A DNA stretch of 64,000 nt, from contig JAVJSN010000015.1 in NCBI GenBank assembly GCA_040219355.1, positions 382,708 to 446,707 of the forward strand, written 5' to 3'. The notes beneath the pieces were generated by a model. It did not search any database and had not been told where the DNA came from. It saw nothing but the letters and a program-made list of their open reading frames with translations. Both the position numbers and the translations under genes were made by a program. This document shows positions 1 through 64,000 of the stretch, in pieces (within the stretch, counting starts at the first letter, position 1; every line of letters begins with the position of its first letter). This DNA comes from Hyphomicrobiales bacterium (GTDB lineage: Bacteria > Pseudomonadota > Alphaproteobacteria > Rhizobiales > MH13).

Positions 1-1
1 C

Positions 2-958
2 ATCCTGACGCTGCCACGGATGACGGTGGAGTTCGGCGCACCCGATGGGCTCGATGCGCTGGATGTCAGGGTGTTGGGCGACTGGGACGATCCGGCACAA
101 TTGGTGGCCGGCATCCTCAGCGAATTGGGCGTGGGCGATAACCCGCGCATCGCTGTCAGCGATGATGCCGAGGCCGAAACCCTGATCGAGCTGCAACACC
201 TGCGTCCAAGCGTGCGCTTCCTGTCGGGTACAGACCTTCTACGACCTCAACGGGTGATCAAGGATGCCGATGAGATCGAGAAACTGCGTCGCGCTGGCGC
301 CATCACCGAAGCTGCTTTTGCCGCCACGGTGAAGCAGATGAAGATCGGCATGACCGAATTGGATATTTTGTCGGAGATCGATCACCAGATGAAAGCGCAT
401 GGCTCTCTGGGGCCGTCCTTCACCACGTCAATGTACAACACCGGTCCCAACATCACGCTGGAGTTCGGCAACAAACTAAAATCCTGGCCGCGCAAGCTGG
501 AGCCGCCGATCAGTGTGCTCTTTGACTTCGGCGCTGTGCTGGATGGCATGTGTTACGATTTTGGCCGTACGGCCTGCATGGGCGAGCCGTCCGCTGAACA
601 GATCAAGGTGCATAAGCTGATCATGGAAAGCCAGGCCGCCGGTATCGCAGCACTCAAAGCTGGCGCAGTCACTTGCGAGGCAGTCGATAAGGCGGCGCGT
701 GATGTGCTGGAGGATGCCGGCTATGGCGAGGCATTCCGCCACCGGTTGGGCCATGCGATCGGCTGGGATGTCCATGAACCGCCCTTCCTGACCAATGGCG
801 ACAAAACGCTGGTCGAAGAAGGCATGATATTTACCATTGAGCCGTCGATTTTCCGTGATGGGGATTCAAGCGCTCGGGTCGAGGATTGTGTTGTGGCTCG
901 TCCAAATGGCGGGGAGGCACTGACCAGTGGCTTTCAGGAATTGATCGTGATTGCCTGA
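2..958 (+). CDS. M24 family metallopeptidase (Xaa-Pro peptidase-like), 5' end outside the window
   Basis: All five pita-bread metal ligands are present: DFG..D(FGRT), HRLGHAIGWDVHE, TIEPS, RVED. The frame is open back to base 2. Confidence 0.85.
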   Translation: MLTLPRMTVEFGAPDGLDALDVRVLGDWDDPAQLVAGILSELGVGDNPRIAVSDDAEAETLIELQHLRPSVRFLSGTDLLRPQRVIKDADEIEKLRRAGAITEAAFAATVKQMKIGMTELDILSEIDHQMKAHGSLGPSFTTSMYNTGPNITLEFGNKLKSWPRKLEPPISVLFDFGAVLDGMCYDFGRTACMGEPSAEQIKVHKLIMESQAAGIAALKAGAVTCEAVDKAARDVLEDAGYGEAFRHRLGHAIGWDVHEPPFLTNGDKTLVEEGMIFTIEPSIFRDGDSSARVEDCVVARPNGGEALTSGFQELIVIA

Positions 959-1079
959 CAACGGTGACGGGTGATCGGCGGCGAGGGCGTGTGGGTCTGG
1001 AGAAAACCCTCTGGCACGTGCAAACAGAAACTGGGCAAGCTCTGGCCCGCCGAACGATCCGTGCGTATACGGAGTGACT

Positions 1080-1688
1080 ATGCGAGATGACAATCCCCGG
1101 CTGGACACGGCGTCAGAAGCGTTCCGGATCGGCCCGCCTATGCGCGCTTCGCGTCAGAAGGCCGGTATGACTCTTCAAGATGTGGCGCGCTCGGCCGGGG
1201 TATCAATCGGTTATCTGAGCTTGATTGAGCGTGACCAAGCCACACCGACCTTAACGACGCTGGACCGCATCGCGCAGGCCTTAGGGGTCGGGTTGGAGAG
1301 GTTCGTGGTACGTCCAGAGCCGGTTGAATGCGTGACCCGTGCCGCCGAGAGGCAGCGCTTTTACGTTGGCTCCGACTTGCTAGGCTATGAAAGGGTGAGC
1401 GCTCAGTTCCCTGGGTCGGAACTGTCAAGCTATGTGTTGACGATCGCGCCGGGCTATCACTCCGAAACGGTCGACCATGCAGGCGAAGAGCATGTCTATC
1501 TCCTTTCAGGCGCCCTTGACGTTCGACTTGATGGCAAGTTGCTGTGTTTGATGCCGGGCGACAGCGTGCATTACCCGTCGACCCAACCTCATGCCTGGGC
1601 CAACCCCTACGAAACGGTCGCCCAAGTACAGTGGACGGGCACGCACGACATTTTTACCCCGCGCAATATCACCAAGGCCGATCCATGA
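1080..1688 (+). CDS. XRE-family HTH + cupin transcriptional regulator (PuuR-like)
   Basis: N-terminal HTH (MTLQDVARSAGVSIGYLSLIERDQATPTL) and C-terminal cupin (HAGEEHVYLLSG...GDSVHYPSTQPH). GGAG RBS at 1071. Confidence 0.9.
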   Translation: MRDDNPRLDTASEAFRIGPPMRASRQKAGMTLQDVARSAGVSIGYLSLIERDQATPTLTTLDRIAQALGVGLERFVVRPEPVECVTRAAERQRFYVGSDLLGYERVSAQFPGSELSSYVLTIAPGYHSETVDHAGEEHVYLLSGALDVRLDGKLLCLMPGDSVHYPSTQPHAWANPYETVAQVQWTGTHDIFTPRNITKADP

Positions 1689-1755
1689 GCGCGGGGTCTT
1701 CGAACCAGCGTCGGCCCGCTCTACCTCGCCACACAGCGACAGAGGTGCGAACGTC

Positions 1756-2430
1756 ATGATCACCTTTTTCTATAGCATGGCGCCAAACCCCATGAAGGTG
1801 GCGCTGTTTCTCGAAGAGGCTGGGCTCGACTACAAGGCCGTCCCTGTCGACACGAAAAAGGCCGAGCAGCACACTGATGCGTTCAAGACTATGAACCCGA
1901 ATGCGAAATTGCCGGTGATCATGGATGGCGAGACACCCGTCTTCGACAGCAATGCGATCCTGCTTTATCTTTCCGAAAAGACTGGGCAATTCTTACCCTC
2001 AGCCGATCAGCGCGGCGTCTTGCTGTCTTGGATGATGTTCGTGGCCTCGGGTTTGGGTCCATTTTCCGGCCAGGCGGTGCATTTTCGCAATTTCGCGCCT
2101 GAAAAAATTCCCTATGCCATCAAGCGGTACGATTACGAAGCGCGACGGCACTGGCAGATCGTGGACGATCAGCTCGGGCGGGGACCTTACATGTTGGGCG
2201 ATGTCTATTCGATTGTTGATATGGCGGTCTGGGGTTGGGGTGACCGGCTGACCTACATGCTGGGCGATGATGACATAATGCGGGGCTTTCCCAACCTCAA
2301 TCGCCTGATGAACGAGATTGATGCCCGCCCGGCCGGTCTGCGGGCACGTGGGCTCAAAGACCTCCACACATTTCAGCAGACCATGGATGAGGTCGCGCGC
2401 CGATCACTTTACCCGCAACTCTACGCGTAG
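1756..2430 (+). CDS. Glutathione S-transferase family protein (YfcG/YghU-like)
   Basis: APNPMKV, NPNAKLPVI, FDSNAILLYL, YSIVDMAVWGW motifs. The ATG at 1756 follows GAGGT. Confidence 0.9.
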   Translation: MITFFYSMAPNPMKVALFLEEAGLDYKAVPVDTKKAEQHTDAFKTMNPNAKLPVIMDGETPVFDSNAILLYLSEKTGQFLPSADQRGVLLSWMMFVASGLGPFSGQAVHFRNFAPEKIPYAIKRYDYEARRHWQIVDDQLGRGPYMLGDVYSIVDMAVWGWGDRLTYMLGDDDIMRGFPNLNRLMNEIDARPAGLRARGLKDLHTFQQTMDEVARRSLYPQLYA

Positions 2431-2444
2431 CTCGATAATTAGCG

Positions 2445-5400
2445 CTAGCTGGCTGCGGCTAGCAGGCTGGCGTTGCCGCCTGCAGCTGTTGTGTCGATGC
2501 AAATGTGGCGCTCAAGTCGACACCAGCGTCCGAAATCCTGCTCAGCAAGCAGGGAGATGATTGGGCCATCGCGTGATGCAAGTGCTTTGCGAAGTTGCCT
2601 AAGATGAACATCGTCGGCAAAGCAAACGACAGCCTCAAATCCCTTTAACTCACCAAGCGCAGACGATGCCAGCGTCCCTCCGACACCCTCACTGGCGCTC
2701 AGTCCTGGTGCAGTGCAAATCGGAACGCACCCATTTTCGGCGGCTACCGTAGCCTGCCGCAGAGCCTGTTCTCGGGTTGGGCCGAGGCAAAGTACAACGC
2801 CGCGACCATATTCAGAGAAGCGATTGGACTCACCTGTTGGCCCTGCCAGCGTTCTGGTGGAAAGCTGCTTTGCCTCTTTTTTGGATTCGTCGATCAGTCG
2901 TTGGACGGCGCTGACTTCTGCTGGTTTGGTTTCCTCACCTGCGTCAACGATGCGCTCAGGACGCGTGAAACGGGCAACATAATTCGGACCGCCTGCTTTC
3001 GGTCCGGTGCCTGAAAGACCTTCGCCTCCGAAAGGTTGAGAGCCGACGATCGCACCAATCTGATTGCGGTTCACATAAATATTGCCCGCGGCCACCTTGC
3101 TGGAGAGAAGCTGCACGCGGTCATCAATGCGAGAGTGAATGCCGAAGGTCAGGCCGTAGCCGCTCGCGTTAATGTCGTCGATGACGCCGCGTAGTTTTGG
3201 CGCTTTGAAGGTTGCCACGTGCAAAACAGGACCAAAAATTTCCACTTCCAAATCGGCGATACCGCCAACTTTGATCACAGTCGGTGCAACGAACGTACCT
3301 TGGGTTGGTGCTGATACCCGTTTCAACACCTGTCCGGTCGCCTCGGCCTTTTCGATATGAGCCAAGATACCCTCTTGGGCTGTTTCGCTGATGATAGGTC
3401 CAACATCACTGGACATCAGCCAAGGGTCACCGACCACAAGCTCATCCATGGCGCCGAACAGCATCTCCAAGAAGTTTTCAGCGATGTCCTCCTGAAGGTA
3501 CAGCATGCGCAAGGCAGAGCAGCGCTGACCGGCTGATTGGAATGCAGAAGCAACGATGTCTTTGATCGCCTGTTCTGGCAGTGCCGTGCTGTCGACGATC
3601 ATCGCATTCAACCCGCCCGTTTCGGCGATTAGAGGTGCGGTTGGCTCAACGTAGTCGACCATTGTTCGATGGATCGATTTGGCTGTTGCCGTTGAGCCCG
3701 TGAAACAAATGCCATGTATGTCTGGAGATGCTGCTATTTGAGCCCCAACGATTGAACCTGTGCCTGGCAGCAGTTGAAGAGTGGTTTTGGGTACACCGGC
3801 CTGGTGCAGCAGTTTGACGGCAAGGCCCGCGATCAACCCTGTCGGTTCGGCGGGCTTTGCCAGTACACCATTGCCTGCGGCCAGTGCTGCTGCGATTTGG
3901 CCGGTGAAAATTGCCAACGGAAAATTCCAAGGCGAAACGCACGCGAATACGCCACGCGATGGTCTGTCCATCTCAGTCCCTCTGGCCGCGTAGTAGCGCA
4001 GGAAGTCTACGGCTTCACGCAGTTCTGCAATCGCGTCAGCCGGTGTTTTCCCCGCTTCGCGGGCGAGCAACGCAAAAATCTCGCCGGCAGAGGCTTCGTA
4101 AAGATCCGCTGCTTGTCTCAGGACATTTGCACGGTGGGTTGGTGGTGCGGTCCAAGTTTGGGCCAGTTGTAACGCCATTTCGGTATCTTGCTTGGTGCAA
4201 TGCCTTAAGGTGCCAACGATATCCGTGGAGTTGGCTGGGTTGCGCACTGGCTGTGCGCCTTCTCCATCGGCTGGTGCCGCAAGCATCGGGCCGATTTCCC
4301 ACTGTGTGTTTTGAAATGGCGCCCGCAGGCGCTCATAGGTTTCAACATCCACTGGATTGTGGAGGTCAAAGCCTTTTGAGTTGCTGCGTTCTGGCGCGTA
4401 AAGATCTCTTGGTAACGGGACAGGGGATCGTGCGGTTTTCACCGCCTCAAAGGGGTCTTCGGCAATCGCTTCTGCTGGCACATCGGTGTCGACGATCTGA
4501 TTGACGAAGGAGCTGTTTGCACCGTTCTCTAACAGACGGCGAACCAAATAGGCCAGAAGATCGCGGTGTGGACCGACAGGAGCATAAATGCGGCAGCGGG
4601 CGTTTTCGCGTTCCATAACGGTGTCGTAAAGAGCTTCCCCCATGCCATGGAGTCGCTGGAACTCGAAGGCTTTTTGATCGCCTGCCAATTCCAAGATCGT
4701 TGCAACGGTGTGGGCGTTGTGCGTGGCGAATTGCGGATAAAGATGGTCGGTTAGGGTCAGCAAATGGTGCGCGCAACAGATGTAGGAGACGTCTGTAGCG
4801 GGCTTTCGCGTGAATACCGGATAATCCGAAAGCCCCTCAACCTGTGAACGCTTGATCTCGGTGTCCCAATAAGCACCCTTCACAAGCCGAACCATTACTT
4901 TCCGATTATGTTCTTTGGCAAGTGCGCTAATCCAATCGATGACGGGCAAAGCACGCTTGCCATAGGCTTGGACGACAACACCGAAACCATCCCAGTCTGC
5001 CAGTTTGGGGTCTTTGAGAACTGCTTCAATGACATCCAGGCTAAGATCAAGACGATCAGCCTCCTCTGCATCGATGTTCAGCCCCATGCCAGCTTCCTGG
5101 GCCATCCGGGCAAGACGGCTGGCACGTTCTACAAGTTCGCACATCACGCGATTTCGTTGGCCCAGCTCATAGCGAGGATGCAGCGCAGAGAGCTTAATTG
5201 AGATGCCTGGATTTTGCCTGATGTCGCCCGAATGGCATTCCTTTGCCAAGCGCTTGATTGCATCGGCATAGGCATCAAAAAATGCTTGCGCATCGCGCTC
5301 TGTTAAAGCCGCTTCCCCGAGCATGTCATAGGAGAAGGTATAGCCTCCTTCCTGTTGAGTGCGCCCACGCTCCAGCGCTTCTGCGATGGTTCGACCGAGT

Positions 5401-5909
5401 ACGAACGTGCCGCCAAGCTCTTTCATCGCGCTTTTGATAGCTACGCGGATAACCGGTTCACCCAGGCGCTTGATTGCGGAGCGAAGGACCGTCGCTGTGC
5501 CTTTATCATCGGACAGAACTTTGCCAGTCAACATCAAGGCCCAGGTTGACGCATTAACGAGCGATGAGCTGGATTTACCAAGATGCTCGCCCCAGGCTGA
5601 TGGGGCGATCTTGTCTTCGATCAGCGCATCGATGGTGTCCACATCGGGCACGCGCAACAGCGCTTCAGCGAGGCACATCAGCGCCACGCCTTCATCGGTT
5701 GAGAGCCCATACTCGGCAAGAAACACTTCCATCAGACCAGGACTTTTGGCCCTCCGGATCGTTTCAATTAGGCTGATTGCTCGCCGCTTTGCTTTGCTTC
5801 GCGTTTCTTGCGAGATGGCTGATTTCTCGACCAGCTTGGCCAGAACCACATCTTCTGCTGCCAGCGTGAGGCTTCTAATGGTCTTCCGTTGGTCCTCTAA
5901 GCGCGTCAT
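2445..5909 (-). CDS. putA: Bifunctional proline dehydrogenase / L-glutamate gamma-semialdehyde dehydrogenase
   Basis: EYGLSTDEGVALMCLAEALLRVPD, SYDMLGEAA, RLVKGAYWD, FATHNAHT, FQRLHGMGE, RRLLENGANSSF, SPWNFPLAIF, ETGG, GQRCSALR. Confidence 0.97.
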   Translation of the reverse strand: MTRLEDQRKTIRSLTLAAEDVVLAKLVEKSAISQETRSKAKRRAISLIETIRRAKSPGLMEVFLAEYGLSTDEGVALMCLAEALLRVPDVDTIDALIEDKIAPSAWGEHLGKSSSSLVNASTWALMLTGKVLSDDKGTATVLRSAIKRLGEPVIRVAIKSAMKELGGTFVLGRTIAEALERGRTQQEGGYTFSYDMLGEAALTERDAQAFFDAYADAIKRLAKECHSGDIRQNPGISIKLSALHPRYELGQRNRVMCELVERASRLARMAQEAGMGLNIDAEEADRLDLSLDVIEAVLKDPKLADWDGFGVVVQAYGKRALPVIDWISALAKEHNRKVMVRLVKGAYWDTEIKRSQVEGLSDYPVFTRKPATDVSYICCAHHLLTLTDHLYPQFATHNAHTVATILELAGDQKAFEFQRLHGMGEALYDTVMERENARCRIYAPVGPHRDLLAYLVRRLLENGANSSFVNQIVDTDVPAEAIAEDPFEAVKTARSPVPLPRDLYAPERSNSKGFDLHNPVDVETYERLRAPFQNTQWEIGPMLAAPADGEGAQPVRNPANSTDIVGTLRHCTKQDTEMALQLAQTWTAPPTHRANVLRQAADLYEASAGEIFALLAREAGKTPADAIAELREAVDFLRYYAARGTEMDRPSRGVFACVSPWNFPLAIFTGQIAAALAAGNGVLAKPAEPTGLIAGLAVKLLHQAGVPKTTLQLLPGTGSIVGAQIAASPDIHGICFTGSTATAKSIHRTMVDYVEPTAPLIAETGGLNAMIVDSTALPEQAIKDIVASAFQSAGQRCSALRMLYLQEDIAENFLEMLFGAMDELVVGDPWLMSSDVGPIISETAQEGILAHIEKAEATGQVLKRVSAPTQGTFVAPTVIKVGGIADLEVEIFGPVLHVATFKAPKLRGVIDDINASGYGLTFGIHSRIDDRVQLLSSKVAAGNIYVNRNQIGAIVGSQPFGGEGLSGTGPKAGGPNYVARFTRPERIVDAGEETKPAEVSAVQRLIDESKKEAKQLSTRTLAGPTGESNRFSEYGRGVVLCLGPTREQALRQATVAAENGCVPICTAPGLSASEGVGGTLASSALGELKGFEAVVCFADDVHLRQLRKALASRDGPIISLLAEQDFGRWCRLERHICIDTTAAGGNASLLAAAS

Positions 5910-6035
5910 TAAGCTGCCCCTGATCATCAAGATTTGCTTGGCAGCATAGCGTGATCGCGTTAGGCTAAATTCCTGAAAAATTCATATTGTTGGAGATCTT
6001 GACCTAAAGTCGTTTGTTTTTTGGGTGATATGGTG

Positions 6036-6503
6036 ATGAATGATCAATATCATAGGACATTAGACCGATATGACCAAGTTATCCTCGACATCTTATCGGT
6101 GGAGGGACGCTTGCCAATCACCGAGCTTTCTAAGCGGGTCGGTCTGTCAAAGACGCCATGTCAAAACCGCCTAAAACGGCTTGTCAGCGAGGGCTATATC
6201 ATTGGCTTTCGCGCCATTTTAAGCCCGCGAAAGCTTGGGCAAGAGCATGTTGCCTTTGTCGAAGTGAAGCTGTCTGACACGCGCGAAAAAGCCCTTCGCG
6301 ATTTCAACCGGGCTGTGATGGCAACGCCGGAGATTGAGCAGTGTCATATGATCGCCGGGGCGTTTGATTATCTGCTCAAAGTACGAACCGGGGATATGCG
6401 AGATTATCGTCTGGTGCTGGGAGAGAAGATTTCTGCTCTGCCGCATGTGGCAAACACATCGACTCACGTTTCCATGGAGGCGGTCAAAGACGCGTCGCGT
6501 TGA
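6036..6503 (+). CDS. putR: Lrp/AsnC family regulator, divergent from putA
   Basis: LDRYDQVILDIL..EGRLPITELSKRVGLSKTPCQNRLKRL and GAFDYLLKV. The divergent arrangement with putA is typical of alphaproteobacteria. Confidence 0.85.
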   Translation: MNDQYHRTLDRYDQVILDILSVEGRLPITELSKRVGLSKTPCQNRLKRLVSEGYIIGFRAILSPRKLGQEHVAFVEVKLSDTREKALRDFNRAVMATPEIEQCHMIAGAFDYLLKVRTGDMRDYRLVLGEKISALPHVANTSTHVSMEAVKDASR

Positions 6504-6602
6504 TTTCAGTGTGTTGAGAAGACTCGATTTTTTGATAGGGTTTGGCTGGCCAATTTTCTTGGGCGTGCCAAGCCTAAGTTCTAAATCACAGGGAACCTGA
6601 TC

Positions 6603-7442
6603 ATGAAAATGTTGACGTTTGGACTTTCGGTTTTGGCGCTAGCCACGATGTCCTTCTCTATTGGTTCGGCAGTTGCAGATGATCATGCCGCATGTGCTGC
6701 GGGAAAGACCTTGGAAGACGGCATTTTGACGATCGCGACCGGCAATCCTGCTTTTTATCCGTGGGTACTCAATGATGATCCGGCGAGCGGCGAGGGCTAT
6801 GAGGCGGCGGTGGCTTACGCAATTGCCGACGCCATGGGCTTTGACGCTGACCATGTGACCTGGGTGCGAACCTCGTTCGATGAAGCCATCCAGCCGGGCT
6901 CGAAAGACTTTGATTTCAACATGCAGCAATATTCGATCACCGCGGAGCGCGAGGAAATGGTCGACTTTTCGCTGCCCTACTACACCTCGGCTATGGCGGT
7001 GCTCACCACGCAGTCGGTCGTCGATGCTGGCCTTGAACCCACGGTAGCGTCCCTGCAAGGCGCCATTTGGGGTGCCCATTCCACAACGACCGCTTTGCCG
7101 ATGCTCAACGAGATCGTTCAGCCAGAACGTGATCCGCTGCTTTATGGCGACAATGTCGACGTGACAGCGGCGATGCAGGCCGGTCAGATCGATGCGGCAC
7201 TGTTTGATCTGCCGACAGCGCTCTATCTGGCAGCCGTTGTGGTCAATGACGGCGTGATTCTGGGTCAGTTCGCAGCCAATCGGTCGGACAACCCAGATCA
7301 GTTTGGTTTGCTGATGGAAGAGGGCAATCCGCTCAAGGAATGCGTTGATGCTGCGGTCATGGAGCTGACCGATTCCGGCGCGCTCGCCGCGATCGAAGCG
7401 CGATGGTTGCAGGAAGCCACCGGCGTGCCCGTCATCGAATAG
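6603..7442 (+). CDS. Polar amino-acid ABC transporter substrate-binding protein
   Basis: Signal peptide and SBP_bac_3-like motifs (LTIATG, SITAEREEMVDFSLPYY). First gene of an SBP-permease-ATPase trio. Confidence 0.85.
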   Translation: MKMLTFGLSVLALATMSFSIGSAVADDHAACAAGKTLEDGILTIATGNPAFYPWVLNDDPASGEGYEAAVAYAIADAMGFDADHVTWVRTSFDEAIQPGSKDFDFNMQQYSITAEREEMVDFSLPYYTSAMAVLTTQSVVDAGLEPTVASLQGAIWGAHSTTTALPMLNEIVQPERDPLLYGDNVDVTAAMQAGQIDAALFDLPTALYLAAVVVNDGVILGQFAANRSDNPDQFGLLMEEGNPLKECVDAAVMELTDSGALAAIEARWLQEATGVPVIE

Positions 7443-8309
7443 ATGGCCGACACTGGACTGAGATCGGGCGCCAGCCCGGCGGCCACAACCAGAGCAACGC
7501 CCACCCGCCGCGCCGCCTACGAAGCGCGAATGAAACGGCGGTCCGTGACGATCGCCGTGACGTCCACATTGGCGGTATTGGTTGCGTTTGTTCTCCTGGT
7601 GCCTTTCGCGCCGGGCTGGGAGGCGGTGCAGCGCAGTTTCTTCAACGGGCAGGTCTTCGCCCGAACTTTTCCGGGGCTCCTCAACGCATTTTTGCAGAAC
7701 GTGATGATCTTTGCCTGGTGTGCGCCGATCATTGCGATCCTCGGACTGGCGATTGCCCTCTGCCGGGATGTGCGGGCACCGATCCTCTTCCCGCTGCGCA
7801 TGTTCGGGGCGCTCTACACCGATGTGTTTCGCGGCGTTCCGGTTATCCTGGTCATCTATCTGATTGGGTTCGGCGTGCCCGGTCTTGGGCTGCCCCGACC
7901 TTGGAATTCGCCCTATATCTGGGGCTCGCTGGCTCTGGTTCTGGTCTATGCCGCCTATGTGGCCGAGGTCTTCCGCTCCGGCATTGAATCGATCCATGAA
8001 AGCCAGCGTGCGGCGGCGGCTTCTCTTGGTTTGTCCGATCAGGACGCGATGCGGTTTGTGGTGCTGCCTCAGGCCATCCGCAATGTGATGCCGGCCAACA
8101 TGAACCTTTTTATCGCTCTGCAAAAAGATGTGGCGCTGCTCTCCTTCATCGGGCCGGTGGAAATTTTTCGCCAGGCCGGCGTCTACAAGTCGCTGTTTGC
8201 CAACTTCACGCCCTATGTCGGCGCGGCGCTGATCTTTCTGGCGATCACGATTCCAGCGACGCGCTATGCCGATTATCTGCTGCACCGGCAAACGAGGCGC
8301 CGGACGTGA
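7443..8309 (+). CDS. Polar amino-acid ABC transporter permease (HisM/GlnP family)
   Basis: [41 protein letters not shown]. Confidence 0.92.
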
Positions 8310-9049
8310 CGGCGCAGTCAGGCGTAAAACTCTCGCTTCGCGGGGTGGAGAAGAGCTTTGGGCAGAACCATGTCTGCCGCGGTATCGATCTTGATGTTGC
8401 CGATGGCGAAATGGTGTGCCTCATCGGGGCATCGGGGTCCGGCAAGTCGACGCTGCTGCGCTGTATCAACCTGCTTGAACCGATCGATGATGGCGCGATT
8501 TTTCTGGACGGCATCGACATCGCTGAGCCCGGCTACGACCCGCAGCCAGTGCGCGAGCGCATCGGCATCGTGTTTCAGTCCTACAACCTATTTCCGCATA
8601 TGACGGCTGAGGAGAATGTGATGCTGGCGCCGATGCGCGTACGCGGTCGCAGCAAAGCTGAGCTTGCCGAACCGGTCGTGGCCTTGTTCGAGCGCTTCGG
8701 ATTGCCGGAGCATCGCTACCATTATCCCGACCAGCTCTCAGGCGGTCAGCAACAGCGCGTGGCGATTATCCGCGCGCTGGCGATGGAACCGGAGATCATG
8801 CTCTTTGATGAGATCACCTCTGCGCTCGATCCGGAGCTGGTCGGCGAGGTTTTGGATGTCCTGCGGCAACTCCACCGCGATGGCATGACGATGATCCTTG
8901 CCACCCATGAGATGGGGTTCGCGCGCGAGCTGGCCAACAAAGTCTGCTTTCTGGATGCCGGTCGCATTTTGGAGGAGGGCGCGCCGGACGATGTGTTCAG
9001 TGCGCCACAACAGGAGCGCACCAAGGCTTTTCTGTCGCGCGTGCTCTGA
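8306..9049 (+). CDS. Polar amino-acid ABC transporter ATP-binding protein
   Basis: [35 protein letters not shown]. Confidence 0.95.
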
Positions 9050-9054
9050 AGAGC

Positions 9055-10005
9055 CTAACTGCGCCATAGTGCGTTTTGCTCGTGCCTCAGGATCGTGTCG
9101 GCAAGCGTGGTGAACTCGCGCACGATGAACTGATGGAACCGCCGAACAGTCGGCCCTAGCGGAACATCGGCGCGTGTCAAAAGCCCCAAGTTCCGTTCCG
9201 GATGACCGATCTTGATGGAGAGCGCCGACAGCATTTTCTGTCGACGCAGCGTGAAAACCACAGAGTATGGCAGGATGGTGAGCGCGTCGGAGCGTTCGAG
9301 AATGTTGATGATCGACGTTAGCGAGCCGCCCGAAAAACTCACGCGGAAATCGCGCATTCCGATGCTGGAGAGGACGCTGCGCAAATCTTCATAAAGCGGG
9401 CTGTCCGTCGGCGGTGCGATCCAGGGGTAGGGAGCAATGTCGGACAGTGTCACCGACGTGCGATTGGCGACGGGATGCGTCGCCCCGCAGGCAATTACAT
9501 TGCGACCAGGCAGGATGTCTTTGAACGAAAAGTCGCTTGGGATGGCATCCACTTTCATTGGGCAAATCGCAACGTCGAGTGTGCCAGCCTCAAGCTTTTC
9601 CATCAGGTCTTGGGCATAATTGTAGGACTGGTCGATGCGCACGTCCGGGTGACCGTTCTGAAACTCTGCAATCATGCCGGAAATGACGCCGTCCATGAAA
9701 ATCGGAGATCCGCCAACGCGCACCATGCCGGAGCGTCCATCAAGGTAGCGTTTGACGACGTCTGATGCAGCCTTATTGGCGGCCAAGACCTTTCGTCCTT
9801 CGGCGGCCAGCGCCAGACACAGTTCAGTCGGCTGAAGAGGGCGTTTGTTTTTCTCAAACAGGCGGGAGCCGACCCGCGCCTCCAGAAGCGAGAGCGTCCG
9901 CGATACGCTGGGCTGCGATTTGCCAAGCGCCTCGGCCCCTTCCGTCAAACCACCAGAATCCACGATGGCAGCGACGATCTCAAGGTGGCGCGGGTCAAAT
10001 TTCAT
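9055..10005 (-). CDS. LysR family regulator, divergent from the aromatic operon
   Basis: N-terminal HTH (GGLTEGAEALGKSQPSVSRTLSLLE...LFE) plus a substrate-binding domain. Confidence 0.93.
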   Translation of the reverse strand: MKFDPRHLEIVAAIVDSGGLTEGAEALGKSQPSVSRTLSLLEARVGSRLFEKNKRPLQPTELCLALAAEGRKVLAANKAASDVVKRYLDGRSGMVRVGGSPIFMDGVISGMIAEFQNGHPDVRIDQSYNYAQDLMEKLEAGTLDVAICPMKVDAIPSDFSFKDILPGRNVIACGATHPVANRTSVTLSDIAPYPWIAPPTDSPLYEDLRSVLSSIGMRDFRVSFSGGSLTSIINILERSDALTILPYSVVFTLRRQKMLSALSIKIGHPERNLGLLTRADVPLGPTVRRFHQFIVREFTTLADTILRHEQNALWRS

Positions 10006-10018
10006 AACGTGAAGTTAT
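10004..10018. promoter_or_regulatory. Putative LysR recognition site ATAAC-N5-GTTAT (T-N11-A dyad) overlapping the lysR start codon
   Basis: ATAACGTGAAGTTAT is an interrupted palindrome with T-N11-A spacing in the divergent promoter. Confidence 0.65.
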
Positions 10019-10119
10019 ATTAACGCTCGCGAATTGGATCAAGTGACGGAATTTGACGTGCTAGCGTTCCCTTAATGAGAAGAGCAAGCGCTCACTAAGG
10101 GCGCCGTCCGGGAGGATCG

Positions 10120-11193
10120 ATGGCCCATTTCCAAAGCCAGTTTGAAGCCCAAAGCGCCGCGGTTCGCGTGCGATTCGGTGCTGGCTTGCGCCACAAGATC
10201 GAGGAGGAAATCGACCGGCTTGGCTGCGCACGGGCGCTGGTGCTTTCCACACCGCCTCAGGCCGACAGCGCGATGGACATGGCCGCCAGCCTCAACGGCA
10301 AGGCCGCTGGCGTTTTCACCAAGGCAGCCATGCACACCCCAGTCAATGTGACGGCGGAAGCCATCGCCCATGCGCAGAGTGTGGAGGCGGACTGCCTGGT
10401 GGCGCTGGGCGGTGGATCGACAACGGGCCTGGGTAAAGCCATCGCCTATCAGACGGATCTCCCACAGATCGTGATCCCCACCACCTATGCCGGTTCCGAG
10501 GCGACCGCGATATTGGGTCAGACCGAGAACGGTGTGAAGACCACGGTCACCGATCCCAAAATTCAGCCCGAAGTCATCCTCTATGATGCTGAGCTCGTTG
10601 CGACGCTGCCGGTGCCGATGACGGTGACGAGCGCGCTCAACGCGATGGCCCATGCCGCCGAAGCGCTTTATGCCGTGAACCGCAATCCCGTCTCGACGAT
10701 GCTGGCCATTGAGGGGCTATCGGCCTTCAAGAGCGCGCTGCCGAAGGTCATCGACAATCCGCAAGACCTAGAGGCGCGCGGCGAAACGCTTTATGGCGCC
10801 TGGCTATGCGGCACGGTGCTCGGCCAAGTCGGCATGGCGCTGCATCATAAGCTTTGCCACACGCTGGGTGGGTCGTTTAATCTCCCCCATGCTGAAACGC
10901 ACGCTGTCGTGCTGCCCCATGCCATTGCCTATAATGCCCGCGCCGTTGCCGGCCAGTTGCAACCCATCTGCGACATCTTTGGTGGCACGAACGCTGGCCA
11001 GTCTTTGCATGCATTCGCGGTGATGGTGGGTGCGCCGACCGCGCTGAAGGATCTCGGCCTCGACGAGAGCGATCTCGAAAGGGCGGCTGATCTAGCCACC
11101 AGCAAACCCTATCCCAATCCACGGCCTGTTGAGCGCGATGCGATCCGCAAGCTGCTCCAAGCCGCTTGGGCAGGCGACCCGCCCGTTCTCTGA
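10120..11193 (+). CDS. Maleylacetate reductase (iron-containing ADH family)
   Basis: AAMHTP, GGGSTTGLGKA, IPTTYAGSE, NAMAHAAEALY, MALHHKLCHTLGG, LPHAETH, YPNPRP. Confidence 0.93.
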   Translation: MAHFQSQFEAQSAAVRVRFGAGLRHKIEEEIDRLGCARALVLSTPPQADSAMDMAASLNGKAAGVFTKAAMHTPVNVTAEAIAHAQSVEADCLVALGGGSTTGLGKAIAYQTDLPQIVIPTTYAGSEATAILGQTENGVKTTVTDPKIQPEVILYDAELVATLPVPMTVTSALNAMAHAAEALYAVNRNPVSTMLAIEGLSAFKSALPKVIDNPQDLEARGETLYGAWLCGTVLGQVGMALHHKLCHTLGGSFNLPHAETHAVVLPHAIAYNARAVAGQLQPICDIFGGTNAGQSLHAFAVMVGAPTALKDLGLDESDLERAADLATSKPYPNPRPVERDAIRKLLQAAWAGDPPVL

Positions 11194-11232
11194 CAACCGA
11201 CAAACAACGAACCAATCATCTGGGAGGATGAC

Positions 11233-12498
11233 ATGATCACACGCCGCACACTTTTGAAGAGCACAGCCGCTGCCGCTGCAGTGAGTGCCTTCCCCATGCC
11301 GGCCATTGCGCAGGGTGCACGCATCAAGCTTGGCTATGTCAGCCCGCAATCGGGGCCGCTGGCTGCCTTCGCTGAAGCTGACAATTTCATCCTGTCGAAC
11401 TTCGCGCAGTCCGCGGTTGCTGAGAATTTTGAGGTTATCGTCAAGGACAGCCAGTCCAATCCCAACCGCGCGGCGGACGTCGCCCAGGAACTCATCATTG
11501 ATGATGAGGTGGACTTGCTGCTCGTTGCCTCCACCCCTGAAACCACCAACCCTGTTGCGACGACGGCAGAGTCCGAGGGCGTGCCGGTGATCTCAACGGT
11601 TGCGCCATGGCAACCCTGGTTCATTGGGCAGCAAGGTAATCCTGGCAACCCGGAAAGCTGGGAACCGTTCGACTATGCCTACCATTTCTTCTGGGGCCTT
11701 GAGGATGTGATCTCGGTGTTCACCGCCATGTGGGGTCAGCTCGATACCAACAAATCGGTTGGCGGCCTGTTCCCCAATGATGGCGACGGCAATGCCTGGG
11801 GCGATCCCAATGTCGGCTTCCCGCCGGTTCTCGATGCCCAAGGCTACACACTGACCGATCCAGGTCGTTACCAGAATCTGACAGATGACTTCTCTGCGCA
11901 GATCAATGCCTTCAAGCAGGGCAATGTGGAGATCGTCACCGGCGTGCCGATCCCACCGGATTTCACGACGTTTTGGAATCAGGCCAAGCAGCAGGGCTTC
12001 ACGCCGAAGGCTGCCTCGATCGGCAAGGCGATCCTGTTCCCGCAGGCCGTTGAAGCGTTGGGCGACAGCGGACATAACCTTTCCTCAGAGGTCTGGTGGT
12101 CACCCAGCCATCCGTTCTCGTCCTCGCTCAATGGCCTGACCGCTGGTCAAGTTGCTGAGGCCTACACCGGTGAAACTGGCAAGCAGTGGACGCAGCCCAT
12201 CGGCTTCGTGCACGCCCTGTTCGAGCTGGCCGTCGATGTGATGGGTCGGGTCGAAGACTCAAGCGATGGCGATGCGGTGGCCGAGGCCATTGCCGCGTCC
12301 AACCTCAACACCATTGTTGGTCCGATTGCCTTCAATGGTGCTGGTTTGCCGCCCTTTGCCGCGCGCAATATCGCCAAGACACCGCTCGTTGGTGGTCAGT
12401 GGCGCCTAAAAGATGGCGGAGGCTATGACCTCGTCATTGTCGACAATTCCGACCAGCTATCGATCCCCACAGGTGGAACGATGGAAGAGATTTCCTAA
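11233..12498 (+). CDS. Branched-chain/aromatic-type ABC transporter substrate-binding protein with Tat signal
   Basis: MITRRTLLK twin-arginine signal, IKLGYVSPQSGPLA, KDSQSNPNRAA. Confidence 0.88.
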   Translation: MITRRTLLKSTAAAAAVSAFPMPAIAQGARIKLGYVSPQSGPLAAFAEADNFILSNFAQSAVAENFEVIVKDSQSNPNRAADVAQELIIDDEVDLLLVASTPETTNPVATTAESEGVPVISTVAPWQPWFIGQQGNPGNPESWEPFDYAYHFFWGLEDVISVFTAMWGQLDTNKSVGGLFPNDGDGNAWGDPNVGFPPVLDAQGYTLTDPGRYQNLTDDFSAQINAFKQGNVEIVTGVPIPPDFTTFWNQAKQQGFTPKAASIGKAILFPQAVEALGDSGHNLSSEVWWSPSHPFSSSLNGLTAGQVAEAYTGETGKQWTQPIGFVHALFELAVDVMGRVEDSSDGDAVAEAIAASNLNTIVGPIAFNGAGLPPFAARNIAKTPLVGGQWRLKDGGGYDLVIVDNSDQLSIPTGGTMEEIS

Positions 12499-12511
12499 GC
12501 TTTATCAACGT

Positions 12512-12535
12512 GTACGGCGCCACACTGCGCCGTAC
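12512..12535 (+). terminator. Intercistronic hairpin after the SBP gene
   Basis: GTACGGCGC-cacact-GCGCCGTAC, a 9-bp perfect stem with no strong U-tract. It may be an mRNA stabiliser rather than a terminator. Confidence 0.55.
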
Positions 12536-12570
12536 GCTCCCTCTCTCAGCCAAGCCGCCTGGAGCGAGCC

Positions 12571-13290
12571 ATGACCATGCTTGCCTTACAAAACGTGTCG
12601 AAAAGCTTCGGCGCTTTGAAAGTGACGGACGATGTCACATTCGACGTGTCGGAGGGGCAGGCGCTCGGTATCATTGGGCCGAACGGTGCCGGTAAGTCCA
12701 CGTTGTTCAACCTGATCACCGGCAACATCCCGGCGGACAAGGGCAGCGTCCATTTTGAAGGACGCGACGTGACCAAAGTGCCCGCTATGCAGCGTTGCAT
12801 TTCAGGCATTGGGCGGTCATTTCAGATTCCGCAACCCTTCACGCATCTGACCGTCTACGAGAATTTGGTGGTGGCGGCGACCTTCGGGCGGCAGCGTGCC
12901 GAGAACGAAGTGATGCTCCAATGTGCAGTGATTCTGGAGCGGACCGAACTGATCGGCAAAGCCAACCAGACATCCGGCTCGCTGTCGCTGCTTGAGCGCA
13001 AGCGGCTGGAATTGGCCCGCGCCATGGCGACCCATCCGAAACTTTTGTTGCTCGATGAAATCGCTGGCGGGCTCACCGAAGGCGAGTGCCACGCGCTGGT
13101 GGAGACCATCAAGTCGATCCATGCCGAAGGCGTCACGATCATCTGGATCGAACACGTTCTGCACGCGCTCAACTCCGTGGTCGACCGGTTGCTTGTCCTC
13201 GACTTTGGCAAGGTGATCGGCATCGGCGATCCCGAAGTGATCATGGAGTCCAGAGAAGTCAAAGAGATCTATTTGGGAATCGAAATCTGA
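12571..13290 (+). CDS. ABC transporter ATP-binding protein (LivG-like)
   Basis: GPNGAGKST, LSLLERKRLELARA, LDEIAGGL, IEH. Confidence 0.93.
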   Translation: MTMLALQNVSKSFGALKVTDDVTFDVSEGQALGIIGPNGAGKSTLFNLITGNIPADKGSVHFEGRDVTKVPAMQRCISGIGRSFQIPQPFTHLTVYENLVVAATFGRQRAENEVMLQCAVILERTELIGKANQTSGSLSLLERKRLELARAMATHPKLLLLDEIAGGLTEGECHALVETIKSIHAEGVTIIWIEHVLHALNSVVDRLLVLDFGKVIGIGDPEVIMESREVKEIYLGIEI

Positions 13291-13997
13291 TGACGCTCCT
13301 CAAGACCAATAATCTCACCGCCCATTATGGTGATTTCCAAGCCTTGTTCGGCGTGGATATCGACCTCAACGAGGGCGAGACCATCGCGATCATCGGTGCC
13401 AACGGCGCGGGCAAGACAACGCTCATGCGGTCCATCGCGGGCGTGCTCATTAATGCCCTAGGTACTGTAACCTTCGATGGCCAAGCCATTGGCAATGCGA
13501 CCGCCGATGCCATCATGGCGATGGGTGTGGCGATGGTGCCGGAGGGGCGACGCCTGTTCCCATCCTTGTCGGTGGAAGAGAACCTGCTGATCGGCACCTA
13601 TGGCCGCAAGACTGGCGGGCATTGGGATCTGGAGACGGTCTACGACCTCTTCCCGATCCTTAAAGAACGCCGCAGCAACCCCGGCACGGCGCTGTCAGGC
13701 GGCCAGCAACAGATGGTGGCAATTGGCCGGGCGCTGATGAGCAATCCGCGCATTCTTCTGTGCGATGAAATCTCGCTCGGCCTCGCACCGGTGGTGATCC
13801 GCGACATCTACAAAGCGGTTCCCAAAATCAAGGAGGCCGGGGCCTCTCTCATCTTAGTCGAACAGGACATCGGCCAGGCGATGCAGGTTGCCGACCGCGT
13901 CTACTGCATGATGGAAGGCCGGGTGACGCTGTCGGGCACGCCCGATGATCTGTCGCGGGAGGCTATCCACGACGCTTATTTTGGAGCAGCGGCATGA
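13290..13997 (+). CDS. ABC transporter ATP-binding protein (LivF-like)
   Basis: GANGAGKTT, LSGGQQQM, DEISLGLAP. The ATG overlaps the upstream TGA. Confidence 0.93.
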   Translation: MTLLKTNNLTAHYGDFQALFGVDIDLNEGETIAIIGANGAGKTTLMRSIAGVLINALGTVTFDGQAIGNATADAIMAMGVAMVPEGRRLFPSLSVEENLLIGTYGRKTGGHWDLETVYDLFPILKERRSNPGTALSGGQQQMVAIGRALMSNPRILLCDEISLGLAPVVIRDIYKAVPKIKEAGASLILVEQDIGQAMQVADRVYCMMEGRVTLSGTPDDLSREAIHDAYFGAAA

Positions 13998-14857
13998 TCT
14001 GGGTTGATACCGTCCTTCAAGGCATTCTGCTTGGTGGGCTTTACGCGCTATTTGCCGCCGGCCTCTCGCTCGTGTTCGGCATCATGCGGCTGGTGAACCT
14101 GGCCCATGGCGACCTTATCGTGATGGGCGCCTATCTCATCTTGCTGCTGGTGACGATGACCGGTCTGTCGCCCTTCCTTGCGGCGGCGGTGGCGATCCCG
14201 TTCATGTTCATGCTTGGTTATGGCCTGCAGAAGTACATGCTCAACCGCGTGTTGGGCGAGGACATCCTTCCACCCTTGTTGGTCACATTCGGCTTGTCGG
14301 TTGTGTTGCAAAACGCGCTGCTGGAAGGCTTTTCCGCCGACAGCCAACGCTTGCCCACTGGCGCCTTGTCCACGGCTTCGGTTGAGGTGGCGGGTATCAA
14401 TCTTGGTGTGCTGCCACTGCTCACTTTTGGCTCGGCGATCTTGGTGATCGTTGGCCTCAACCAGCTCTTCTATCGCACCGAGCTTGGTCGGGCGTTTCGC
14501 GCAACGTCTGATGATCCCACCACGGCAAGCCTTATGGGTATCAAGCCTGCAAATATCTTTGCCAAGGCAACCGGCATCGCGATGATCATTGTGACCATCG
14601 CCGCGCTCTATCTTGGCATGCGCTCGAACTTCGATCCGAACATTGGCCCGGCTCGCCTCATCTACGCGTTCGAGGCGGTAATCATCGGCGGTCTTGGATC
14701 GCTCTGGGGCACGCTCCTTGGCGGTATCATCATCGGAGTGGCGCAGACGGTGGGTGCGGCGATCAATCCCGAGTGGCAAATCCTGGCCGGCCATGTCGCC
14801 TTCTTGGTGGTGCTGCTCATTCGTCCGCGCGGGCTTTTCCCGCGGGCCGTGGATTAG
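13994..14857 (+). CDS. ABC transporter permease (LivH-like)
   Basis: GGLYALFAAGLSLVFGIMRLVNLAHGD, IIGGLGSLWG, RPRGLF. Confidence 0.92.
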   Translation: MIWVDTVLQGILLGGLYALFAAGLSLVFGIMRLVNLAHGDLIVMGAYLILLLVTMTGLSPFLAAAVAIPFMFMLGYGLQKYMLNRVLGEDILPPLLVTFGLSVVLQNALLEGFSADSQRLPTGALSTASVEVAGINLGVLPLLTFGSAILVIVGLNQLFYRTELGRAFRATSDDPTTASLMGIKPANIFAKATGIAMIIVTIAALYLGMRSNFDPNIGPARLIYAFEAVIIGGLGSLWGTLLGGIIIGVAQTVGAAINPEWQILAGHVAFLVVLLIRPRGLFPRAVD

Positions 14858-14868
14858 GAGGCCGAGCG

Positions 14869-15972
14869 ATGGATGACCACACGACACCCTATGCCGTTCA
14901 CACCGGCACCAAAGCCTCCAAGATAGCGGGCATCTTCGCCCTCATCCTGATCGTGGTGCTGGTGGCGCTGCCCGCCTTCGCCTCGCGAAGCCTGATCCAG
15001 GACATGTTTTTCATCCTCACTATGCTGGTGCTGGCGCAATTCTGGAACTTGCTCGCTGGTTATGGTGGGCTTGTCTCCATCGGCCAGCAAGCCTTTGTTG
15101 GCATTGGTGCTTACGCCATGTTCGGCGTCGTGATTCTCGCCGGGCTTGATCCCATACCCGCGATCTTGCTTGGCGGCGTTGTGGCCGTGCTCCTTGCTAT
15201 CCCCACTGCGTTCTTCGCGTTCCGCCTCCAAGGCGCTTATTTCGCCATTGGTACCTGGGTGATCGCCGAGGTGGTGCGCCTTGTGACGTCACAATGGCAG
15301 GCCGTCGGCGGCGGCACGGGCACGTCGCTGCCGCGCTCGGCGACACGCGAACTGATGTTCGCCGAAGCGATTGAAAACCTCTTCGGCGTGCGCAGCGCGG
15401 CGGCGCGCGACATCCTCTCTTACTGGCTGGCCGTTATCTTGGCGGTGGCGACCATTGGCGGCATCTATTGGCTTCTGCGCACCAAACGTGGTCTCGCTTT
15501 GGCCGCCGTGCGCGACAACATCGAAGCGGCTAAATCGGTCGGGGTCGATGCTGGGCGCATGAAGTGGGTCGTGTTCCTGGTCGCAGCCTTCGGCACCGGT
15601 ATCGCAGGTGCCCTGATCTATCTGCAAAAGGCGCGCATCTCACCCGACGCTGCCTTCTCGGTTCAGGACTGGACGGCTTACGTCATCTTCATCGTGGTGA
15701 TCGGCGGCATCGGCACCATTGAGGGGCCAATCGTTGGCGTGCTGGTGTTCTTCATCTTGCAATCGCTGCTTGCCGACTATGGCACCTGGTACCTGATGAT
15801 TCTTGGCATCATCGGCATCATCATCATGCTTTTCGCGCCCAAGGGCCTCTGGGGTCTGGTCTCCAGTCGCACCGGCGTTGAGCTGTTCCCGGTACGCCGA
15901 CGCCTGACCGGCGGGGCGCTGGATACCCCAAAACCAAAGACACAACAGACTGAGGAAGTACCAAATGGCTGA
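14869..15972 (+). CDS. ABC transporter permease (LivM-like)
   Basis: WNLLAGYGGLVSIGQQAF, RLQGAYFAIGT, VVIGGIGTIEGP. GGAGG RBS upstream of the ATG at 14869. Confidence 0.92.
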   Translation: MDDHTTPYAVHTGTKASKIAGIFALILIVVLVALPAFASRSLIQDMFFILTMLVLAQFWNLLAGYGGLVSIGQQAFVGIGAYAMFGVVILAGLDPIPAILLGGVVAVLLAIPTAFFAFRLQGAYFAIGTWVIAEVVRLVTSQWQAVGGGTGTSLPRSATRELMFAEAIENLFGVRSAAARDILSYWLAVILAVATIGGIYWLLRTKRGLALAAVRDNIEAAKSVGVDAGRMKWVVFLVAAFGTGIAGALIYLQKARISPDAAFSVQDWTAYVIFIVVIGGIGTIEGPIVGVLVFFILQSLLADYGTWYLMILGIIGIIIMLFAPKGLWGLVSSRTGVELFPVRRRLTGGALDTPKPKTQQTEEVPNG

Positions 15973-17725
15973 CATCACGACAGACGTTCTCATCATCGGC
16001 ACCGGACCTGCCGGGTCTGCCACCGCAGCGCTTCTTTCCAGCTATGGCATCGAGAATATGGCGGTGAACCGCTACCGCTGGCTCGCTAACACGCCGCGCG
16101 CGCACATCACCAACCAGCGCACGATGGAAGTGCTGCGCGATCTCGGACAGGAGGTCGAAGACGAGGCCTATATGTTCGCAGCCGAGCAAGAGCTTATGGG
16201 CGAGAACGTCTTCTGCGAAAGCCTGGCGGGTGAAGAGATCGGCCGCATGAAGAGCTGGGGCAATCATCCGATGTCGAAGGCGGAGCACCTGCTCTCTTCG
16301 CCAACCTTCATGAACGATTTGCCGCAAACAATGATGGAGCCGCTGCTCTTCAAGACGGCCTGCTCACGCGGCACACAGGCGCGCATGTCGACCGAGTATC
16401 TGCGCCATGAACAGGACGCAGAGGGCGTGACCACAACCTGTCTTGATCGGCTGAGCGGCAAAGAGATCACCATCCGCTCGCGCTATTTGGTGGGCGCTGA
16501 TGGGGGCAACTCCAAGGTGGCCGAGCTGGAGAATTTGCCGTTTGAAGGGGAGATGGGCGTCGGCGGCTCGATGAACATCATCTTCAAGGCTGACCTTTCG
16601 AAATTCGTCGCGCACCGTCCTTCTGTTCTCTACTGGGTGGTACAGCCGGGCGCGGATGTTGGCGGCATCGGCATGGGATTGGTGCGCATGGTGCGCCCCT
16701 GGAACGAGTGGCTGATCGTCTGGGGTTACGACATCAATCAGCCTGCGCCAGACGTGACAGATGATTTTGCAACCAAGGTGGTGCGCGATTTGGTTGGCGA
16801 TCAGTCTATTGAGCCCGAGATCACCTCCGTTTCGACGTGGACGGTGAACAACATGTACGCCACAAATATGCAGGCGGGCCGGGTGTTCATTATGGGCGAT
16901 GCGGCGCACCGTCATCCGCCGTCCAATGGGCTTGGGTCGAACACCTCGATCCAGGATTCCTTCAATCTTGCCTGGAAGCTTGCCGCCGTGATCAAGGGCC
17001 AGGCGGGTGAGGCTTTGCTTGACAGTTACTCAGAAGAACGCGCCCCGGTGGCCAAGCAGATTGTGACCCGCGCCAACCAGTCTATCGGCGAGTTTGGGCC
17101 GATCTTCGAGGCGCTGGGTTTGACCGAGTCTACCGATCCAGAGGTCATGCAGGCCAATATGGACAAGCGCTGCGATGCCAACATGGAAGCCGAGCAGCAA
17201 CGCGCCGCGATCCGCGAGGCGATTGCGTTCAAGAAGTACGAGTTCGACGCCCACGGCGTGGAGATGAACCAGCGATATAAATCATCGGCTATCGTCACCG
17301 ATGGGCAGATGGAGCCGGCCTTTGAGCTCGACGCTGAGCTACACTACCAGCCGACGACCTGGCCCGGTGCGCGCATCCCGCACGCCTGGGTTTATGACCA
17401 TGATGGTGGCAAGCATTCCACGCTCGATCTTGTCGGTCGCGGGCAATTCACGATCCTCACAGGGATCAATGGCGAACCCTGGATGGATGCTGCAACGAAG
17501 GTGGGCAAGGAGTTGGGCCTCGACATCCGCGCGCATGTGATCGGGCCGCGCCGGGATATCATCGACCATCATGGCGATTGGGCCCGTGCCCGTGAGGTCA
17601 ATGAAGCCGGCTGCGTTCTGGTCCGGCCTGATCAACATGTCGCCTGGCGGGCAGAAGATATGGTGGAAAACCCCGAAGCTGAGCTTACTCGTGTCCTCAA
17701 CGCCCTCCTACACCGCGCAAATTAG
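15965..17725 (+). CDS. FAD-dependent aromatic monooxygenase (TfdB / resorcinol 4-hydroxylase-like)
   Basis: GTGPAG, TPRAHITNQRTME, GADGGNS, GDAAHRHPPSNGLGSNTSIQD, and a C-terminal thioredoxin-like LVRPDQHVAWR. Confidence 0.9.
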   Translation: MADITTDVLIIGTGPAGSATAALLSSYGIENMAVNRYRWLANTPRAHITNQRTMEVLRDLGQEVEDEAYMFAAEQELMGENVFCESLAGEEIGRMKSWGNHPMSKAEHLLSSPTFMNDLPQTMMEPLLFKTACSRGTQARMSTEYLRHEQDAEGVTTTCLDRLSGKEITIRSRYLVGADGGNSKVAELENLPFEGEMGVGGSMNIIFKADLSKFVAHRPSVLYWVVQPGADVGGIGMGLVRMVRPWNEWLIVWGYDINQPAPDVTDDFATKVVRDLVGDQSIEPEITSVSTWTVNNMYATNMQAGRVFIMGDAAHRHPPSNGLGSNTSIQDSFNLAWKLAAVIKGQAGEALLDSYSEERAPVAKQIVTRANQSIGEFGPIFEALGLTESTDPEVMQANMDKRCDANMEAEQQRAAIREAIAFKKYEFDAHGVEMNQRYKSSAIVTDGQMEPAFELDAELHYQPTTWPGARIPHAWVYDHDGGKHSTLDLVGRGQFTILTGINGEPWMDAATKVGKELGLDIRAHVIGPRRDIIDHHGDWARAREVNEAGCVLVRPDQHVAWRAEDMVENPEAELTRVLNALLHRAN

Positions 17726-17735
17726 GAGCTTTTCC

Positions 17736-18575
17736 ATGGCTTTGTTCACCGAAGAAACGTCTGTCACCGCCGTCAACAGCCGCATGGGCGAAGATATCAA
17801 TCCTCGTCTGGCTACGGTGATGGCATCGCTGGTGAAGCACCTTCATGCTTTCGCCAAAGATGTGGAGCTGACCCAGGAGGAGTGGGGCGTCGCCATCGAT
17901 TTTCTGACCCGTACTGGCCAGATGTGCGACGAGAACCGCCAGGAGTTCATCCTCCTCAGTGACACGCTGGGCGTGTCGATGCTGGTGGATGCCATCAACC
18001 ATCGCCGGCCAAGCGGCGCGACCGAAAACACGGTGCTCGGCCCGTTTCATGTGGCCGATGCCCCACACTATCCGATGGGGCAGAACATATCCCTAGATGG
18101 CAAAGGTGAGAGTTGCCTTTTTCAGGGCCGTGTTCTTGATCACCAGGGTAACCCAATCGAGAATGCCACAATCGATGTCTGGTGCGACAACTCTGATGGC
18201 TTCTACGACGTGCAGCAGCCGGACATTCAGCCGAAGTTTAACAATCGCGGCATCTTTACCACCGGCGCAGATGGCGACTACAGTTTTCGCGGCATCCGGC
18301 CCGTCGCCTATCCCATCCCCGATGATGGCCCAGTAGGGCAGATGCTCGCAGCACTTGGGCGACACCCAAACAGACCAGCGCACATGCATTTCATCGTCTC
18401 GGCACACGGCTACGAGCGCATCATCACCCACACCTTTGTCGATGGTGATGAATGGCTGACGTCGGATGCGGTTTTCGGGGTTAAGGCTTCGCTTATTTCG
18501 ACCATGGAACCTGGCGACGAGGGTGATACGATGTGGAAATCCTCCTTCGATTTCATCATGGTAGAGCAAGACTAA
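17736..18575 (+). CDS. Intradiol ring-cleavage dioxygenase (hydroxyquinol 1,2-dioxygenase-like)
   Basis: RQEFILLSDTLG, TENTVLGPF, and Fe ligands in GFYDVQQP, YPIP and RPAHMHF. Confidence 0.92.
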   Translation: MALFTEETSVTAVNSRMGEDINPRLATVMASLVKHLHAFAKDVELTQEEWGVAIDFLTRTGQMCDENRQEFILLSDTLGVSMLVDAINHRRPSGATENTVLGPFHVADAPHYPMGQNISLDGKGESCLFQGRVLDHQGNPIENATIDVWCDNSDGFYDVQQPDIQPKFNNRGIFTTGADGDYSFRGIRPVAYPIPDDGPVGQMLAALGRHPNRPAHMHFIVSAHGYERIITHTFVDGDEWLTSDAVFGVKASLISTMEPGDEGDTMWKSSFDFIMVEQD

Positions 18576-19415
18576 ATGGCAAACGACAAACCCTGCATCA
18601 TCTGTGTGGCGATCACCGGCTCACTGCCGACAAAGGCTAACAATCCGGCCGTTCCGATCACGGTGGATGAGCAGGTGGAATCCACGCATGAAGCCTTTGA
18701 GGTGGGTGCTACGATTTTGCATGCGCATGTGCGCAACGATGATCAAACGCCGTCCAGTGATCCGGAAAAATTTGCCCGGCTGAAAGAGGGTGTGGAAAAG
18801 CATTGCCCTGGCATGATCATTCAGTTCTCGACCGGTGGCCGATCCGGCGCTGGGCATGAACGCGGCGGCATGCTGCCGCTGAAGCCCGATATGGCCTCCC
18901 TATCGGTCGGCTCGAACAATTTCCCCAACCGTGTTTATGAAAACCCGCCGGACTTGATCGATTGGCTGGCCGGCGAAATGCGCACCTATGAGGTGAAGCC
19001 GGAAATCGAGGCGTTTGACCTCTCGCACATTCACCAGGCGGCAAAGATGCATGCCGATGGCCGCATTCCCGACACGCCGTACATTCAGTTTGTCATGGGC
19101 GTGAAAAACGCGATGCCCGCCGACAAGGATGTGTTTGATTATTATGTGAAAACCGTTGAGCGCCTGGTGCCGGGCGGGGAGTGGTGCGCGGCTGGCATCG
19201 GCCCTGCGCAGGTCTTGCTCAACGAATGGGCGGTGGCCGCTGGCGGGCATGCTCGTGCGGGTTTGGAAGACAATGTCCGGCTGGACAAAAGCACGCTTGC
19301 GCCTTCAAATGCGGCGCTCATCCAGCGGGTGGTTGATATCTGCGCGCGCCATGAAAGACCAGTGGCAACAACCGATCAGGCGCGGGAGATGCTTGCGCTG
19401 CGCCAGGCGGCTTAG
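18576..19415 (+). CDS. Beta-keto acid cleavage enzyme (BKACE/DUF849, Kce family)
   Basis: ICVAITG, Zn-binding HAHVR, FSTGG, SVGSNNF, RAGLEDN. Confidence 0.92.
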   Translation: MANDKPCIICVAITGSLPTKANNPAVPITVDEQVESTHEAFEVGATILHAHVRNDDQTPSSDPEKFARLKEGVEKHCPGMIIQFSTGGRSGAGHERGGMLPLKPDMASLSVGSNNFPNRVYENPPDLIDWLAGEMRTYEVKPEIEAFDLSHIHQAAKMHADGRIPDTPYIQFVMGVKNAMPADKDVFDYYVKTVERLVPGGEWCAAGIGPAQVLLNEWAVAAGGHARAGLEDNVRLDKSTLAPSNAALIQRVVDICARHERPVATTDQAREMLALRQAA

Positions 19416-20218
19416 GCGACGTCCTGCTCGCGGTTGAAGCCTGCCTCGTCGAAACCGTCCCGGCCGACAATCACTTGCGTGCCCCAGTCGTCGCAGGCTT
19501 TGGCCAGGTCGGCGGGGATCGGATCATCGGTGAAGAAGCATGAGACATCGGCGAGCGAGCCGACGCGTGCCGGTGCCTTGCGCTGAAACTTGATGTGGTC
19601 GGCGACCAGAAAGACGTCGCGGGCCTGGTTGATGATGCGCTGGGTGACGCCGACTTCCTGGATATCGAAGTCGAGAATGTCGCCCTCATCATCCAGGGCC
19701 GAGCACCCGATGATGGCGTAATCGAACTTGAACTGTTCAATGGTGTTGGTGGTTAGATTGCCAACCAGGCCACCGTCCGACCGGCGCAGCGTCCCGCCTG
19801 TGACGATCACCTGGCATTCATCGTTCGGGATAAGAATGGCCGCGACGTTCATGTTGTTGGTGACGACCAGCATGTCGCGGTGGGTGAGAAGCTCGCGCGC
19901 CACGGCCTCGGTCGTCGTGCCCAGATTGATGAACACCGAACAATCATCGGGCAGGGCGGCTGCGCAGGCGCGGGCAATCTCCAGCTTGCCGTCAAAGTTC
20001 AGGTTGCGACGCTGCTCATAGGCGATGTTGGCGGTCCCGGACGGCAAAACCGCTCCGCCATGCACCCGCTCGATCTTCCCTGCTTCGGCCAGCTCCGACA
20101 GATCGCGGCGGATCGTTTGTAGGGTGACGTCGAACCGCTCGGCCAGGCTTTCAACGGTGATCTTACCCTCGCGCCGGATGACATCGACGATCTCAACTTG
20201 CCTGAAGGTTTGGGCCAT
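19412..20218 (-). CDS. glpR: DeoR/GlpR family repressor
   Basis: LAERFDVTLQTIRRDLSEL, RVHGGA, GTTTE, GGTLR. Divergent from glpD. Confidence 0.88.
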   Translation of the reverse strand: MAQTFRQVEIVDVIRREGKITVESLAERFDVTLQTIRRDLSELAEAGKIERVHGGAVLPSGTANIAYEQRRNLNFDGKLEIARACAAALPDDCSVFINLGTTTEAVARELLTHRDMLVVTNNMNVAAILIPNDECQVIVTGGTLRRSDGGLVGNLTTNTIEQFKFDYAIIGCSALDDEGDILDFDIQEVGVTQRIINQARDVFLVADHIKFQRKAPARVGSLADVSCFFTDDPIPADLAKACDDWGTQVIVGRDGFDEAGFNREQDVA

Positions 20219-20293
20219 TTGCGGCTTCTCCATTGCTGATCATGATTTCATCACCTTCGGTTGTTGCCTGCAAGTTGTGCATCAATTGCGCGT

Positions 20294-20447
20294 TTCTGTT
20301 CGGTATTCGATTATGGGTATCAAATGGATGTTGTTCAGCGTCAAAATCGTTCAAAATTGACCGAAATTCGCATTTTCGGAAGCCTTTTCGGTACAAAAAA
20401 CATAGATAAAGCATTGCGATAAGAAAACCGAAAAAAAACGAAAAAAA
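20294..20447. promoter_or_regulatory. glpR-glpD divergent promoter with repeated TTCG/CGAA elements (putative GlpR operators)
   Basis: AT-rich intergenic region with TGTTCGGT, ATTCGAT, TTTTCG at 20373 and 20385, and CGAAAA at 20429 and 20439 (10-bp period). Confidence 0.4.
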
Positions 20448-20509
20448 CTATCTTCCTTTTTCTTGTTCAGCCTGCCATGCTTAGAAAAATTCTGAGGAGG
20501 GAGGCTCAG

Positions 20510-22153
20510 GTGCCGAAAAAACAAGGCACATCGGATATCCACGATCTTTTCGTGATCGGTGGCGGTATCAATGGATGCGGGATCGCACGCGATGCGGCCG
20601 GTCGCGGCTTGGATGTGGTCCTGGCTGAGATGGGCGATCTGGCGTCTGCGACCTCATCGGCTTCCACCAAGCTGTTCCATGGTGGCCTTCGCTATCTTGA
20701 GTATTTTGAGTTCCGCTTGGTGCGCGAGGCGCTGATCGAGCGCGAGGTGCTGCTGCGCGCCATGCCGCATATCAGCTGGCCGATGCGTTTCGTGCTGCCG
20801 TACCACAAGGATATGCGCTTTGAGAGCGACACGCCGACCTCGCGGCTGCTCAACGTATTCATGCCATGGATGAAGGGGCGGCGCCCCGCTTGGCTCATTC
20901 GTCTTGGCCTGTTTTTGTACGATTCCCTGGGTGGCCGGAAAATCCTGCCGGGTACAGCGACGCTTGATCTGCGCCAAGCGCCGGAAGGCGGGCCAATCAA
21001 TGATCGCTTTGAGCGGGCCTACGAATACTCCGATTGCTGGGTGGAAGACTCCCGCTTGGTGGTGCTCAATGCCCGCGACGCTGAAGCGCGCGGCGCCGCG
21101 ATCATGGTGCGTACCAAAGTCGTCGGCGCTGAACGCCATGCCGATCATTGGGATGTGACGACCGAGGATGTGGCCACTGGTGCCCGGCAGGGTTTCAAGG
21201 CGCGCATGCTGGTCAATGCCGGTGGGCCCTGGGTTGGCGACATTATTCACCAGAAGGTTCGGTTGAACTTATCTGAGGGCGTGCGGCTGGTGCGCGGCAG
21301 CCACATCGTGACGCGCAAGCTCTACGATCACGACAAGTGCTACTTCTTCCAGGGCACGGATGGTCGGATCATTTTTGCCATTCCCTATGAGCAGGACTTC
21401 ACGCTGATCGGGACGACCGACGCCGAGCATGAGGATGTATCAATTGCAGCCGAATGCACGCCGGAAGAGAGGGACTATTTGCTGCGATTCGTCAGCCAGT
21501 ATTTCAAACAAGAAGTGACGGTTGATGATGTGGTCTGGACCTACTCCGGTGTCCGGCCGCTCTACGATGACGGTGCGAGTTCAGCGACCGCGGCGACGCG
21601 TGATTACACGTTGAAGGTGGACAAGAATGGCGGTGCGCCGATCCTCAATTGCTTTGGCGGCAAGATCACGACCTACCGCCGGCTGGCCGAAAGCGCGCTC
21701 GATCTGATCGCCGAACAGTTCGATGGGCTGCCTGGTCCCTGGACGGCAGGTGTGGCGCTGCCTGGCGGCGATTTCGCCGTCGATGGCTTCGATCAACTGG
21801 TCAATGATTTGCGCCGCGATCATCCTTATCTGGAACATCGCCATGCCCGCCGTTTGGTGCGCGCTTATGGCACTGAGGCTTCCGCAATCCTTGGGGATGC
21901 GGCGGGCCACGCGGATCTAGGTGAAGATTTTGGCGCGACGCTCAGTGAGCGCGAAGTGCGGTGGCTTATGGATCATGAATATGCCCGTGCAGCCGACGAT
22001 ATCGTTTGGCGGCGGACCAAACTTGGTTTGAAACTCAAGCCTGAAGAAATTGCAGTGCTCGATACTTGGATCGACGACCATCGTGCCGCGCCTGGGGGCG
22101 CCAATGGTGGCGAGCCATCCGAGGCACGCAGCGCGCTCGGGGGAGGGCGGTAA
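20510..22153 (+). CDS. glpD: Aerobic glycerol-3-phosphate dehydrogenase
   Basis: IGGGINGCGIARDAAGRG, TSSASTKLFHGGLRYLE, RGSHIV, YSGVRPL, GGKITTYR, WRRTKLG. GTG start with a GGAGG RBS. Confidence 0.96.
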   Translation: MPKKQGTSDIHDLFVIGGGINGCGIARDAAGRGLDVVLAEMGDLASATSSASTKLFHGGLRYLEYFEFRLVREALIEREVLLRAMPHISWPMRFVLPYHKDMRFESDTPTSRLLNVFMPWMKGRRPAWLIRLGLFLYDSLGGRKILPGTATLDLRQAPEGGPINDRFERAYEYSDCWVEDSRLVVLNARDAEARGAAIMVRTKVVGAERHADHWDVTTEDVATGARQGFKARMLVNAGGPWVGDIIHQKVRLNLSEGVRLVRGSHIVTRKLYDHDKCYFFQGTDGRIIFAIPYEQDFTLIGTTDAEHEDVSIAAECTPEERDYLLRFVSQYFKQEVTVDDVVWTYSGVRPLYDDGASSATAATRDYTLKVDKNGGAPILNCFGGKITTYRRLAESALDLIAEQFDGLPGPWTAGVALPGGDFAVDGFDQLVNDLRRDHPYLEHRHARRLVRAYGTEASAILGDAAGHADLGEDFGATLSEREVRWLMDHEYARAADDIVWRRTKLGLKLKPEEIAVLDTWIDDHRAAPGGANGGEPSEARSALGGGR

Positions 22154-23241
22154 TGTCATTGAAATTAGAGGGTGTGTCGAAATCCGTTGCCGGCAAAACG
22201 CACATCTATCCAACAGATCTGGAATTGCAGAACGGCACGATGAACGTGCTGCTCGGGCCGACGCTGTCTGGAAAAACCACACTGATGCGCCTGATGGCAG
22301 GCCTTGATGTGCCCAATACCGGACGGGTTCTTTGGAACGGCGAGGATGTGACCGGTCAGCGCGTGCAGGACCGCAAGGTCGCCATGGTCTACCAGCAGTT
22401 CATCAATTACCCGTCGATGACGGTTTACGACAACATCGCCTCGCCGCTGCGCTTGCTGAAGATGGATGCTGGCGAAATCGACAAGGCCGTCCAAGAAGTC
22501 GCTGAGATGATGAAGTTGACGCCGATGCTTCAGCGCAAGCCGCTTGAGCTTTCCGGGGGTCAGCAACAACGGTGTGCGCTGGCACGGGCTCTAGTGAAGA
22601 ATGCCGGGTTGGTGCTGCTTGATGAGCCGCTCGCCAACCTTGATTACAAGCTGCGCGAAGAACTGCGCATCGAAATTCCCAAAATCTTCGAGCGATCGGG
22701 CGCGATTTTTGTCTACGCGACGACAGAGCCGGAAGAGGCTCTGCTGCTCGGCGGTAACACCGCGGCCATGTGGGAGGGTAAGATCACCCAGTTTGGTTTG
22801 ACCCCGTCGGTTTATCGCAAGCCCAACAATGCCACGACGGCGCGGGTGTTCTCCGACCCACCGATGAACTTCCTGGCTGTGACGAAAACGGGTGACACAC
22901 TTTCATTTGGTGATGGCCAGAAGGCGCCAGCGGTCAAACAGCTATCAGGCGTTTCTGACGGCCAGTATTTGGCCGGCTTCCGTCCGAACCATGTGGAGCT
23001 GCACCGCCATGTGGATGGTGCGATGGAGTTCAACACCAAGCTTTCGGTGACAGAGATCACCGGCTCGGAAACCTTCGTTCACCTCGATCACCATGGCGAG
23101 CCTTGGGTTGGTCTCATCCACGGCGTCCACGAGTTGGAGTTGGGAAAGGAGTTGAAGGTTTACCTGGATACCGACCACGCCTACATCTTTTCCCAGGATG
23201 GCGATCTGGTCGCGCCGGCGCCTTATGCGGAGGCCGCGTAG
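22153..23241 (+). CDS. glpS: Glycerol ABC transporter ATP-binding subunit
   Basis: [29 protein letters not shown]. Gene order matches the Rhizobium-type glp transporter. Confidence 0.8.
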   Translation: MSLKLEGVSKSVAGKTHIYPTDLELQNGTMNVLLGPTLSGKTTLMRLMAGLDVPNTGRVLWNGEDVTGQRVQDRKVAMVYQQFINYPSMTVYDNIASPLRLLKMDAGEIDKAVQEVAEMMKLTPMLQRKPLELSGGQQQRCALARALVKNAGLVLLDEPLANLDYKLREELRIEIPKIFERSGAIFVYATTEPEEALLLGGNTAAMWEGKITQFGLTPSVYRKPNNATTARVFSDPPMNFLAVTKTGDTLSFGDGQKAPAVKQLSGVSDGQYLAGFRPNHVELHRHVDGAMEFNTKLSVTEITGSETFVHLDHHGEPWVGLIHGVHELELGKELKVYLDTDHAYIFSQDGDLVAPAPYAEAA

Positions 23242-23243
23242 AC

Positions 23244-24340
23244 ATGGCCAAGATCACCTTTGAAAATTTGGCGCACTCCTATCTTTCCAACCCGTCGGGC
23301 GAGGACGATTACGCGCTCAAAGAAATCAACCATGATTGGGTGGACGGGGAAGCTTACGCGCTGCTCGGTTCATCGGGCTGCGGCAAGACCACCTTGCTCA
23401 ACATTATTTCTGGGCTCTTACAGCCGAGTCAGGGTCAAATTTTCTTCAATGGTGAAGATGTCACCCAGTCGCCAACCGCCGAGCGCAACATCGCGCAGGT
23501 CTTCCAGTTCCCTGTCGTCTACGACACGATGAGCGTGCGCGATAATCTGGCGTTTCCGCTGCGCAATCGCGGCGCCGATGCAGCTTACATCGCCCAGCGC
23601 GTACAGACCGTCTCCAAGATGATCGGCATGGAAGAGGAGCTTGGCCGCAAAGCACGTGGGCTGACCGCCGACGCCAAGCAGAAGATTTCGCTCGGGCGCG
23701 GCATGGTCCGCGAAGACGTCAACGCGCTCCTGTTCGATGAACCGCTCACCGTGATCGATCCGCATCTCAAGTGGGAGCTGCGCACGCAGCTGAAATCCCT
23801 GCATCACGAATTTGGGCACACGATGATTTATGTGACCCACGATCAGACCGAAGCACTGACCTTCGCCGACAAGGTGGTGGTTATGTATGACGGCCGCGTG
23901 GTGCAGATCGGCACACCCGAAGAGCTTTTTGAGACGCCTGAACACACCTTCGTTGGTTATTTCATCGGCTCGCCTGGCATGAATTTGCTCGATGCAACTG
24001 TTGATGGCGCAACGGCCCAGGTCGCCGGCGGATCGGTGGATCTTGGCCAGGGCTACGGCCCGGCAAGCGGCAAGGTGCAAATCGGTGTGCGCCCAGAATT
24101 CGTGCGTCTTGCCAGCGGTGGTGCCGGCCTGTCGGCAACCATCGACCGGGTTGAGGATGTTGGTCGCCACAAGATCGTGCGGCTCAGCCTGGCTGATGTT
24201 GGCCTGAGCGCAATTTTGGCGGAAGGTGAGCCGGTGCCTTCCTCTGACGTAAGAGTCACTTTCGATCCGTCGAAGATCAACATTTATGCCGACGACTGGC
24301 GTGTGGCGCCTCTTGAAGAGCAAAAAGGGGAGGCGGCCTG

Positions 24341-24341
<1 letters not shown>
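23244..24341 (+). CDS. glpT: Glycerol ABC transporter ATP-binding subunit
   Basis: GSSGCGKTT, LTADAKQKISLGRG, DEPLTVIDPHLK, THDQTEA. Confidence 0.8.
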
Positions 24342-25212
<871 letters not shown>

Positions 25213-25213
<1 letters not shown>

Positions 25214-26013
25214 TGATCAATCGTAAAGCCATCGTGATGGCGCTCTACCTGCTGTTTCTGTTTTTGCCGATTTACTGGCTCATCAATATGAGCCTGAAGA
25301 CAAATTCAGAAATATTGGGCGGGCTGACGCTGTTCCCGACCAATCTGACCTTTGCCAACTATGCGACGATCCTGACCGATCCCAGCTGGTATATGGGTTA
25401 TGTGAACTCGATCATTTACGTGACGATGAACACGGTCATCAGCTTGGCGGTTGCTTTGCCGGCCGCCTACGCTTTCAGCCGCTACAATTTCCTCGGCGAC
25501 AAGCATCTGTTCTTCTGGTTGCTCACCAACCGGATGGCGCCACCTGCGGTTTTCGCGCTGCCGTTTTTCCAGCTTTATGGGTCGGTCGGCCTGTTCGACA
25601 CGCATATTGCCGTCGCCTTAGCGCACACGCTGTTCAACGTGCCACTGGCAGTGTGGATATTGGAAGGCTTCATGCGCGGCGTGCCGAAGGAAATCGACGA
25701 GACGGCCTATATCGACGGCTACTCGTTTCCGCGCTTTTTCGTGAAGATTTTCATGCCGCTCATCGCCTCAGGCATCGGTGTGGCAGCCTTCTTCTGTTTC
25801 ATGTTTTCGTGGGTGGAACTGCTGCTCTCACGTACGCTCACGGCCACTGAAGCCAAGCCGATCGCTGCCATCATGACCCGGACCGTTGGTGCGTCCGGGA
25901 TCGATTGGGGCGTGCTTGCCGCAGCTGGTGTTCTCACCATCGTGCCGGGTGCTTTGGTCATCTATTTCGTTCGCAACTACATCGCCAAGGGCTTTGCCCT
26001 GGGCCGCGTTTAG
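25213..26013 (+). CDS. glpQ: Glycerol ABC transporter permease
   Basis: AYAFSRY, NRMAPPAVF, EIDETAYIDG, RNYIAKGFALGRV. Confidence 0.8.
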
Positions 26014-26037
26014 AGCCCCGAAAGGAGGGAGGAAATC

Positions 26038-26316
26038 ATGGACCTTTCCTGGATGGCATGGACTTCGCAGACGGCGATTTTTTTCGGCGTCATCGCGCTC
26101 CTGCTTTTCACCTTCACGGTGCTTGCCATCAAATTCCCGGAGACGCCGCGTGTCGGCGTTCTTCGGATCGAAACGACCCGTGGTGATCGGCTGTTCATCA
26201 CGCTTCTTGGCTCAGCCTTTATCAATCTGGCCTGGCTGGGCTTGGAGGTCGGACCGCAGCCCTATGCGCTGCTCGTCTGCCTTGCTTATGCCGCTGCGGT
26301 TTTCCGCTGGGTGTAA
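26038..26316 (+). CDS. glpU: DUF2160 small membrane protein of the glycerol ABC system
   Basis: WMAWT..TAIFF, R.GVLRIETTRGDRLFITLLGSAFI. Lies between the permeases and the SBP. Confidence 0.8.
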   Translation: MDLSWMAWTSQTAIFFGVIALLLFTFTVLAIKFPETPRVGVLRIETTRGDRLFITLLGSAFINLAWLGLEVGPQPYALLVCLAYAAAVFRWV

Positions 26317-26393
26317 CGGGCAATTCCCACGCGGACCGATGCCAACAAGTCGGCCGCACCAAACCAACTGTTCCAATCCTTTGGGAGGAAACA

Positions 26394-28118
26394 ATGAAGT
26401 CAATCCTTAGAACAACCTCGGTGCTTGCACTGACGGCAGGGCTGTTGCCCGTCATGCCGGCATTTGCCGACATGGATGCCGCGACCGCATTCCTTGATGC
26501 GGAAATCGAGCGCTCCGTGATTAGCCGCGCTGAGCAGGAAGCGGAGATGCAGTGGTTTATTGACGCTGCTGAGCCCTATCAAGGGATGGAAATTCGTGTG
26601 GTGTCGGAAACGATCACAACCCACGAATATGAAGCCAACGTGTTGGCGCCAGCGTTCACCGCAATCACCGGCATTCAGGTCACCCACGATCTGATCGGCG
26701 AGGGCGATGTTGTTGAGCGTCTGCAAACGCAGATGCAGACCGGCGAAAACATCTATGATGCTTATGTGAACGATTCCGATCTCATCGGCACACACTGGCG
26801 CTATCAGCAGGTTCGCAACCTGACCGACTGGATTGCAGGTGAAGGCGCTGACGTTACCAGCCCAACGTTGAACCTGGACGATTTCATCGGCCTGGACTTC
26901 ACCACCGGTCCTGATGGCAAGCTCTACCAGATGCCGACGCAGCAGTTCGCGAACCTTTACTGGTTCCGTTATGACTGGTTCACCGACGAAAAGAACATGG
27001 CCGACTTCGAAGCCGAATATGGCTATCCGCTTGGCGTGCCAGTGAACTGGACGGCGTACGAGCAGATTGCTGAGTTCTTCACCGGTCGCGATCTCTCGCA
27101 TATGGGTCATGAAGGCGATGTCTACGGCCACATGGACTATGGTCGTCGCGATCCCTCGCTTGGCTGGCGCTTCACCGATGCGTGGATGTCGATGGCTGGC
27201 ATGGGAGACGTTGGCGAGCCGAACGGTCTGCCGGTCGATGAGTGGGGCATTCGTGTGAACGAAAACTCTCAGCCCGTGGGTTCTTGTGTTGCCCGTGGCG
27301 GTGCTACCAACGGTCCAGCAGCTGTTTATGCCATCGAAAAGTACACCGATTGGCTGACTGCTTATGCACCTCCGGCTGCTGCTGGCATGAACTTCTCTGA
27401 ATCCGGTCCGATCCCATCGCAGGGCGGCATCGCGCAGCAGATGTTCTGGTACACAGCGTTCACCGCCGACATGGTGGGTGAAGGTGCGGCTGCTGTTCTC
27501 AACGAAGATGGCTCACCGCGCTGGCGCATGGCCCCAAGCCCGCATGGCGCTTACTGGGAAGATGGCATGAAGGTCGGTTACCAGGATGCTGGTTCCTGGA
27601 CCTTGATGGAGTCGACCCCAGTGGATCGTGCGCAGGCTGCTTGGCTCTACGCCCAGTTCGTCACCTCCATGACGGTCGATCTTGAGAAGTCTCACACTGG
27701 TCTGACATTCATCCGTGAATCGACGATCAACCATGAGAGCTTCACCGAGCGTGCGCCGAACCTTGGTGGTCTGGTCGAGTTCTACCGCTCGCCGGCTCGC
27801 GTTCAGTGGTCACCAACCGGCACCAACGTGCCTGACTACCCACGTTTGGCGCAGCTCTGGTGGCAGAACATTGGTGATGCCTCTTCTGGTTCCCTTTCGG
27901 CTCAGGAAGCACTCGACAATCTCTGCGCCGAGCAAGAACGTGTTCTTGAGCGTTTGGAGCGTTCTGGTGTTCAGGGCGACCTTGGTCCGGTCCTCAACGA
28001 GGAAATGGATCCAGAGTTCTGGTTGAGCCAGCCAGGGTCTCCGAAAGCTGAGTTGGAGAACGAAGACGAGCAGCCAATGACGATCAGCTACGATGAGCTG
28101 ATCCAGTCCTGGCAGTAG
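26394..28118 (+). CDS. glpV: Glycerol ABC transporter substrate-binding protein
   Basis: Signal peptide, 574 aa, SETITTHEYE, DSDLIGTHWRY, WRFTDAW, GYQDAGSWT, TGTNVPDYP. Confidence 0.85.
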   Translation: MKSILRTTSVLALTAGLLPVMPAFADMDAATAFLDAEIERSVISRAEQEAEMQWFIDAAEPYQGMEIRVVSETITTHEYEANVLAPAFTAITGIQVTHDLIGEGDVVERLQTQMQTGENIYDAYVNDSDLIGTHWRYQQVRNLTDWIAGEGADVTSPTLNLDDFIGLDFTTGPDGKLYQMPTQQFANLYWFRYDWFTDEKNMADFEAEYGYPLGVPVNWTAYEQIAEFFTGRDLSHMGHEGDVYGHMDYGRRDPSLGWRFTDAWMSMAGMGDVGEPNGLPVDEWGIRVNENSQPVGSCVARGGATNGPAAVYAIEKYTDWLTAYAPPAAAGMNFSESGPIPSQGGIAQQMFWYTAFTADMVGEGAAAVLNEDGSPRWRMAPSPHGAYWEDGMKVGYQDAGSWTLMESTPVDRAQAAWLYAQFVTSMTVDLEKSHTGLTFIRESTINHESFTERAPNLGGLVEFYRSPARVQWSPTGTNVPDYPRLAQLWWQNIGDASSGSLSAQEALDNLCAEQERVLERLERSGVQGDLGPVLNEEMDPEFWLSQPGSPKAELENEDEQPMTISYDELIQSWQ

Positions 28119-28176
28119 GTCTAGGCTCTAAGTCGTAAGCCTTCCTCCAGTCGGGGCCTGACGGTTCCGGCAGGTT

Positions 28177-28217
28177 CCAGGGCCCGAGATCGAAAGATCT
28201 CGGGCCCTGGTTCGTTT
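28177..28217. terminator. Intrinsic, probably bidirectional terminator between the convergent glpV and MFS genes
   Basis: CCAGGGCCCGAGATC-GAAA-GATCTCGGGCCCTGG, a perfect 15-bp stem with a GNRA loop, followed by TTCGTTT. Confidence 0.8.
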
Positions 28218-28242
28218 GAAAGAGCACGATTTGCCGGATTGT

Positions 28243-29523
28243 TTATCTGGCCGAGAGTTCGCGCGTCAGGCGGCGTTCTATGAACAGGCACACGACCGAA
28301 AGGCCAATGCACCAAAGACCCATGGTGAGGGCTTGCGCTGGAAAAGTGATGCCATGATCAATCAGCAAGCCAGTGATGCCAGGTCCAATGGCGGTAGACA
28401 CCACCATGATCGTTGTCGCCATAGAGCGGATCGATCCGAGATGCTCGGTGCCATAGACCAGCGGGAAGAGAACGCCCAGAAGGGCGCTGTTGACGCCCTG
28501 CGTGATGCCTATCAGCCCAAGCGCCATATACCACGCCGCGACATGCTCCGCCGGACCAACAACCGCGATACCCAGGCCCATTGGAACGAGCAAAAGAGGC
28601 AGTAGCCTTTGTGCACCAAACCTGTCGCTGGCCCATCCACTGAGGAAGCCGAATGCGACCGAAAGGCCGGCATATGCTGTATATCCTGGCGCCATCGCAA
28701 GCAGTGTCCAGCCTTTGACCTCTGCCACATGTACTTGATGAAAGAAGATGACGGTGCCGATGAACCCAGGGGTCAGCAAGACAGGCAGCATCGCCGGCAG
28801 CAGCCAGTGCCGCGCCGCATCTTGGCGTTTCCAGTGCTTGCCGCCCAATCCTGGAGTGCCCGTTTGCAACCGTACGCCCTGTGCGGTCCGTCCTTCATGA
28901 AGAAGCCAATAGAGGCTTGGTAGAATGACGAGGATGAGAATCGCTGATACGACCAGCCACGTGGTCTGCCAACCAAGCACCCCGATTGCGACGACAGCGG
29001 TCAAGGCCAGCGCCATCTCACCAGCTGGATGCCCCAAGTTGGCGACGGCAACAGCTTGCCCGCGGCGTGCTTCGAACCAACGGCCCATTGCTGTCATCGC
29101 GATATGTGTAAACATCCCCTGACCGCAGAAGCGCAGCGCAAACAAGGACAACCCAAGCAGCCAAACCCATGGCGAGAACGCCAGACCGAGTGCCGCGATG
29201 CCGAACCCGGCGGCGATAATTGGGGCGAGCTTGTAAAGCGGGATCGTGTCGGCGAGGGAGCCGCGCCAGAAGAGCAGAGCGGCTGAGCCGAGCGTCGCCA
29301 CGGTGTAGAGGCTGCCCCATTGACCATCGGTCAGGCCGTGCTCCTGTTTTATGAACCCGGCAAACAGAGAAATGAACCAGGTCTGGCCGAACCCGGACGA
29401 GATGGTCAGAAGAAATCCTGCGCCAAGCCATCGGGCGTTGTTTTTGAGGAACTGAAACAAGAGGGCTGCATTCAGATCGGTGAGGGGGTCAAAGCGCGAG
29501 GGCGCAGACCATGCCCTCTTCAA
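28243..29523 (-). CDS. MFS transporter (true start probably somewhat downstream of the ORF start)
   Basis: About 12 hydrophobic segments; SGFGQTWFISLF, LRFCGQG, GRWFEARRG, GWASDRFG. Confidence 0.88.
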   Translation of the reverse strand: MKRAWSAPSRFDPLTDLNAALLFQFLKNNARWLGAGFLLTISSGFGQTWFISLFAGFIKQEHGLTDGQWGSLYTVATLGSAALLFWRGSLADTIPLYKLAPIIAAGFGIAALGLAFSPWVWLLGLSLFALRFCGQGMFTHIAMTAMGRWFEARRGQAVAVANLGHPAGEMALALTAVVAIGVLGWQTTWLVVSAILILVILPSLYWLLHEGRTAQGVRLQTGTPGLGGKHWKRQDAARHWLLPAMLPVLLTPGFIGTVIFFHQVHVAEVKGWTLLAMAPGYTAYAGLSVAFGFLSGWASDRFGAQRLLPLLLVPMGLGIAVVGPAEHVAAWYMALGLIGITQGVNSALLGVLFPLVYGTEHLGSIRSMATTIMVVSTAIGPGITGLLIDHGITFPAQALTMGLWCIGLSVVCLFIERRLTRELSAR

Positions 29524-29571
29524 ATACGCTGATCAAACCAGGTTGAATAGGGTCTCTGACTTGCAGTCACA

Positions 29572-30483
29572 TTAGCTGGGCTCACCTACCGGGAGCGATT
29601 CCAGTAGCGACCAAATAAGGTCTTCACTTTTGGTCGTCTCTTGGTTGAGGCGCGCGGCAGTGATTGTGAGATCGCAACTGGGTAATGTGGACGAGAGATC
29701 GTGAAGACTCCCAGAGGATAGTTCCTTGCGTGCAAGTGATAGTGGCACCCAGGCAACGCCGATGGCGGAGGCTGCAAATTCTAATGCGGCCAGAGTGAGT
29801 GCTGTTTCCACGCGTGGGACGGCGTCGGCAAGGCTACGTACTCGTGGGAGGATCGTGCGATCCATCACCTGGCCCAAGAACACATCATTGGGGTAAGCGA
29901 TAATGGGCAATTGTCCGGACGCAAAACGCTCGTTGAGCAGAGCCTTGTCGGCAGCTGAAAACACAGGAACCAGCCTGTCGTTGCCGATGGTTAGCGTTTG
30001 GAGAAAATCTGCAGATTGGTCCGGTTTTTGATCTGGCGCTTGGTAGAGAATGGCCAAATCTGCCTGGCGTCCCAAGAGCAAGCTAAAACAATCATCCAGA
30101 TTGGCTGAGCGCAGCCGTACGTAAAGCTCACTGTGGTGTCGTTGTATGACTCTAAGCACGCGTGGGGTAAACGCGGCGGTCAGCGCATGCTGGCTGGCAA
30201 TCACCAAGCGATTGCCGGACAATCGGCTGCTGCGCTGTAAATCGGTGGATAGCTGCCGCAAGCTGCCAACAAGCCTAGCGATCTCGGCTTTGTTCTCATC
30301 TGTGGTCGGCTTTAGCTGGATGGGCTTTCGGGTGCGGTCGAATAGTTCCACGCCCAGATGCTCTTCAATCTGTTGGATGCGGCGAGAGAATGCCGACGGC
30401 GTTAAGTGCTGTCTGTCTGCGGCTTCAGTGAAGGAGCCGGTGTCGGCGACCGCCAAGATATCCTCAAGCCATTCTAATCGCAT
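29572..30483 (-). CDS. LysR family regulator divergent from cuyA (CuyR-like)
   Basis: GSFTEAADRQHLTPSAFSRRIQQIEEHLGVELFDR. Confidence 0.9.
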   Translation of the reverse strand: MRLEWLEDILAVADTGSFTEAADRQHLTPSAFSRRIQQIEEHLGVELFDRTRKPIQLKPTTDENKAEIARLVGSLRQLSTDLQRSSRLSGNRLVIASQHALTAAFTPRVLRVIQRHHSELYVRLRSANLDDCFSLLLGRQADLAILYQAPDQKPDQSADFLQTLTIGNDRLVPVFSAADKALLNERFASGQLPIIAYPNDVFLGQVMDRTILPRVRSLADAVPRVETALTLAALEFAASAIGVAWVPLSLARKELSSGSLHDLSSTLPSCDLTITAARLNQETTKSEDLIWSLLESLPVGEPS

Positions 30484-30593
30484 GACGCTCCCCTAAGTTG
30501 CATGATTTGCATGTTAGATCAAAAATTTCGAATTTGCATTGGGGTTTTTCGTCAGCAAGACTGCGATGGTGCAATTTTAACAAAGGACCTGCC

Positions 30594-31616
30594 ATGCACC
30601 TCGCTCGTTTTCCTCGGCTTCGGCTGGCGCATCTCCCAACCCCGCTGGAACCGATGGAGCGGTTGAGCAAGGAGTTGGGTGGTCCGGAGATCTGGATTAA
30701 GCGCGACGACTGCACCGGCATGTCCACTGGCGGCAACAAGACGCGCAAGCTGGAATTTCTGATGGCCGAAGCCGAGGCCATGAACGCCGACATCGCCATG
30801 ACCCAGGGCGCAACCCAGTCTAACCATGCTCGTCAGACGGCGGCCTTTGCTTCCAAGCTCGGCATGAAATGCCACATCCTGCTTGAGGACCGTACCGGCT
30901 ACAGCGATCATAATTACAACGACAATGCCAATGTGCTGCTTGATCATTTGCATGGCGCGACCACGGCTAAGTATCCCGGTGGTCACGACATGCCTGGCGA
31001 GATGGAAAAGGCCGCCGAGGCGGCCCGCGCCGAGGGTAAGACGGTTTATGTGATCCCAGGCGGAGGATCGAACCCGACGGGTGCCCTAGGATACGTCAAC
31101 TGCGCGATGGAGTTGCTCGCCCAGGCCAATGAGCAAGGCTTGGTGGTCGATCATCTTGTGCACGCGACTGGGTCATCGGGCACCCAGGCCGGATTGGTCG
31201 TCGGCTTGAAGGCTTTGAATGCTGGCATTCCTCTCCTCGGGTTCGGCACCCGCGCGCCGCAGCCGAAACAAGAGCAGATGGTCTATGACCTGGCCTGTAA
31301 AACGGCGGAAAAAATGGGATTGCCTGGCATTGTTGCGCGCGAAGATGTTCGTGCCGACACGAACTATGTCGGCGAAGGCTACGGCCTGCCGCGCGAGGAC
31401 ACGCTGGAAGCGATCCGGATGTTTGCTGAGCTGGAGGGTATCCTTCTGGATCCTGTTTACTCCGGCAAAGGTGCTGCTGGTCTGATCGACTATGTCCGTA
31501 GAGGACACTTCAAAAAGGGCGAGCGCGTGGTTTTCCTTCACACTGGTGGATCGGCGGCTTTGTTTGGCTATGACGCCTTCTTTGCTGACACTTCCATGGC
31601 GCAGGCGGCGGAGTAA
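30594..31616 (+). CDS. cuyA: Cysteate sulfo-lyase / D-cysteine desulfhydrase family PLP enzyme
   Basis: [78 protein letters not shown]. Closely resembles Ruegeria CuyA as I recall it, and the context is sulfonate genes. Confidence 0.8.
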
Positions 31617-31619
31617 GCC

Positions 31620-32822
31620 ATGGGTCTGCCACCCTTTCGGGGCAGTTTCACACAGCAGGAACCGATCCCTGATGAGGGGATCGCGGCAGCTGTTGAGGTG
31701 ATGCAGTCCGGGCGATTGCACCGCTACAACGTTTTGGCGGGTGAAGAATCCGAGACGGTCCTGCTGGAGCGTGATTATGCCGCTTGGCAAGGCGCGCGCT
31801 ACTGTCTGGCCGTGGCATCTGGCGGACAGGCGATGCAGATTGCGTTGCGCTCCGCTGGCGTCAAGCCCGGCGACAAAGTGCTCACCAATGCCTTCACGCT
31901 TGCGCCTGTTCCTGGCGCCATCGCCGGAGTCGGCGCCGAGCCGGTGCTTGTCGAAATCACCGAGGATTTGGTCATCGATTTAGATGATCTTCGCGCCAAG
32001 GCCGAGCAGTCAGGCGCTAAGGTGCTGATGCTGTCGAACATGCGCGGTCATCTTTGTGACATGGACGCGTTGGGTGCTTTGACCGAAGCGCTAAACATAA
32101 CCCTGCTAGAAGACTGTGCCCACACGATGGGTGCATCCTGGCGTGGCAAGAAGTCGGGCAATTTCGGGTTGGCCGGTTGTTTCTCCAGCCAGACCTACAA
32201 GCATATCAATTCCGGCGAGGGCGGGCTGATCATCTCCACGGATGAAGCCTTCATGGCACGTGCGACAATTATGTCTGGCTCCTACATGCTGTTTGATCGT
32301 CATGGCGCGGGGCCTGCCGCTGATGTTTACGATGACATCAAGTTGGATACGCCCAACATGTCGGCGCGGATGGACAATCTGCGTGCGGCGATCCTTCGCC
32401 CGCAATTGGCCAAGCTGGATGATGCAATCGCCCGCTGGAACGAGCGTTATCGTGTCGTCGAAGAAGCTCTGTCGCAAAGCAACACCTTCCATTTGCCAAA
32501 GCGGCCAAGCGAGGAGTTTTTTGTAGGCTCGTCGATCCAGTTTTTGATGTCTGGATTGGATGAGGCGGCGGCGCGCGCTTTCCTGCGTGACACGCGCGAG
32601 CGCGGCATTGATCTGAAATGGTTTGGCGATGCTGACCCGGTCGCCTTCACTTCGGCGCATTCAAGCTGGCGCTATGTACCCCGTCAACATCTGCCGCAAA
32701 CTGATGATGTCTTGGCCAGTCTCTTCGACATGCGCTTGCCGCTGACCTTCTCGCTTGCCGATTGCGAGTTGATTGCCGCCCATATTGTCGAAGCGGCCAA
32801 CGAGCTGGTTGCCAATGCTTGA
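31620..32822 (+). CDS. DegT/DnrJ/EryC1/StrS family PLP-dependent enzyme
   Basis: SGRLHRY, LLEDCAH, SSQTYKHINSGEGG (PLP-binding Lys). Confidence 0.88.
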   Translation: MGLPPFRGSFTQQEPIPDEGIAAAVEVMQSGRLHRYNVLAGEESETVLLERDYAAWQGARYCLAVASGGQAMQIALRSAGVKPGDKVLTNAFTLAPVPGAIAGVGAEPVLVEITEDLVIDLDDLRAKAEQSGAKVLMLSNMRGHLCDMDALGALTEALNITLLEDCAHTMGASWRGKKSGNFGLAGCFSSQTYKHINSGEGGLIISTDEAFMARATIMSGSYMLFDRHGAGPAADVYDDIKLDTPNMSARMDNLRAAILRPQLAKLDDAIARWNERYRVVEEALSQSNTFHLPKRPSEEFFVGSSIQFLMSGLDEAAARAFLRDTRERGIDLKWFGDADPVAFTSAHSSWRYVPRQHLPQTDDVLASLFDMRLPLTFSLADCELIAAHIVEAANELVANA

Positions 32823-33615
32823 GCGGAGCGCCCTTCGACCGGTTGGTGTTTTGGGCGGTATGGGGCCTGAGGCGACGCTTTTGTTCATGCAGCGGGTGCT
32901 CGCGGCTGTGCCGGCTCGCGATGACGCCGACCACATTCCTTTGCTCGTTGATCAGAATCCGCAGGTCCCCTCGCGCATTGGGGCCTTGATTGAAGGCACC
33001 GGGGAAGATCCGTCGCCTGCGCTTTCGACCATGGCACGGCGCCTTGAAGTGGCAGGCGCGCAAGCGCTGGTCATGCCCTGTAACACTGCTCATGCCTACG
33101 CGCCCGCCATTCGAGCCGCTGTGACCATCCCGTTCCTTTCGATGGTGGATGTGACCGCCCAAACTATCGCCGCGCACTATCCCGGCGCAAAAGTCGGCAT
33201 GCTGGCGTCTCCTGCCGTAAAGCTAACTGGCGTGTTCGAACCGGCCTTCAAAGCGGCGGGTCTCTCACCGCTCTACGCGGACGATCAGGGCGGCCTGCTG
33301 CAAGCCATTCGATGCTTGAAGCAAGATGGCGCAGATGTTGGCGCGCGAAAAACTGCGGTCCTAGCCGCCAACGCACTGCGCGCCTCGGGCGCCGACATCG
33401 TGCTTGTCGGATGCAGCGAGTTCTCAATGCTCACCCAAGATATCGCGGCGGAGATGCCGTTGATCGACAGCTTGGATGTGCTCGTCTCGGCAACCGTGAC
33501 GTTTTCTCAACTCGGGGACAGTGCCGCAGGCGTCTGCCCCACAGCCGTGCATAGACCGGGTGCGGCTTCTTCCAAAAACCATTCCGGTCAGACAACAAGG
33601 GAAGCAGTAGTATGA
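32815..33615 (+). CDS. Aspartate/glutamate racemase family protein (candidate cysteate racemase, CuyB-like)
   Basis: GVLGGMGPEAT; both catalytic Cys are present (MPCNTAH, VGCSEF). The start overlaps the upstream gene. Confidence 0.88.
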   Translation: MLERSALRPVGVLGGMGPEATLLFMQRVLAAVPARDDADHIPLLVDQNPQVPSRIGALIEGTGEDPSPALSTMARRLEVAGAQALVMPCNTAHAYAPAIRAAVTIPFLSMVDVTAQTIAAHYPGAKVGMLASPAVKLTGVFEPAFKAAGLSPLYADDQGGLLQAIRCLKQDGADVGARKTAVLAANALRASGADIVLVGCSEFSMLTQDIAAEMPLIDSLDVLVSATVTFSQLGDSAAGVCPTAVHRPGAASSKNHSGQTTREAVV

Positions 33616-34574
33616 TGAAATCCGTGTCCAAAACGGCACTTGCGACCGGCGTATGTGCGCTTGCAGCCGTTTCCACAGGCCAGGCAGCAGACCTGGTTCT
33701 CGGCGTGCCAAATTGGCCGGCGGCCAACGCGACGGCGAACATTCTTAAAGTGGTTATCGAGGAAAATTTTGGCCTTGATGTTGAGCTTCAAAACGGCACC
33801 AATCCAATCATCTTCGAGGCGATGGACGCCGGGTCGATGCACCTACACCCAGAGGTTTGGATGCCGAACCAGCAAAATCTGCACGATCAGTATGTGCAGG
33901 AAAATCAATCGGTTGTTATGAACAACAACCCCGTTCAGGCTGTTCAGGGCATGTGCGTTCCAACGTATATCGCCGAGCAGTACGATATAACCAGCATTGA
34001 GGATCTGACCGATCCGGAAAAGATGGCGATCTTCGACTTCGATGGCAATGGAACGCCGGAAGTTTGGATTGGGGCACCAGGTTGGGCTTCCACAGCGATC
34101 GAGCGCATTCGCGCGCGCTCCTATGGCTACGATGAAGTGATGGACCTCCAGGAATATGATGGCTCAGTCGCTTGGGGCGCGCTGGGAAGCGCGGTTGCCG
34201 CCGAAGAGCCATGGATTGGCTTTTGCTACGACCCGCACTTCATCTTCGTGGCCTATGACCTGACTATCCTAGATGAACCACCCCATGATCCGGACACTTG
34301 GACGATCATTCAGCCGACAGATGATCCGGCTTGGCTTGAAAAGTCAGAGGCATCGACTGCTTGGAACGGCGCCACGCTGCATTTGCACTATGCAGCCAGC
34401 GTTCGGGATGATTTCCCCGAAGTCGCAGCGATGTTCGATGCCTACCAGATGCCATCGGCAGCTCTGAGCGAAATGGGCTACGCGCTGAGCGTGCAGGGCG
34501 AAGATGCAGCTGATTTCGCCCGTCGCTGGGTTGATGAGAATGAAGACGTCGTTCTTGGTTGGCTGACCAACTAG
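33612..34574 (+). CDS. Glycine betaine/proline-type (ProX/OpuAC) ABC substrate-binding protein
   Basis: Signal peptide, GVPNW, HPEVWMPNQ, GAPGW, CYDPH. Confidence 0.85.
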   Translation: MMKSVSKTALATGVCALAAVSTGQAADLVLGVPNWPAANATANILKVVIEENFGLDVELQNGTNPIIFEAMDAGSMHLHPEVWMPNQQNLHDQYVQENQSVVMNNNPVQAVQGMCVPTYIAEQYDITSIEDLTDPEKMAIFDFDGNGTPEVWIGAPGWASTAIERIRARSYGYDEVMDLQEYDGSVAWGALGSAVAAEEPWIGFCYDPHFIFVAYDLTILDEPPHDPDTWTIIQPTDDPAWLEKSEASTAWNGATLHLHYAASVRDDFPEVAAMFDAYQMPSAALSEMGYALSVQGEDAADFARRWVDENEDVVLGWLTN

Positions 34575-34582
34575 CTCCCTCC

Positions 34583-34608
34583 CGGGTGGCCGCTTTTGTG
34601 GCCACTCG
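34583..34608 (+). terminator. Intercistronic hairpin after the SBP gene
   Basis: CGGGTGGCCGC-TTTT-GTGGCCACTCG, an 11-bp stem with two G-U pairs. Confidence 0.5.
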
Positions 34609-34657
34609 TCTCCCCCCATTTTTTGACCCTTCAATCGTAGCGTGGAAGTGAAGCGCC

Positions 34658-35707
34658 GTGGATGTGAATCCCAAGCCGGAAGCCGTGGTTGAACTCTCGA
34701 ATGTGTGGAAGGTGTTCGGTGAACGCGCCTCACAGACAGTGGAGGCCGCAAAGACAACCGGGCTCACCAAAGCGCAAGCGCTGGAGAAATTCGCCACTGT
34801 TATCGGCGTGCGTGATGCAAGTTTTTCGGTCGCGCGCGGCGAGATATTTTGCATCATGGGTTTATCTGGGTCGGGAAAGTCGACCCTGGTGCGCCATGTC
34901 AACCGGCTGATTGAGCCGACTGCCGGCACGATCAAAGTGCTCGGCGAAGATGTCAGCGCCATGGGCACGAAGGATTTGCGCGCTATGCGCTCGCGTCATA
35001 TCGGCATGGTGTTTCAGCATATGGCGCTGATGCCGCATCGTTCGGTGCGTGAAAACGTTGCTTATCCACTCGAGATTCGCGGCGTTCCCAAATCGCAGCG
35101 TTGGGCCGTGTCTGATCACACGCTGGGGCTGGTCGATCTGCAAGGTTATGAGGACAGGCTGCCGCGCGAACTTTCTGGCGGCATGCAGCAGCGCGTCGGT
35201 ATTGCGCGGGCGTTGGCCTCTGATCCTGAAATTCTTCTCATGGACGAACCATTCTCCGCGCTTGACCCATTGATACGGCTGCAGCTGCAAGATCAGTTTA
35301 GAGCGCTTGTTTCTGAACTGAAAAAGACGACCCTGTTCATCACCCATGATCTGGATGAAGCGATCCGCATCGGTCATCGCATCGCAATTATGAAAGATGG
35401 GGTGATCGTCCAGATTGGTACGCCGGAAGACATCGTGACCAATCCAGCGGACGATTATGTTCGCGAGTTTGTTCAGGGCATCTCGCGGCTTAAGCTTGTG
35501 AAGGCGCACTCTATTATGCAGCCACTCAACGGTTATGACCGCTCAGCCCTTGTTGATGCCAAGCGAGCCTCTCACGACACAGACCTTGATACGCTCATAG
35601 ACATGTCGGTCGACAGTGATGCTCCGGTGGTGGTCACTGAAGGCGGTAACGAGGTTGGTTACATTTCCAAGGCCACGCTGTTGCGTGGCATCCAAGGCGG
35701 ACGATAG
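34658..35707 (+). CDS. ProV/OpuAA-type ABC ATP-binding protein
   Basis: [39 protein letters not shown]. Confidence 0.92.
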
Positions 35708-35716
35708 GGGGCGAAC

Positions 35717-37300
35717 ATGACCGATCAAACCGTTCAGGATGATTTACTGCCTCGGAATGTACTGAAGGCCTCCGCTGTCGCCAATGTCCAGGTCGACCGA
35801 GCAGCACTCGATCAGTCCATCGCCGCGTTCGTTGAGCGCAATCCAAGCTATTATCAGCGCGTCTTTCACACGATTCACGACACGACATCGGGCATCCCGC
35901 TCACGTTCAATGCAGCCGCCGCTTTGCTCGGCCCACTTTGGGCCGCGGCACGTGGTGTCTGGGGTATGTTTTGGGGGTTTTTGATCCTGGAGATCATCGC
36001 CTGGGTGCAAATCGGGCGTGGCACTTGGGGCGAGTTGGGCGCTGCCGACCTGCAGCAGGCCATCCGCCAAGAAACGCGAGCACAAGAGTTTCTTGATCGT
36101 GCCGCCGCAGCTATTGCCGCCGGCGAGGACGGCTCGCGGTTCGAGACGCTTGGCGATAACTTGATGCGAGCAGCCGAGCGCAGTCGCGCCGCCGCTGATG
36201 CGGCCGCCGCCGACGCCATGATGATCCTGCTGACCGGTATCGTGCTGCTCATTGCCATCCGTGTCGTACAGGGCGTGTGGAGTAACATTGCCTATGAGAA
36301 GCAGTACTCAGCTTGGCGCGTGACGCCGGACAAGGTGGCTTCAGGCGTCAGCATGGTATCGGCTGGGTTTGGCGCGCTGTTGCTGATCGCGGTGATGCCG
36401 CTGACCGTCTATCGCTTCACCGTGGAAAACGTGCCGGAATTCCTGCTCGCTTTCCCGGCAACGCCTGACCATTACACCGACACGGCCCGTTGGCTCGAAG
36501 GCCAAATCGATGCGGCAGCAACGGCTGGCTCAGGTACCTTTGATGGCATCGTGCTGGCTGTACGCACTGTGCTCGACACAGTGTCGCTGGCATTGATGGG
36601 AACCCCTTGGCCGGTGGTCATGATCGTGATCTGCGTCGTAGCCTGGCGGTCTGCTGGCCCGCGCGTAGCGATCTTCACTGCGGCAGCACTCGCCTACATC
36701 GCCTTCCTTGGCTATTGGGAAATAGCGATGGAAACGGTGGCTTTGGTCGGCGCAGCGGTGGTTCTCTGCGTGCTTGCCGGCATTCCGCTGGGCATTTGGT
36801 TTGGCAAGTCTATTCGGGCCTACAAATTCGCCGAGCCTGTGCTCGATCTGATGCAAACGCTTCCCGCTTTCGTCTATTTAATTCCCATCATTGCCTTTTT
36901 TGGGACAGGCAATCCTCCTGGTATTCTTGCCACCATCATCTTTGGTATGCCGCCTGTTATCCGACTGACGGCGCTCGGCATTCGCGGCGTGCCGGAAAGC
37001 ATCAAAGAGGCAGCGTCTGCTTTTGGTGCCTCGCGTCGACAGATTCTGCGGGATGTGGAAATACCGCTGGCATTGCCATCCATCATGACTGGGGTGAACC
37101 AAACCATCCTGATGTGTCTGTCGATGGTCGTGATCATCTCCCTGATCGGTGGCGGTGGACTTGGCCAGGTCATCCTTGAAGCTCTGCAGTTTGCAGCCAA
37201 AGGACCCGGCCTTCTCGGCGGCTTTGCCATTCTTTTTGTTGCCATGGTCATTGACCGCATCGTGCAGGGCGCGTTCCGTCGCGCTGACCTTAAGACCTAG
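35717..37300 (+). CDS. ProW-type ABC permease with a long N-terminal extension
   Basis: The C-terminal half has LDLMQTLPAFVYLIP, RLTALGIRGV, EAASAFGAS, GVNQTI. About 250 extra residues sit at the N-terminus. Confidence 0.88.
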   Translation: MTDQTVQDDLLPRNVLKASAVANVQVDRAALDQSIAAFVERNPSYYQRVFHTIHDTTSGIPLTFNAAAALLGPLWAAARGVWGMFWGFLILEIIAWVQIGRGTWGELGAADLQQAIRQETRAQEFLDRAAAAIAAGEDGSRFETLGDNLMRAAERSRAAADAAAADAMMILLTGIVLLIAIRVVQGVWSNIAYEKQYSAWRVTPDKVASGVSMVSAGFGALLLIAVMPLTVYRFTVENVPEFLLAFPATPDHYTDTARWLEGQIDAAATAGSGTFDGIVLAVRTVLDTVSLALMGTPWPVVMIVICVVAWRSAGPRVAIFTAAALAYIAFLGYWEIAMETVALVGAAVVLCVLAGIPLGIWFGKSIRAYKFAEPVLDLMQTLPAFVYLIPIIAFFGTGNPPGILATIIFGMPPVIRLTALGIRGVPESIKEAASAFGASRRQILRDVEIPLALPSIMTGVNQTILMCLSMVVIISLIGGGGLGQVILEALQFAAKGPGLLGGFAILFVAMVIDRIVQGAFRRADLKT

Positions 37301-37308
37301 GACGCTCC

Positions 37309-38616
37309 ATGCCTGCTACCTATTTGAAGACGGCCGTGAAAACGGCTGAGACGGACCAGTCCGACGTACAAAGGACCGTTGCAGAGATGCTGTGCGCCAT
37401 TGAAACTGGCGGCGACCGTGTTGCGGCGGACTATTGCCGGACATTCGATGGTTGGAGTGGCGATATCATTGTCGGTCGTGAGGCGATCGAGGCAGCGATC
37501 GCCAAGGTCCCCGAGCAACTGAAGCAAGACATTCGTTTCGCGCACGACAATATCCGCCGGTTTGCTGAGGCTCAGCGCGCAACGATCCAGGAGTGTCAGA
37601 TCGACGTCATCCCTGGATTGACAGCCGGCCAGAAACAAATCCCGGTTTCGGCCGCTGGGTGTTATGTGCCGGGCGGGCGCTACAGCCACATTGCTTCGGC
37701 GATCATGACGATTACAACCGCCAAGGTGGCCGGTGTGCCGCATATCGCTGCTTGTTCGCCGCCAAAACCCGGCGAGGGCATTCCCGCGGCTATTTTGTTT
37801 ACGATGGATTTGTGCGGCGCCGATGTCATCCTGAATATGGGTGGGGTTCAGGGTATCGCCGCAATGGCCTACGGCCTTTTTGGCCTACCGAAAGCCGATA
37901 TTTTGGTCGGCCCAGGAAACCAGTTCGTCGCTGAGGCCAAGCGTTTGCTTTTCGGACAGGTTGGGATCGATATGTTCGCCGGTCCAACGGACTCCATGGT
38001 GATCGCAGACAAGCACGCCGACCCAGAGGTCGTCGCTTGGGATTTGGTGGGGCAGGCTGAGCATGGCTATAACTCGCCGGTTTGGCTTGTAACCGACAGC
38101 CGATCGATTGCTGATCGCGTGAGCAACCTCGTGCCGGAACTGATTGCCCAGTTGCCGGACCTCAACGGCAAGAACGCCAAGGCAGCTTGGCACAATTATG
38201 CCGAGATCATCCTTTGTGCAAATCGCGAAGAAATGGCGCAAACCGCTGATCGCTATGCTCCCGAACATCTGCATGTGCAGGCAGAGGGTTTGGATTGGTG
38301 GTTGGGCCGTCTCTCCAGTTACGGCTCTTTGTTCCTTGGCGAAGAAACAACGGTGGCCTTTGGCGACAAGGCCGCCGGCCCTAACCACGTGCTGCCGACG
38401 TCTGGCGCTGCGCGTTACACAGGTGGGTTGTCGGTGCACAAATTTATGAAGACAGTGACGTGGCAGCGCGCCACCCGCGAGGGTGCAAGGCCGGTTGCCG
38501 AAGCGACGGCGCGCATCTCACGCCTTGAAGGCATGGAGGGGCATGCTAAGACGGCAGACATTCGTCTTGAGAAATATTTTCCTCAAGAGACGTTCGATCT
38601 TCGCGTGACCAGCTAG
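37309..38616 (+). CDS. hpsN: HpsN-like NAD-dependent sulfonate-alcohol dehydrogenase (histidinol dehydrogenase family)
   Basis: CYVPGGRYSHIASA, GPGNQFVAEAKR, AGPTDS, QAEHGYNSP, APEHL, GDKAAGPNHVLPT, LEGMEGHA. These are HpsN-type rather than HisD-type variants. Confidence 0.75.
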   Translation: MPATYLKTAVKTAETDQSDVQRTVAEMLCAIETGGDRVAADYCRTFDGWSGDIIVGREAIEAAIAKVPEQLKQDIRFAHDNIRRFAEAQRATIQECQIDVIPGLTAGQKQIPVSAAGCYVPGGRYSHIASAIMTITTAKVAGVPHIAACSPPKPGEGIPAAILFTMDLCGADVILNMGGVQGIAAMAYGLFGLPKADILVGPGNQFVAEAKRLLFGQVGIDMFAGPTDSMVIADKHADPEVVAWDLVGQAEHGYNSPVWLVTDSRSIADRVSNLVPELIAQLPDLNGKNAKAAWHNYAEIILCANREEMAQTADRYAPEHLHVQAEGLDWWLGRLSSYGSLFLGEETTVAFGDKAAGPNHVLPTSGAARYTGGLSVHKFMKTVTWQRATREGARPVAEATARISRLEGMEGHAKTADIRLEKYFPQETFDLRVTS

Positions 38617-38631
38617 TCTGGGGGCTAACCC

Positions 38632-39612
38632 TTGTTTTCTATCTTCAAACCGCTCGCGGGCGGCTATAGCGGTCTTGCTTTGGCCGTTACAATTGCCCTG
38701 TGCGCCGGGTTTTTGTCGGAGCATTACGGCGCGCCAGTCATGCTGTTTGCCTTGTTGGTGGGCATGGCGTTCAATTTCCTAGCCGATCATCCCAAATGCG
38801 CAGGCGGAATCACGTTTGCCTCAAAATCTCTGCTTCGCATGGGCGTTGCGCTGCTCGGTTTTCGGCTCAGCCTAAGCGACGTCACAGCGCAGGGTTGGGA
38901 GCCGGTGGCGGTGATTATCGCGCTGGTTGCTCTAACGCTCGCCAGCGGCGCTCTGCTGGCGCCTCTGTTTAAGCGAAAAATTGCTTTTGGTATCTTGACC
39001 GGTGGTGCAACGGCTATCTGCGGTGCATCGGCGGCGCTGGCTATTTCTGCCGTCATGCCAAAGCGCGACAATCTTGAGCGCGACACGCTGTTCACTGTCG
39101 TCGCCGTAACAACGCTGAGCACCGTAGCTATGGTGCTTTACCCGCTGCTGTTCTCGGTGCTTGGCTTCAACGACGAGCAGTCCGGATTTTTAATTGGCGC
39201 GACGATCCACGATGTGGCGCAGGTTGTCGGTGCTGGGTTTTCGATCAGTGATGAAGCTGGCAATGTCGCCACGCTCACCAAGTTGCAGCGGGTTTTGCTG
39301 CTCCCGGTTGTTATCCTGGCTATTTTAATTGCCACGCGCAAAAGCGACGGTGAGCGCGTGGGTATTCCGCTGTTCGTGATCGCCTTCATCGTTTTCATGT
39401 TGATCAACTCAACCGGTTTATTGCCGGTAGCGGTCGTCGCTTTTTTTGTCGAAGCAAGCCGTTGGATGCTGATCATTGCCATCGCCGCGTTGGGTGTGAA
39501 GACGTCCCTTGGTGCCATGGTCAATCTTGGCGGCAATCACATTGCGTTGGTTGTTGCTCAGACTGTTTTCCTGCTTGTCGCTGCTATTGCGGCCAAGCTT
39601 CTTTTTCTTTGA
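38632..39612 (+). CDS. YeiH/UPF0324 family membrane protein (putative sulfate/sulfite exporter)
   Basis: LLRMGVALLG, ICGASAALA, GATIHDVAQVV, ATLTKLQR, KTSL. TTG start. Confidence 0.88.
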   Translation: MFSIFKPLAGGYSGLALAVTIALCAGFLSEHYGAPVMLFALLVGMAFNFLADHPKCAGGITFASKSLLRMGVALLGFRLSLSDVTAQGWEPVAVIIALVALTLASGALLAPLFKRKIAFGILTGGATAICGASAALAISAVMPKRDNLERDTLFTVVAVTTLSTVAMVLYPLLFSVLGFNDEQSGFLIGATIHDVAQVVGAGFSISDEAGNVATLTKLQRVLLLPVVILAILIATRKSDGERVGIPLFVIAFIVFMLINSTGLLPVAVVAFFVEASRWMLIIAIAALGVKTSLGAMVNLGGNHIALVVAQTVFLLVAAIAAKLLFL

Positions 39613-39637
39613 CCCATCCTGAAATGGAGACACATGT

Positions 39638-40015
39638 ATGCCCGTAACCACTTTGATCGCTGATGGCGCTCCGCCAGCCGTTGGCCCTTACAGCCACGCA
39701 GCAAAGGCTGGCGACACGCTGTATATCTCCGGATGTTTGGCGCTTGATGAAACCGGCACGTTCTTAGGTGGTGATGCAGCTGCACAGGCACGCCAAGCGT
39801 TGAGCAATCTTGGCAAAGTGCTGGCCGCTGATGGCCAAGAGCCGCGCAATGTGGCCAAGGCCGTTGTGTTTCTAACCGATATGGCAGATTTCGCCGCCGT
39901 CAACGCCGTCTATACTGAGTTTTTCGGTGACCACAAACCGGCCCGCTCTTGCATTGCGGTTGCGGCGCTGCCGCTTGGGGCAACGGTTGAGATTGAAGCT
40001 GTCGCGGTCAAATAG
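39638..40015 (+). CDS. RidA family enamine/imine deaminase
   Basis: PPAVGPYSHA, YISG, VNAVY, PARSC (catalytic Arg), LPLGATVEIEA. Confidence 0.92.
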   Translation: MPVTTLIADGAPPAVGPYSHAAKAGDTLYISGCLALDETGTFLGGDAAAQARQALSNLGKVLAADGQEPRNVAKAVVFLTDMADFAAVNAVYTEFFGDHKPARSCIAVAALPLGATVEIEAVAVK

Positions 40016-40030
40016 CTGCCGATTGCTTGC

Positions 40031-41314
40031 TTAACTGGCGCGCCAGCACAGGCGTGCCACACCAACACTGGCTTCGGCCTCATTGGCTTGCGTGATCGGC
40101 GTGTTCAACAGCCTTTGGCGTATGGCCGTCCAGACCGGATTTTTGGCCCCACCACCAGCGGTGAAAACTCGCCTGGGGGCAGGCGAGCCAAGCTCCACAA
40201 GGCGGCTATACCCGACTGCCTCAATGCGCGCGATCCCTTCCAACATGCCATGCAGGAACGCCACATCGCCTTGTGGGCGCGGTTCAAGTCGCGGCGCAAG
40301 CTTTGGATCATTGATCGGAAACCGCTCACCGGGCGTGAGAAGCGGATAGTAGTCGAGCTCACTTGGCCTCTCCGGGTCGATCTGGCGGCTCAGCGCCGCC
40401 AATTCATCTCCGGTGAAGAACGAGGCCAACACCCCACCTCCAGTATTGGATGCACCGCCCACCAGCCAGCTGTCGCCAACGCGGTGGCTGTAAACACCGC
40501 TGGATGAGTCGTCGATCCGTTGGTCGCTCAGCAGTTTGATGGCCAGGGTTGTGCCCAAAGACGTTACCGCATCTCCGACTTCGCATGCGCCGGAGGCAAG
40601 AAACGCCGCAATGCTGTCGGTGGTGCCAGCATGCAGCTGAAGGGTGGGCGATAGCCCAAAGCGAGCAGCCATTTGGCTGCCTATTTGGCCAATAGCGGTG
40701 CCCGTTGGATGAACGCTTGGCAGCAAGGGCATGGATACGCCAAGCTCTTCAAACCAGTTCGGCCAAGTGCGGTCAGCGGGATCCCAGCCGAGCTTTAGAG
40801 CGTTATTATCGTCCGAGCCGAGCGATGTGCCTGCTAGCTTCGCGGTTATGAAATCGGCCTGGTGCAAAAGGTGTTTGGCATGGCCATTCTGGTTGAGTGC
40901 CTGCAGACGCAACATGCGCGACAGGGCCGATGAGCTTCCACGCGTGATCGAGGTGGGTTCAGCGAATCGATCAATGCTCTTAGCTTCTGCTGTGAAGCCG
41001 GACGTGTTGTACATCAGTGCTCGCGTGACAGGCGTGAGCTGCTCATCGACTAAGACCATGGATCCTGATGTGCCATCGACAGCAGCGCGAGCGATTTTTT
41101 GAGGGTCTATGCCAATATCTCGCAGCTGTTGAACTTGGGCGTTGAGGGTGCGTGCTACGGCATCCCACCATGCTGATGCGTCCTCGTTCGACGTTGCCAG
41201 ATGGGCGGCTTTTGCTGTGCTGACCACTTTGCCGGAGCTATTGACGACAGCCGTGCGAACGCCGGATGTTCCAACGTCAATGCCAAGTGCAAGATCGGAT
41301 GGTGCGTCGCTCAT
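40031..41314 (-). CDS. FGGY family carbohydrate kinase (D-ribulose kinase-like clade)
   Basis: GIDVGTSGVR, GTTDSIAAFLASG, TSLGTTL, GGASNTGG, AGGGAKN. Confidence 0.9.
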   Translation of the reverse strand: MSDAPSDLALGIDVGTSGVRTAVVNSSGKVVSTAKAAHLATSNEDASAWWDAVARTLNAQVQQLRDIGIDPQKIARAAVDGTSGSMVLVDEQLTPVTRALMYNTSGFTAEAKSIDRFAEPTSITRGSSSALSRMLRLQALNQNGHAKHLLHQADFITAKLAGTSLGSDDNNALKLGWDPADRTWPNWFEELGVSMPLLPSVHPTGTAIGQIGSQMAARFGLSPTLQLHAGTTDSIAAFLASGACEVGDAVTSLGTTLAIKLLSDQRIDDSSSGVYSHRVGDSWLVGGASNTGGGVLASFFTGDELAALSRQIDPERPSELDYYPLLTPGERFPINDPKLAPRLEPRPQGDVAFLHGMLEGIARIEAVGYSRLVELGSPAPRRVFTAGGGAKNPVWTAIRQRLLNTPITQANEAEASVGVARLCWRAS

Positions 41315-42276
41315 GACTGACGAGCGGCCAACGCCTGCCGATATTTTTCTGCGTCCCAGTTAAGAAGTTCGGCTTCGGCATCCGCGCCGATGGCGCTCGG
41401 TGTCCATTCAGCCGGTAGACGCGAAAGAACGTCGCTAAGGCATTGTGCCATGGCGTTCTGTGCCGGTGTTGCCTCCTTTCGGATCGCCAAACCCTCGCCT
41501 TCTACGAGGTAGGCGGGTGCGCCATCGACAGGTTTTGTTGGCAAGGCTGGGCCAAGAAAGACGACGTGGTCGGGATAGTATGACCCTCTGGTAGCCAAGG
41601 AAAACAGGCGGTGGTCCTGAGCCAACGCATTGGCTTGTGACCAGACAAAACCTTCGGGAGCAGGGCTCTGGCGTGCCGTGGCTTTGACCAGAACGGGCAT
41701 GGCCAAGCGTCGTTCAACCTCGCTCATGAGTTCAGCAACGTCAGATCCACTGTCGCCTGCCACGATCAGACCGTGATTGCCGAGAACGACCACCTGCGTG
41801 TTTGGCGTCAACTCGGCCGCAATTGCCTCTGTCAACGGGCGCCCGGGTTTGCGATAGGGCACGAAGGCCACCGGCAGGCCATCGAGCTTGCGTTTTGCTT
41901 CGGCAATGCCTTTGTCACTTGTGGCATGCGCCAATGTTGCGACCGAATGCGTGTGTGCGACGACGGGCCAATCAATCAGAGCGTGAAAGGTGGTTTCGAT
42001 GGATGGGCGTAGTCCGCGCTCTGGATCAAGAATGGCGGCCTGACAGGTGCCATCGCCGGCGCCTTTGGCTTCGGATAGAGCGATAGCGCGGTCCACAGCG
42101 ACGAAAATGTCTTGATCCAGAGCATTGGCGAGCTCCGTGCCCGATGCTTTGATCCACAGTGTCTCGCCAATCTTGATGGATGTGTTCCCACCTGGCCCCT
42201 GGACGCGCAGCGGGTCGCTACCACAGACAGCGGAAAGCGTCAGAAACTCTTCAGGGAGCGCAGCGTGATTGCCCAT
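41311..42276 (-). CDS. Class II aldolase/adducin family protein (RhaD-N-domain-like)
   Basis: QGPGGNTSIK, IKASG, RPSIETTFH, HTH, NHGL, YPDHVVFLG. Confidence 0.88.
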   Translation of the reverse strand: MGNHAALPEEFLTLSAVCGSDPLRVQGPGGNTSIKIGETLWIKASGTELANALDQDIFVAVDRAIALSEAKGAGDGTCQAAILDPERGLRPSIETTFHALIDWPVVAHTHSVATLAHATSDKGIAEAKRKLDGLPVAFVPYRKPGRPLTEAIAAELTPNTQVVVLGNHGLIVAGDSGSDVAELMSEVERRLAMPVLVKATARQSPAPEGFVWSQANALAQDHRLFSLATRGSYYPDHVVFLGPALPTKPVDGAPAYLVEGEGLAIRKEATPAQNAMAQCLSDVLSRLPAEWTPSAIGADAEAELLNWDAEKYRQALAARQS

Positions 42277-42280
42277 CGCT

Positions 42281-43135
42281 CTAGCCTTTCTCGCCAGCCA
42301 AATTGCCAATCAGAAAATCTGGCAAGGGCGACGCGTGGTCTTGCGCGAGGCGTGCCGTGACCTCGATTGGGTCGCGATTATCAAAGGCGTCGGCGTGCAG
42401 GCCGGTCATCACAAAGGCGGTTTTCCAGCCGGCATTGGCCCCTCCAGCAATATCGTGTTCCAGCGAGTCACCCACCATGAGTGTGGAAGATGGTGCTGTT
42501 CCCAGTGCGTCGATCAGGGCATCAAAAACTGGGCGGTGGGGCTTGCCGTAAAACACGACTTCGCCACCGGCGTCTTGATAGTCATGGGCAAGAGCGCCCG
42601 GCGATAGCTGCACCACACCATCGGCGCGCGGTGAACCGCGATCCGGGTTGGTACAGTAAAGCGGCAGTCCTTTTTTACGTGCCTGACTAAGCAAGGCGCG
42701 CTCTTCGTGGCCGTCCCCACCTTCCGGTAGGCCCATCAAAAGCACGGCATCAGCTTGCTCCAACGTGCTTGCCCAGGAGAGGAAGAGGCCATTGCCCCAA
42801 AACTTGGCATCGCCTGGTTTGGCCGTGATCGGCAGAAAGCTTTTGTACGGAATACGGGCTTTGGCGCAGTCTTGCCAAAATGCCTCGCCTGACGTCATCA
42901 CGTGATCAAAGGCATCAGCTGGTAGACCCATGGCCGCGATCCGCTGACGGTTGGGCTCTGACCGCTTTCCTGAGTTGGACAAAACAGCCAGTTTTTTTCC
43001 TGCTTTTGCCAGCTCCTCGACGGCGTCGATAGCGCCGGGGTAGGGCTGCGAGCCATTGTGCAGCACACCCCACTGATCAAACACAATCGCATCGCATTGA
43101 CCGGCTACGGCCATCAGGTTGTCGATGGATTGCAT
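42281..43135 (-). CDS. HAD-superfamily subfamily IIA hydrolase (TIGR01459-like)
   Basis: FDQWGVLHNG, LSNSGK, TNPD, GKPH, GDSLEHDI. Confidence 0.9.
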   Translation of the reverse strand: MQSIDNLMAVAGQCDAIVFDQWGVLHNGSQPYPGAIDAVEELAKAGKKLAVLSNSGKRSEPNRQRIAAMGLPADAFDHVMTSGEAFWQDCAKARIPYKSFLPITAKPGDAKFWGNGLFLSWASTLEQADAVLLMGLPEGGDGHEERALLSQARKKGLPLYCTNPDRGSPRADGVVQLSPGALAHDYQDAGGEVVFYGKPHRPVFDALIDALGTAPSSTLMVGDSLEHDIAGGANAGWKTAFVMTGLHADAFDNRDPIEVTARLAQDHASPLPDFLIGNLAGEKG

Positions 43136-43142
43136 TGTCTGT

Positions 43143-44069
43143 TCAATCCGGCGTTGGTGGGACGAGGCCAGCGATGTAGGCGTCCGCTTCCTGTTTGGAC
43201 ATGGCTGGCGCGGCTTTGTCGACCGATCCCGCAGGCATGTCGCCGAAGTAGAATTGGTAGCCTGGGATCACTTGACGGCGTTTGCGCAATGGCATTCCGT
43301 CATAAGGGAACACGTCGGAGCGGGCATTGGCCACCTTGTCGTGGCAGGCGAGGATGTAGTCAGCGCGTTTGTCCAACTCTTCCACAGATTTCCAGCCTTC
43401 GAAGGAGTTCACGAAGCGGGCCGGGACCCAGTATCGCCAACCTTCGGCTGGATTGGGTTCCAAATTGCGCTCTTGGAAGATGGCATCGCCAGCAACAACG
43501 ATGTCGCCGGCCGAGGTTGCGACCGTCACTGCCATGTGACCGACTGAATGGCCCGGCGTATGGAACATGGTGATGCCGGGTAGCACCTCACATTCATCTT
43601 CCACGGCCTCAAACACACAGCCTGCGTAGGCGTGTTCAATGCCCAGATAGCCGGACTCATAGGTGCGGTAGTAGAGCGGTAGCGGGTTGTAGGCCATTTC
43701 AATTTCGGCTTTGGGCGCGATATAGCGGGCGTTCTTGAACTCTTTCATGTTCTGCACGTGATCCCAGTGCAGATGAGTGAACACAATGGCGTCTATCTCG
43801 TCTGGATGCACACCGAGCTTCTGTTCGAGGTGTTCGTGCACCTGGAGGCAACCACGCTTATCACACTTATGATGGTACTTGGTTGCGCGTTCTTCATCGC
43901 AAAGGCCTGTGTCGATAAGGATCTTGTGCTCGCCGGTATCCACATAGTGACAATAGACCGGGTTCCAAATCTTTAGACCTGCCGGACCCTTCCAAAAAAT
44001 GTAGGTGCCAAGGTCTGCTTCCAGCCAGCCGGTGTTGATAGGATAGATTTTTGTCTCGTTAATGCCCAT
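43143..44069 (-). CDS. Metallo-beta-lactamase fold lactonase (AHL-lactonase family)
   Basis: LIDTG, THLHWDH (HxHxDH), HTPGHSVGH, AGDA, CHD. No signal peptide. Confidence 0.88.
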   Translation of the reverse strand: MGINETKIYPINTGWLEADLGTYIFWKGPAGLKIWNPVYCHYVDTGEHKILIDTGLCDEERATKYHHKCDKRGCLQVHEHLEQKLGVHPDEIDAIVFTHLHWDHVQNMKEFKNARYIAPKAEIEMAYNPLPLYYRTYESGYLGIEHAYAGCVFEAVEDECEVLPGITMFHTPGHSVGHMAVTVATSAGDIVVAGDAIFQERNLEPNPAEGWRYWVPARFVNSFEGWKSVEELDKRADYILACHDKVANARSDVFPYDGMPLRKRRQVIPGYQFYFGDMPAGSVDKAAPAMSKQEADAYIAGLVPPTPD

Positions 44070-44099
44070 GCTACTCCGCTCCGGCTGTTGGTGCGGCTA

Positions 44100-44111
44100 T
44101 TTGTATACAAA
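44100..44111. promoter_or_regulatory. Putative GntR operator TTTGTATACAAA upstream of the lactonase operon
   Basis: Perfect 12-bp palindrome, identical to the core at 44909-44920. Confidence 0.75.
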
Positions 44112-44170
44112 GATTTTCTTCTGTCCACAGCCAACAGCAAATATGCCGAGAAATTGTTCCCATGGCGCCT

Positions 44171-44824
44171 CTAATTGGCTGCAAGCACGCGCATGAAGCT
44201 CTCTTCCATGTGCTTGCGCATATAATCAAAGGCATCATTGGAGTTGGCTGAGAATATTTTTTCCAGCAATTCATCGTGACTTTTGGCAGAGGAAATTAGG
44301 TCTGCTTTGGTGGCAAATTTCTTGGCGCGAAATGGCCCGGTACGCCGCCGAAAATCTGATGCCATCTGTTGGATGTAGGGATTTCCAGTCGCTTGGTAGA
44401 TGGCGAAGTGTAGTGCTTCGTTGGCGCGAAGATAGGCTGGAAAATCGCCAGCATTTGCGGCCTTATGGCAACGTGCCTGCGCCTCTTCAATCTGAGAACG
44501 GGCAAGCAATGTGAGGCGTTGCGCCACCAGGCGGGCGCAAAGGGCCTCGATTTCGTGCATAGCTTCGAACATTTGCGCAAGGTCTTCGCGGCTGTATTGC
44601 GCAACCCGCGCACCACGACCTTCGCCTGTTTCCAGAACGCCTTGAGCGGTCAGTCGACCCAGTGCCTCGCGTACAGGCGTGCGCGAAGCTCCAAAGCGTT
44701 CAGCCAGTCTTGTTTCGTCAAGCCGTTCGCCAGGTGCAATCTGGCCAGCGGCGATCTCATCCAAGAGGGCGGCCTCGATCTTTTGTGCAACGCTGACGCG
44801 GCCCCGTTGGTTCTCAGACCTCAT
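44171..44824 (-). CDS. GntR family regulator (FCD domain)
   Basis: PGERLDETRLAERFGASRTPVREAL, NEALHFAIYQATGN. Confidence 0.93.
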   Translation of the reverse strand: MRSENQRGRVSVAQKIEAALLDEIAAGQIAPGERLDETRLAERFGASRTPVREALGRLTAQGVLETGEGRGARVAQYSREDLAQMFEAMHEIEALCARLVAQRLTLLARSQIEEAQARCHKAANAGDFPAYLRANEALHFAIYQATGNPYIQQMASDFRRRTGPFRAKKFATKADLISSAKSHDELLEKIFSANSNDAFDYMRKHMEESFMRVLAAN

Positions 44825-44907
44825 ACCTAGCCTCCCCTTTGTCTGGTTAGGTACCGCAATCGTCGCTTAAAAACAATCATAGCGTCATATTGTATGTTTT
44901 TGATTGC

Positions 44908-44921
44908 TTTTGTATACAAAA
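44908..44921. promoter_or_regulatory. Putative GntR operator TTTTGTATACAAAA in the gntR/ABC divergent promoter
   Basis: Perfect 14-bp palindrome with the TTGTATACAA core typical of GntR-family sites. Confidence 0.78.
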
Positions 44922-44961
44922 TATGTGTTGCTTGTGGAACTGGGAGAAAAGAAGAGCTGAA

Positions 44962-46041
44962 ATGCCCGAAATCCGGCTGGAAAACCTACGCAAGGCTTAT
45001 GGTCCCGTCACTGTGATCGAGGATCTGAACCTTACCATGAATGATGGTGAGTTCACGGTTCTCGTGGGCCCCTCAGGGTGTGGCAAGTCCACCACTTTGC
45101 GGATGATTGCTGGGCTTGAGTCCGTGACAGGTGGCTCGATTTCAATCGGCGATCGTGATGTGACCCGGCTTGATCCTAAGGATCGCGATCTCGCGATGGT
45201 TTTTCAGGATTATGCGCTCTATCCGCATATGAACGTTGCCAAGAATATGTCGTTTGCGTTGCGGTTGGCGCGATATCCCAAAGCAGAGATCGACTCTCGG
45301 GTAAAAGAGGTCGCCGCAACACTTGGGCTCGATCAGCATTTGCACCGACGTCCGGGTGAGTTGTCAGGCGGTCAGCGACAGCGCGTTGCCATGGGGCGGG
45401 CGCTTGTGCGCGACGCTTCAACATTTTTGTTCGATGAACCTCTGTCCAATTTGGATGCGAAACTGCGCGGGCAAATGCGCGCTGAGTTGGCGCTGATGAG
45501 CAAGCGTATCCAAAAGAACATGGTCTATGTGACCCATGATCAAATCGAAGCGATGACGCTGGGCGACAAAATTGTGGTCATGCGAGGCGGTGAGATCATG
45601 CAGGCTGGCACGCCAGAAGCGCTTTATCGCCGTCCAGCCAGTCGGTTTGTGGCCGGGTTCATCGGCTCGCCCACGATGAACTTCTTGAACGCAGAATTGG
45701 TTCAGGAAGGCGATCAGGTTTTAGTCTCCGGCCCTGGCTTCCGCATCCCGCTAACCCCCGAGCGCGCCAGCGGTCTGTCCAGCTATCATGGGCAGGCCGT
45801 TCAGGTGGGCGTGCGACCGTCCGCTTTTGCTGAAGACACGGGTCCGGACGCCATGACGCTGCCGATTGTTCTGTCGGAGTACATTGGTGCCCAGTCAGTG
45901 CTTATTTCCGAGCTGGGCGGACAAACCATCCAAATCGAAATTTCAACGGCCGCGCCAATCCCGTCTGGAGAGTCGCGCTCGTTCCGTATCGATACTGGGG
46001 AACTGCACCTCTTTAATCCGAAAACTGAAGCAGCGCTCTAA
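44962..46041 (+). CDS. Carbohydrate ABC transporter ATP-binding protein (MalK/UgpC-like)
   Basis: GPSGCGKST, VFQDYALYPHM, LSGGQRQR, DEPLSNLDAKLR. Confidence 0.95.
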   Translation: MPEIRLENLRKAYGPVTVIEDLNLTMNDGEFTVLVGPSGCGKSTTLRMIAGLESVTGGSISIGDRDVTRLDPKDRDLAMVFQDYALYPHMNVAKNMSFALRLARYPKAEIDSRVKEVAATLGLDQHLHRRPGELSGGQRQRVAMGRALVRDASTFLFDEPLSNLDAKLRGQMRAELALMSKRIQKNMVYVTHDQIEAMTLGDKIVVMRGGEIMQAGTPEALYRRPASRFVAGFIGSPTMNFLNAELVQEGDQVLVSGPGFRIPLTPERASGLSSYHGQAVQVGVRPSAFAEDTGPDAMTLPIVLSEYIGAQSVLISELGGQTIQIEISTAAPIPSGESRSFRIDTGELHLFNPKTEAAL

Positions 46042-46092
46042 GCGTCGCTGAAAACCGGCCAAAATGGCCATCATCATCTTGGGAGGAATAAG

Positions 46093-47433
46093 ATGAAATT
46101 GATCAAGACAATAGCCCTTGCGGCGCTTGTCGGCACTGCGATCAGCAGCGCTCCGGCATCGGCGCAGATGCCAGAAGCGGTTTACGCGCCTTATCAGGCC
46201 GTGACGCTGGTGGTGAACTTCCCTGCGCACCCGCACTATGATGCAGCGATGCGCGTGTTGCCGCTTTTCACCGAAGAAACGGGCATCGAAGTTGAAGTCG
46301 ATCAGCTTCAATATCTGCGTATGCGCGAGCGCCAAACACTTGAACTGACGCAGGATGAAGGCGACTACGATCTCATCGCTTACGTTGTGTTCTCGAAGGC
46401 TGACTATGTGTTCGCCGATCAGCTGCACAATTTGGCACGGTTCTTCATGGACCCTTTGCTCGCCGATCCAAATTACAATGCTGACGACCTGATCGACGGT
46501 TATGTGCAAAACATTGGCGTTGCTGGCGGTACCAAAGGCTATCTGCCGGGGCCCACTGGTTCTCTGTTCGGCATTCCGTTCGGTTCAGAAACATCGGTTC
46601 TAGGCTACCGTACCGACGTGTTTGAAGAGCATGGCCTGGAAGTGCCCGAGACTTATGAAGAGCTTCTTGAACTTGCCTGCCTGATCACTGAGCTGGAGCC
46701 CGGTATGGGCGGTCTCGCATCGCGCGCAGCGTCCGGTCACCAGGCAAGCCACGCTTATCTGTTGCACCTCAACCCTCTGGGCGGTGGTATCTTTGATGAC
46801 AATTGGGAGCCTATCGTCAACAATGCCCAGGGTGTGGAAGCAGCCCAAGCACTGAAGACTATTGTGGATTGCGGCATCGAAGGCTCAACCACCTTTGGCC
46901 CGTCTGAGGCTGCGGCGGCCTTTGCTCAAGGTCAGTATGCGATGTTCTTGGACTCCATCGCTTTCGCAGCTGGGTTTGAGGATCCTTCGCGTTCCACAGT
47001 TGCCGGTAATGTCGGTTGGGCCATGCACCCCATGGGTGTTGAACGGGCTTCGCAGACCGGTGGTTTCGGTCTGGCCATCCCACGCAATGCGCCAAACGCT
47101 GAAGCGGCATTCTTGCTGATGCAGTGGCTGACCAGCCCACGGATCGATCTAATGATCGCCATGGAAGGTGGAAACCCGTCGCGGTTCTCGACTTACCAGG
47201 ATGCCGCGCTAAACGAGCGCTTCCCATACTCGGCAACATTCGGTGAAGCTCTGCGCTTTGCTGATCCAGACTGGCGTCCAATCATCCCGACTTGGGGAGA
47301 AATCAATGCTGATCTAGGCACCACACTCAGCCAAATCCTGACAGAGGACCTGGACATCCAGGAAGGTCTGGACGGCGTTGCAGAACGTGCACGTGGGATC
47401 ATGGACGAAGCCGGCTACTACGCCTGGCGGTAA
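46093..47433 (+). CDS. Carbohydrate ABC transporter substrate-binding protein (CUT1)
   Basis: Signal peptide, FTEETGIEVEV, GIPFGSE..LGYRTDVF, GGFGLAIP. Confidence 0.88.
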   Translation: MKLIKTIALAALVGTAISSAPASAQMPEAVYAPYQAVTLVVNFPAHPHYDAAMRVLPLFTEETGIEVEVDQLQYLRMRERQTLELTQDEGDYDLIAYVVFSKADYVFADQLHNLARFFMDPLLADPNYNADDLIDGYVQNIGVAGGTKGYLPGPTGSLFGIPFGSETSVLGYRTDVFEEHGLEVPETYEELLELACLITELEPGMGGLASRAASGHQASHAYLLHLNPLGGGIFDDNWEPIVNNAQGVEAAQALKTIVDCGIEGSTTFGPSEAAAAFAQGQYAMFLDSIAFAAGFEDPSRSTVAGNVGWAMHPMGVERASQTGGFGLAIPRNAPNAEAAFLLMQWLTSPRIDLMIAMEGGNPSRFSTYQDAALNERFPYSATFGEALRFADPDWRPIIPTWGEINADLGTTLSQILTEDLDIQEGLDGVAERARGIMDEAGYYAWR

Positions 47434-47447
47434 GCCAATACGCTTTG

Positions 47448-47477
47448 CGGCGGGCCGACTTACCGGTCCGCCGTTTT
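47448..47477 (+). terminator. Intercistronic hairpin / partial terminator after the SBP gene
   Basis: CGGCGGGCCG-acttac-CGGTCCGCCG followed by TTTT. Confidence 0.6.
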
Positions 47478-47505
47478 CGCTTTTCGAAGGTTCGGCGCAA
47501 AGCTC

Positions 47506-48444
47506 ATGAACATCCAAGCTGCCAATCGGCTCACGCCCTATATGTTTTTGGCACCGGCTGCCGCGGTGATGATCATCGCGCTGCTCTATCCGATCGGCTA
47601 CATGGTCTATGCGAGCTTTTTGGATTGGAATCCCAGTCAGCGCATTGGCGAAGCTGAATTTGTCGGTCTGCGCAATTACATAAATCTCTGGAATTCCGCC
47701 AGTTTTTGGGAAAGTTTTTGGGTCACCATTCGCTTCGCGGCGTTTGTCGTGTCCATCGAAATGTTCCTTGGTGTTGGGCTCGCGCTGCTGCTTGATCGTC
47801 AATTGCGCGGCATGGCCGTTCTGCGCACGATTTTTATCTTGCCGATGATGATTGCGCCCATCGTTGTTGGTTTGATGTGGCGCTACATGTACCATCCGCA
47901 GGTTGGCGTGTTTAACCGCTGGCTGAACAATCTGGGCTTCGACACAATCCCCTTTCTTGGCGACAGTTCCTGGGCATTCGCCTCTGTTGTCATTGCGGAT
48001 ATCTGGCAGTGGACGCCATTCATTTTCATTTTGGCTCTTGCTGCGTTGCAGTCCTTACCGTCCTCAGCGTTGGAAGCTGCGCGGGTTGATGGTGCCACCG
48101 GCTGGCAGCAAATTCTCTACATCAAGCTGCCCCTCATGTTGCCGGTGCTGATCGTTACCTGCCTGTTGCGTCTGATCGATGCTTTCAAGGTGCTCGAGGT
48201 GATCCTGGTCATGACCAATGGCGGGCCAGGGCTATCAACCGAGATTCTGGCCCTGCGTATCTCGCGCACGGCCTCTGAATTCCGACAGCTGGGTGAGGCA
48301 GCGGCGATGTCGAACTATCTGCTTATTCTTCTCATGGCGATCACGGCCATCATGTTTGTATACACGCGGCTCAATGATGCCCGGTTGGCGCGGATACGCG
48401 CAGCGGGGGCTAAGGCCGCTCAGGCCGAAGAGGAGGCGGCTTAG
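47506..48444 (+). CDS. Carbohydrate ABC transporter permease
   Basis: FVGLRNY, LPMMIAPIV, WQWTPF, LEAARVDGA. Confidence 0.93.
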   Translation: MNIQAANRLTPYMFLAPAAAVMIIALLYPIGYMVYASFLDWNPSQRIGEAEFVGLRNYINLWNSASFWESFWVTIRFAAFVVSIEMFLGVGLALLLDRQLRGMAVLRTIFILPMMIAPIVVGLMWRYMYHPQVGVFNRWLNNLGFDTIPFLGDSSWAFASVVIADIWQWTPFIFILALAALQSLPSSALEAARVDGATGWQQILYIKLPLMLPVLIVTCLLRLIDAFKVLEVILVMTNGGPGLSTEILALRISRTASEFRQLGEAAAMSNYLLILLMAITAIMFVYTRLNDARLARIRAAGAKAAQAEEEAA

Positions 48445-48445
48445 C

Positions 48446-49321
48446 ATGTCGCAAGGACACATCGAGAATCGCGCAAACCCAGCCTTCTATGTGCTGCTCA
48501 TCTGTCTGGTGGTGATGTCTGCTGGTCCAATCGTGCTCATGCTGGCCAATTCGTTCAAGCTGAACGTGGATATCACCTCGCCAACAGCCAGTCTGTTTTT
48601 CATGCCGACGTTGCAAAATTACGAAACGGCGTTGTGCGAATTTCTGCCCTACGAGCCTGAGCATCTGCGCCGCTGTGACCCGACCTTTGGTCGTGCGCTG
48701 GTCAATTCACTGATCATTTCTTTGGTCTCTACAGCTCTTACCCTCATTCTTGGCTGCATGGCTGCCTATTCCATTGTGCGGTTTCGTTTCATGGGCCGTG
48801 ATACAGCAAGCTTCACAACGCTTATCATGCGTATGGTGCCGCCTGCTGTGCTGTTGGTTCCCGTGTTCGGCATTTGGAACGAACAGTTTGGTCTCGATGG
48901 CACGCGTTCTGGCATCATTCTTGTCTATGTGGCGATGAACTTGCCGTTTGTGATCTGGATATTGCAGAGTTTTATCGTGCAGGTGCCAATACAGTTGGAA
49001 GAGGCTGCGCGCATCGACGGGGCAGGGCCATTTCGTGTGTTTTTCCTGGTGGTTCTGCCGCTGATCAAACCAGGGCTCGCCGCCGCAGCGATCTTCACCT
49101 TCCGGGTGGCATGGAACGAATTTCTGTTGGCCAACGCGCTGTCAGACCGCAATTCTCGCACCGTTCCGGTCACCATTGTGAACTCAATCACTGAGTACAA
49201 TATTGACTGGGGCGTGATCATGGCGACGGGCATGTTGCTTGCCATTCCACCCATCCTCTTCACATTTTTCGCCTCGCGTCAGATCATTACCGGCATGACC
49301 GCGGGTGCCGTGAAGGGTTAG
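48446..49321 (+). CDS. Carbohydrate ABC transporter permease
   Basis: NSLIIS, RMVPPAV, LEEAARIDGA, WNEF, GMTAGAVKG. Confidence 0.93.
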   Translation: MSQGHIENRANPAFYVLLICLVVMSAGPIVLMLANSFKLNVDITSPTASLFFMPTLQNYETALCEFLPYEPEHLRRCDPTFGRALVNSLIISLVSTALTLILGCMAAYSIVRFRFMGRDTASFTTLIMRMVPPAVLLVPVFGIWNEQFGLDGTRSGIILVYVAMNLPFVIWILQSFIVQVPIQLEEAARIDGAGPFRVFFLVVLPLIKPGLAAAAIFTFRVAWNEFLLANALSDRNSRTVPVTIVNSITEYNIDWGVIMATGMLLAIPPILFTFFASRQIITGMTAGAVKG

Positions 49322-49326
49322 CGTCG

Positions 49327-50535
49327 ATGGGTTGTTCCGTCCTGCTGCTGGCGACGATGGAAACCAAACAAGAGGCCATTGCCTACTTTCAGGCGGTAAT
49401 GGATCGGCATGGTGTGCATTGTCATATGCTCGATCTGTCGCTGAACGCTCGCGGCGAGGTCCTTTCTGGTGTGCGCAAACTTCAAACGATGGCTGAGGTG
49501 GCAAACAACGCCGCGGTTCTGGCGCGTGACGCCATTGAAGCAGGGGCAACGGCGGCTGTTTCCATTGGTGGCGGGACTGGCGGAGAAATTGCGCTGCAAG
49601 TGATGCGCAGCATGCCGTTTGCCTTCCCCAAAATGTTGGTGACGACGCTACCGTTCGATCCGCGTTACGCCTTGGCCGACAATGCCATTGTTGTTGTCCC
49701 GACTCTTGCTGATGTCTGCGGGATCAATGCTGCTTTGCGGCAGGCGCTGGAAAATGCTGGTGCCATGCTGGCCGGGCTTTGCCAGGCCTCAACCACCTTG
49801 CCGCACGTTTCTGCCAACCCTTCGGTCGGCATTACCGCGCTTGGTGCAACCGGTGCCTGCGCTGACGGTTTGGCAAACGCGCTAAAGGCCGAAGGGCAAG
49901 AGGCCACCGTGTTCCACGCCAATGGCTTTGGAGGAGCGGCCTACGCCCGTTTTGCACGCTGCGGTACGTTCCACTCGGTTGTCGATATGACGCTGCATGA
50001 ACTCACCCGCATCCACGTGGCAGGCGCGCATGTCCACATGCCTGATCGGTTGACGGCGGCACGTGATGCCGGTGTCCCGCAGGTCGTACTGCCTGGCGGA
50101 TTGAATTTCATCGGGCTAGGGGAATTGGCTCTGGTGCCACCAGCCTATCTGGAGCGACCGCATTATCAACATACCGGCTTTTTTACCCATGTTCAGGTGA
50201 CTGAGGACGAAATGGTCCATGTCGCGGGCAAGCTGGCCGACGCTTTAAACGGCGCCACTGCGCCGGTTTCTGTTTTGGTGCCTATGGGTGGTTTTTCCCA
50301 TCAGGATGCGCCCGGTGGCGCGATTGAATCTCCGGTGCTGCGCGACGCGTTTCTCGGTGTGATGCAAGATTCCTTGTCATCATCCGTCACGTTGCGCCCG
50401 CTCGATCATCACATCAACGATGCCCGCACAGTGCGCGCCATCATGGATGTCCTGCGTCACCACTTGCCTGCCCCCAACGAAGCTCCCCAAAAAGCCCCCC
50501 ATGAAGGAACGATCCATGTCCGCGCAGAAGCCTGA
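49327..50535 (+). CDS. Tm-1-like ATP-binding domain protein (UPF0261)
   Basis: ATMETKQEA, GGGTG, MPFAFPKMLVTT, DVCGIN, VFHANGFGG, PQVVLPGG, PMGGFS, HINDA. Confidence 0.85.
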   Translation: MGCSVLLLATMETKQEAIAYFQAVMDRHGVHCHMLDLSLNARGEVLSGVRKLQTMAEVANNAAVLARDAIEAGATAAVSIGGGTGGEIALQVMRSMPFAFPKMLVTTLPFDPRYALADNAIVVVPTLADVCGINAALRQALENAGAMLAGLCQASTTLPHVSANPSVGITALGATGACADGLANALKAEGQEATVFHANGFGGAAYARFARCGTFHSVVDMTLHELTRIHVAGAHVHMPDRLTAARDAGVPQVVLPGGLNFIGLGELALVPPAYLERPHYQHTGFFTHVQVTEDEMVHVAGKLADALNGATAPVSVLVPMGGFSHQDAPGGAIESPVLRDAFLGVMQDSLSSSVTLRPLDHHINDARTVRAIMDVLRHHLPAPNEAPQKAPHEGTIHVRAEA

Positions 50536-51187
50536 CGCTAGTGAACTAGAAGCCAAAAAAGATGCGCTGATCGCCACCGCCCGCCGCTGCTTCGACGTTG
50601 GTCTGCAAACCAATGCTGGGGGCAACCTTTCTGTGCGCTTAGCCTCGGCAGAAGCTATCGTTATCAAGCCGTCAGGCGTGGGATTTGCTGAATGCACGCG
50701 TGACAATCTACAGGTCGCCTATTTGGATGGAACCCTGGAACCATCAGCGTTCAAACCGTCCAAAGACTTAGATTTTCACGCCGATCTTTACCGTATTCGC
50801 CGCGACATCAATGCCATCGTGCATTGCCATAGCCCGTGGGCAACAGGCTATGCGTCGGCAGGAATCGAGATCCCATGCCTGACCGTTCAGACGATTGAAA
50901 AGATCGGTCGCATGCCCCTAATTCCGCTCTCTGCAAATGGTGGACCGCAGACCGATGTAGAAATTTCACCGGTGTTCCGTGACCCATCCATTCGTGCTGC
51001 CGTCCTTGCCAATCACGGAACCATCGGTGTTGGTAAAACGCTTATGGCGGCGCAGTATCTCGCTGAAATTATTGAGGAAACAGCTCATATCGCATTCGTG
51101 CGCGATGCCTTGATGGTTGCTCACGGGAAGACCATGGCGGACTTGCCTCGCTATGGTACCGCCAAGGATGCTGCTGCGGCGTCCTGA
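50516..51187 (+). CDS. Class II aldolase/adducin family protein (FucA/AraD-like)
   Basis: GGNLSVR, IKPSG, PSKDLDFH, HCHS, NHG. Confidence 0.9.
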   Translation: MSAQKPDASELEAKKDALIATARRCFDVGLQTNAGGNLSVRLASAEAIVIKPSGVGFAECTRDNLQVAYLDGTLEPSAFKPSKDLDFHADLYRIRRDINAIVHCHSPWATGYASAGIEIPCLTVQTIEKIGRMPLIPLSANGGPQTDVEISPVFRDPSIRAAVLANHGTIGVGKTLMAAQYLAEIIEETAHIAFVRDALMVAHGKTMADLPRYGTAKDAAAAS

Positions 51188-51293
51188 TCCAAGAGGTGCG
51201 ATACAGCACCGCGTCAATCCGATTTTTCTTCACCAGGTTCGCGCGATATGTAAGGGTTGCCTTAGGTAATCGCGTATCGTCCAGGACCGGTTG

Positions 51294-52052
51294 ATGAACC
51301 ATTCTTTGCCACAGGCGTCGTTTCGTACGCGCTGTGATCAGTGTTCCATTCATAACAGAGCCATATGCAGCCGTGCGTCATCTGCGGCGGCGCAAGAACT
51401 GCAGAATCTTAGCCGTATCCGCCGGTTTTCCGCCGGTCAGGTGATCATCGCGGAGCATACTGAGAGCCTGTTCATGGGCAATGTGGTTACGGGGATGGTC
51501 AAGCTGTGCAAAACGCTTGAAGACGGTCGGCAGCAAGTTGTCGGGCTTCTGTTCCCCTCTGATTTTTTTGGCCGCCCGTTTGAAGAACAGTCACCTTTTT
51601 CTTTTGAGGCGGCGACCGACGTTGAGATTTGCGTTTTCGAGCGCCAAGCCTTTGAGGCTCTGCTCGCACGCTTTCCGGAAGTCGAGCATGAGTTGCTGGT
51701 TCAGGTGTTGACCGAGCTAGACGCGGCGCGTGAGTGGATGGTGCTGCTTGGCTGTCAAACCGCCCGCGAGAAGGTGGCAAGTTTTCTGCTGATGCTGTTG
51801 CGCAGATCTGGTCTTATGGGCTGCGATAAAGCCGATACTCCCGAGGCGCGCATTGTTACAGTTCCTGTGAGCCGGAAGGATGTGGCGCTCTATCTCGGCA
51901 CGACACCAGAGACTGTTTCGCGGCAAATTCAGTGGATGTCGCGCAATGAAATTGTGCGCATTATCGACAGTCAAACCTTCGCGGTTCTTAGTCCACAAAG
52001 GTTGGCGCACGCCGCTTCGCGCGAAGAATGGCTGGATGAGCTTAGCGCTTAG
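51294..52052 (+). CDS. Crp/Fnr family regulator, FnrL/FnrN type with Fe-S cysteines
   Basis: N-terminal C-x2-C-x7-C (CDQCSIHNRAIC) plus the central EICVF Cys; GRQQVVGLLFPSDF; ELDAAREWMVLLG; recognition helix TPETVSR. Confidence 0.88.
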   Translation: MNHSLPQASFRTRCDQCSIHNRAICSRASSAAAQELQNLSRIRRFSAGQVIIAEHTESLFMGNVVTGMVKLCKTLEDGRQQVVGLLFPSDFFGRPFEEQSPFSFEAATDVEICVFERQAFEALLARFPEVEHELLVQVLTELDAAREWMVLLGCQTAREKVASFLLMLLRRSGLMGCDKADTPEARIVTVPVSRKDVALYLGTTPETVSRQIQWMSRNEIVRIIDSQTFAVLSPQRLAHAASREEWLDELSA

Positions 52053-52074
52053 CTGATCCAGCCTTCTGCCTTGG

Positions 52075-54459
52075 TTATCTGGCCGATTTTTCTGCCTCAG
52101 CGACATTCGCTTTGACCGCCAGAAAGCTGTCCGGCGTGACCGATATGCTGTCGATCTTCGCTTCGACCAAAAACTTGGCGAACGTTGGGTCGTTGCTCGG
52201 TGCCTGACCGCACAGGCCAACTTTGGCGCCGGACTTATGGGCGCGTTCAATCACAGTCTCGATCATCCATTTGACAGCTGGATTCTGTTCTTCAAAGACG
52301 CCGGACAGATGCTCGTTGTCGCGATCCACGCCAAGCGTTAGTTGGGTCAAATCGTTGGATCCAATAGAGAAACCTGAGAAGCGTTTGGCAAATTCTTCGG
52401 CCAGAATAACGTTGGATGGCACCTCGCACATCACATAGATATCAAGGCCGTTCCTACCGCTTTCCAGGCCGTTTTTCGCCATCACATCAAGCACCAGATC
52501 GGCTTCTTGTGGTGTGCGGCAGAATGGGATCATGACCAATACGTTGGTGAAACCAAGGTCATCACGTAGGTGGCGGATCGCCTGACATTCCAGGGCAAAA
52601 CCATCGCGATAGATGTCGGCATAATAGCGCGATGCGCCGCGCAGCCCGATCATCGGGTTTTCCTCGTCCGGCTCAAACGCGGAGCCGCCAAGCAGCTTGG
52701 CGTATTCGTTGGTTTTGAAGTCGCTCATCCGCACTATCGCCGGGTTGGGATGAGCAACAGCGGCGATGCGCGAAAGGCCTCGGGCCAGCGTTTCCACGAA
52801 ATAGTGCTTCTTGTCGTCGTAGCCGCGTGTCAGCGCCTCGATTTCTTGCTTGTCGTGGACATCATGCAGTTTGTCGAAATTGACCAAGGCCATCGGGTGC
52901 ACTTGCACGGCGGAATTCACCACAAACTCCATGCGGGCCAGGCCAACGCCGTCTGATGGCAAGCGCCACCAGCGGAACGCCGAGGCTGGGTTGGCCAAGT
53001 TCAGCATGATTTTCGTTTTGGTGTCGGGCACATGGTCGAGCTTGATGTCTTCGACGTCAAAATCGAGATAGCCCTGATATATATCGCCTTGCTCACCACC
53101 GGCGCATGAGACCGTCACTTTCTGCCGGTCATGCAAAACATGGGTGGCATCGCCCGTGCCGACGATGGCCGGGATGCCCAATTCGCGGCTAACGATGGCG
53201 GCGTGAGATGTGCGCCCGCCATGGTCGGTGATGATGGCTGCGGCCCGCTTCATAATGGGCACCCAGTCGGGATCGGTTGTTGAGGTGACCAGGACAGACC
53301 CATCAACAAACTGCTCAATGTCTTGGGCGCTTTCAATGATGCAGATCGGCCCTTGTGTGACCGCGTTGCCGACGCTCAAGCCGCTCAAGATCGGCTTATC
53401 CTTGGTGTTGAGCGTGAAGTTTTTCATCACGTGATGGTCGGCGCGCGATTGCACGGTTTCTGGCCGTGCCTGGACGATGTAGAGCTCGCCAGTCTCCCCA
53501 TCCTTGGCCCATTCCATATCCATCGGTTGGCCGTAATGCTTCTCGATGGTTGCGGCCTGACGCGCCAGGGCGACGATTTCTTCGTCGCTCAAGACAAAGC
53601 TCTGCTGCTCGCGTCTAGAGGTTGGAACATTGATCGTCTCGCCGCCTTCTTGGCCGGCATAGATCATCTTTTGCTCTTTTTCGCCCAGGCGCTTCTCAAC
53701 GATTGGGCTAAGGGATTTGTCATCAAGGAACGGCTTAAACACCTGATATTCATCTGGGTTTACGGCGCCTTGCACGACGTTCTCGCCAAGGCCCCATGCG
53801 GCGTTGATGAGAACGACTTTGTCGAAACCTGTTTCGGTGTCGATGGAGAACATCACGCCTGAGCCGCCAATGTCAGAGCGGACCATGAGTTGAACCCCGA
53901 CCGAGAGGGCGACCTTCTTATGGTCAAAACCTTTCATAGTGCGGTACATGATGGCGCGATCCGTGAAGAGCGAAGCGTAGCACCGACGACAGGTGGCAAG
54001 CAGCGCCTCGGCACCGCGAACATTCAAGAAAGTCTCCTGCTGGCCGGCAAAGCTGGCATCGGGCAAGTCTTCTGCGGTGGCGCTGGAGCGCACAGCAACG
54101 GACAGGTCGTCAGCGCCGGTGCGTTTCTTAAGTTCATCAAACTGAGCGACGATGTCATCGCGCAAATCCTGCGGCCAATCGCCGGCGACGAAAGCCTTGC
54201 GGATGTGCTTGCCAGCTTCCTGAAGCGTCATCTGTTTGCTGGCCAACTGTCGCAGTGTTTCGTCCAACACGCTATCCAGGCCATTGTGCTTGACGAAACC
54301 TCGGAAGGCGTCAGAAGTGGTGGCAAAACCAGGTGGCACCTTGATGCCCGCGCTCCCCAACTGCTGCACCATTTCGCCAAGTGAAGAGTTCTTGCCGCCG
54401 ACAAGGCTAACGTCGCCACGCGAGAGTGTGTCAAACCATATGATGTTTTGCGTGCTCAT
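52075..54459 (-). CDS. ppsA: Phosphoenolpyruvate synthase
   Basis: VGGKNSSLGEM, VRSSATAED, FAGQQET, QARPETV, GGRTSHAAI (phospho-His), RMSDFKTNEY, IGSNDLTQL, CGQAPS. Confidence 0.96.
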   Translation of the reverse strand: MSTQNIIWFDTLSRGDVSLVGGKNSSLGEMVQQLGSAGIKVPPGFATTSDAFRGFVKHNGLDSVLDETLRQLASKQMTLQEAGKHIRKAFVAGDWPQDLRDDIVAQFDELKKRTGADDLSVAVRSSATAEDLPDASFAGQQETFLNVRGAEALLATCRRCYASLFTDRAIMYRTMKGFDHKKVALSVGVQLMVRSDIGGSGVMFSIDTETGFDKVVLINAAWGLGENVVQGAVNPDEYQVFKPFLDDKSLSPIVEKRLGEKEQKMIYAGQEGGETINVPTSRREQQSFVLSDEEIVALARQAATIEKHYGQPMDMEWAKDGETGELYIVQARPETVQSRADHHVMKNFTLNTKDKPILSGLSVGNAVTQGPICIIESAQDIEQFVDGSVLVTSTTDPDWVPIMKRAAAIITDHGGRTSHAAIVSRELGIPAIVGTGDATHVLHDRQKVTVSCAGGEQGDIYQGYLDFDVEDIKLDHVPDTKTKIMLNLANPASAFRWWRLPSDGVGLARMEFVVNSAVQVHPMALVNFDKLHDVHDKQEIEALTRGYDDKKHYFVETLARGLSRIAAVAHPNPAIVRMSDFKTNEYAKLLGGSAFEPDEENPMIGLRGASRYYADIYRDGFALECQAIRHLRDDLGFTNVLVMIPFCRTPQEADLVLDVMAKNGLESGRNGLDIYVMCEVPSNVILAEEFAKRFSGFSIGSNDLTQLTLGVDRDNEHLSGVFEEQNPAVKWMIETVIERAHKSGAKVGLCGQAPSNDPTFAKFLVEAKIDSISVTPDSFLAVKANVAEAEKSAR

Positions 54460-54536
54460 GGTGTTTCCTCTTGGTCGCTGATTTCAGCAGTTGGAGCTTC
54501 AAGGGCATTTGTATGGGTCGGTCTGGCGCGACGGCT

Positions 54537-54950
54537 TCATCCCCACTGACTGGCAAGTGCGCGCAGGGCGTCTGTGCGGCTGAGCTGCCCGACAAGCTTG
54601 CCGCCATCCATTACGGGAAAGCGGCGAAAGGGTTTTTCAATGAATAGATTTGTCGCGCTGATGACATCCATGCTTGCTTCAATGGTCGCCACCGGATGGC
54701 TCATATAGGCCTCAACGCGCCCGCCCCAGTCGCGGTAATAGCTGGCATCCAGAGCGGCTTTCAGGCAGTCGCGCTTTGTTAAAACGCCAATGAGAAATCC
54801 TTCAGAGTCGAGCACTGGTGCGCCAGATATCCGCCGATCGAGCAGAATGTTCATCGCACGGTTGATTTCCATGTCCGGTGTCAGCGTCACCAGATCTTTG
54901 GACATGAAGTCGGCAACCAAGGGCAGGGAGTCCGTGGTTCTGGCGCTCAT
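54537..54950 (-). CDS. Stand-alone tandem CBS-domain protein
   Basis: VADFMS, ISGAPVLD, GVLTKRD, RRFPVMD.GKLVGQLSRTD. The start overlaps the nqrM stop (ATGA). Confidence 0.9.
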   Translation of the reverse strand: MSARTTDSLPLVADFMSKDLVTLTPDMEINRAMNILLDRRISGAPVLDSEGFLIGVLTKRDCLKAALDASYYRDWGGRVEAYMSHPVATIEASMDVISATNLFIEKPFRRFPVMDGGKLVGQLSRTDALRALASQWG

Positions 54951-55120
54951 GGCTCTCGCTCCAGCATTTTTTTGTTGGGGCAGGTGGCACACTCAATGTT
55001 TTTCAGGCAGGCCACACCGCCACATGATCCTTCAATCGGTTTGCGCCCAGCCATAACGCCGACTGCCAAACCTGCGATTGCTAGGGCAAAAATCGTCAAT
55101 GCGAACAGGAAGATCACCAT
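54947..55120 (-). CDS. nqrM: Na+-NQR maturation factor NqrM (DUF539), 57 aa, absent from the ORF track
   Basis: Hand-translated as MVIFLFALTIFALAIAGLAVGVMAGRKPIEGSCGGVACLKNIECATCPNKKMLEREP: one TM helix, GRKPIxGSCGG and 4 Cys. AGGAGG RBS; directly downstream of apbE. Confidence 0.9.
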   Translation of the reverse strand: MVIFLFALTIFALAIAGLAVGVMAGRKPIEGSCGGVACLKNIECATCPNKKMLEREP

Positions 55121-55126
55121 CGCCTC

Positions 55127-56101
55127 CTAGGCCACGACATGGTCGGAGAAGCTGCCGGTCATGGTTTCGTCCAATCCATTGTCGGTGCGTGTCAGGAAAA
55201 GAGCTGAGACGGCCAGCTCAGATGCACATTGAATGCCGCGTTGCGGTCCAAGGACCATGAGTGCGGTAGCCAGTGCATCGGCGCGTATGGCCGTCGGTGC
55301 GAGAACTGAAACCGCAGCAAGGCTATTGTCTGTTGGGCGTAGATCGCTGGGGTCGATAAGATGACTGAGCGCCACACGGCCGCGATAGCCGTTCGCGCTG
55401 TGACCGGAGCTTGCCAGTGCCAGGTGTCCTGGTGCGATGATGCGGTGAGCGGTTACCTGTGGTGTGCCCGGCTGTTCGATAGCGACCTGCCAAGGACGAC
55501 CCATAGGGTGCTCGCCGATGGCAGAGACTTCTCCGCCAAGCTCAATCAGCGCGCTTGTCACACCTGCGCGGTGTAGCAAGTCTGCAATCTCATCTAAGGC
55601 ATGCCCTTTGGCGATCCCACAGAGGTCAAGCGTTAGGTCATGATGGGCTTTGCGAACCGCTCCATTCTCAACAATGATTGCTTTGTAGGAGCCGGAACCA
55701 CCGTTAATCGGGCCAAACCCAAAGCGAGCAACGGCTGGCCCGACGGTTGGATCAAAGGCGCCGCTGGTGATCTCGGCAACAGCAAGGCTTTCGGCAACAA
55801 CGTGGCAGACATCGCTGGGTAGAGGTTGCCATGCGGTGGTAGCGTTGCGATTGAACCGCGAAATGTCGGAGTCGTTGCGCCAGGGGGACATTTGCTCATC
55901 GACCCGCTGGATGATCGCTTCGACAGGAGGTCGAAGCAGGCGTTCATCCAAGGTGGCCCCGCCTGCTATGCGCCATGTGCTTGCAAAAGCACGACCGCCG
56001 AAGGAGACGGTTGCTGCCTCAGCCTGTGAAGCAAAACCAAGCCCAAAAGCAGCGGTCCATGCCGCGCCGCCTGCCACAAAACTGCGCCGTGTCACGGGCA
56101 T
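55127..56101 (-). CDS. apbE: FAD:protein FMN transferase
   Basis: Twin-Arg signal (TRRSF), SDISRFN, GAFDPTVGP, LDLCGIAKGH, ELGGE, LASSG, HLIDP, ADALATAL. Confidence 0.93.
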   Translation of the reverse strand: MPVTRRSFVAGGAAWTAAFGLGFASQAEAATVSFGGRAFASTWRIAGGATLDERLLRPPVEAIIQRVDEQMSPWRNDSDISRFNRNATTAWQPLPSDVCHVVAESLAVAEITSGAFDPTVGPAVARFGFGPINGGSGSYKAIIVENGAVRKAHHDLTLDLCGIAKGHALDEIADLLHRAGVTSALIELGGEVSAIGEHPMGRPWQVAIEQPGTPQVTAHRIIAPGHLALASSGHSANGYRGRVALSHLIDPSDLRPTDNSLAAVSVLAPTAIRADALATALMVLGPQRGIQCASELAVSALFLTRTDNGLDETMTGSFSDHVVA

Positions 56102-56103
56102 CG

Positions 56104-57324
56104 CTACACTCCGAAATCGTCGTTGAAGATGTGGTCGCGATCGACACCCAGATCGTCCAGCATCTGAAAAACAGCGCGGATCATCAGCGGTGGACCACAG
56201 AGATAGTATTCGCAGTCTTCAGGCGCAGGGTGGTCGCGCAGGTAGGTCTCCAGCGCCACCTGATGAACGAAGCCAACGGCGCCTTGCCAATCATCTTCTG
56301 GCTGCGGATCGGAGAGCGCGACTGTCCAGTCGAAGGTGTCGTGCTCGGCTGCAAGTGCATCCAACTCATCGACGTAAAGCAATTCGGCCTTGCTACGTGC
56401 GCCATACCAGAAAGTCATGCGACGCCCGCTTTTCGTAATGCCCAGCTGCTCATGGATGAGGGCGCGTAGTGGCGCCATGCCGACCCCACCGCCGATGAAC
56501 ACCATTTCCTTGCCGGTCGGTTGCGCACGGAAGCTGCCGAAGGGACCGGATGTTGTGACCTCCTGGCCCGGCTTGAGAGCAAACAACCAAGACGACACGA
56601 TACCGGGTTGTACTTGCGGTTCGGAGGGCGGTGGCAGGGCAAGGCGAATGTTCAACACCACACGGCGGGCTGCTGTGTCTTCGGGTCGGTTGGAGATGGA
56701 GTAAGCGCGGGTAACGTCCTCTTCGCTTTGAACCGATAGGGATCGCAAAGAGCGCCATGCGTCCTTATGGCCGTCGGGCGTGTCAATTGTCGCGTAATCA
56801 AGCGTGTAAGGCGGTGCGGTGACCTGAACATAAGAGCCGGCAACAATGCTAGCATCGACATCATCAGGCAATTGCAGCACGATTTCGCGGATAAGCGGGG
56901 TAAGTGCGGTAACCGAATGTACCGTGCATGTGTAGCTGGTCGCGCCCACCCACTCTTGCGGGGCCTCGACAGCCATATCGTCGCGCAGGGTAACCTGGCA
57001 GGCCAGATGCACACCGTCTCGGCGATCAGCGTTGGAAAGCTGCGCAATTTCAACTGGTAGGTGAGATTGATCCTCGCCGACCACCGTGATCCGGCACAGT
57101 CCGCACGTGCCTGCGCCAGCGCAGGCCGAGGGCACCAGCACATCATGATCATGCAAAGCAGCGAGCAGTTTTTGCCCGGTTTTGACGTGGAACTCGGTTG
57201 AGCCATTGACCGTCAGGACTGCTGGCCCCGAGGGCATCAAAACGCCACGGGCGATCATCACCATGGCGGTCAAAACCAGAACGACGCAGACGATCAGCAC
57301 TGTGCCAAAGAGGATGACGCTCAT
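56104..57324 (-). CDS. nqrF: Na+-NQR subunit F (2Fe-2S, FAD, NADH-binding)
   Basis: N-terminal [14 protein letters not shown]...[32 protein letters not shown]. Confidence 0.93.
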
Positions 57325-57920
57325 AGGCCCACCCCGGCAAATGCAGAAAAGCCGAGCGACATAAGGCCGGTAACAATGAAGGCGATCCCTAGGCCCTGAA
57401 GACCAGCGGGAATGTTGGCGTATTTCAAGCGCTCACGGATTGCAGCAAAGGCGATAATTGCTAGGGCCCAGCCGAAGCCGCTGCCAAACCCGTAGACGAT
57501 GGACTCGCCAAAATCGTACTGACGCTCGACCATAAACAGACTGCCGCCAAGGATCGCGCAGTTGACTGTGATCAGCGGCAGAAACACGCCAAGCGCGTTG
57601 TAAAGAACCGGCACATACCGATCCAGCGTCATCTCCAGCACCTGCACGAAGGCGGCAATAACGCCGATGAATGCGATCAATTTGAGATAGGTGAGGTCCA
57701 TCTCGGGCAGCCCGAGAAAGCCCCAAGCACCTTCGACCAGCAGGCCGTTGAAGATGAGATTGTTGAGAGGAACCGTCAGCGTTTGGACGGCAACGACCGC
57801 AATGCCCAGGCCAACGGCGGTTTCAAAGCGTTCTGAAACGGCCAGGAAGGTACAGACACCCAAAAAGAAGGAGAGCGCCAAGTTCTCTTGGAAGATCGCT
57901 GCGAGAAGAAGGTCGCTCAT
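57321..57920 (-). CDS. nqrE: Na+-NQR subunit E
   Basis: [40 protein letters not shown]. Confidence 0.93.
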
Positions 57921-58582
57921 GAACGTCCCCCGGCAGATTTCAGCGAAGGGTGCAATTTGAACTTCGGCGCTTCGATCTGCGCGGTCCAGCGCGTGCGGAT
58001 GACCCAGATAAGCAGGCCAATGATGAAGAACGCGGCTGGTGCCAGCTGCATCAGGCCAAGCGGTTCAAACCATCCGCCATCGGCAACGGTGACGAAGACG
58101 GTCTGGCCAAATAGTGTGCCCGCTCCAAGAAGTTCACGGATGCCGCCCACAAGCATAAGAATGAGGCTGTAGCCGAGCCCATTGCCGAGCCCATCCAACA
58201 CCGATGGGCCTACTGGATTGCGCATCGCGAAGGCTTCCGCTCGGCCGAGCACGAGGCAATTGGTGACAATGAGGCCGACAAACACCGAGAGCTGTTGGCT
58301 GATCTCAAAGGCAAAGGCTTGCATCAGCTCGTCAATTACGATCACCAGCGATGCGATGATGGTGATCTGAATGATCAGTCTAATGCTGGTGGGAATGTGG
58401 TGACGTATCAGGCTGATGATCGCCGATGACATGCAAAGCACGGCGGTCAGCGCGACCGACATCATGGCGGCTGTTGTCAGCGAGGTTGTAACCGCCAAAG
58501 CCGAGCAGATGCCTAGGATTTGGAGTGTGACAGGGTTTTCCTTCACCAGCGGCGTGGTGAGATGGTGGGCCCAGCGCGCCAT
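57917..58582 (-). CDS. nqrD: Na+-NQR subunit D
   Basis: [53 protein letters not shown]. Confidence 0.93.
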
Positions 58583-59374
58583 CTACAGTCCCTCCTCGGC
58601 AAGGCGATCAAGGAAGGGGCCAAAGCCATTTGGGCCCATCCAAAAGTGCAGGGCAAACGTGACACCATCGCCGGTGCGGGTGGCACCGGAAAGGCCGTCG
58701 ACTTCATGCACGCTCTGCGCCTGGCCACGAACGACCTCGATGACAATGTCGCCCTCCTCATTCAGAAGCTCTTTGCCTGGCCAGAGGCTTTGCCAGTCCG
58801 GTTCTGTGATACGAGCACCAAGCCCAGGCGTTTCTGCCTGTTCGGTGATGGTCAGCGCTGCGACCGTGGAAAGGTCTGGTTCCAGGGCCAACATAGCGCG
58901 GATGGTCGACGCGTAGCCGCTGCCATAAACTGGCAGAACAATGAGCAGCAGATCGCCATCGCGTTCCAGCAGGTGGACGGGTGCATAGAGCGGACGCCGT
59001 CGGATGCTCGCCAGATCATCGTCTGTAGGGATAGCAACCGATAGCTCTGGATCAGTCGCGGCGGCCACAAAATCGTATGTGGCCGGATCAATGTCTGGTG
59101 CGAATTGACCGGTTTGCAGATCAACAATGCGCGTTTCTAACGCTGTCACGCCGGCTTCTTCCATGACCTGACGCATGCCTGGAAGCGTGTCGAGCATGGA
59201 TTCCATGCGGGCGGCTTGCTCAGCGTCAATTTGGGCTTGCTGAATAGGGCCGAGCAAAACCGAGGCGGTGGAGACGAGGATCGCGCAGACAAAGGCCACC
59301 AGTGCCGCGATAGTGACTGTTTTGGTCGTGTCGTCGTTGGGCCGGGCAAACAGAGCGCTGACAGGATTAGGCAT
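58583..59374 (-). CDS. nqrC: Na+-NQR subunit C (covalent FMN)
   Basis: N-terminal TM (ALVAFVCAILVS), PVYGSG, ETPGLG, and the flavinylation motif DGLSGAT. Confidence 0.92.
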   Translation of the reverse strand: MPNPVSALFARPNDDTTKTVTIAALVAFVCAILVSTASVLLGPIQQAQIDAEQAARMESMLDTLPGMRQVMEEAGVTALETRIVDLQTGQFAPDIDPATYDFVAAATDPELSVAIPTDDDLASIRRRPLYAPVHLLERDGDLLLIVLPVYGSGYASTIRAMLALEPDLSTVAALTITEQAETPGLGARITEPDWQSLWPGKELLNEEGDIVIEVVRGQAQSVHEVDGLSGATRTGDGVTFALHFWMGPNGFGPFLDRLAEEGL

Positions 59375-60245
59375 CGTGCTTCTCCGCGTCGCGTTTCTCT
59401 CCAAAGCGTTTTTTCCAGTGTGCCTCTCTGCGGCTTTCCCGGACATAGGCGTTAGTGAGCACGGCAAGATGATCGAGCAGCGGGGCAAAGATGCTTGCCA
59501 AAAGCGCTGCAAAAACAAGGGCTTCAGCCTTTAAATCAGCCGTCGCGAAACCTGAGAAAACAGCGATAAGGAACCCTGCCAACGCGCCATAGGCCCAGCG
59601 ACCGGGATTGGTGCAGGCCGCGCCTAATGGGTCGGCAATGAGGAACACCAAGCCAACGGAAAGAGCGATGGCGAGTGTTTGCATTAATCCAAATTCGCCA
59701 AGTAGTGCCATCGCAGCTGCGGTTATTACCAGGGTTGCGACCAAGACACGCCAGGAGATCAAGCCGGCGAGCAGAAGCAGGATTGCACTAGGAATGGCGG
59801 CCAGCGCGACCGTTACGTCGACGGACTGCAAGGCTAGCTGAGGGAAGGAAAAGACCAAAAGAGCGAGCGTGGCAGCTGCCGGGTTCACAAATCCAAAGCC
59901 GCGTCCACCAAATACCAGTTCGCCCAAAACAACGCCCAGCGAGACCGCGACGGCCAATTGCCAAGTTTCAACGCCCAGTGGCACAAACAGCGTGATAAGC
60001 ATGGCCGTTGTAAGTCCGTGTAAGGACATATCGGCGTGGCGCAAAAAAGCGAAAAGGTTCTCCCAAGCCAGCGCAACCACAAGGCAGGTTAAGAACACCG
60101 GAACAAGCAGTGGCCCTCTGTTGGCAAAATCCATGGCCAGAGGAAATGCCAAAGCTGCGGCCTGTAGCAGGCTCACGCGTCCAGCGCTGAAGAGGAAAGG
60201 CAGCAGTGCCGCCGATTGAACGGTTGGGCGTTGAAAACTGGCCAT
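59367..60245 (-). CDS. nqrB: Short NqrB/RnfD-family subunit (292 aa) lacking the FMN-carrying loop
   Basis: WENLF, GELVFGGRGFGFVNP, SWR, ADP, T..GRWAYG, FAPLLDH, at the nqrB position between nqrA and nqrC. No SGAT motif. Confidence 0.82.
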   Translation of the reverse strand: MASFQRPTVQSAALLPFLFSAGRVSLLQAAALAFPLAMDFANRGPLLVPVFLTCLVVALAWENLFAFLRHADMSLHGLTTAMLITLFVPLGVETWQLAVAVSLGVVLGELVFGGRGFGFVNPAAATLALLVFSFPQLALQSVDVTVALAAIPSAILLLLAGLISWRVLVATLVITAAAMALLGEFGLMQTLAIALSVGLVFLIADPLGAACTNPGRWAYGALAGFLIAVFSGFATADLKAEALVFAALLASIFAPLLDHLAVLTNAYVRESRREAHWKKRFGEKRDAEKHDA

Positions 60246-61570
60246 CAGGCGGCGTCCTCGGCCAACTCATCGAGCACTGAGCGCAGCAAAACACAGTAGT
60301 CGGCACCGCTTGTGCAGATCATGTTCAATGCCGCGACATCTTCTTCGACCAGATCTAATGCACCGAGTTGCTTGGCCGCCTGCGCGTCGCCGACGCTTAG
60401 TGCGCGCATCATCGGCACTGCCAGCACATCGGCGGGGAGGGCGCGATCCATCACGATGTTTGGGATGAGTGACGCGGTGGAGTTGGAACCGAAGAAAGGC
60501 AGGCGCGATGTCCAAGATGGGCGTAGCCCGCGCTTTCGATTTGAAAGGACGCTCACTTGGCTGTGATAGCGGCCAAGATAGCTGAGCTCGCGACCGGTAA
60601 CCGCCGACCCCGACAAGGTGCGGGTGCTGCCATGGTTGGCGGCTTGTGGTTTTAATTCACCTTCGATGAGGCCGCGCAGGCTTGCGCCGAGTTTTGTCGT
60701 CAGAAGACGTGGATTTGTTAGCTGTTCACCGCTTAGCGCAATCACCCTTGTGGCATCGTACCGCCCGGTTAAAAACAAGGTTCCGATGGCTATCACGTCC
60801 TGATACCCGATGCTCCACACGGGCAGATCTGGTGAAGCGGGTGAAAGTCGATGGATGTGCGTCGACGCCAAGCCCGCTTGATAACTACCACCAAAACGGG
60901 CTGTTCTGATTTTCAGGGTGTCAGGCGCTTGGAAGCTGCTCGCCTTATGTTGGCAGACAAAAACCTGCCCATCCGTGAGCTTGGCCAACACTTCAAGGCC
61001 GTGGCGAAAAGCATCCGCATTGTCGGCGATCACAGGGTCGGGATTGGCAGCACCTGGAGATAGATCAATGGCTGACACGAAGATGGCGACTGGGTTCTGG
61101 GCAGATGGCGGTATCAGTCCGAAGGGGCGTGATCGGAAAGATGGCCAAAGCCCGCGCGACAAAAGGACGTTGCGAACGTGCTGACGCGATGGCGCATTGA
61201 TGGCAACCGGTTCAGCGGAGGATTGGCTTTTCTCGTCCTTCCCGTCTTGATGACTGGCTTGGGCGCGGACCACGATTGCCGACAAGGTTCGTCGTGGTCC
61301 GTAGTCGATGGAAAACACACGTCCGCTGATGGGTGAGGCGAAGCAAATCGCGTCATCCTTGCGATCAACAAAAAGAGTTTGCCCTTCGTCCACCTGCTCG
61401 CCGACATCGACCAGAAAGCGTGGGCGCATGCCCGGATAATCCGTCCCAAGTAGAGCAGCCGCAGCGACGGACACGGATTGATCAATCACTTGCGATGGCG
61501 CACCAGGCGCGGAAAACCGAAGACCGTTTCGCAAAGAGACGGGCTTCAACGGTTTGCGTTCAAACGACAT
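60245..61570 (-). CDS. nqrA: Na+-NQR subunit A (divergent)
   Basis: DYPGMRP, GQTLFVDRK, FASPISG, GPRR, GLWPSFRSRPF, YQDVIAIG, YLGRYH.Q, LVEEDVA. Confidence 0.9.
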   Translation of the reverse strand: MSFERKPLKPVSLRNGLRFSAPGAPSQVIDQSVSVAAAALLGTDYPGMRPRFLVDVGEQVDEGQTLFVDRKDDAICFASPISGRVFSIDYGPRRTLSAIVVRAQASHQDGKDEKSQSSAEPVAINAPSRQHVRNVLLSRGLWPSFRSRPFGLIPPSAQNPVAIFVSAIDLSPGAANPDPVIADNADAFRHGLEVLAKLTDGQVFVCQHKASSFQAPDTLKIRTARFGGSYQAGLASTHIHRLSPASPDLPVWSIGYQDVIAIGTLFLTGRYDATRVIALSGEQLTNPRLLTTKLGASLRGLIEGELKPQAANHGSTRTLSGSAVTGRELSYLGRYHSQVSVLSNRKRGLRPSWTSRLPFFGSNSTASLIPNIVMDRALPADVLAVPMMRALSVGDAQAAKQLGALDLVEEDVAALNMICTSGADYCVLLRSVLDELAEDAA

Positions 61571-61636
61571 CTAGAGAAGAGGAAGAAAGGTTGATTGGGG
61601 CACAACTAACCTTCCTGCATCACGCTTTGGGGTTCA

Positions 61637-61650
61637 TTGACCGGCGTCAA
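61637..61650. promoter_or_regulatory. FNR/FixK-type box TTGAC-N4-GTCAA between the divergent nqrA and cytochrome c genes
   Basis: TTGACCGGCGTCAA is a perfect 14-bp palindrome, one base per half-site away from TTGAT-N4-ATCAA. An Fnr gene lies in the same block. Confidence 0.72.
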
Positions 61651-61725
61651 TGCCTTGGTGGAACGACAAGCTATGACCAAGGGAGCCAGATGGCCTTTCG
61701 CTCCAACCGGACAGGATCGACTTCC

Positions 61726-62847
61726 ATGTGCTTGCCAAAGCTGCGTCTGCCCAAAATCTTCGTTGTTTCCGTTTTGACGGCCTTGATCGGGCTGCCGATC
61801 AGCCACGCTGCGGCGCAAGACGATGCGGGAGAGACCGCGATTCTTCAGCTACAAGGTATTGTCGAGGCCTGGCTGTCTTCACCGCATGCTGACATTACCA
61901 GCCAAGCCTTTCATCACTGGGATGAAGATGGCGAAATTCCCGCTACATGCGCGACCTGCCACACGAGTTTCGGTTTCATTGAATATGTGCGTGGCGCCAT
62001 GGACCAGGCAGGCATTGCGCCGCAAGCCATGCCAACAGGTGGCGTCGTTGATTGCGCAGCTTGCCACAGTGAGGCATCCACCGCGCTTGTGAGCGTTCCT
62101 TTTCCATCGGGTGTGAGTGTTGATACGTTCGGCAGCTCTGCCACCTGCGCCGTTTGTCACCAGGGGCGTGCGGCGGGTTCAACCGTCGCTGCTGCAAGTG
62201 AAGGCATGGATGAGGACACCGTGTCGGAAGACCTCGGTTTTATCAATGTGCACTACGCGCCATCGGCTGCAACGCTGATGGGATCGGTCACGTCCGGCGG
62301 ATTTGAGTATGAAGGCCGTGAGTATCGCGGTCAGTTTACGCACGTGCCTGATTTTGCGACCTGCACCAGTTGTCACCAGCCGCATAGCTTGGAACCAGTT
62401 GCAATGGAGACCTGCGCGACTTGTCACCAAGAGGCCGAAACGTTTGAAGACATTCGCACCACCCGTATCGATGTGGATGGCGATGGTGATATGTCTGAAG
62501 GCATTGCCGACCCGATCCACACCCTGCACGAGCGTCTCTATGCGGCCATTCAAGCCTACGGCACGGATGTTGCGGGCACGGCGATCATCTATGCCGATCA
62601 GTTTCCTTATTTCTTCACCGATACCGATGGCGATGGCGCTGTTAGCGAAGGCGAAGCGGCTTTCCCCAACCGGTATGCGTCGTGGACGCCGCGCCTGTTG
62701 AAGGCAGCCTACAATTACCAGTTCATCGCCAAAGATCATGGGGCGTTCGCACACAATCCGCACTATGCACTCCAGCTCCTTTATGACAGCCTGGAGGATC
62801 TTAGCGGACAGGTTGACGTGGACATGGCTGCGATGGCGCGCCCGTAA
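61726..62847 (+). CDS. Periplasmic pentaheme cytochrome c (alternative start at 61690)
   Basis: Sec signal (..HAAA/QD), five CxxCH motifs (CATCH, CAACH, CAVCH, CTSCH, CATCH), two DxDGDG loops, C-terminal GAFAHNPHY. Confidence 0.92.
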   Translation: MCLPKLRLPKIFVVSVLTALIGLPISHAAAQDDAGETAILQLQGIVEAWLSSPHADITSQAFHHWDEDGEIPATCATCHTSFGFIEYVRGAMDQAGIAPQAMPTGGVVDCAACHSEASTALVSVPFPSGVSVDTFGSSATCAVCHQGRAAGSTVAAASEGMDEDTVSEDLGFINVHYAPSAATLMGSVTSGGFEYEGREYRGQFTHVPDFATCTSCHQPHSLEPVAMETCATCHQEAETFEDIRTTRIDVDGDGDMSEGIADPIHTLHERLYAAIQAYGTDVAGTAIIYADQFPYFFTDTDGDGAVSEGEAAFPNRYASWTPRLLKAAYNYQFIAKDHGAFAHNPHYALQLLYDSLEDLSGQVDVDMAAMARP

Positions 62848-62888
62848 GTTTGGCCTTTCAGTCGATATCAAGCCACGTGGGCGTCTGA

Positions 62889-64000
62889 ATGGAAGACGCC
62901 CACTCTCATGCCCTTGTGCTGGTCGCCATTGGTGTCCTGTTTCTAGGCGGGTTGGCACTTGATGCTTTTGGCCGGATTGTCCATGTTCCGCGTGTAACGC
63001 TGCTCATGCTTCTTGGTGCTTTGCTGGGACCGCCCGTTTTGGACGTGCTTCCAAACGCGATCGCTGGCGGCAATCCGATCTACACTGATCTTGCGCTGAC
63101 AATGGTTGCCTTTCTGCTCGGCAGCTCGCTAAGCCGCCAGACCTTGGCGGCCCACGGTCGCGAAATTCTTGTCGTTTCGATCATCGTCGTGTTGGTTTCC
63201 ATCACGCTGGTGGCAGGTGGGCTCTACCTTCTGGGCGTGCCGCTGCCCATCGCGCTGTTGCTGGGTGGGATATCGGCGGCCACCGCACCTGCTGCGACGC
63301 ACGATGTCATCCGGCAATCTGGCAAGACGGGTAAGTTCGTTACCAACTTGACCGGCATCGTGGCCATTGACGATGCATGGGGGCTGCTTGCTTTTAGCGT
63401 GCTTTTAACACTGGCTGCGCTTCTGGTTGGTAATGGCGCTGATGGTGGCGCCTTGTTCCAGGCTTTTTATGAAGCTTTTGGTGGCATTGCCTTGGGATTG
63501 GCGATTGGTCTGCCCGCCGCTTTCCTCACAGGTCGTTTGAAGCCAGGCGAACCTTCGCTTGTTGAGGCGATTGGCGTGGTGATGCTGTGCACCGGTCTTT
63601 CGCTTTATTTTGAAGTCTCGTTCCTTTTGACGGGCATGGTGTGCGGTGCGGTGATTGTGAACTTTGCCCGCCACCATGAACGGCCGTTTCACGAAATCGA
63701 ACGCATCGAATGGCCTTTTCTTTTGCTGTTTTTTGTCATGGCCGGTGCGTCGCTGCACGTGGAAGCGTTGATGGCGCTTGGCGTTGCTGGTGTGGGCTAT
63801 TGTGTGCTGCGATTTGGTGCGCGCCTTGTCGGTGGATGGCTTGGTGGGCGTGCATCGGGGCTGTCGTCGCAAGAAGGCGTTTTAACAGGTATGGCACTGA
63901 TGCCCCAGGCCGGGGTGGCCATCGGCATGGCGTTGGTTGCCAGCGATCACTTTCCGCAATACCGCGAAACGTTGGTGACGATCACGATTGCCAGCACGAT
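62889..64000 (+). CDS. Cation:proton antiporter (CPA, Na_H_Exchanger family), 3' end outside the window; absent from the ORF track
   Basis: Hand-translated as MEDAHSHALVLVAIGVLFLGGLALD...SAATAPAAT...IVAIDDAWG...PQAGVAIGMAL. The frame is open to the window end. Confidence 0.88.
   Translation, partial: MEDAHSHALVLVAIGVLFLGGLALDAFGRIVHVPRVTLLMLLGALLGPPVLDVLPNAIAGGNPIYTDLALTMVAFLLGSSLSRQTLAAHGREILVVSIIVVLVSITLVAGGLYLLGVPLPIALLLGGISAATAPAATHDVIRQSGKTGKFVTNLTGIVAIDDAWGLLAFSVLLTLAALLVGNGADGGALFQAFYEAFGGIALGLAIGLPAAFLTGRLKPGEPSLVEAIGVVMLCTGLSLYFEVSFLLTGMVCGAVIVNFARHHERPFHEIERIEWPFLLLFFVMAGASLHVEALMALGVAGVGYCVLRFGARLVGGWLGGRASGLSSQEGVLTGMALMPQAGVAIGMALVASDHFPQYRETLVTITIAST

Follow-up and report, generated by a model that had tools for sequence, protein, structure and literature searches.

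The window analysed here is a 64,000-nt stretch of contig JAVJSN010000015.1 from a marine alphaproteobacterium (Hyphomicrobiales), and all coordinates below are positions in this window. On its minus strand, nqrA (60245..61570), nqrB (59367..60245), nqrC (58583..59374), nqrD (57917..58582), nqrE (57321..57920) and nqrF (56104..57324) are followed by apbE (55127..56101; flavin transferase, PF02424 at 213 bits), nqrM (54947..55120; maturation factor of 57 aa, PF04400 at 23.4 bits against a cut-off of 22) and a CBS-pair gene (54537..54992; PF00571), the last conserved gene of the operon. Gene-neighbourhood counts were taken over 80 related loci; the order nqrABCDEF is the same in 72-80 of them, while apbE occurs in 62-66, nqrM in 62 and the CBS-pair gene in 66. 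The true start of the CBS-pair gene may be an ATG near 54950. Divergent from the operon is the gene for an exported pentahaem cytochrome c (61726..62847, plus strand), 373 aa from the named ATG, with five CxxCH motifs and a signal peptide, and beyond it a CPA1-type Na+/H+ exchanger (PF00999) that runs past the window end (62889..64000, plus strand). An FNR/FnrL-type box, TTGACCGGCGTCAA (61637..61650), identified by its consensus match, lies between nqrA and the cytochrome gene and is common to both. Near the operon is a gene for an FnrL-type O2-sensing regulator (51291..52052, plus strand) with cNMP_binding and HTH_Crp_2 domains, which scores 229 bits with NF045989, below the cut-off of 300.

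Most of the operon is that of a conventional Na+-NQR. NqrF contains the 2Fe-2S ferredoxin, FAD and NAD(H) domains (Pfam Fer2, FAD_binding_6 and NAD_binding_1) and matches TIGR01941 at 441 bits against a cut-off of 295. In profile searches and alignments with the Vibrio cholerae (Vc) subunits, NqrD retains the cluster cysteines C26 and C109 (Vc C29 and C112) along with D130 (Vc D133), NqrE conserves the equivalents of Vc C26, C120 and E95, and NqrC, of 263 aa, has an intact flavinylation motif, VDGLSGAT, in which T232 corresponds to Vc T225. The dN/dS of nqrD is at most 0.03. The operon thereby meets the Na+-NQR criteria of a six-gene operon, the NqrF domains, the NqrD/E cysteine pairs and the covalent-FMN motif of NqrC, and judged by these ligands the input half formed by NqrF, NqrD/E and NqrC is intact and highly conserved. 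NqrC, NqrD, NqrE and NqrF exceed the NCBIfam equivalog thresholds, which neither NqrA nor NqrB reaches. NqrA, of 441 aa, is diverged (Pfam NQRA_N, NQRA_2nd and NQRA_SLBB), reaching 373 against a cut-off of 505 and 296 against 321, and its gene has a dN/dS of 0.17-0.18. Proteins in which NqrA is fused to short NqrB are found elsewhere.

The departure from the conventional enzyme is centred on NqrB, which has 292 aa and is about 120 residues shorter than canonical NqrB. An earlier note, made from the letters of the window alone, had singled out this gene, and the open reading frame that it described is confirmed, as are the two overlaps that it reported: the stop of nqrA and the start of nqrB share TGATG, and the start codon of nqrC (ATG at 59374) and the nqrB stop overlap in ATGCCTAA. 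The gene is therefore translationally coupled on both sides. The profile PF03116 (NQR2_RnfD_RnfE) matches the protein at 111.8 bits against a gathering score of 27.7, and the match is split, covering profile positions 16-132 and 172-290 of 296 and leaving 133-171 unmatched; the NCBIfam NqrB equivalog gives 119 bits, far below its cut-off of 414. Within the same genome, a profile search found no second PF03116 gene (NqrB/RnfD homologue). An AlphaFold model of the short protein (pLDDT 91.7) keeps the ten-helix NqrB fold and matches NqrB and RnfD structures with TM scores of 0.68-0.71.

Alignment with V. cholerae NqrB (PDB 7xk3_B) places residues 47-136 against Vc 129-218 and residues ∼150-269 against Vc ∼280-408. 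The spacing from F134-P135 to S164-W-R is 28 residues, compared with 76 between the V. cholerae equivalents, P217 and S294, counted from the alignment, and hence about 48 residues are missing. Alignments with V. cholerae NqrB, alphaproteobacterial NqrB and RnfD put the junction of this deletion at codons 136-143, LALQSVDV (59817..59840, minus strand), and the deleted block (Vc ∼223-269) includes DGYSGAT with the flavinylated T236. The alignment also indicates three more deletions relative to canonical NqrB, at N-terminal ∼5-30, at ∼79-121 and at Vc 323-330, and the N-terminal amphipathic helices are missing. The earlier note had anticipated much of this. Its proposed check against PF03116 and the structures returned the split match and the missing loop, and its short amphipathic region proves to be an absence of the helices altogether. 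The shortening that it reported stands, with the exact counts corrected from 29 and about 77 residues; its loss of DGYSGAT also stands, but not its placing of E274 in the deleted block, since the E274 column survives outside it, as V in the window and P, Q or L in the family. The loss also goes further than that note described, taking in the entire quinone pocket and some of the riboflavin site.

With the loop deleted, NqrB has no Dxx(s/t)GAT Thr (T236 of V. cholerae) to carry the covalent FMN that a Na+-NQR requires there. A scan for [ST]G[AS][ST] or D..[ST].[AP][ST] found neither anywhere in the window NqrB, in agreement with the earlier statement that it has no Dxx[ST]GA[ST] motif, and among 118 database homologues, which share the identical short architecture (251-297 aa), none of the conserved Ser and Thr residues lies within a flavinylation motif. 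T145 had been named as a residue whose flavinylation would refute the loss; it is Thr in only 10 of the 118 homologues, and this lack of conservation rules it out as a hidden site. S133, S164, T212 and S251 were also considered and rejected, as those that are conserved lie outside a Dxx(s/t)GA(T/S) context; T212 is conserved in canonical NqrB as well. SGAT-like strings are sporadic (10-11 of 118), occupy non-homologous positions and fall mostly in a DPxSAAS stretch at D346.

The quinone pocket has changed as well. In canonical NqrB, the N-terminal amphipathic helices build the quinone site (PMC12174285; PMC10643135), and replacement of G141 disturbs the binding of quinone and inhibitor (PMC10643135). 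Where V. cholerae has VGGFWE, its quinone/korormicin site, the window NqrB reads VALAWE (residues 57-62; 60060..60077, minus strand), as the earlier note had it, so that G140 is replaced by A58 (Ala in 86/118 homologues) and G141 by L59 (Leu in 81/118), positions that are both Gly in all 42 canonical NqrB proteins compared. F159, invariant in those 42, is Gly in the window NqrB and, as a family-wide replacement, in the short form. Neither the helices nor the G140, G141 and F159 of the Na+-NQR ubiquinone pocket are thus provided. Among the riboflavin ligands, taken from PMC10643135 (Extended Data Fig. 6), N200 and N203 are invariant in canonical NqrB and RnfD; N200 is Gly in the window NqrB and in 95 of the 118 homologues, and N203 is Asn in just 45. 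T162 (107/118), G198, A205 and F342 are mostly kept, and D346 is Asp or Glu in all 118. Since part of the site survives, a non-covalent flavin in short NqrB is not excluded. Only 20 of the 59 columns that NqrB has in common with RnfD are kept in the short family, whose members have consistent replacements at sites once conserved. The acidic residues E144, D346 and D397 are retained as E62, D205 and D258, again as the earlier note had read them.

Across marine Hyphomicrobiales and Rhodobacterales, the short form is encoded in the genomes of 144 species or more. The window gene has no stops, and comparison with its two nearest relatives gives dN/dS values of 0.07 and 0.13 at an unsaturated dS of 0.55-0.63. 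Short NqrB forms a single clade (SH-aLRT 99); the window NqrB matches canonical NqrB at E about 1e-30 and RnfD at no better than 1e-12, and trees agree that it is nearer to the former. An intermediate clade, which groups with the short clade (SH-aLRT 100) beside canonical NqrB, lacks the N-terminal helices and retains the TM1-TM2 insert and the loop, in which the SGAT motif has decayed; an operon of this type also carries the CBS-pair gene. This form, which the earlier note had not included, indicates stepwise loss. An alternative, in which the short form branched off before the NqrB-specific N-terminal features arose, was considered and rejected in favour of loss, given the intermediate clade. 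Some relatives of the same order do have full-length NqrB, in other genomes and in a distinct canonical operon; the earlier note would have given up its reading had relatives been full-length and this copy neutral, and the short copy is not neutral. Its view that the gene is maintained, rather than mis-called at the start or frameshifted, thus holds: on present comparisons, short nqrB is a real, selectively maintained NqrB without a covalent-FMN loop or quinone pocket and with part of the riboflavin site gone. We found no description of a flavin-less short NqrB variant in the full-text literature, including PMC4014512, PMC12174285, PMC8238504, PMC11334425 and PMC13399641, a search that does not cover subscription literature; this conserved version of NQR is apparently undescribed.

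The loss in NqrB is tied to periplasmic cytochrome partners, a connection that the earlier note had not drawn. The pentahaem cytochrome adjoins the operon in 58 of the 80 loci, and some of the remaining 22 are short contigs. Several loci without it have Tat-FAD_binding_2 reductase-type flavoproteins, c3-type cytochromes, a dihaem cytochrome or an EB_dh protein beside nqrA, while three with complete flanks have no obvious redox partner. In a separate sample of 151 genomes, the cytochrome lies beside nqrA in all 5 short-NqrB genomes and occurs anywhere in the genome in 1 of the 146 others, where it stands beside a DAO-type FAD oxidoreductase and is not informative. It has a dN/dS of 0.03 and a model pLDDT of 92.4. 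Fold and profile searches gave only weak matches, to OcwA (probability 0.95, TM 0.38) and NrfA (E > 1), and no function could be assigned. Among 51 related intergenic regions, 49 contain an FNR box that agrees with the consensus at 8 or more of its 10 positions, and 39 contain one that agrees at 9 or more, compared with 4.5% of random 360-nt segments. A homologue of the Na+/H+ exchanger lies beside the cytochrome in 34 of the 80 loci. Complex I (NuoH) is present in all five sampled short-NqrB genomes, and short NQR is thus not needed there as an NADH:quinone route.

Taken together, the operon nqrABCDEF-apbE-nqrM-CBS encodes a distinct alphaproteobacterial NQR-derived complex. Electrons would enter from NADH through NqrF (FAD, 2Fe-2S), cross the membrane by the 2Fe-2S cluster of NqrD/E and arrive at the FMN bound covalently to NqrC in the periplasm. 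The usual way back, from FMN-NqrB through riboflavin to ubiquinone, is dismantled as far as residues can tell, with some riboflavin-site residues surviving. The operon stands beside the gene for an exported five-haem cytochrome, and NADH electrons therefore probably go to the periplasm and not to quinone. We favour, as rather more than an even prospect, a derivative of NQR that passes NADH electrons through NqrC-FMN to periplasmic cytochromes at low oxygen, with NqrB as a flavin-less scaffold or ion channel. The exit would be NqrC-FMN at the periplasmic face, and the acceptor the co-regulated pentahaem cytochrome, a step inferred from gene linkage and missing parts with no biochemistry behind it; in basal relatives, tetra- or hexahaem cytochromes and Tat-exported flavoprotein reductases are the inferred acceptors. 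This would make the complex an NADH:periplasmic-cytochrome oxidoreductase, presumably induced at low oxygen through FNR. Purifying selection on NqrB and on NqrA, which has no cofactors, implies that both still have some role, of unknown nature; a flavin-less scaffold, an NqrC docking site or a cation path is a weaker inference. It is also possible that the complex still pumps Na+, which would fit the linked exchanger, although the pumped ion is undetermined. The fuller proposal, of a sodium-pumping NADH:cytochrome c oxidoreductase that bypasses the quinone pool and conserves energy with no redox cofactor in NqrB, is one that we offer only tentatively and do not expect to hold in full.

It remains conceivable, if improbable, that the complex is still an NADH:quinone oxidoreductase, in which the NqrC FMN docks in the vacated NqrB pocket, or NqrB holds a non-covalent flavin, in front of a remodelled quinone site, the cytochrome being independent and merely co-regulated. 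The retention of T162, G198, F342 and D346 and the purifying selection on NqrA and NqrB would suit such an enzyme, and in Nqr/Rnf-like systems the extracytosolic FMN has been proposed to sample a non-covalent flavin site of the membrane subunit (Huang et al., PMC11334425). The quinone-pocket helices are gone, however, N200 and N203 are lost, and G140, G141 and F159 are replaced, the G141 change being one that disturbs quinone and inhibitor binding (PMC10643135); NqrA has no electron-accepting cofactors to take over (PMC12174285), and every sampled carrier has complex I. The varied periplasmic redox proteins beside nqrA across lineages are also left unexplained by an unrelated neighbour. The same neighbours bear on the direction of flow. 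RNF/NQR-type cores are reversible in principle (PMC12174285), and electrons might run from periplasmic cytochrome c through NqrC-FMN, NqrD/E and NqrF to NADH, driven by sodium-motive force, as Rnf does for ferredoxin. By inference, the gap between multihaem potentials and NAD+ could be small enough for one Na+ per electron to bridge, and the exchanger is linked in 34/80 loci. Such reverse flow strikes us as improbable too, since the basal partners, reductase-type FAD_binding_2 flavoproteins paired with c3-type cytochromes, are typical terminal reductases, FNR-type control suits an anaerobic electron sink, and the carriers are heterotrophs with complex I available for reverse flow. A decaying or mis-annotated nqrB (wrong start, frameshift or assembly error) in a canonical operon, which the missing 120 residues and the score far under the equivalog cut-off might suggest, is already refuted by the recurrence of this length and these deletions in at least 144 species, the low dN/dS and absence of stops, the coupling on both sides, the confident fold model and the family-consistent replacements.

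If the periplasmic wiring that we favour is true, short NQR provides a quinone-independent NADH route to periplasmic cytochromes and reductases at low oxygen and, for abundant bacteria of the Roseobacter group and the Hyphomicrobiales, a new entry into anaerobic respiration. A six-subunit NQR without the NqrB half of the cofactor chain is under selection in well over 100 marine alphaproteobacterial species, many of them cultured; Hoeflea phototrophica DFL-43, Ahrensia marina and Yoonia maricola DSM 29128 are among the cultured carriers. Automated annotation names the short genes NqrB or RnfD, and metabolic reconstructions will thus wrongly assign a Na+-NQR quinone reductase to these organisms. 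Short NQR is also a natural experiment on the disputed Na+ route, by way of the NqrB flavins or of NqrD/E. Hau, in 2023, reportedly placed Na+ translocation in NqrB and made it flavin-dependent, while Kumar, in 2025, is said to have placed it in the NqrD/E (RnfA/E) pair. Were pumping with a cofactor-less NqrB true, redox-driven Na+ translocation in RNF/NQR would be independent of the NqrB/RnfD flavins, and the coupling site would be the NqrD/E-NqrC half.

Among known systems, the V. cholerae Na+-NQR (PDB 7XK3, 8A1T; PMC10643135, PMC12174285) shares the arrangement nqrABCDEF-apbE-nqrM; NqrD is 57% and NqrE 63% identical, and all cofactor ligands of NqrF, NqrD/E and NqrC are kept here. In contrast, NqrB here lacks the covalent FMN site, the quinone-pocket helices, G140, G141, F159 and N200, and the locus adds the CBS gene, the FNR box and the divergent pentahaem cytochrome c. 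The four membrane cofactors of RNF/NQR (the NqrD/E 2Fe-2S cluster, two covalent FMNs and riboflavin) have been reviewed as strictly conserved (PMC12174285), which does not extend to short-NqrB NQR. The Rnf criterion (RnfB polyferredoxin; RnfC with FMN and 4Fe-4S) is not met, NqrF and an NqrA-type subunit being present instead. In Methanosarcina acetivorans Rnf, RnfG-FMN has been proposed as the electron donor to the co-transcribed multihaem cytochrome MmcA (PMC4023990, PMC11024163). Both systems co-encode an RNF/NQR-type core with an exported multihaem cytochrome c, and RnfG is the homologue of NqrC; MmcA, however, is a heptahaem protein within the operon rather than a divergent pentahaem one, and the Rnf donor is ferredoxin via RnfB/RnfC, not NADH via NqrF. 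Two-subunit Nqr/Rnf-like systems (Meheust 2021, PMC8238504; Huang 2024, PMC11334425), found mainly in Actinobacteria and the candidate phyla radiation, likewise have an NqrB/RnfD-like subunit without the flavinylated Thr (PMC11334425) and a proposed one-way flow in which NAD(P)H electrons pass to an FMN-binding subunit outside the cytosol. There, the NqrB-like domain is fused to an NAD-binding domain (PF00175), with an FMN_bind partner only and no NqrA, NqrD, NqrE or NqrF. Short NQR is not of this type, having a stand-alone NqrB of 292 aa with separate NqrF, NqrA, NqrD and NqrE, and its transmembrane path would be NqrD/E rather than NqrB.

The short NqrB lies in a closely packed operon of nine genes, nqrABCDEF-apbE-nqrM-CBS, on the minus strand at 54.5-61.6 kb. 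These are nqrA (60245-61570), nqrB (59367-60245, 292 aa), nqrC (58583-59374), nqrD (57917-58582), nqrE (57321-57920), nqrF (56104-57324), apbE (55127-56101), nqrM (54947-55120) and, as the last conserved gene, a CBS-pair gene (54537-54992). The nqrB gene is the only PF03116 gene in the genome, which is 99.4% complete; its start shares TGATG with the nqrA stop and its stop overlaps the nqrC ATG, reading ATGCCTAA, both as the earlier note had it. Among 80 related loci, ApbE is present in 62-66, NqrM in 62 and the CBS protein in 66, and the latter also occurs in an operon of intermediate type (locus L185). Canonical nqr operons are not known to carry such a gene, whose product may regulate the complex by sensing nucleotides. 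An FnrL-type regulator is found near the operon, and between the two lies a PEP synthase gene (52075-54459, minus strand), a 794-aa ORF identified from sequence only.

The earlier note proposed that this NqrB had lost the covalent-FMN loop in frame and carried altered quinone-site glycines, and alignment bears out both proposals. The protein has 292 residues versus 415 for V. cholerae NqrB (7xk3_B), and its PF03116 alignment is split in two (profile positions 16-132 and 172-290 of 296). In the alignment to 7xk3_B, residues 47-136 match V. cholerae (Vc) 129-218 and residues ~150-269 match Vc ~280-408, with a P135-S164 spacing of 28 residues versus 76 for Vc P217-S294. Neither the flavinylation motif [ST]G[AS][ST] nor the relaxed form D..[ST].[AP][ST] occurs anywhere in the protein. 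The VGGFWE motif of V. cholerae NqrB reads VALAWE, and the equivalents of E144, D346 and D397 are retained. When the protein is aligned with V. cholerae NqrB, 10 RnfD and 42 canonical NqrB from Alphaproteobacteria, four deletions emerge: two segments that are NqrB-specific and likewise missing from RnfD (N-terminal ~5-30 and ~79-121), and two that are found in NqrB and RnfD alike (Vc 223-269, the FMN loop, and Vc 323-330). At the other end, residues 269-292 (59367-59441, minus strand) form a highly charged C-terminal tail, RESRREAHWKKRFGEKRDAEKHDA, confined to this lineage and the proteins closest to it (homologue P0001); other family members stop ~20 residues sooner.

The quinone site is built by two NqrB-specific N-terminal amphipathic helices (PMC12174285 section 16), with contacts from L138, G141, F159 and N156 (PMC10643135). 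These helices are missing from short NqrB, and across 118 aligned short homologues G140 is replaced by Ala in 86, G141 by Leu in 81 and F159 by Gly in 98, at three positions invariant across the 42 canonical proteins. The riboflavin ligands are G198, N200, T162, D346, A205, F342 and N203 (PMC10643135, Extended Data Fig. 6). The short family retains T162 (107/118), G198, F342 and D346 (D/E in all); N200 is Gly in 95/118 and Asn in 1, and N203 is Asn in only 45/118, both being invariant in canonical NqrB and RnfD. NqrB and RnfD have 59 conserved columns in common, and only 20 of these are retained in the short family, which consistently replaces K191 with E, R209 with L and N390 with S and has lost the PEG motif at 379-381.

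Elsewhere in the complex (Vc numbering), NqrD retains C29, C112 and D133, NqrE retains C26, C120 and E95, and NqrC retains T225 within VDGLSGAT. NCBIfam equivalog cut-offs are passed by NqrC, D, E and F and missed by NqrA and NqrB. The evidence shows an intact input path as far as NqrC-FMN and a dismantled NqrB route to quinone. We infer that, under low oxygen, electrons would exit at NqrC-FMN to a periplasmic cytochrome, while NqrB and NqrA would persist as a scaffold, docking site or cation path; this mechanism has not been demonstrated. A remodelled quinone reductase, set beside the retained riboflavin residues on one side and the missing helices and replaced contacts on the other, is unlikely. 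That the complex runs in reverse we consider improbable; complex I is present too in all five sampled carriers.

The proposed acceptor is an exported pentahaem cytochrome c (61726-62847, plus strand), which adjoins nqrA in 58 of the 80 loci and is divergent from it in 56. In a sample of 151 genomes from the order, it occurs in all five genomes with short NqrB and in one other. In genome G121 of this sample (L102:9153-10313), a pentahaem cytochrome is found without short NQR, and its neighbours are ABC-transporter genes and a gene for a DAO-type FAD oxidoreductase; the genome has Rnf instead. The protein carries a signal peptide and five CxxCH motifs, and the six further conserved histidines (three invariant, three nearly invariant) suffice to give each of the five haems bis-His ligation. 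The structural model has high confidence (pLDDT 92.4) and its fold matches are weak, with OcwA (probability 0.95, TM 0.38) followed by NrfA. The family is large and unnamed (2772 matches), and Chloroflexota homologues of 550-650 aa appear to hold the module twice. One of these long forms, a Caldilineaceae homologue of 651 aa, is encoded within L184:3676-9956 after a Ni_hydr_CYTB membrane cytochrome b and two other multihaem cytochromes, the gene context of an extracytoplasmic electron-transfer chain.

In basal lineages without the pentahaem protein, other periplasmic redox proteins occupy the same place beside nqrA. These include Tat-exported FAD_binding_2 (fumarate/urocanate-reductase-like) flavoproteins with hexa- or tetrahaem c3-type cytochromes (L034:5119-7353, L094:1435-3331 and L097:6964-8544), a tetrahaem cytochrome with a Tat FMN-dependent dehydrogenase (L100:6707-8510), a dihaem cytochrome c (L073:6657-7388) and an EB_dh haem protein (L086:1367-2752). 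An FNR-type box, TTGACCGGCGTCAA, lies at 61637-61650 in the nqrA-cytochrome intergenic region; a box agreeing with the consensus at 8 or more of its 10 positions is present in 49/51 loci, and one agreeing at 9 or more in 39/51 versus 4.5% of random segments. Directly past the cytochrome is a CPA1 Na+/H+ exchanger (62889-64000, plus strand), with a homologue at the same place in 34/80 loci, which hints at a coupled sodium cycle.

The short NqrB is real and conserved, and is probably functionally important. A search of 5.8 billion proteins gave 154 matches, and among the 120 matches listed almost all are 250-297 aa; an exhaustive search of cluster representatives places the short type in ~100 clusters at 50% identity. 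At least 144 genomes in a species-level scan encode a relative, with carriers including Ahrensia, Cohaesibacter, Hoeflea, Aurantimonas, Maritalea, Nitratireductor, Devosia, Yoonia, Sulfitobacter, Boseongicola, Tranquillimonas, Pontivivens and Rhodovulum. In comparison with its two nearest relatives (dS about 0.5-0.7), NqrB has dN/dS of 0.07 and 0.13; the corresponding values are 0.17-0.18 in NqrA, ≤0.03 in NqrD and NqrE, ~0.05 in NqrF and NqrC, and 0.03 in the cytochrome. An AlphaFold2 model from 118 sequences (pLDDT 91.7) matches V. cholerae NqrB at TM 0.68 and RnfD at TM 0.71, so the helical core is retained. With relatives of the same short length, low dN/dS and a confident fold, the gene is maintained, as the earlier note had argued, and decay or artefact is scarcely credible.

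In trees rooted on RnfD, short NqrB forms a single clade on the NqrB side (SH-aLRT 99), joined with support of 100 by 14 representative clusters of 310-381 aa. These intermediate proteins (P0311, P0312, P0318, P0329, P0336, P0341, P0342, P0348, P0354-P0356, P0358, P0371 and P0379) lack the N-terminal helices, keep the TM1-TM2 insert and FMN loop, and carry a decayed SGAT, e.g. DGFAGTA, GYGGTV or GYAGSD. P0318 (L185:5298-6431) belongs to an nqrABCDEF-nqrM-CBS operon, with no cytochrome gene near it in the fetched flanks. The clade looks like one stage in a loss series, and the series from canonical through intermediate to short NqrB indicates stepwise loss from a canonical-type protein, in which the quinone helices and flavinylated Thr went first and the loop afterwards. 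Hyphomicrobiales and Rhodobacterales are intermixed in the tree, which suggests that short NqrB has spread horizontally. Named Cohaesibacter species have a canonical 402-aa NqrB, and in the GTDB genus of the present genome three of four sampled genomes have the short type and the fourth has no NqrB; short and canonical forms were not found together in any sampled genome. Four apparent NqrA::short-NqrB fusions (P0279, P0284, P0286 and P0297; 671-692 aa, with all three NqrA Pfam domains), which may instead be read-through of the one-base TGATG overlap, would imply that the two subunits still associate.

A 2025 review calls the RNF/NQR membrane cofactors strictly conserved (PMC12174285), and in the searchable literature we found no description of an NQR that has all six subunits but a flavin-less NqrB, or of its cytochrome linkage. 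Two known systems come closest. In two-subunit Nqr/Rnf-like systems, the NqrB-like subunit likewise lacks the flavinylated Thr (PMC11334425), and in the Rnf complex of M. acetivorans, the multihaem cytochrome MmcA, which is co-transcribed with it, is proposed to receive electrons from RnfG (PMC4023990, PMC11024163), much as we infer for NqrC and the periplasmic cytochrome.

Follow-up and report, generated by a model that had tools for sequence, protein, structure and literature searches.

Organization of the locus

The right-hand end of the window (the whole stretch of DNA that we analysed, 64,000 nucleotides) carries a gene for a pentahaem c-type cytochrome whose neighbours are nqr genes and an antiporter gene (Table 1). 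The first-pass annotation of this DNA had reported that the window holds no terminal-reductase gene and that the redox partner of the cytochrome was unexplained. We likewise found no classical terminal-reductase gene in the window. The partner need no longer be called unexplained, because a conserved candidate, a variant of NQR, is encoded directly upstream on the opposite strand. Downstream, a gene of the Na+/H+ exchanger family follows the cytochrome gene without a terminator between them, and the same gene is found 3' of the cytochrome in 7 other loci; it is probably co-transcribed with the cytochrome.

Table 1. Features at the cytochrome locus, with positions in the window
Feature	Position	Strand	Remarks
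Crp/Fnr-family regulator	51291..52052	+	Pfam cNMP_binding and HTH_Crp_2
Divergent operon nqrABCDEF-apbE-nqrM and CBS protein	54537..61570	-	Proposed electron donor
CBS protein	54537-54992	-	
nqrM	54947-55120	-	
apbE	55127-56101	-	
nqrF	56104-57324	-	
nqrE	57321-57920	-	
nqrD	57917-58582	-	
nqrC	58583-59518	-	
Short nqrB	59367-60245	-	
nqrA	60245-61570	-	
FNR/FixK-type palindrome TTGACCGGCGTCAA	61637..61650		Within the 155-nt divergent intergenic region
Pentahaem c-type cytochrome gene (P0001)	61726..62847	+	373 aa plus stop; stop-free translation
Sec signal peptide, residues 1-30	61726..61815	+	Read from sequence
Haem 1 motif C75ATCH79	61948..61962	+	Aligned with NrfA active-site CxxCK
Haem 2 motif C110AACH114	62053..62067	+	
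Haem 3 motif C141AVCH145	62146..62160	+	Followed by conserved Q146-G147-R148
Haem 4 motif C213TSCH217	62362..62376	+	Followed by conserved H220
Haem 5 motif C230ATCH234	62413..62427	+	
DxDxDG loop 1, D249-V-D-G-D-G-D-M-S-E258-G259	62470..62502	+	Putative Ca2+ site; insertion relative to NrfA
DxDxDG loop 2, D299-T-D-G-D-G-A-V-S-E-G-E310	62620..62655	+	DTDGDGAVSEGE (299-310)
H343-N344-P345	62752..62760	+	C-terminal helix His; aligned with His of NrfA 'HAP'
Na+/H+ exchanger-family gene	62889..64000	+	41 nt past the cytochrome stop; runs off the window

The cytochrome gene and its product

We favour the start codon at 61726, since L001, an orthologue of 83% identity, keeps both this ATG and the AGGA that lies 10 nt before it. 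A start at the in-frame ATG of 61690, which has a good Shine-Dalgarno sequence, would give a longer N-terminus. We rejected it because it is not conserved: its counterpart in L001 is TCG, and a frame-breaking indel is present as well. The dN/dS of 0.067 against the same orthologue indicates strong purifying selection.

The N-terminal signal peptide, absent from the first-pass annotation, has a K/R-rich n-region, a hydrophobic core and an AAA/QD cleavage site at which A30 and the next Q are conserved in the family alignment. In the AlphaFold2 (AF2) model, which has a pLDDT of 92.4, helix 10-22 is of low confidence. No lipobox could be read in the signal sequence, which rules out a lipoprotein anchor. 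The five CxxCH motifs fall into groups of three (residues 75-79, 110-114 and 141-145) and two (213-217 and 230-234), just as first described, and are conserved at 97-100% across 334 module copies, well beyond what chance would give. No other open reading frame in the 3.73-Mb genome has three or more such motifs, and the presence of CcmE in the genome indicates System I maturation. The predicted product is a soluble, Sec-exported, periplasmic pentahaem cytochrome c.

Toward the C-terminus, the motif HGAFAHNPHY is present at residues 338-347 but does not end the protein as had been thought, since 26 more residues follow, up to a conserved RP. Among its histidines only H343 is conserved in the family (99-100%), while position 338 is usually Pro and position 346 usually Lys.

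A large family without a curated model

A search for homologues gave 2,772 matches and, at E<1e-30, 296 clusters (50% identity). The family has members in Alphaproteobacteria, Chloroflexi, Myxococcota, Planctomycetota and further groups. Its members have one to four tandem modules, the tandem proteins carrying 10 to 20 haems. Searches of Pfam and NCBIfam gave generic multihaem matches only, and no curated model in these collections covers the family. The models above cut-off were PF14522 (c7, 39.8 bits against 24.8), PF14537 (c3_2, 32.7 against 25) and PF02085 (class III, 31.8 against 22.9), which recognise clusters of haem motifs only and are uninformative on function. Searches of PDB sequences with phmmer and hmmsearch returned matches to the CxxCH motifs and no true sequence-level match. 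Literature searches for the cytochrome family, for cytochrome-linked NQR and for pairs of FRD and multihaem proteins found nothing specific. With neither a curated model nor a publication found to cover the family, its description as uncharacterised stands.

Relationship to NrfA and to other multihaem cytochromes

The first-pass annotation had seen in the haem count and the C-terminal His motif a resemblance to the NrfA/c552 fold, and had proposed HMM and structure searches against multihaem families. These searches revealed profile homology to the NrfA core, and a nearest fold, OcwA, that is distant. In a profile-profile alignment by HHalign (315 cytochrome module copies against 24 NrfA sequences), the two families matched over 323 columns with 94.8% probability and an E-value of 5.4e-8, with all five haem motifs in register and H343 aligned; the cytochrome segment DHGAFAH343NP lies opposite SHGIHMHAP in NrfA. 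Against the single E. coli NrfA sequence the probability was 75.8%. Residues were mapped from the local HHalign alignment, which agrees with an independent single-sequence run; the global alignment, in which the N-terminal haem register was shifted, was set aside for this purpose. Like NrfA (PF02335; E. coli b4070), the cytochrome has five haems in the same order and at similar spacing (35/31/72/17 residues, against 38/49/73/32 in E. coli), the pattern 'EDG..P..C..C' before haem 1, and a helical C-terminal domain with 'H-x-P'. It differs in being about 100 residues shorter, in having two DxDxDG loops inserted in the C-terminal domain, and in two extra invariant histidines, H54 and H176.

The resemblance does not extend to the active site. 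The position of the NrfA CxxCK motif is occupied by C75ATCH79, whose His is 97-100% conserved across the family. Arg106 of NrfA is replaced by F62 (84% F), Tyr216 by R148 (90% R) and His264 by S190, which is variable, and the Ca ligands E215, K261 and Q263 correspond to G147, G186 and V188; the alignment is of low confidence in the 176-200 region. The statement that this is not a canonical nitrite reductase, made because CxxCK is missing, is thus borne out by the remaining catalytic residues and Ca ligands, and the active-site residues rule out membership of canonical NrfA. Family models agree: PF02335 reaches 10.5 bits, short of its cut-off of 24.1, over residues 326-358 only, and an NCBIfam search of the cytochrome gave no NrfA family match. 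In its own genome we found no PF02335 match at E<=1e-30 and no nrfH or nrfBCD partner genes.

Five histidines outside the haem motifs (H54, H176, H206, H220 and H343) are 94-100% conserved, for five haems. H206, H220 and H343 are at NrfA distal-His positions, and H54 and H176 are specific to the family. Because these five are near-invariant, an electron carrier with all haems bis-His ligated is more likely than an enzyme, the ligation itself being inferred. The same count would also fit four bis-His haems and one open haem with a distal His, and the conserved residues Q146-G147-R148, Y177, Y200 and N330 could, judging from their conservation, form a novel pocket. By profile and residue comparison, we read the cytochrome as derived from the NrfA/OcwA pentahaem core, from which it has diverged with loss of catalysis.

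The best Foldseek matches of the AF2 model were OcwA of Thermincola potens (PDB 6I5B; probability 0.95) and OmhA of Carboxydothermus ferrireducens (PDB 6QVM), followed by NrfA entries. The OcwA match is distant (E-value 0.055, TM score 0.38, 15% identity). Both proteins are related to NrfA; all their haem motifs are CxxCH, and they function in electron export, not in nitrogen metabolism (PMC6703420). OcwA has nine haems and OmhA eleven, against five here; they belong to Gram-positive cell walls or S-layers, whereas our cytochrome would be in a Gram-negative periplasm; and no DxDxDG loops have been described for them. The haem number and the weak structural match exclude close membership of the OcwA/OmhA type. 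Porin-cytochrome conduits of the MtrC/OmcA and DmsE/MtrA types were also rejected, since scores were below cut-off (for MtrC/OmcA, PF22113 at 28.7 bits against 30 and TIGR03507 at 22 against 209) and no further multihaem protein is encoded in the genome.

The two DxDxDG loops reported by the first-pass annotation are both there, loop 1 as DVDGDGDMSE (249-258), with a DxDxDG consensus across the family. Both have D-x-[DN]-x-[DN]-G and, further along, an acidic ligand, kept in relatives, and so qualify as EF-hand-type loops. In loop 1, a gap region in the profile alignment to NrfA, conservation over 334 module copies is 95% for D249, 89% for D251, 93% for G252, 86% for D253, 90% for G254 and 87% for E258. 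Loop 2, which follows a beta-hairpin (residues 287-298) in the AF2 model, fits the 12-residue pattern D-x-[DN]-x-[DN]-G-x-x-[DST]-x-x-E; D299 is conserved at 88%, G304 at 81% and E310 at 72%, with D or N at positions 301 and 303. The loops probably stiffen the cytochrome by binding Ca2+, although binding is inferred from sequence alone.

Linkage to an NQR variant without the NqrB flavin site

The products of nqrC, nqrD, nqrE and nqrF all exceed their TIGR equivalog cut-offs. NqrB reaches 100 bits where 350 are required and is without the equivalent of V. cholerae residues ~219-270, a segment that includes T236, the FMN site. The divergent nqr-apbE-nqrM operon accompanies the cytochrome in 14 genomes, this one and 13 more that represent several alphaproteobacterial families. 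Across 201 genomes of the order, every genome with an FMN-less short NqrB has the cytochrome within 2.6 kb (7/7), while none of the 13 genomes with canonical NqrB/RnfD has it (Fisher P 1.5e-11; 4.5e-5 when counted by genus). Within the genus, three of six species carry the cytochrome and the short-NqrB operon, always both together, and the cytochrome-NQR cassette moves between families as a unit.

The palindrome in the intergenic region is the only TTGA-N6-TCAA in the window. Among the orthologous loci paired with NQR, 10 of 13 also have an FNR-type box upstream of the cytochrome gene, as do 7 of 18 loci where the cytochrome is paired with a NOX/FRE-type protein (see below). The Crp/Fnr-family regulator encoded in the window is a candidate for binding the palindrome; the Hoeflea operon is likewise flanked by a Crp/Fnr gene.

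Partners of related cytochromes

In a sister clade (support 100/99), the cytochrome gene is divergently paired with a gene for a NOX/FRE-type protein (Ferric_reduct, FAD and NAD domains) in 18 of 18 loci. We found no third conserved gene there, so that FRE and cytochrome are the sole conserved pair. Five Chloroflexi copies adjoin distant FRE homologues, one Phaeovulum copy adjoins a PepSY_TM-flavodoxin-NAD fusion plus ApbE, and at least 26 loci of the Chloroflexi type have clusters of cytochrome b, NapC-NirT and multihaem genes. In the order to which the window belongs, the only FRE proteins are distant paralogues, and the genomes that encode them lack the cytochrome, which indicates that the pairing is specific to one FRE subfamily. 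The NQR, NOX/FRE, PepSY and cytochrome b/NapC partners all deliver electrons to the outer face of the membrane. A separate clade of about eight proteobacterial family cytochromes has no such membrane partner nearby, and the family is thus able to use other donors.

Proposed role and alternatives

Because the family adjoins membrane exporters of NAD(P)H electrons both here and in other bacteria, the cytochrome is probably an acceptor outside the membrane, in a respiratory chain of a new kind. We consider it reasonably probable that it takes up, in the periplasm, electrons whose export is driven by NAD(P)H, a proposal for which there are no biochemical or expression data. At this locus, NqrF would oxidise NADH, and electrons would cross the membrane via NqrD/E and reach the covalently bound FMN that NqrC holds on the periplasmic side. 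As NqrB has no FMN loop, they would not go back to quinone; they would pass instead from the NqrC FMN to the five-haem chain of the cytochrome, a transfer whose occurrence and direction are both inferred. The cytochrome may then reduce an unidentified acceptor by outer-sphere transfer, the candidates being soluble Fe(III)/Mn chelates, quinone-like shuttles, an FNR-co-regulated cbb3 oxidase and cytochrome c peroxidase. Bis-His haems are typically low-potential; with such potentials, hand-over from the cytochrome to the cbb3 oxidase is possible but unproven. Low oxygen would turn the module on through the FNR-type box common to both genes, and the Na+/H+ exchanger would tie it to the sodium cycle. 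The argument from linkage has a limit, in that divergent genes under a common regulator need not encode interacting proteins. There is a precedent in the Rnf complex of Methanosarcina acetivorans, from which electrons exit through the multihaem cytochrome MmcA (PMC12174285; 10.1101/2023.04.20.537704).

The cytochrome might instead be a terminal reductase with one open, five-coordinate haem, like OcwA or CxxCH-type NrfA, which reduces nitrite, hydroxylamine, sulfite, N-oxides or peroxide in a new distal pocket and uses the NQR variant or the FRE protein as a mere electron supply. Haem 1 does align with the catalytic haem of NrfA, and OcwA, the nearest fold, contains five-coordinate haems and in vitro reduces both nitrite and hydroxylamine (PMC6703420). 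The non-ligand residues Q146, G147, R148, Y177, Y200 and N330 are conserved at 86-99%, and where FRE and cytochrome form a pair without a third conserved gene, the cytochrome is the last component. Yet all the catalytic and Ca residues of NrfA have been replaced (by F62, R148, a variable residue, G147, G186 and V188), the invariant, family-specific H54 and H176 are available for the sixth position, proteins with two to four tandem module copies are wire-like, and no substrate-specific accessory genes are conserved, so that we regard a reductase as unlikely. An alternative that we find rather improbable is that the linkage is regulatory only, through a common FNR-controlled promoter region, with NQR still reducing quinone by some route and the cytochrome serving as a general low-oxygen periplasmic carrier, for example from bc1 to the cbb3 oxidase or cytochrome c peroxidase. 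The genome does encode CcoP and a cytochrome c peroxidase-like dihaem protein, the orphan clade manages without membrane partners, and NqrA and the other NQR subunits are retained. This would leave unexplained the perfect, adjacent co-occurrence with FMN-less NqrB and the absence of the cytochrome where NqrB/RnfD is canonical, as well as the recurrence of three or four unrelated NAD(P)H- or quinol-driven exporters beside the family, the transfer of the cassette between families as a unit, and a patchy distribution within the genus in which neither gene occurs without the other.

Flow in the reverse direction seems very improbable to us. The cytochrome would then feed electrons from periplasmic or extracellular donors (Fe(II), reduced shuttles or sulfur compounds) into the NQR variant for uphill NAD+ reduction, driven by a sodium gradient that the Na+/H+ exchanger maintains. 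RNF/NQR-type machines are reversible in principle (PMC12174285), and the exchanger gene, 3' of the cytochrome in 8 loci, could provide that gradient. However, the NOX/FRE-type and PepSY-flavodoxin-NAD partners are made to move electrons outward from NAD(P)H (PMC8238504), the bacteria that carry the genes are heterotrophic Alphaproteobacteria, there is no linked enzyme that would oxidise a donor, and FNR control suggests that an electron sink is needed at low oxygen.

Electron export through a periplasmic multihaem cytochrome can be compared with two known arrangements. MmcA is a multihaem cytochrome c that is considered the electron exit of Rnf, leading to acceptors in the membrane or outside the cell (PMC12174285; 10.1101/2023.04.20.537704; PMC6703419). 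We claim no sequence relationship; the analogy is functional only, a multihaem cytochrome being encoded with an RNF/NQR-type sodium pump in both cases. The MmcA system is archaeal, co-transcribed and built on a ferredoxin-driven Rnf, whereas our cytochrome is transcribed divergently from an NADH-driven NQR with FMN-less NqrB. Genetic linkage to the pump is conserved here, and electron transfer from pump to cytochrome is inferred. Meheust et al. 2021 described ApbE-linked extracytosolic electron-transfer systems of NQR/RNF-like, MsrQ-like/FRD and PepSY-like types, in which flavinylated and cytochrome components are interchangeable (PMC8238504). The same classes of membrane module (NQR-type, ferric-reductase-domain and PepSY_TM) feed cytosolic electrons to extracytosolic acceptors there as we propose here; a flavinylated FMN-binding protein receives the electrons in those systems, and the cytochrome would do so here. 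Neither the cytochrome family nor an NQR with FMN-less NqrB is described in that study (PMC8238504).

Implications

Taken jointly, the data are compatible with a broader reading that we hold only tentatively, inclining slightly to doubt: the NQR variant and the cytochrome would form a respiratory enzyme not known before, a sodium-pumping NADH:cytochrome c oxidoreductase, and the NrfA-derived module would be a common adaptor, in the periplasm or at the surface, for at least four unrelated exporters, namely the NQR variant, NOX/FRE-type proteins, PepSY-flavodoxin-FNR fusions and cytochrome b/NapC modules. In the usual description, NQR forms a closed loop that leads from NADH to quinone. If the joint reading is true, the half of this loop that comprises the NqrB FMN, riboflavin and quinone has been abandoned and electrons are released in the periplasm; a natural NQR with such an exit, by way of a periplasmic multihaem cytochrome, would represent a new form of sodium-coupled respiration, the bacterial counterpart of the archaeal Rnf-MmcA arrangement. 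The family also illustrates how an enzyme (NrfA) may be turned into a wire module, and its FRE-plus-cytochrome cassette is small, consisting of two genes only. A role for the family would annotate thousands of 'hypothetical' cytochromes and would point to an unsuspected capacity for electron export in aerobic marine heterotrophs. For ordinary marine and saline aerobes, the joint reading, if true, would mean extracytoplasmic electron disposal induced by oxygen limitation.

A conserved pentahaem cytochrome of a large, unstudied family

The first-pass annotation had described, from the sequence alone, a pentahaem cytochrome with CxxCH motifs grouped three plus two and with two acidic loops. Translation, an 83%-identical orthologue and a dN/dS of 0.067 against that orthologue bear this description out with small corrections: the protein was said to end in HGAFAHNPHY, but 26 residues follow this motif, the final ones being a conserved RP. 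The start codon at 61726 is supported by comparison with the orthologue, which keeps the ATG itself and, ten bases 5' of it, the AGGA. An in-frame ATG 36 nt upstream (61690), preceded by a strong AAGGGAG ribosome-binding site, was rejected as an alternative start; there the orthologue has TCG and an indel. The presence of CcmE indicates that the genome is able to make c-type cytochromes, and no other ORF in it has three or more haem motifs. The cytochrome is a real, conserved and exported pentahaem protein, for which there is as yet no expression or biochemical evidence.

No curated family in Pfam or NCBIfam captures the protein. Pfam matches were confined to generic multihaem models (c7, c3 and class III), with MtrC-domain and Cytochrom_C552 models below threshold; no NCBIfam score came near its cut-off, and sequence searches of the PDB gave motif matches only. 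A word-indexed search returned 2,772 matches; an exhaustive one gave 1,458 clusters (50% identity), of which 296 had E<1e-30. Searches of the literature on the family yielded nothing; it is large and unstudied. Members of approximately 365 aa with a single pentahaem module occur in Alphaproteobacteria, and NCBI labels some of them 'polyheme membrane-associated cytochrome C'; two to four tandem modules per protein are found in Chloroflexi, Myxococcota, Planctomycetota and others. For 334 full-length module copies, conservation is 97-100% at the five CxxCH motifs and 91-100% at H54, H176, H206, H220 and H343; at H64 it is about 74-76% among module copies. Both acidic loops follow the DxDxDG calcium-loop pattern across the family.

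Features of the cytochrome, its neighbourhood and related loci (window positions unless a locus or residues are named)
Feature	Position	Strand	Remarks
Cytochrome ORF	61726-62847	+	373 codons, open frame
Sec signal peptide	residues 1-30	+	typical Sec type, cleavage AAA/QD
Five CxxCH haem motifs	residues 75, 110, 141; 213, 230	+	
Acidic loop 1	residues 249-259		DVDGDGDMSEG
Acidic loop 2	residues 299-310		DTDGDGAVSEGE
Motif DHGAFAHNPHY	residues 337-347		26 residues short of C-terminus
nqrA-nqrB-nqrC-nqrD-nqrE-nqrF-apbE-nqrM-CBS	begins 155 nt upstream of cytochrome	opposite	divergent
Short NqrB	59367-60245	-	292 aa
FNR/FixK-type palindrome	61637-61650		TTGACCGGCGTCAA; nqrA-cytochrome intergenic region
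Na+/H+ exchanger-family gene	62889-64000	+	41 nt 3' of cytochrome, no terminator between
Crp/Fnr-family regulator gene	51291-52052		
PutA-type protein	2445-5930	-	1,161 aa
FRE-paired cassette	L064 8276-9829	-	example
FRE-paired cassette	L017 8421-9893	-	example; 16 other loci
Phaeovulum MAG locus	L012 11046-14690	-	cytochrome adjacent to and convergent with genes for ApbE, a PepSY_TM-flavodoxin-NAD_binding fusion (734 aa) and a DUF2271 protein
Orphan-clade cytochrome	L091 7426-8583	+	no membrane partner
Orphan-clade cytochrome	L090 9595-10803	+	no membrane partner

Relationship to NrfA

The AlphaFold2 model, built from a 121-sequence alignment, is confident (pLDDT 92.4, pTM 0.87). Foldseek found only distant relatives for it in the PDB: the best match is OcwA (6I5B; E 0.055, probability 0.95, TM 0.38), OmhA (6QVM) is also among the best, and several NrfA structures follow with non-significant E-values. 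At the profile level, the likeness to NrfA that had been suggested earlier proved to be homology. We aligned a family profile of 315 module copies locally to a profile of E. coli nrfA (the annotated K-12 record) and 23 further NrfA proteins drawn from the phylum's genomes, and obtained a probability of 94.8% and an E-value of 5.4e-8 over 323 columns; a separate, independent run with E. coli NrfA alone gave an identical register. The register holds at all five haem motifs, with haem 1 of the cytochrome corresponding to the catalytic CxxCK of NrfA, 'EDGEIPATC' aligns with 'EDGPLPMAC', and H206, H220 and H343 correspond to the NrfA GIH, TDH and HAP histidines. The alignment is weak at residues 176-200.

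The active site, in contrast, is not preserved. It had been argued that the protein lacks CxxCK and so is not a canonical nitrite reductase; the aligned lysine of haem 1 is indeed a histidine, and the replacement extends to the rest of the site. Specifically, Arg106 and Tyr216 of NrfA become F62 and R148, His264 falls at a variable position, and the calcium ligands E215, K261 and Q263 become G147, G186 and V188. One NrfA distal ligand has its equivalent in H64, which is only partly conserved. The near-invariant H54 and H176 are specific to the family. Both DxDxDG loops lie in gaps of the alignment and are thus family-specific insertions; that they bind calcium, and which histidines ligate the haems, can be inferred from conservation only. 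With a shared register and a replaced active site, the protein is a homologue of the NrfA core but not a nitrite reductase of known type, and our verdict, reached without biochemical evidence, places the cytochrome in the NrfA/OcwA lineage as a new, non-catalytic variant. The main rival is that one haem is open within a novel pocket, for which Q146-G147-R148, Y177, Y200 and N330 are candidate residues; we did not inspect the model coordinates, and this possibility is not excluded. The simplest count provides five distal histidines for five haems, by which the cytochrome would be an electron carrier.

Pairing with a divergent NQR operon

In the adjacent NQR variant, NqrC, NqrD, NqrE and NqrF score above their equivalog cut-offs, while NqrB, with 100 bits, stays below its cut-off of 350. 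In an alignment with the V. cholerae structure sequence, this NqrB, the only NqrB/RnfD-like gene product of the genome, lacks the first ~80 residues and the periplasmic loop (V. cholerae ~219-270) that is the site of the FMN-attachment threonine, T236. NqrC retains its SGAT flavinylation motif. Apart from the intergenic palindrome, the 64-kb window has no TTGA-N6-TCAA. Of 13 orthologous loci, 10 have an FNR-type box upstream of the cytochrome, where about 0.009 per locus would be expected by chance. The antiporter gene likewise lies 3' of the cytochrome at seven further loci, which hints at sodium cycling linked to the module; an Ahrensia contig among these seven ends just upstream of the cytochrome, so that its partner is unknown.

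The divergent arrangement recurs in 13 further genomes, from Hoeflea, Aestuariibius, Limimaricola, Nioella, Devosia, Bauldia and several metagenome-assembled Alphaproteobacteria. We measured co-occurrence in 201 evenly sampled genomes of the order, nine of which have the cytochrome. A short, single-stretch NqrB was present in seven, each with the cytochrome no more than 2.6 kb away; a canonical NqrB or RnfD (an ORF of ~400 aa) was present in 13, none with the cytochrome. For the association of short NqrB with the cytochrome, Fisher P is 1.5e-11 when genomes are counted and 4.5e-5 when genera are. These counts span only three independent genera, to which the wider set of loci adds lineages. Within the window's genus, both genes occur in three of six sampled species and neither in the other three; that is, the cassette is accessory. 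Its presence was compared between relatives G479 and G521 on one side and G425, G560 and G595 on the other; the non-carrier G595 has a canonical-length NqrB/RnfD in its place.

Other partners of the family

For 18 genomes, the cytochrome is divergently paired with a Ferric_reduct + FAD_binding_8 + NAD_binding_1 protein of ~500 aa, a NOX/FRE-type transmembrane NAD(P)H reductase, and these two are the only genes conserved at such loci. The hosts are Paracoccaceae, Phyllobacteriaceae, Rhizobiaceae, Rhodomicrobiaceae and the gammaproteobacterium Billgrantia (Halomonadaceae). In a maximum-likelihood tree the FRE-paired cytochromes form one clade (support 100/99), around which the NQR-paired ones form a grade; because the clade cuts across taxonomy, we infer transfer of a two-gene cassette. 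Five Chloroflexi copies adjoin distant FRE homologues (26-30% identity), and at least 26 Chloroflexi-type loci contain a Ni_hydr_CYTB cytochrome b, a NapC/NirT-type protein and further multihaem cytochromes. The PepSY_TM-flavodoxin-NAD_binding neighbour in Phaeovulum is putatively another NAD(P)H-driven electron exporter. What unites the partners is electron delivery, by a device in the cytoplasmic membrane, to that membrane's outer face.

Approximately eight proteobacterial members, in a separate clade beside the Chloroflexi modules, have no membrane partner nearby. Of the two tabulated orphans, one lies 3' of a same-strand DAO-family FAD oxidoreductase gene and the other has a cytochrome P450 gene as its divergent neighbour. 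A gene for PutA (bifunctional proline dehydrogenase/P5C dehydrogenase) is found both in the window and near the L090 orphan, probably by coincidence.

A proposed route for electrons

The most likely role of the cytochrome, which we propose with moderate confidence in the absence of expression or biochemical data, is that of periplasmic acceptor of the NQR variant. Electrons would pass from NADH through the FAD and 2Fe-2S cluster of NqrF and the NqrD/E iron centre to the periplasmic-side FMN of NqrC, steps that follow from established NQR biochemistry (PMC12174285). From there they would enter the pentahaem cytochrome, bypassing FMN(NqrB), riboflavin and quinone; this exit is inferred from the lost NqrB flavin loop and the genetic linkage. 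The identity of the further acceptor to which the cytochrome would deliver them is a guess: the genome encodes a cytochrome c peroxidase-like protein as well as CcoP, both possible acceptors, and metal chelates and shuttles are common reduction targets of multihaem bis-His cytochromes. Na+ pumped by the NQR variant would be cycled via the probably co-transcribed exchanger, and FNR would induce expression at low oxygen.

In functional terms the nearest precedent is the Methanosarcina acetivorans Rnf complex, which has the multihaem MmcA (PMC12174285; 10.1101/2023.04.20.537704; PMC6703419). In a 2025 review of RNF/NQR pumps, archaeal Rnf is the only one for which a cytochrome is mentioned. A general framework for NQR-like, FRD/MsrQ-like and PepSY-like extracytosolic electron-transfer systems (PMC8238504) describes neither this cytochrome nor an NQR with an FMN-less NqrB. 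The pairing of the NQR variant with the cytochrome implies an undescribed respiratory arrangement, and it is this, together with the large unstudied family to which the cytochrome belongs, that gives the locus its interest.
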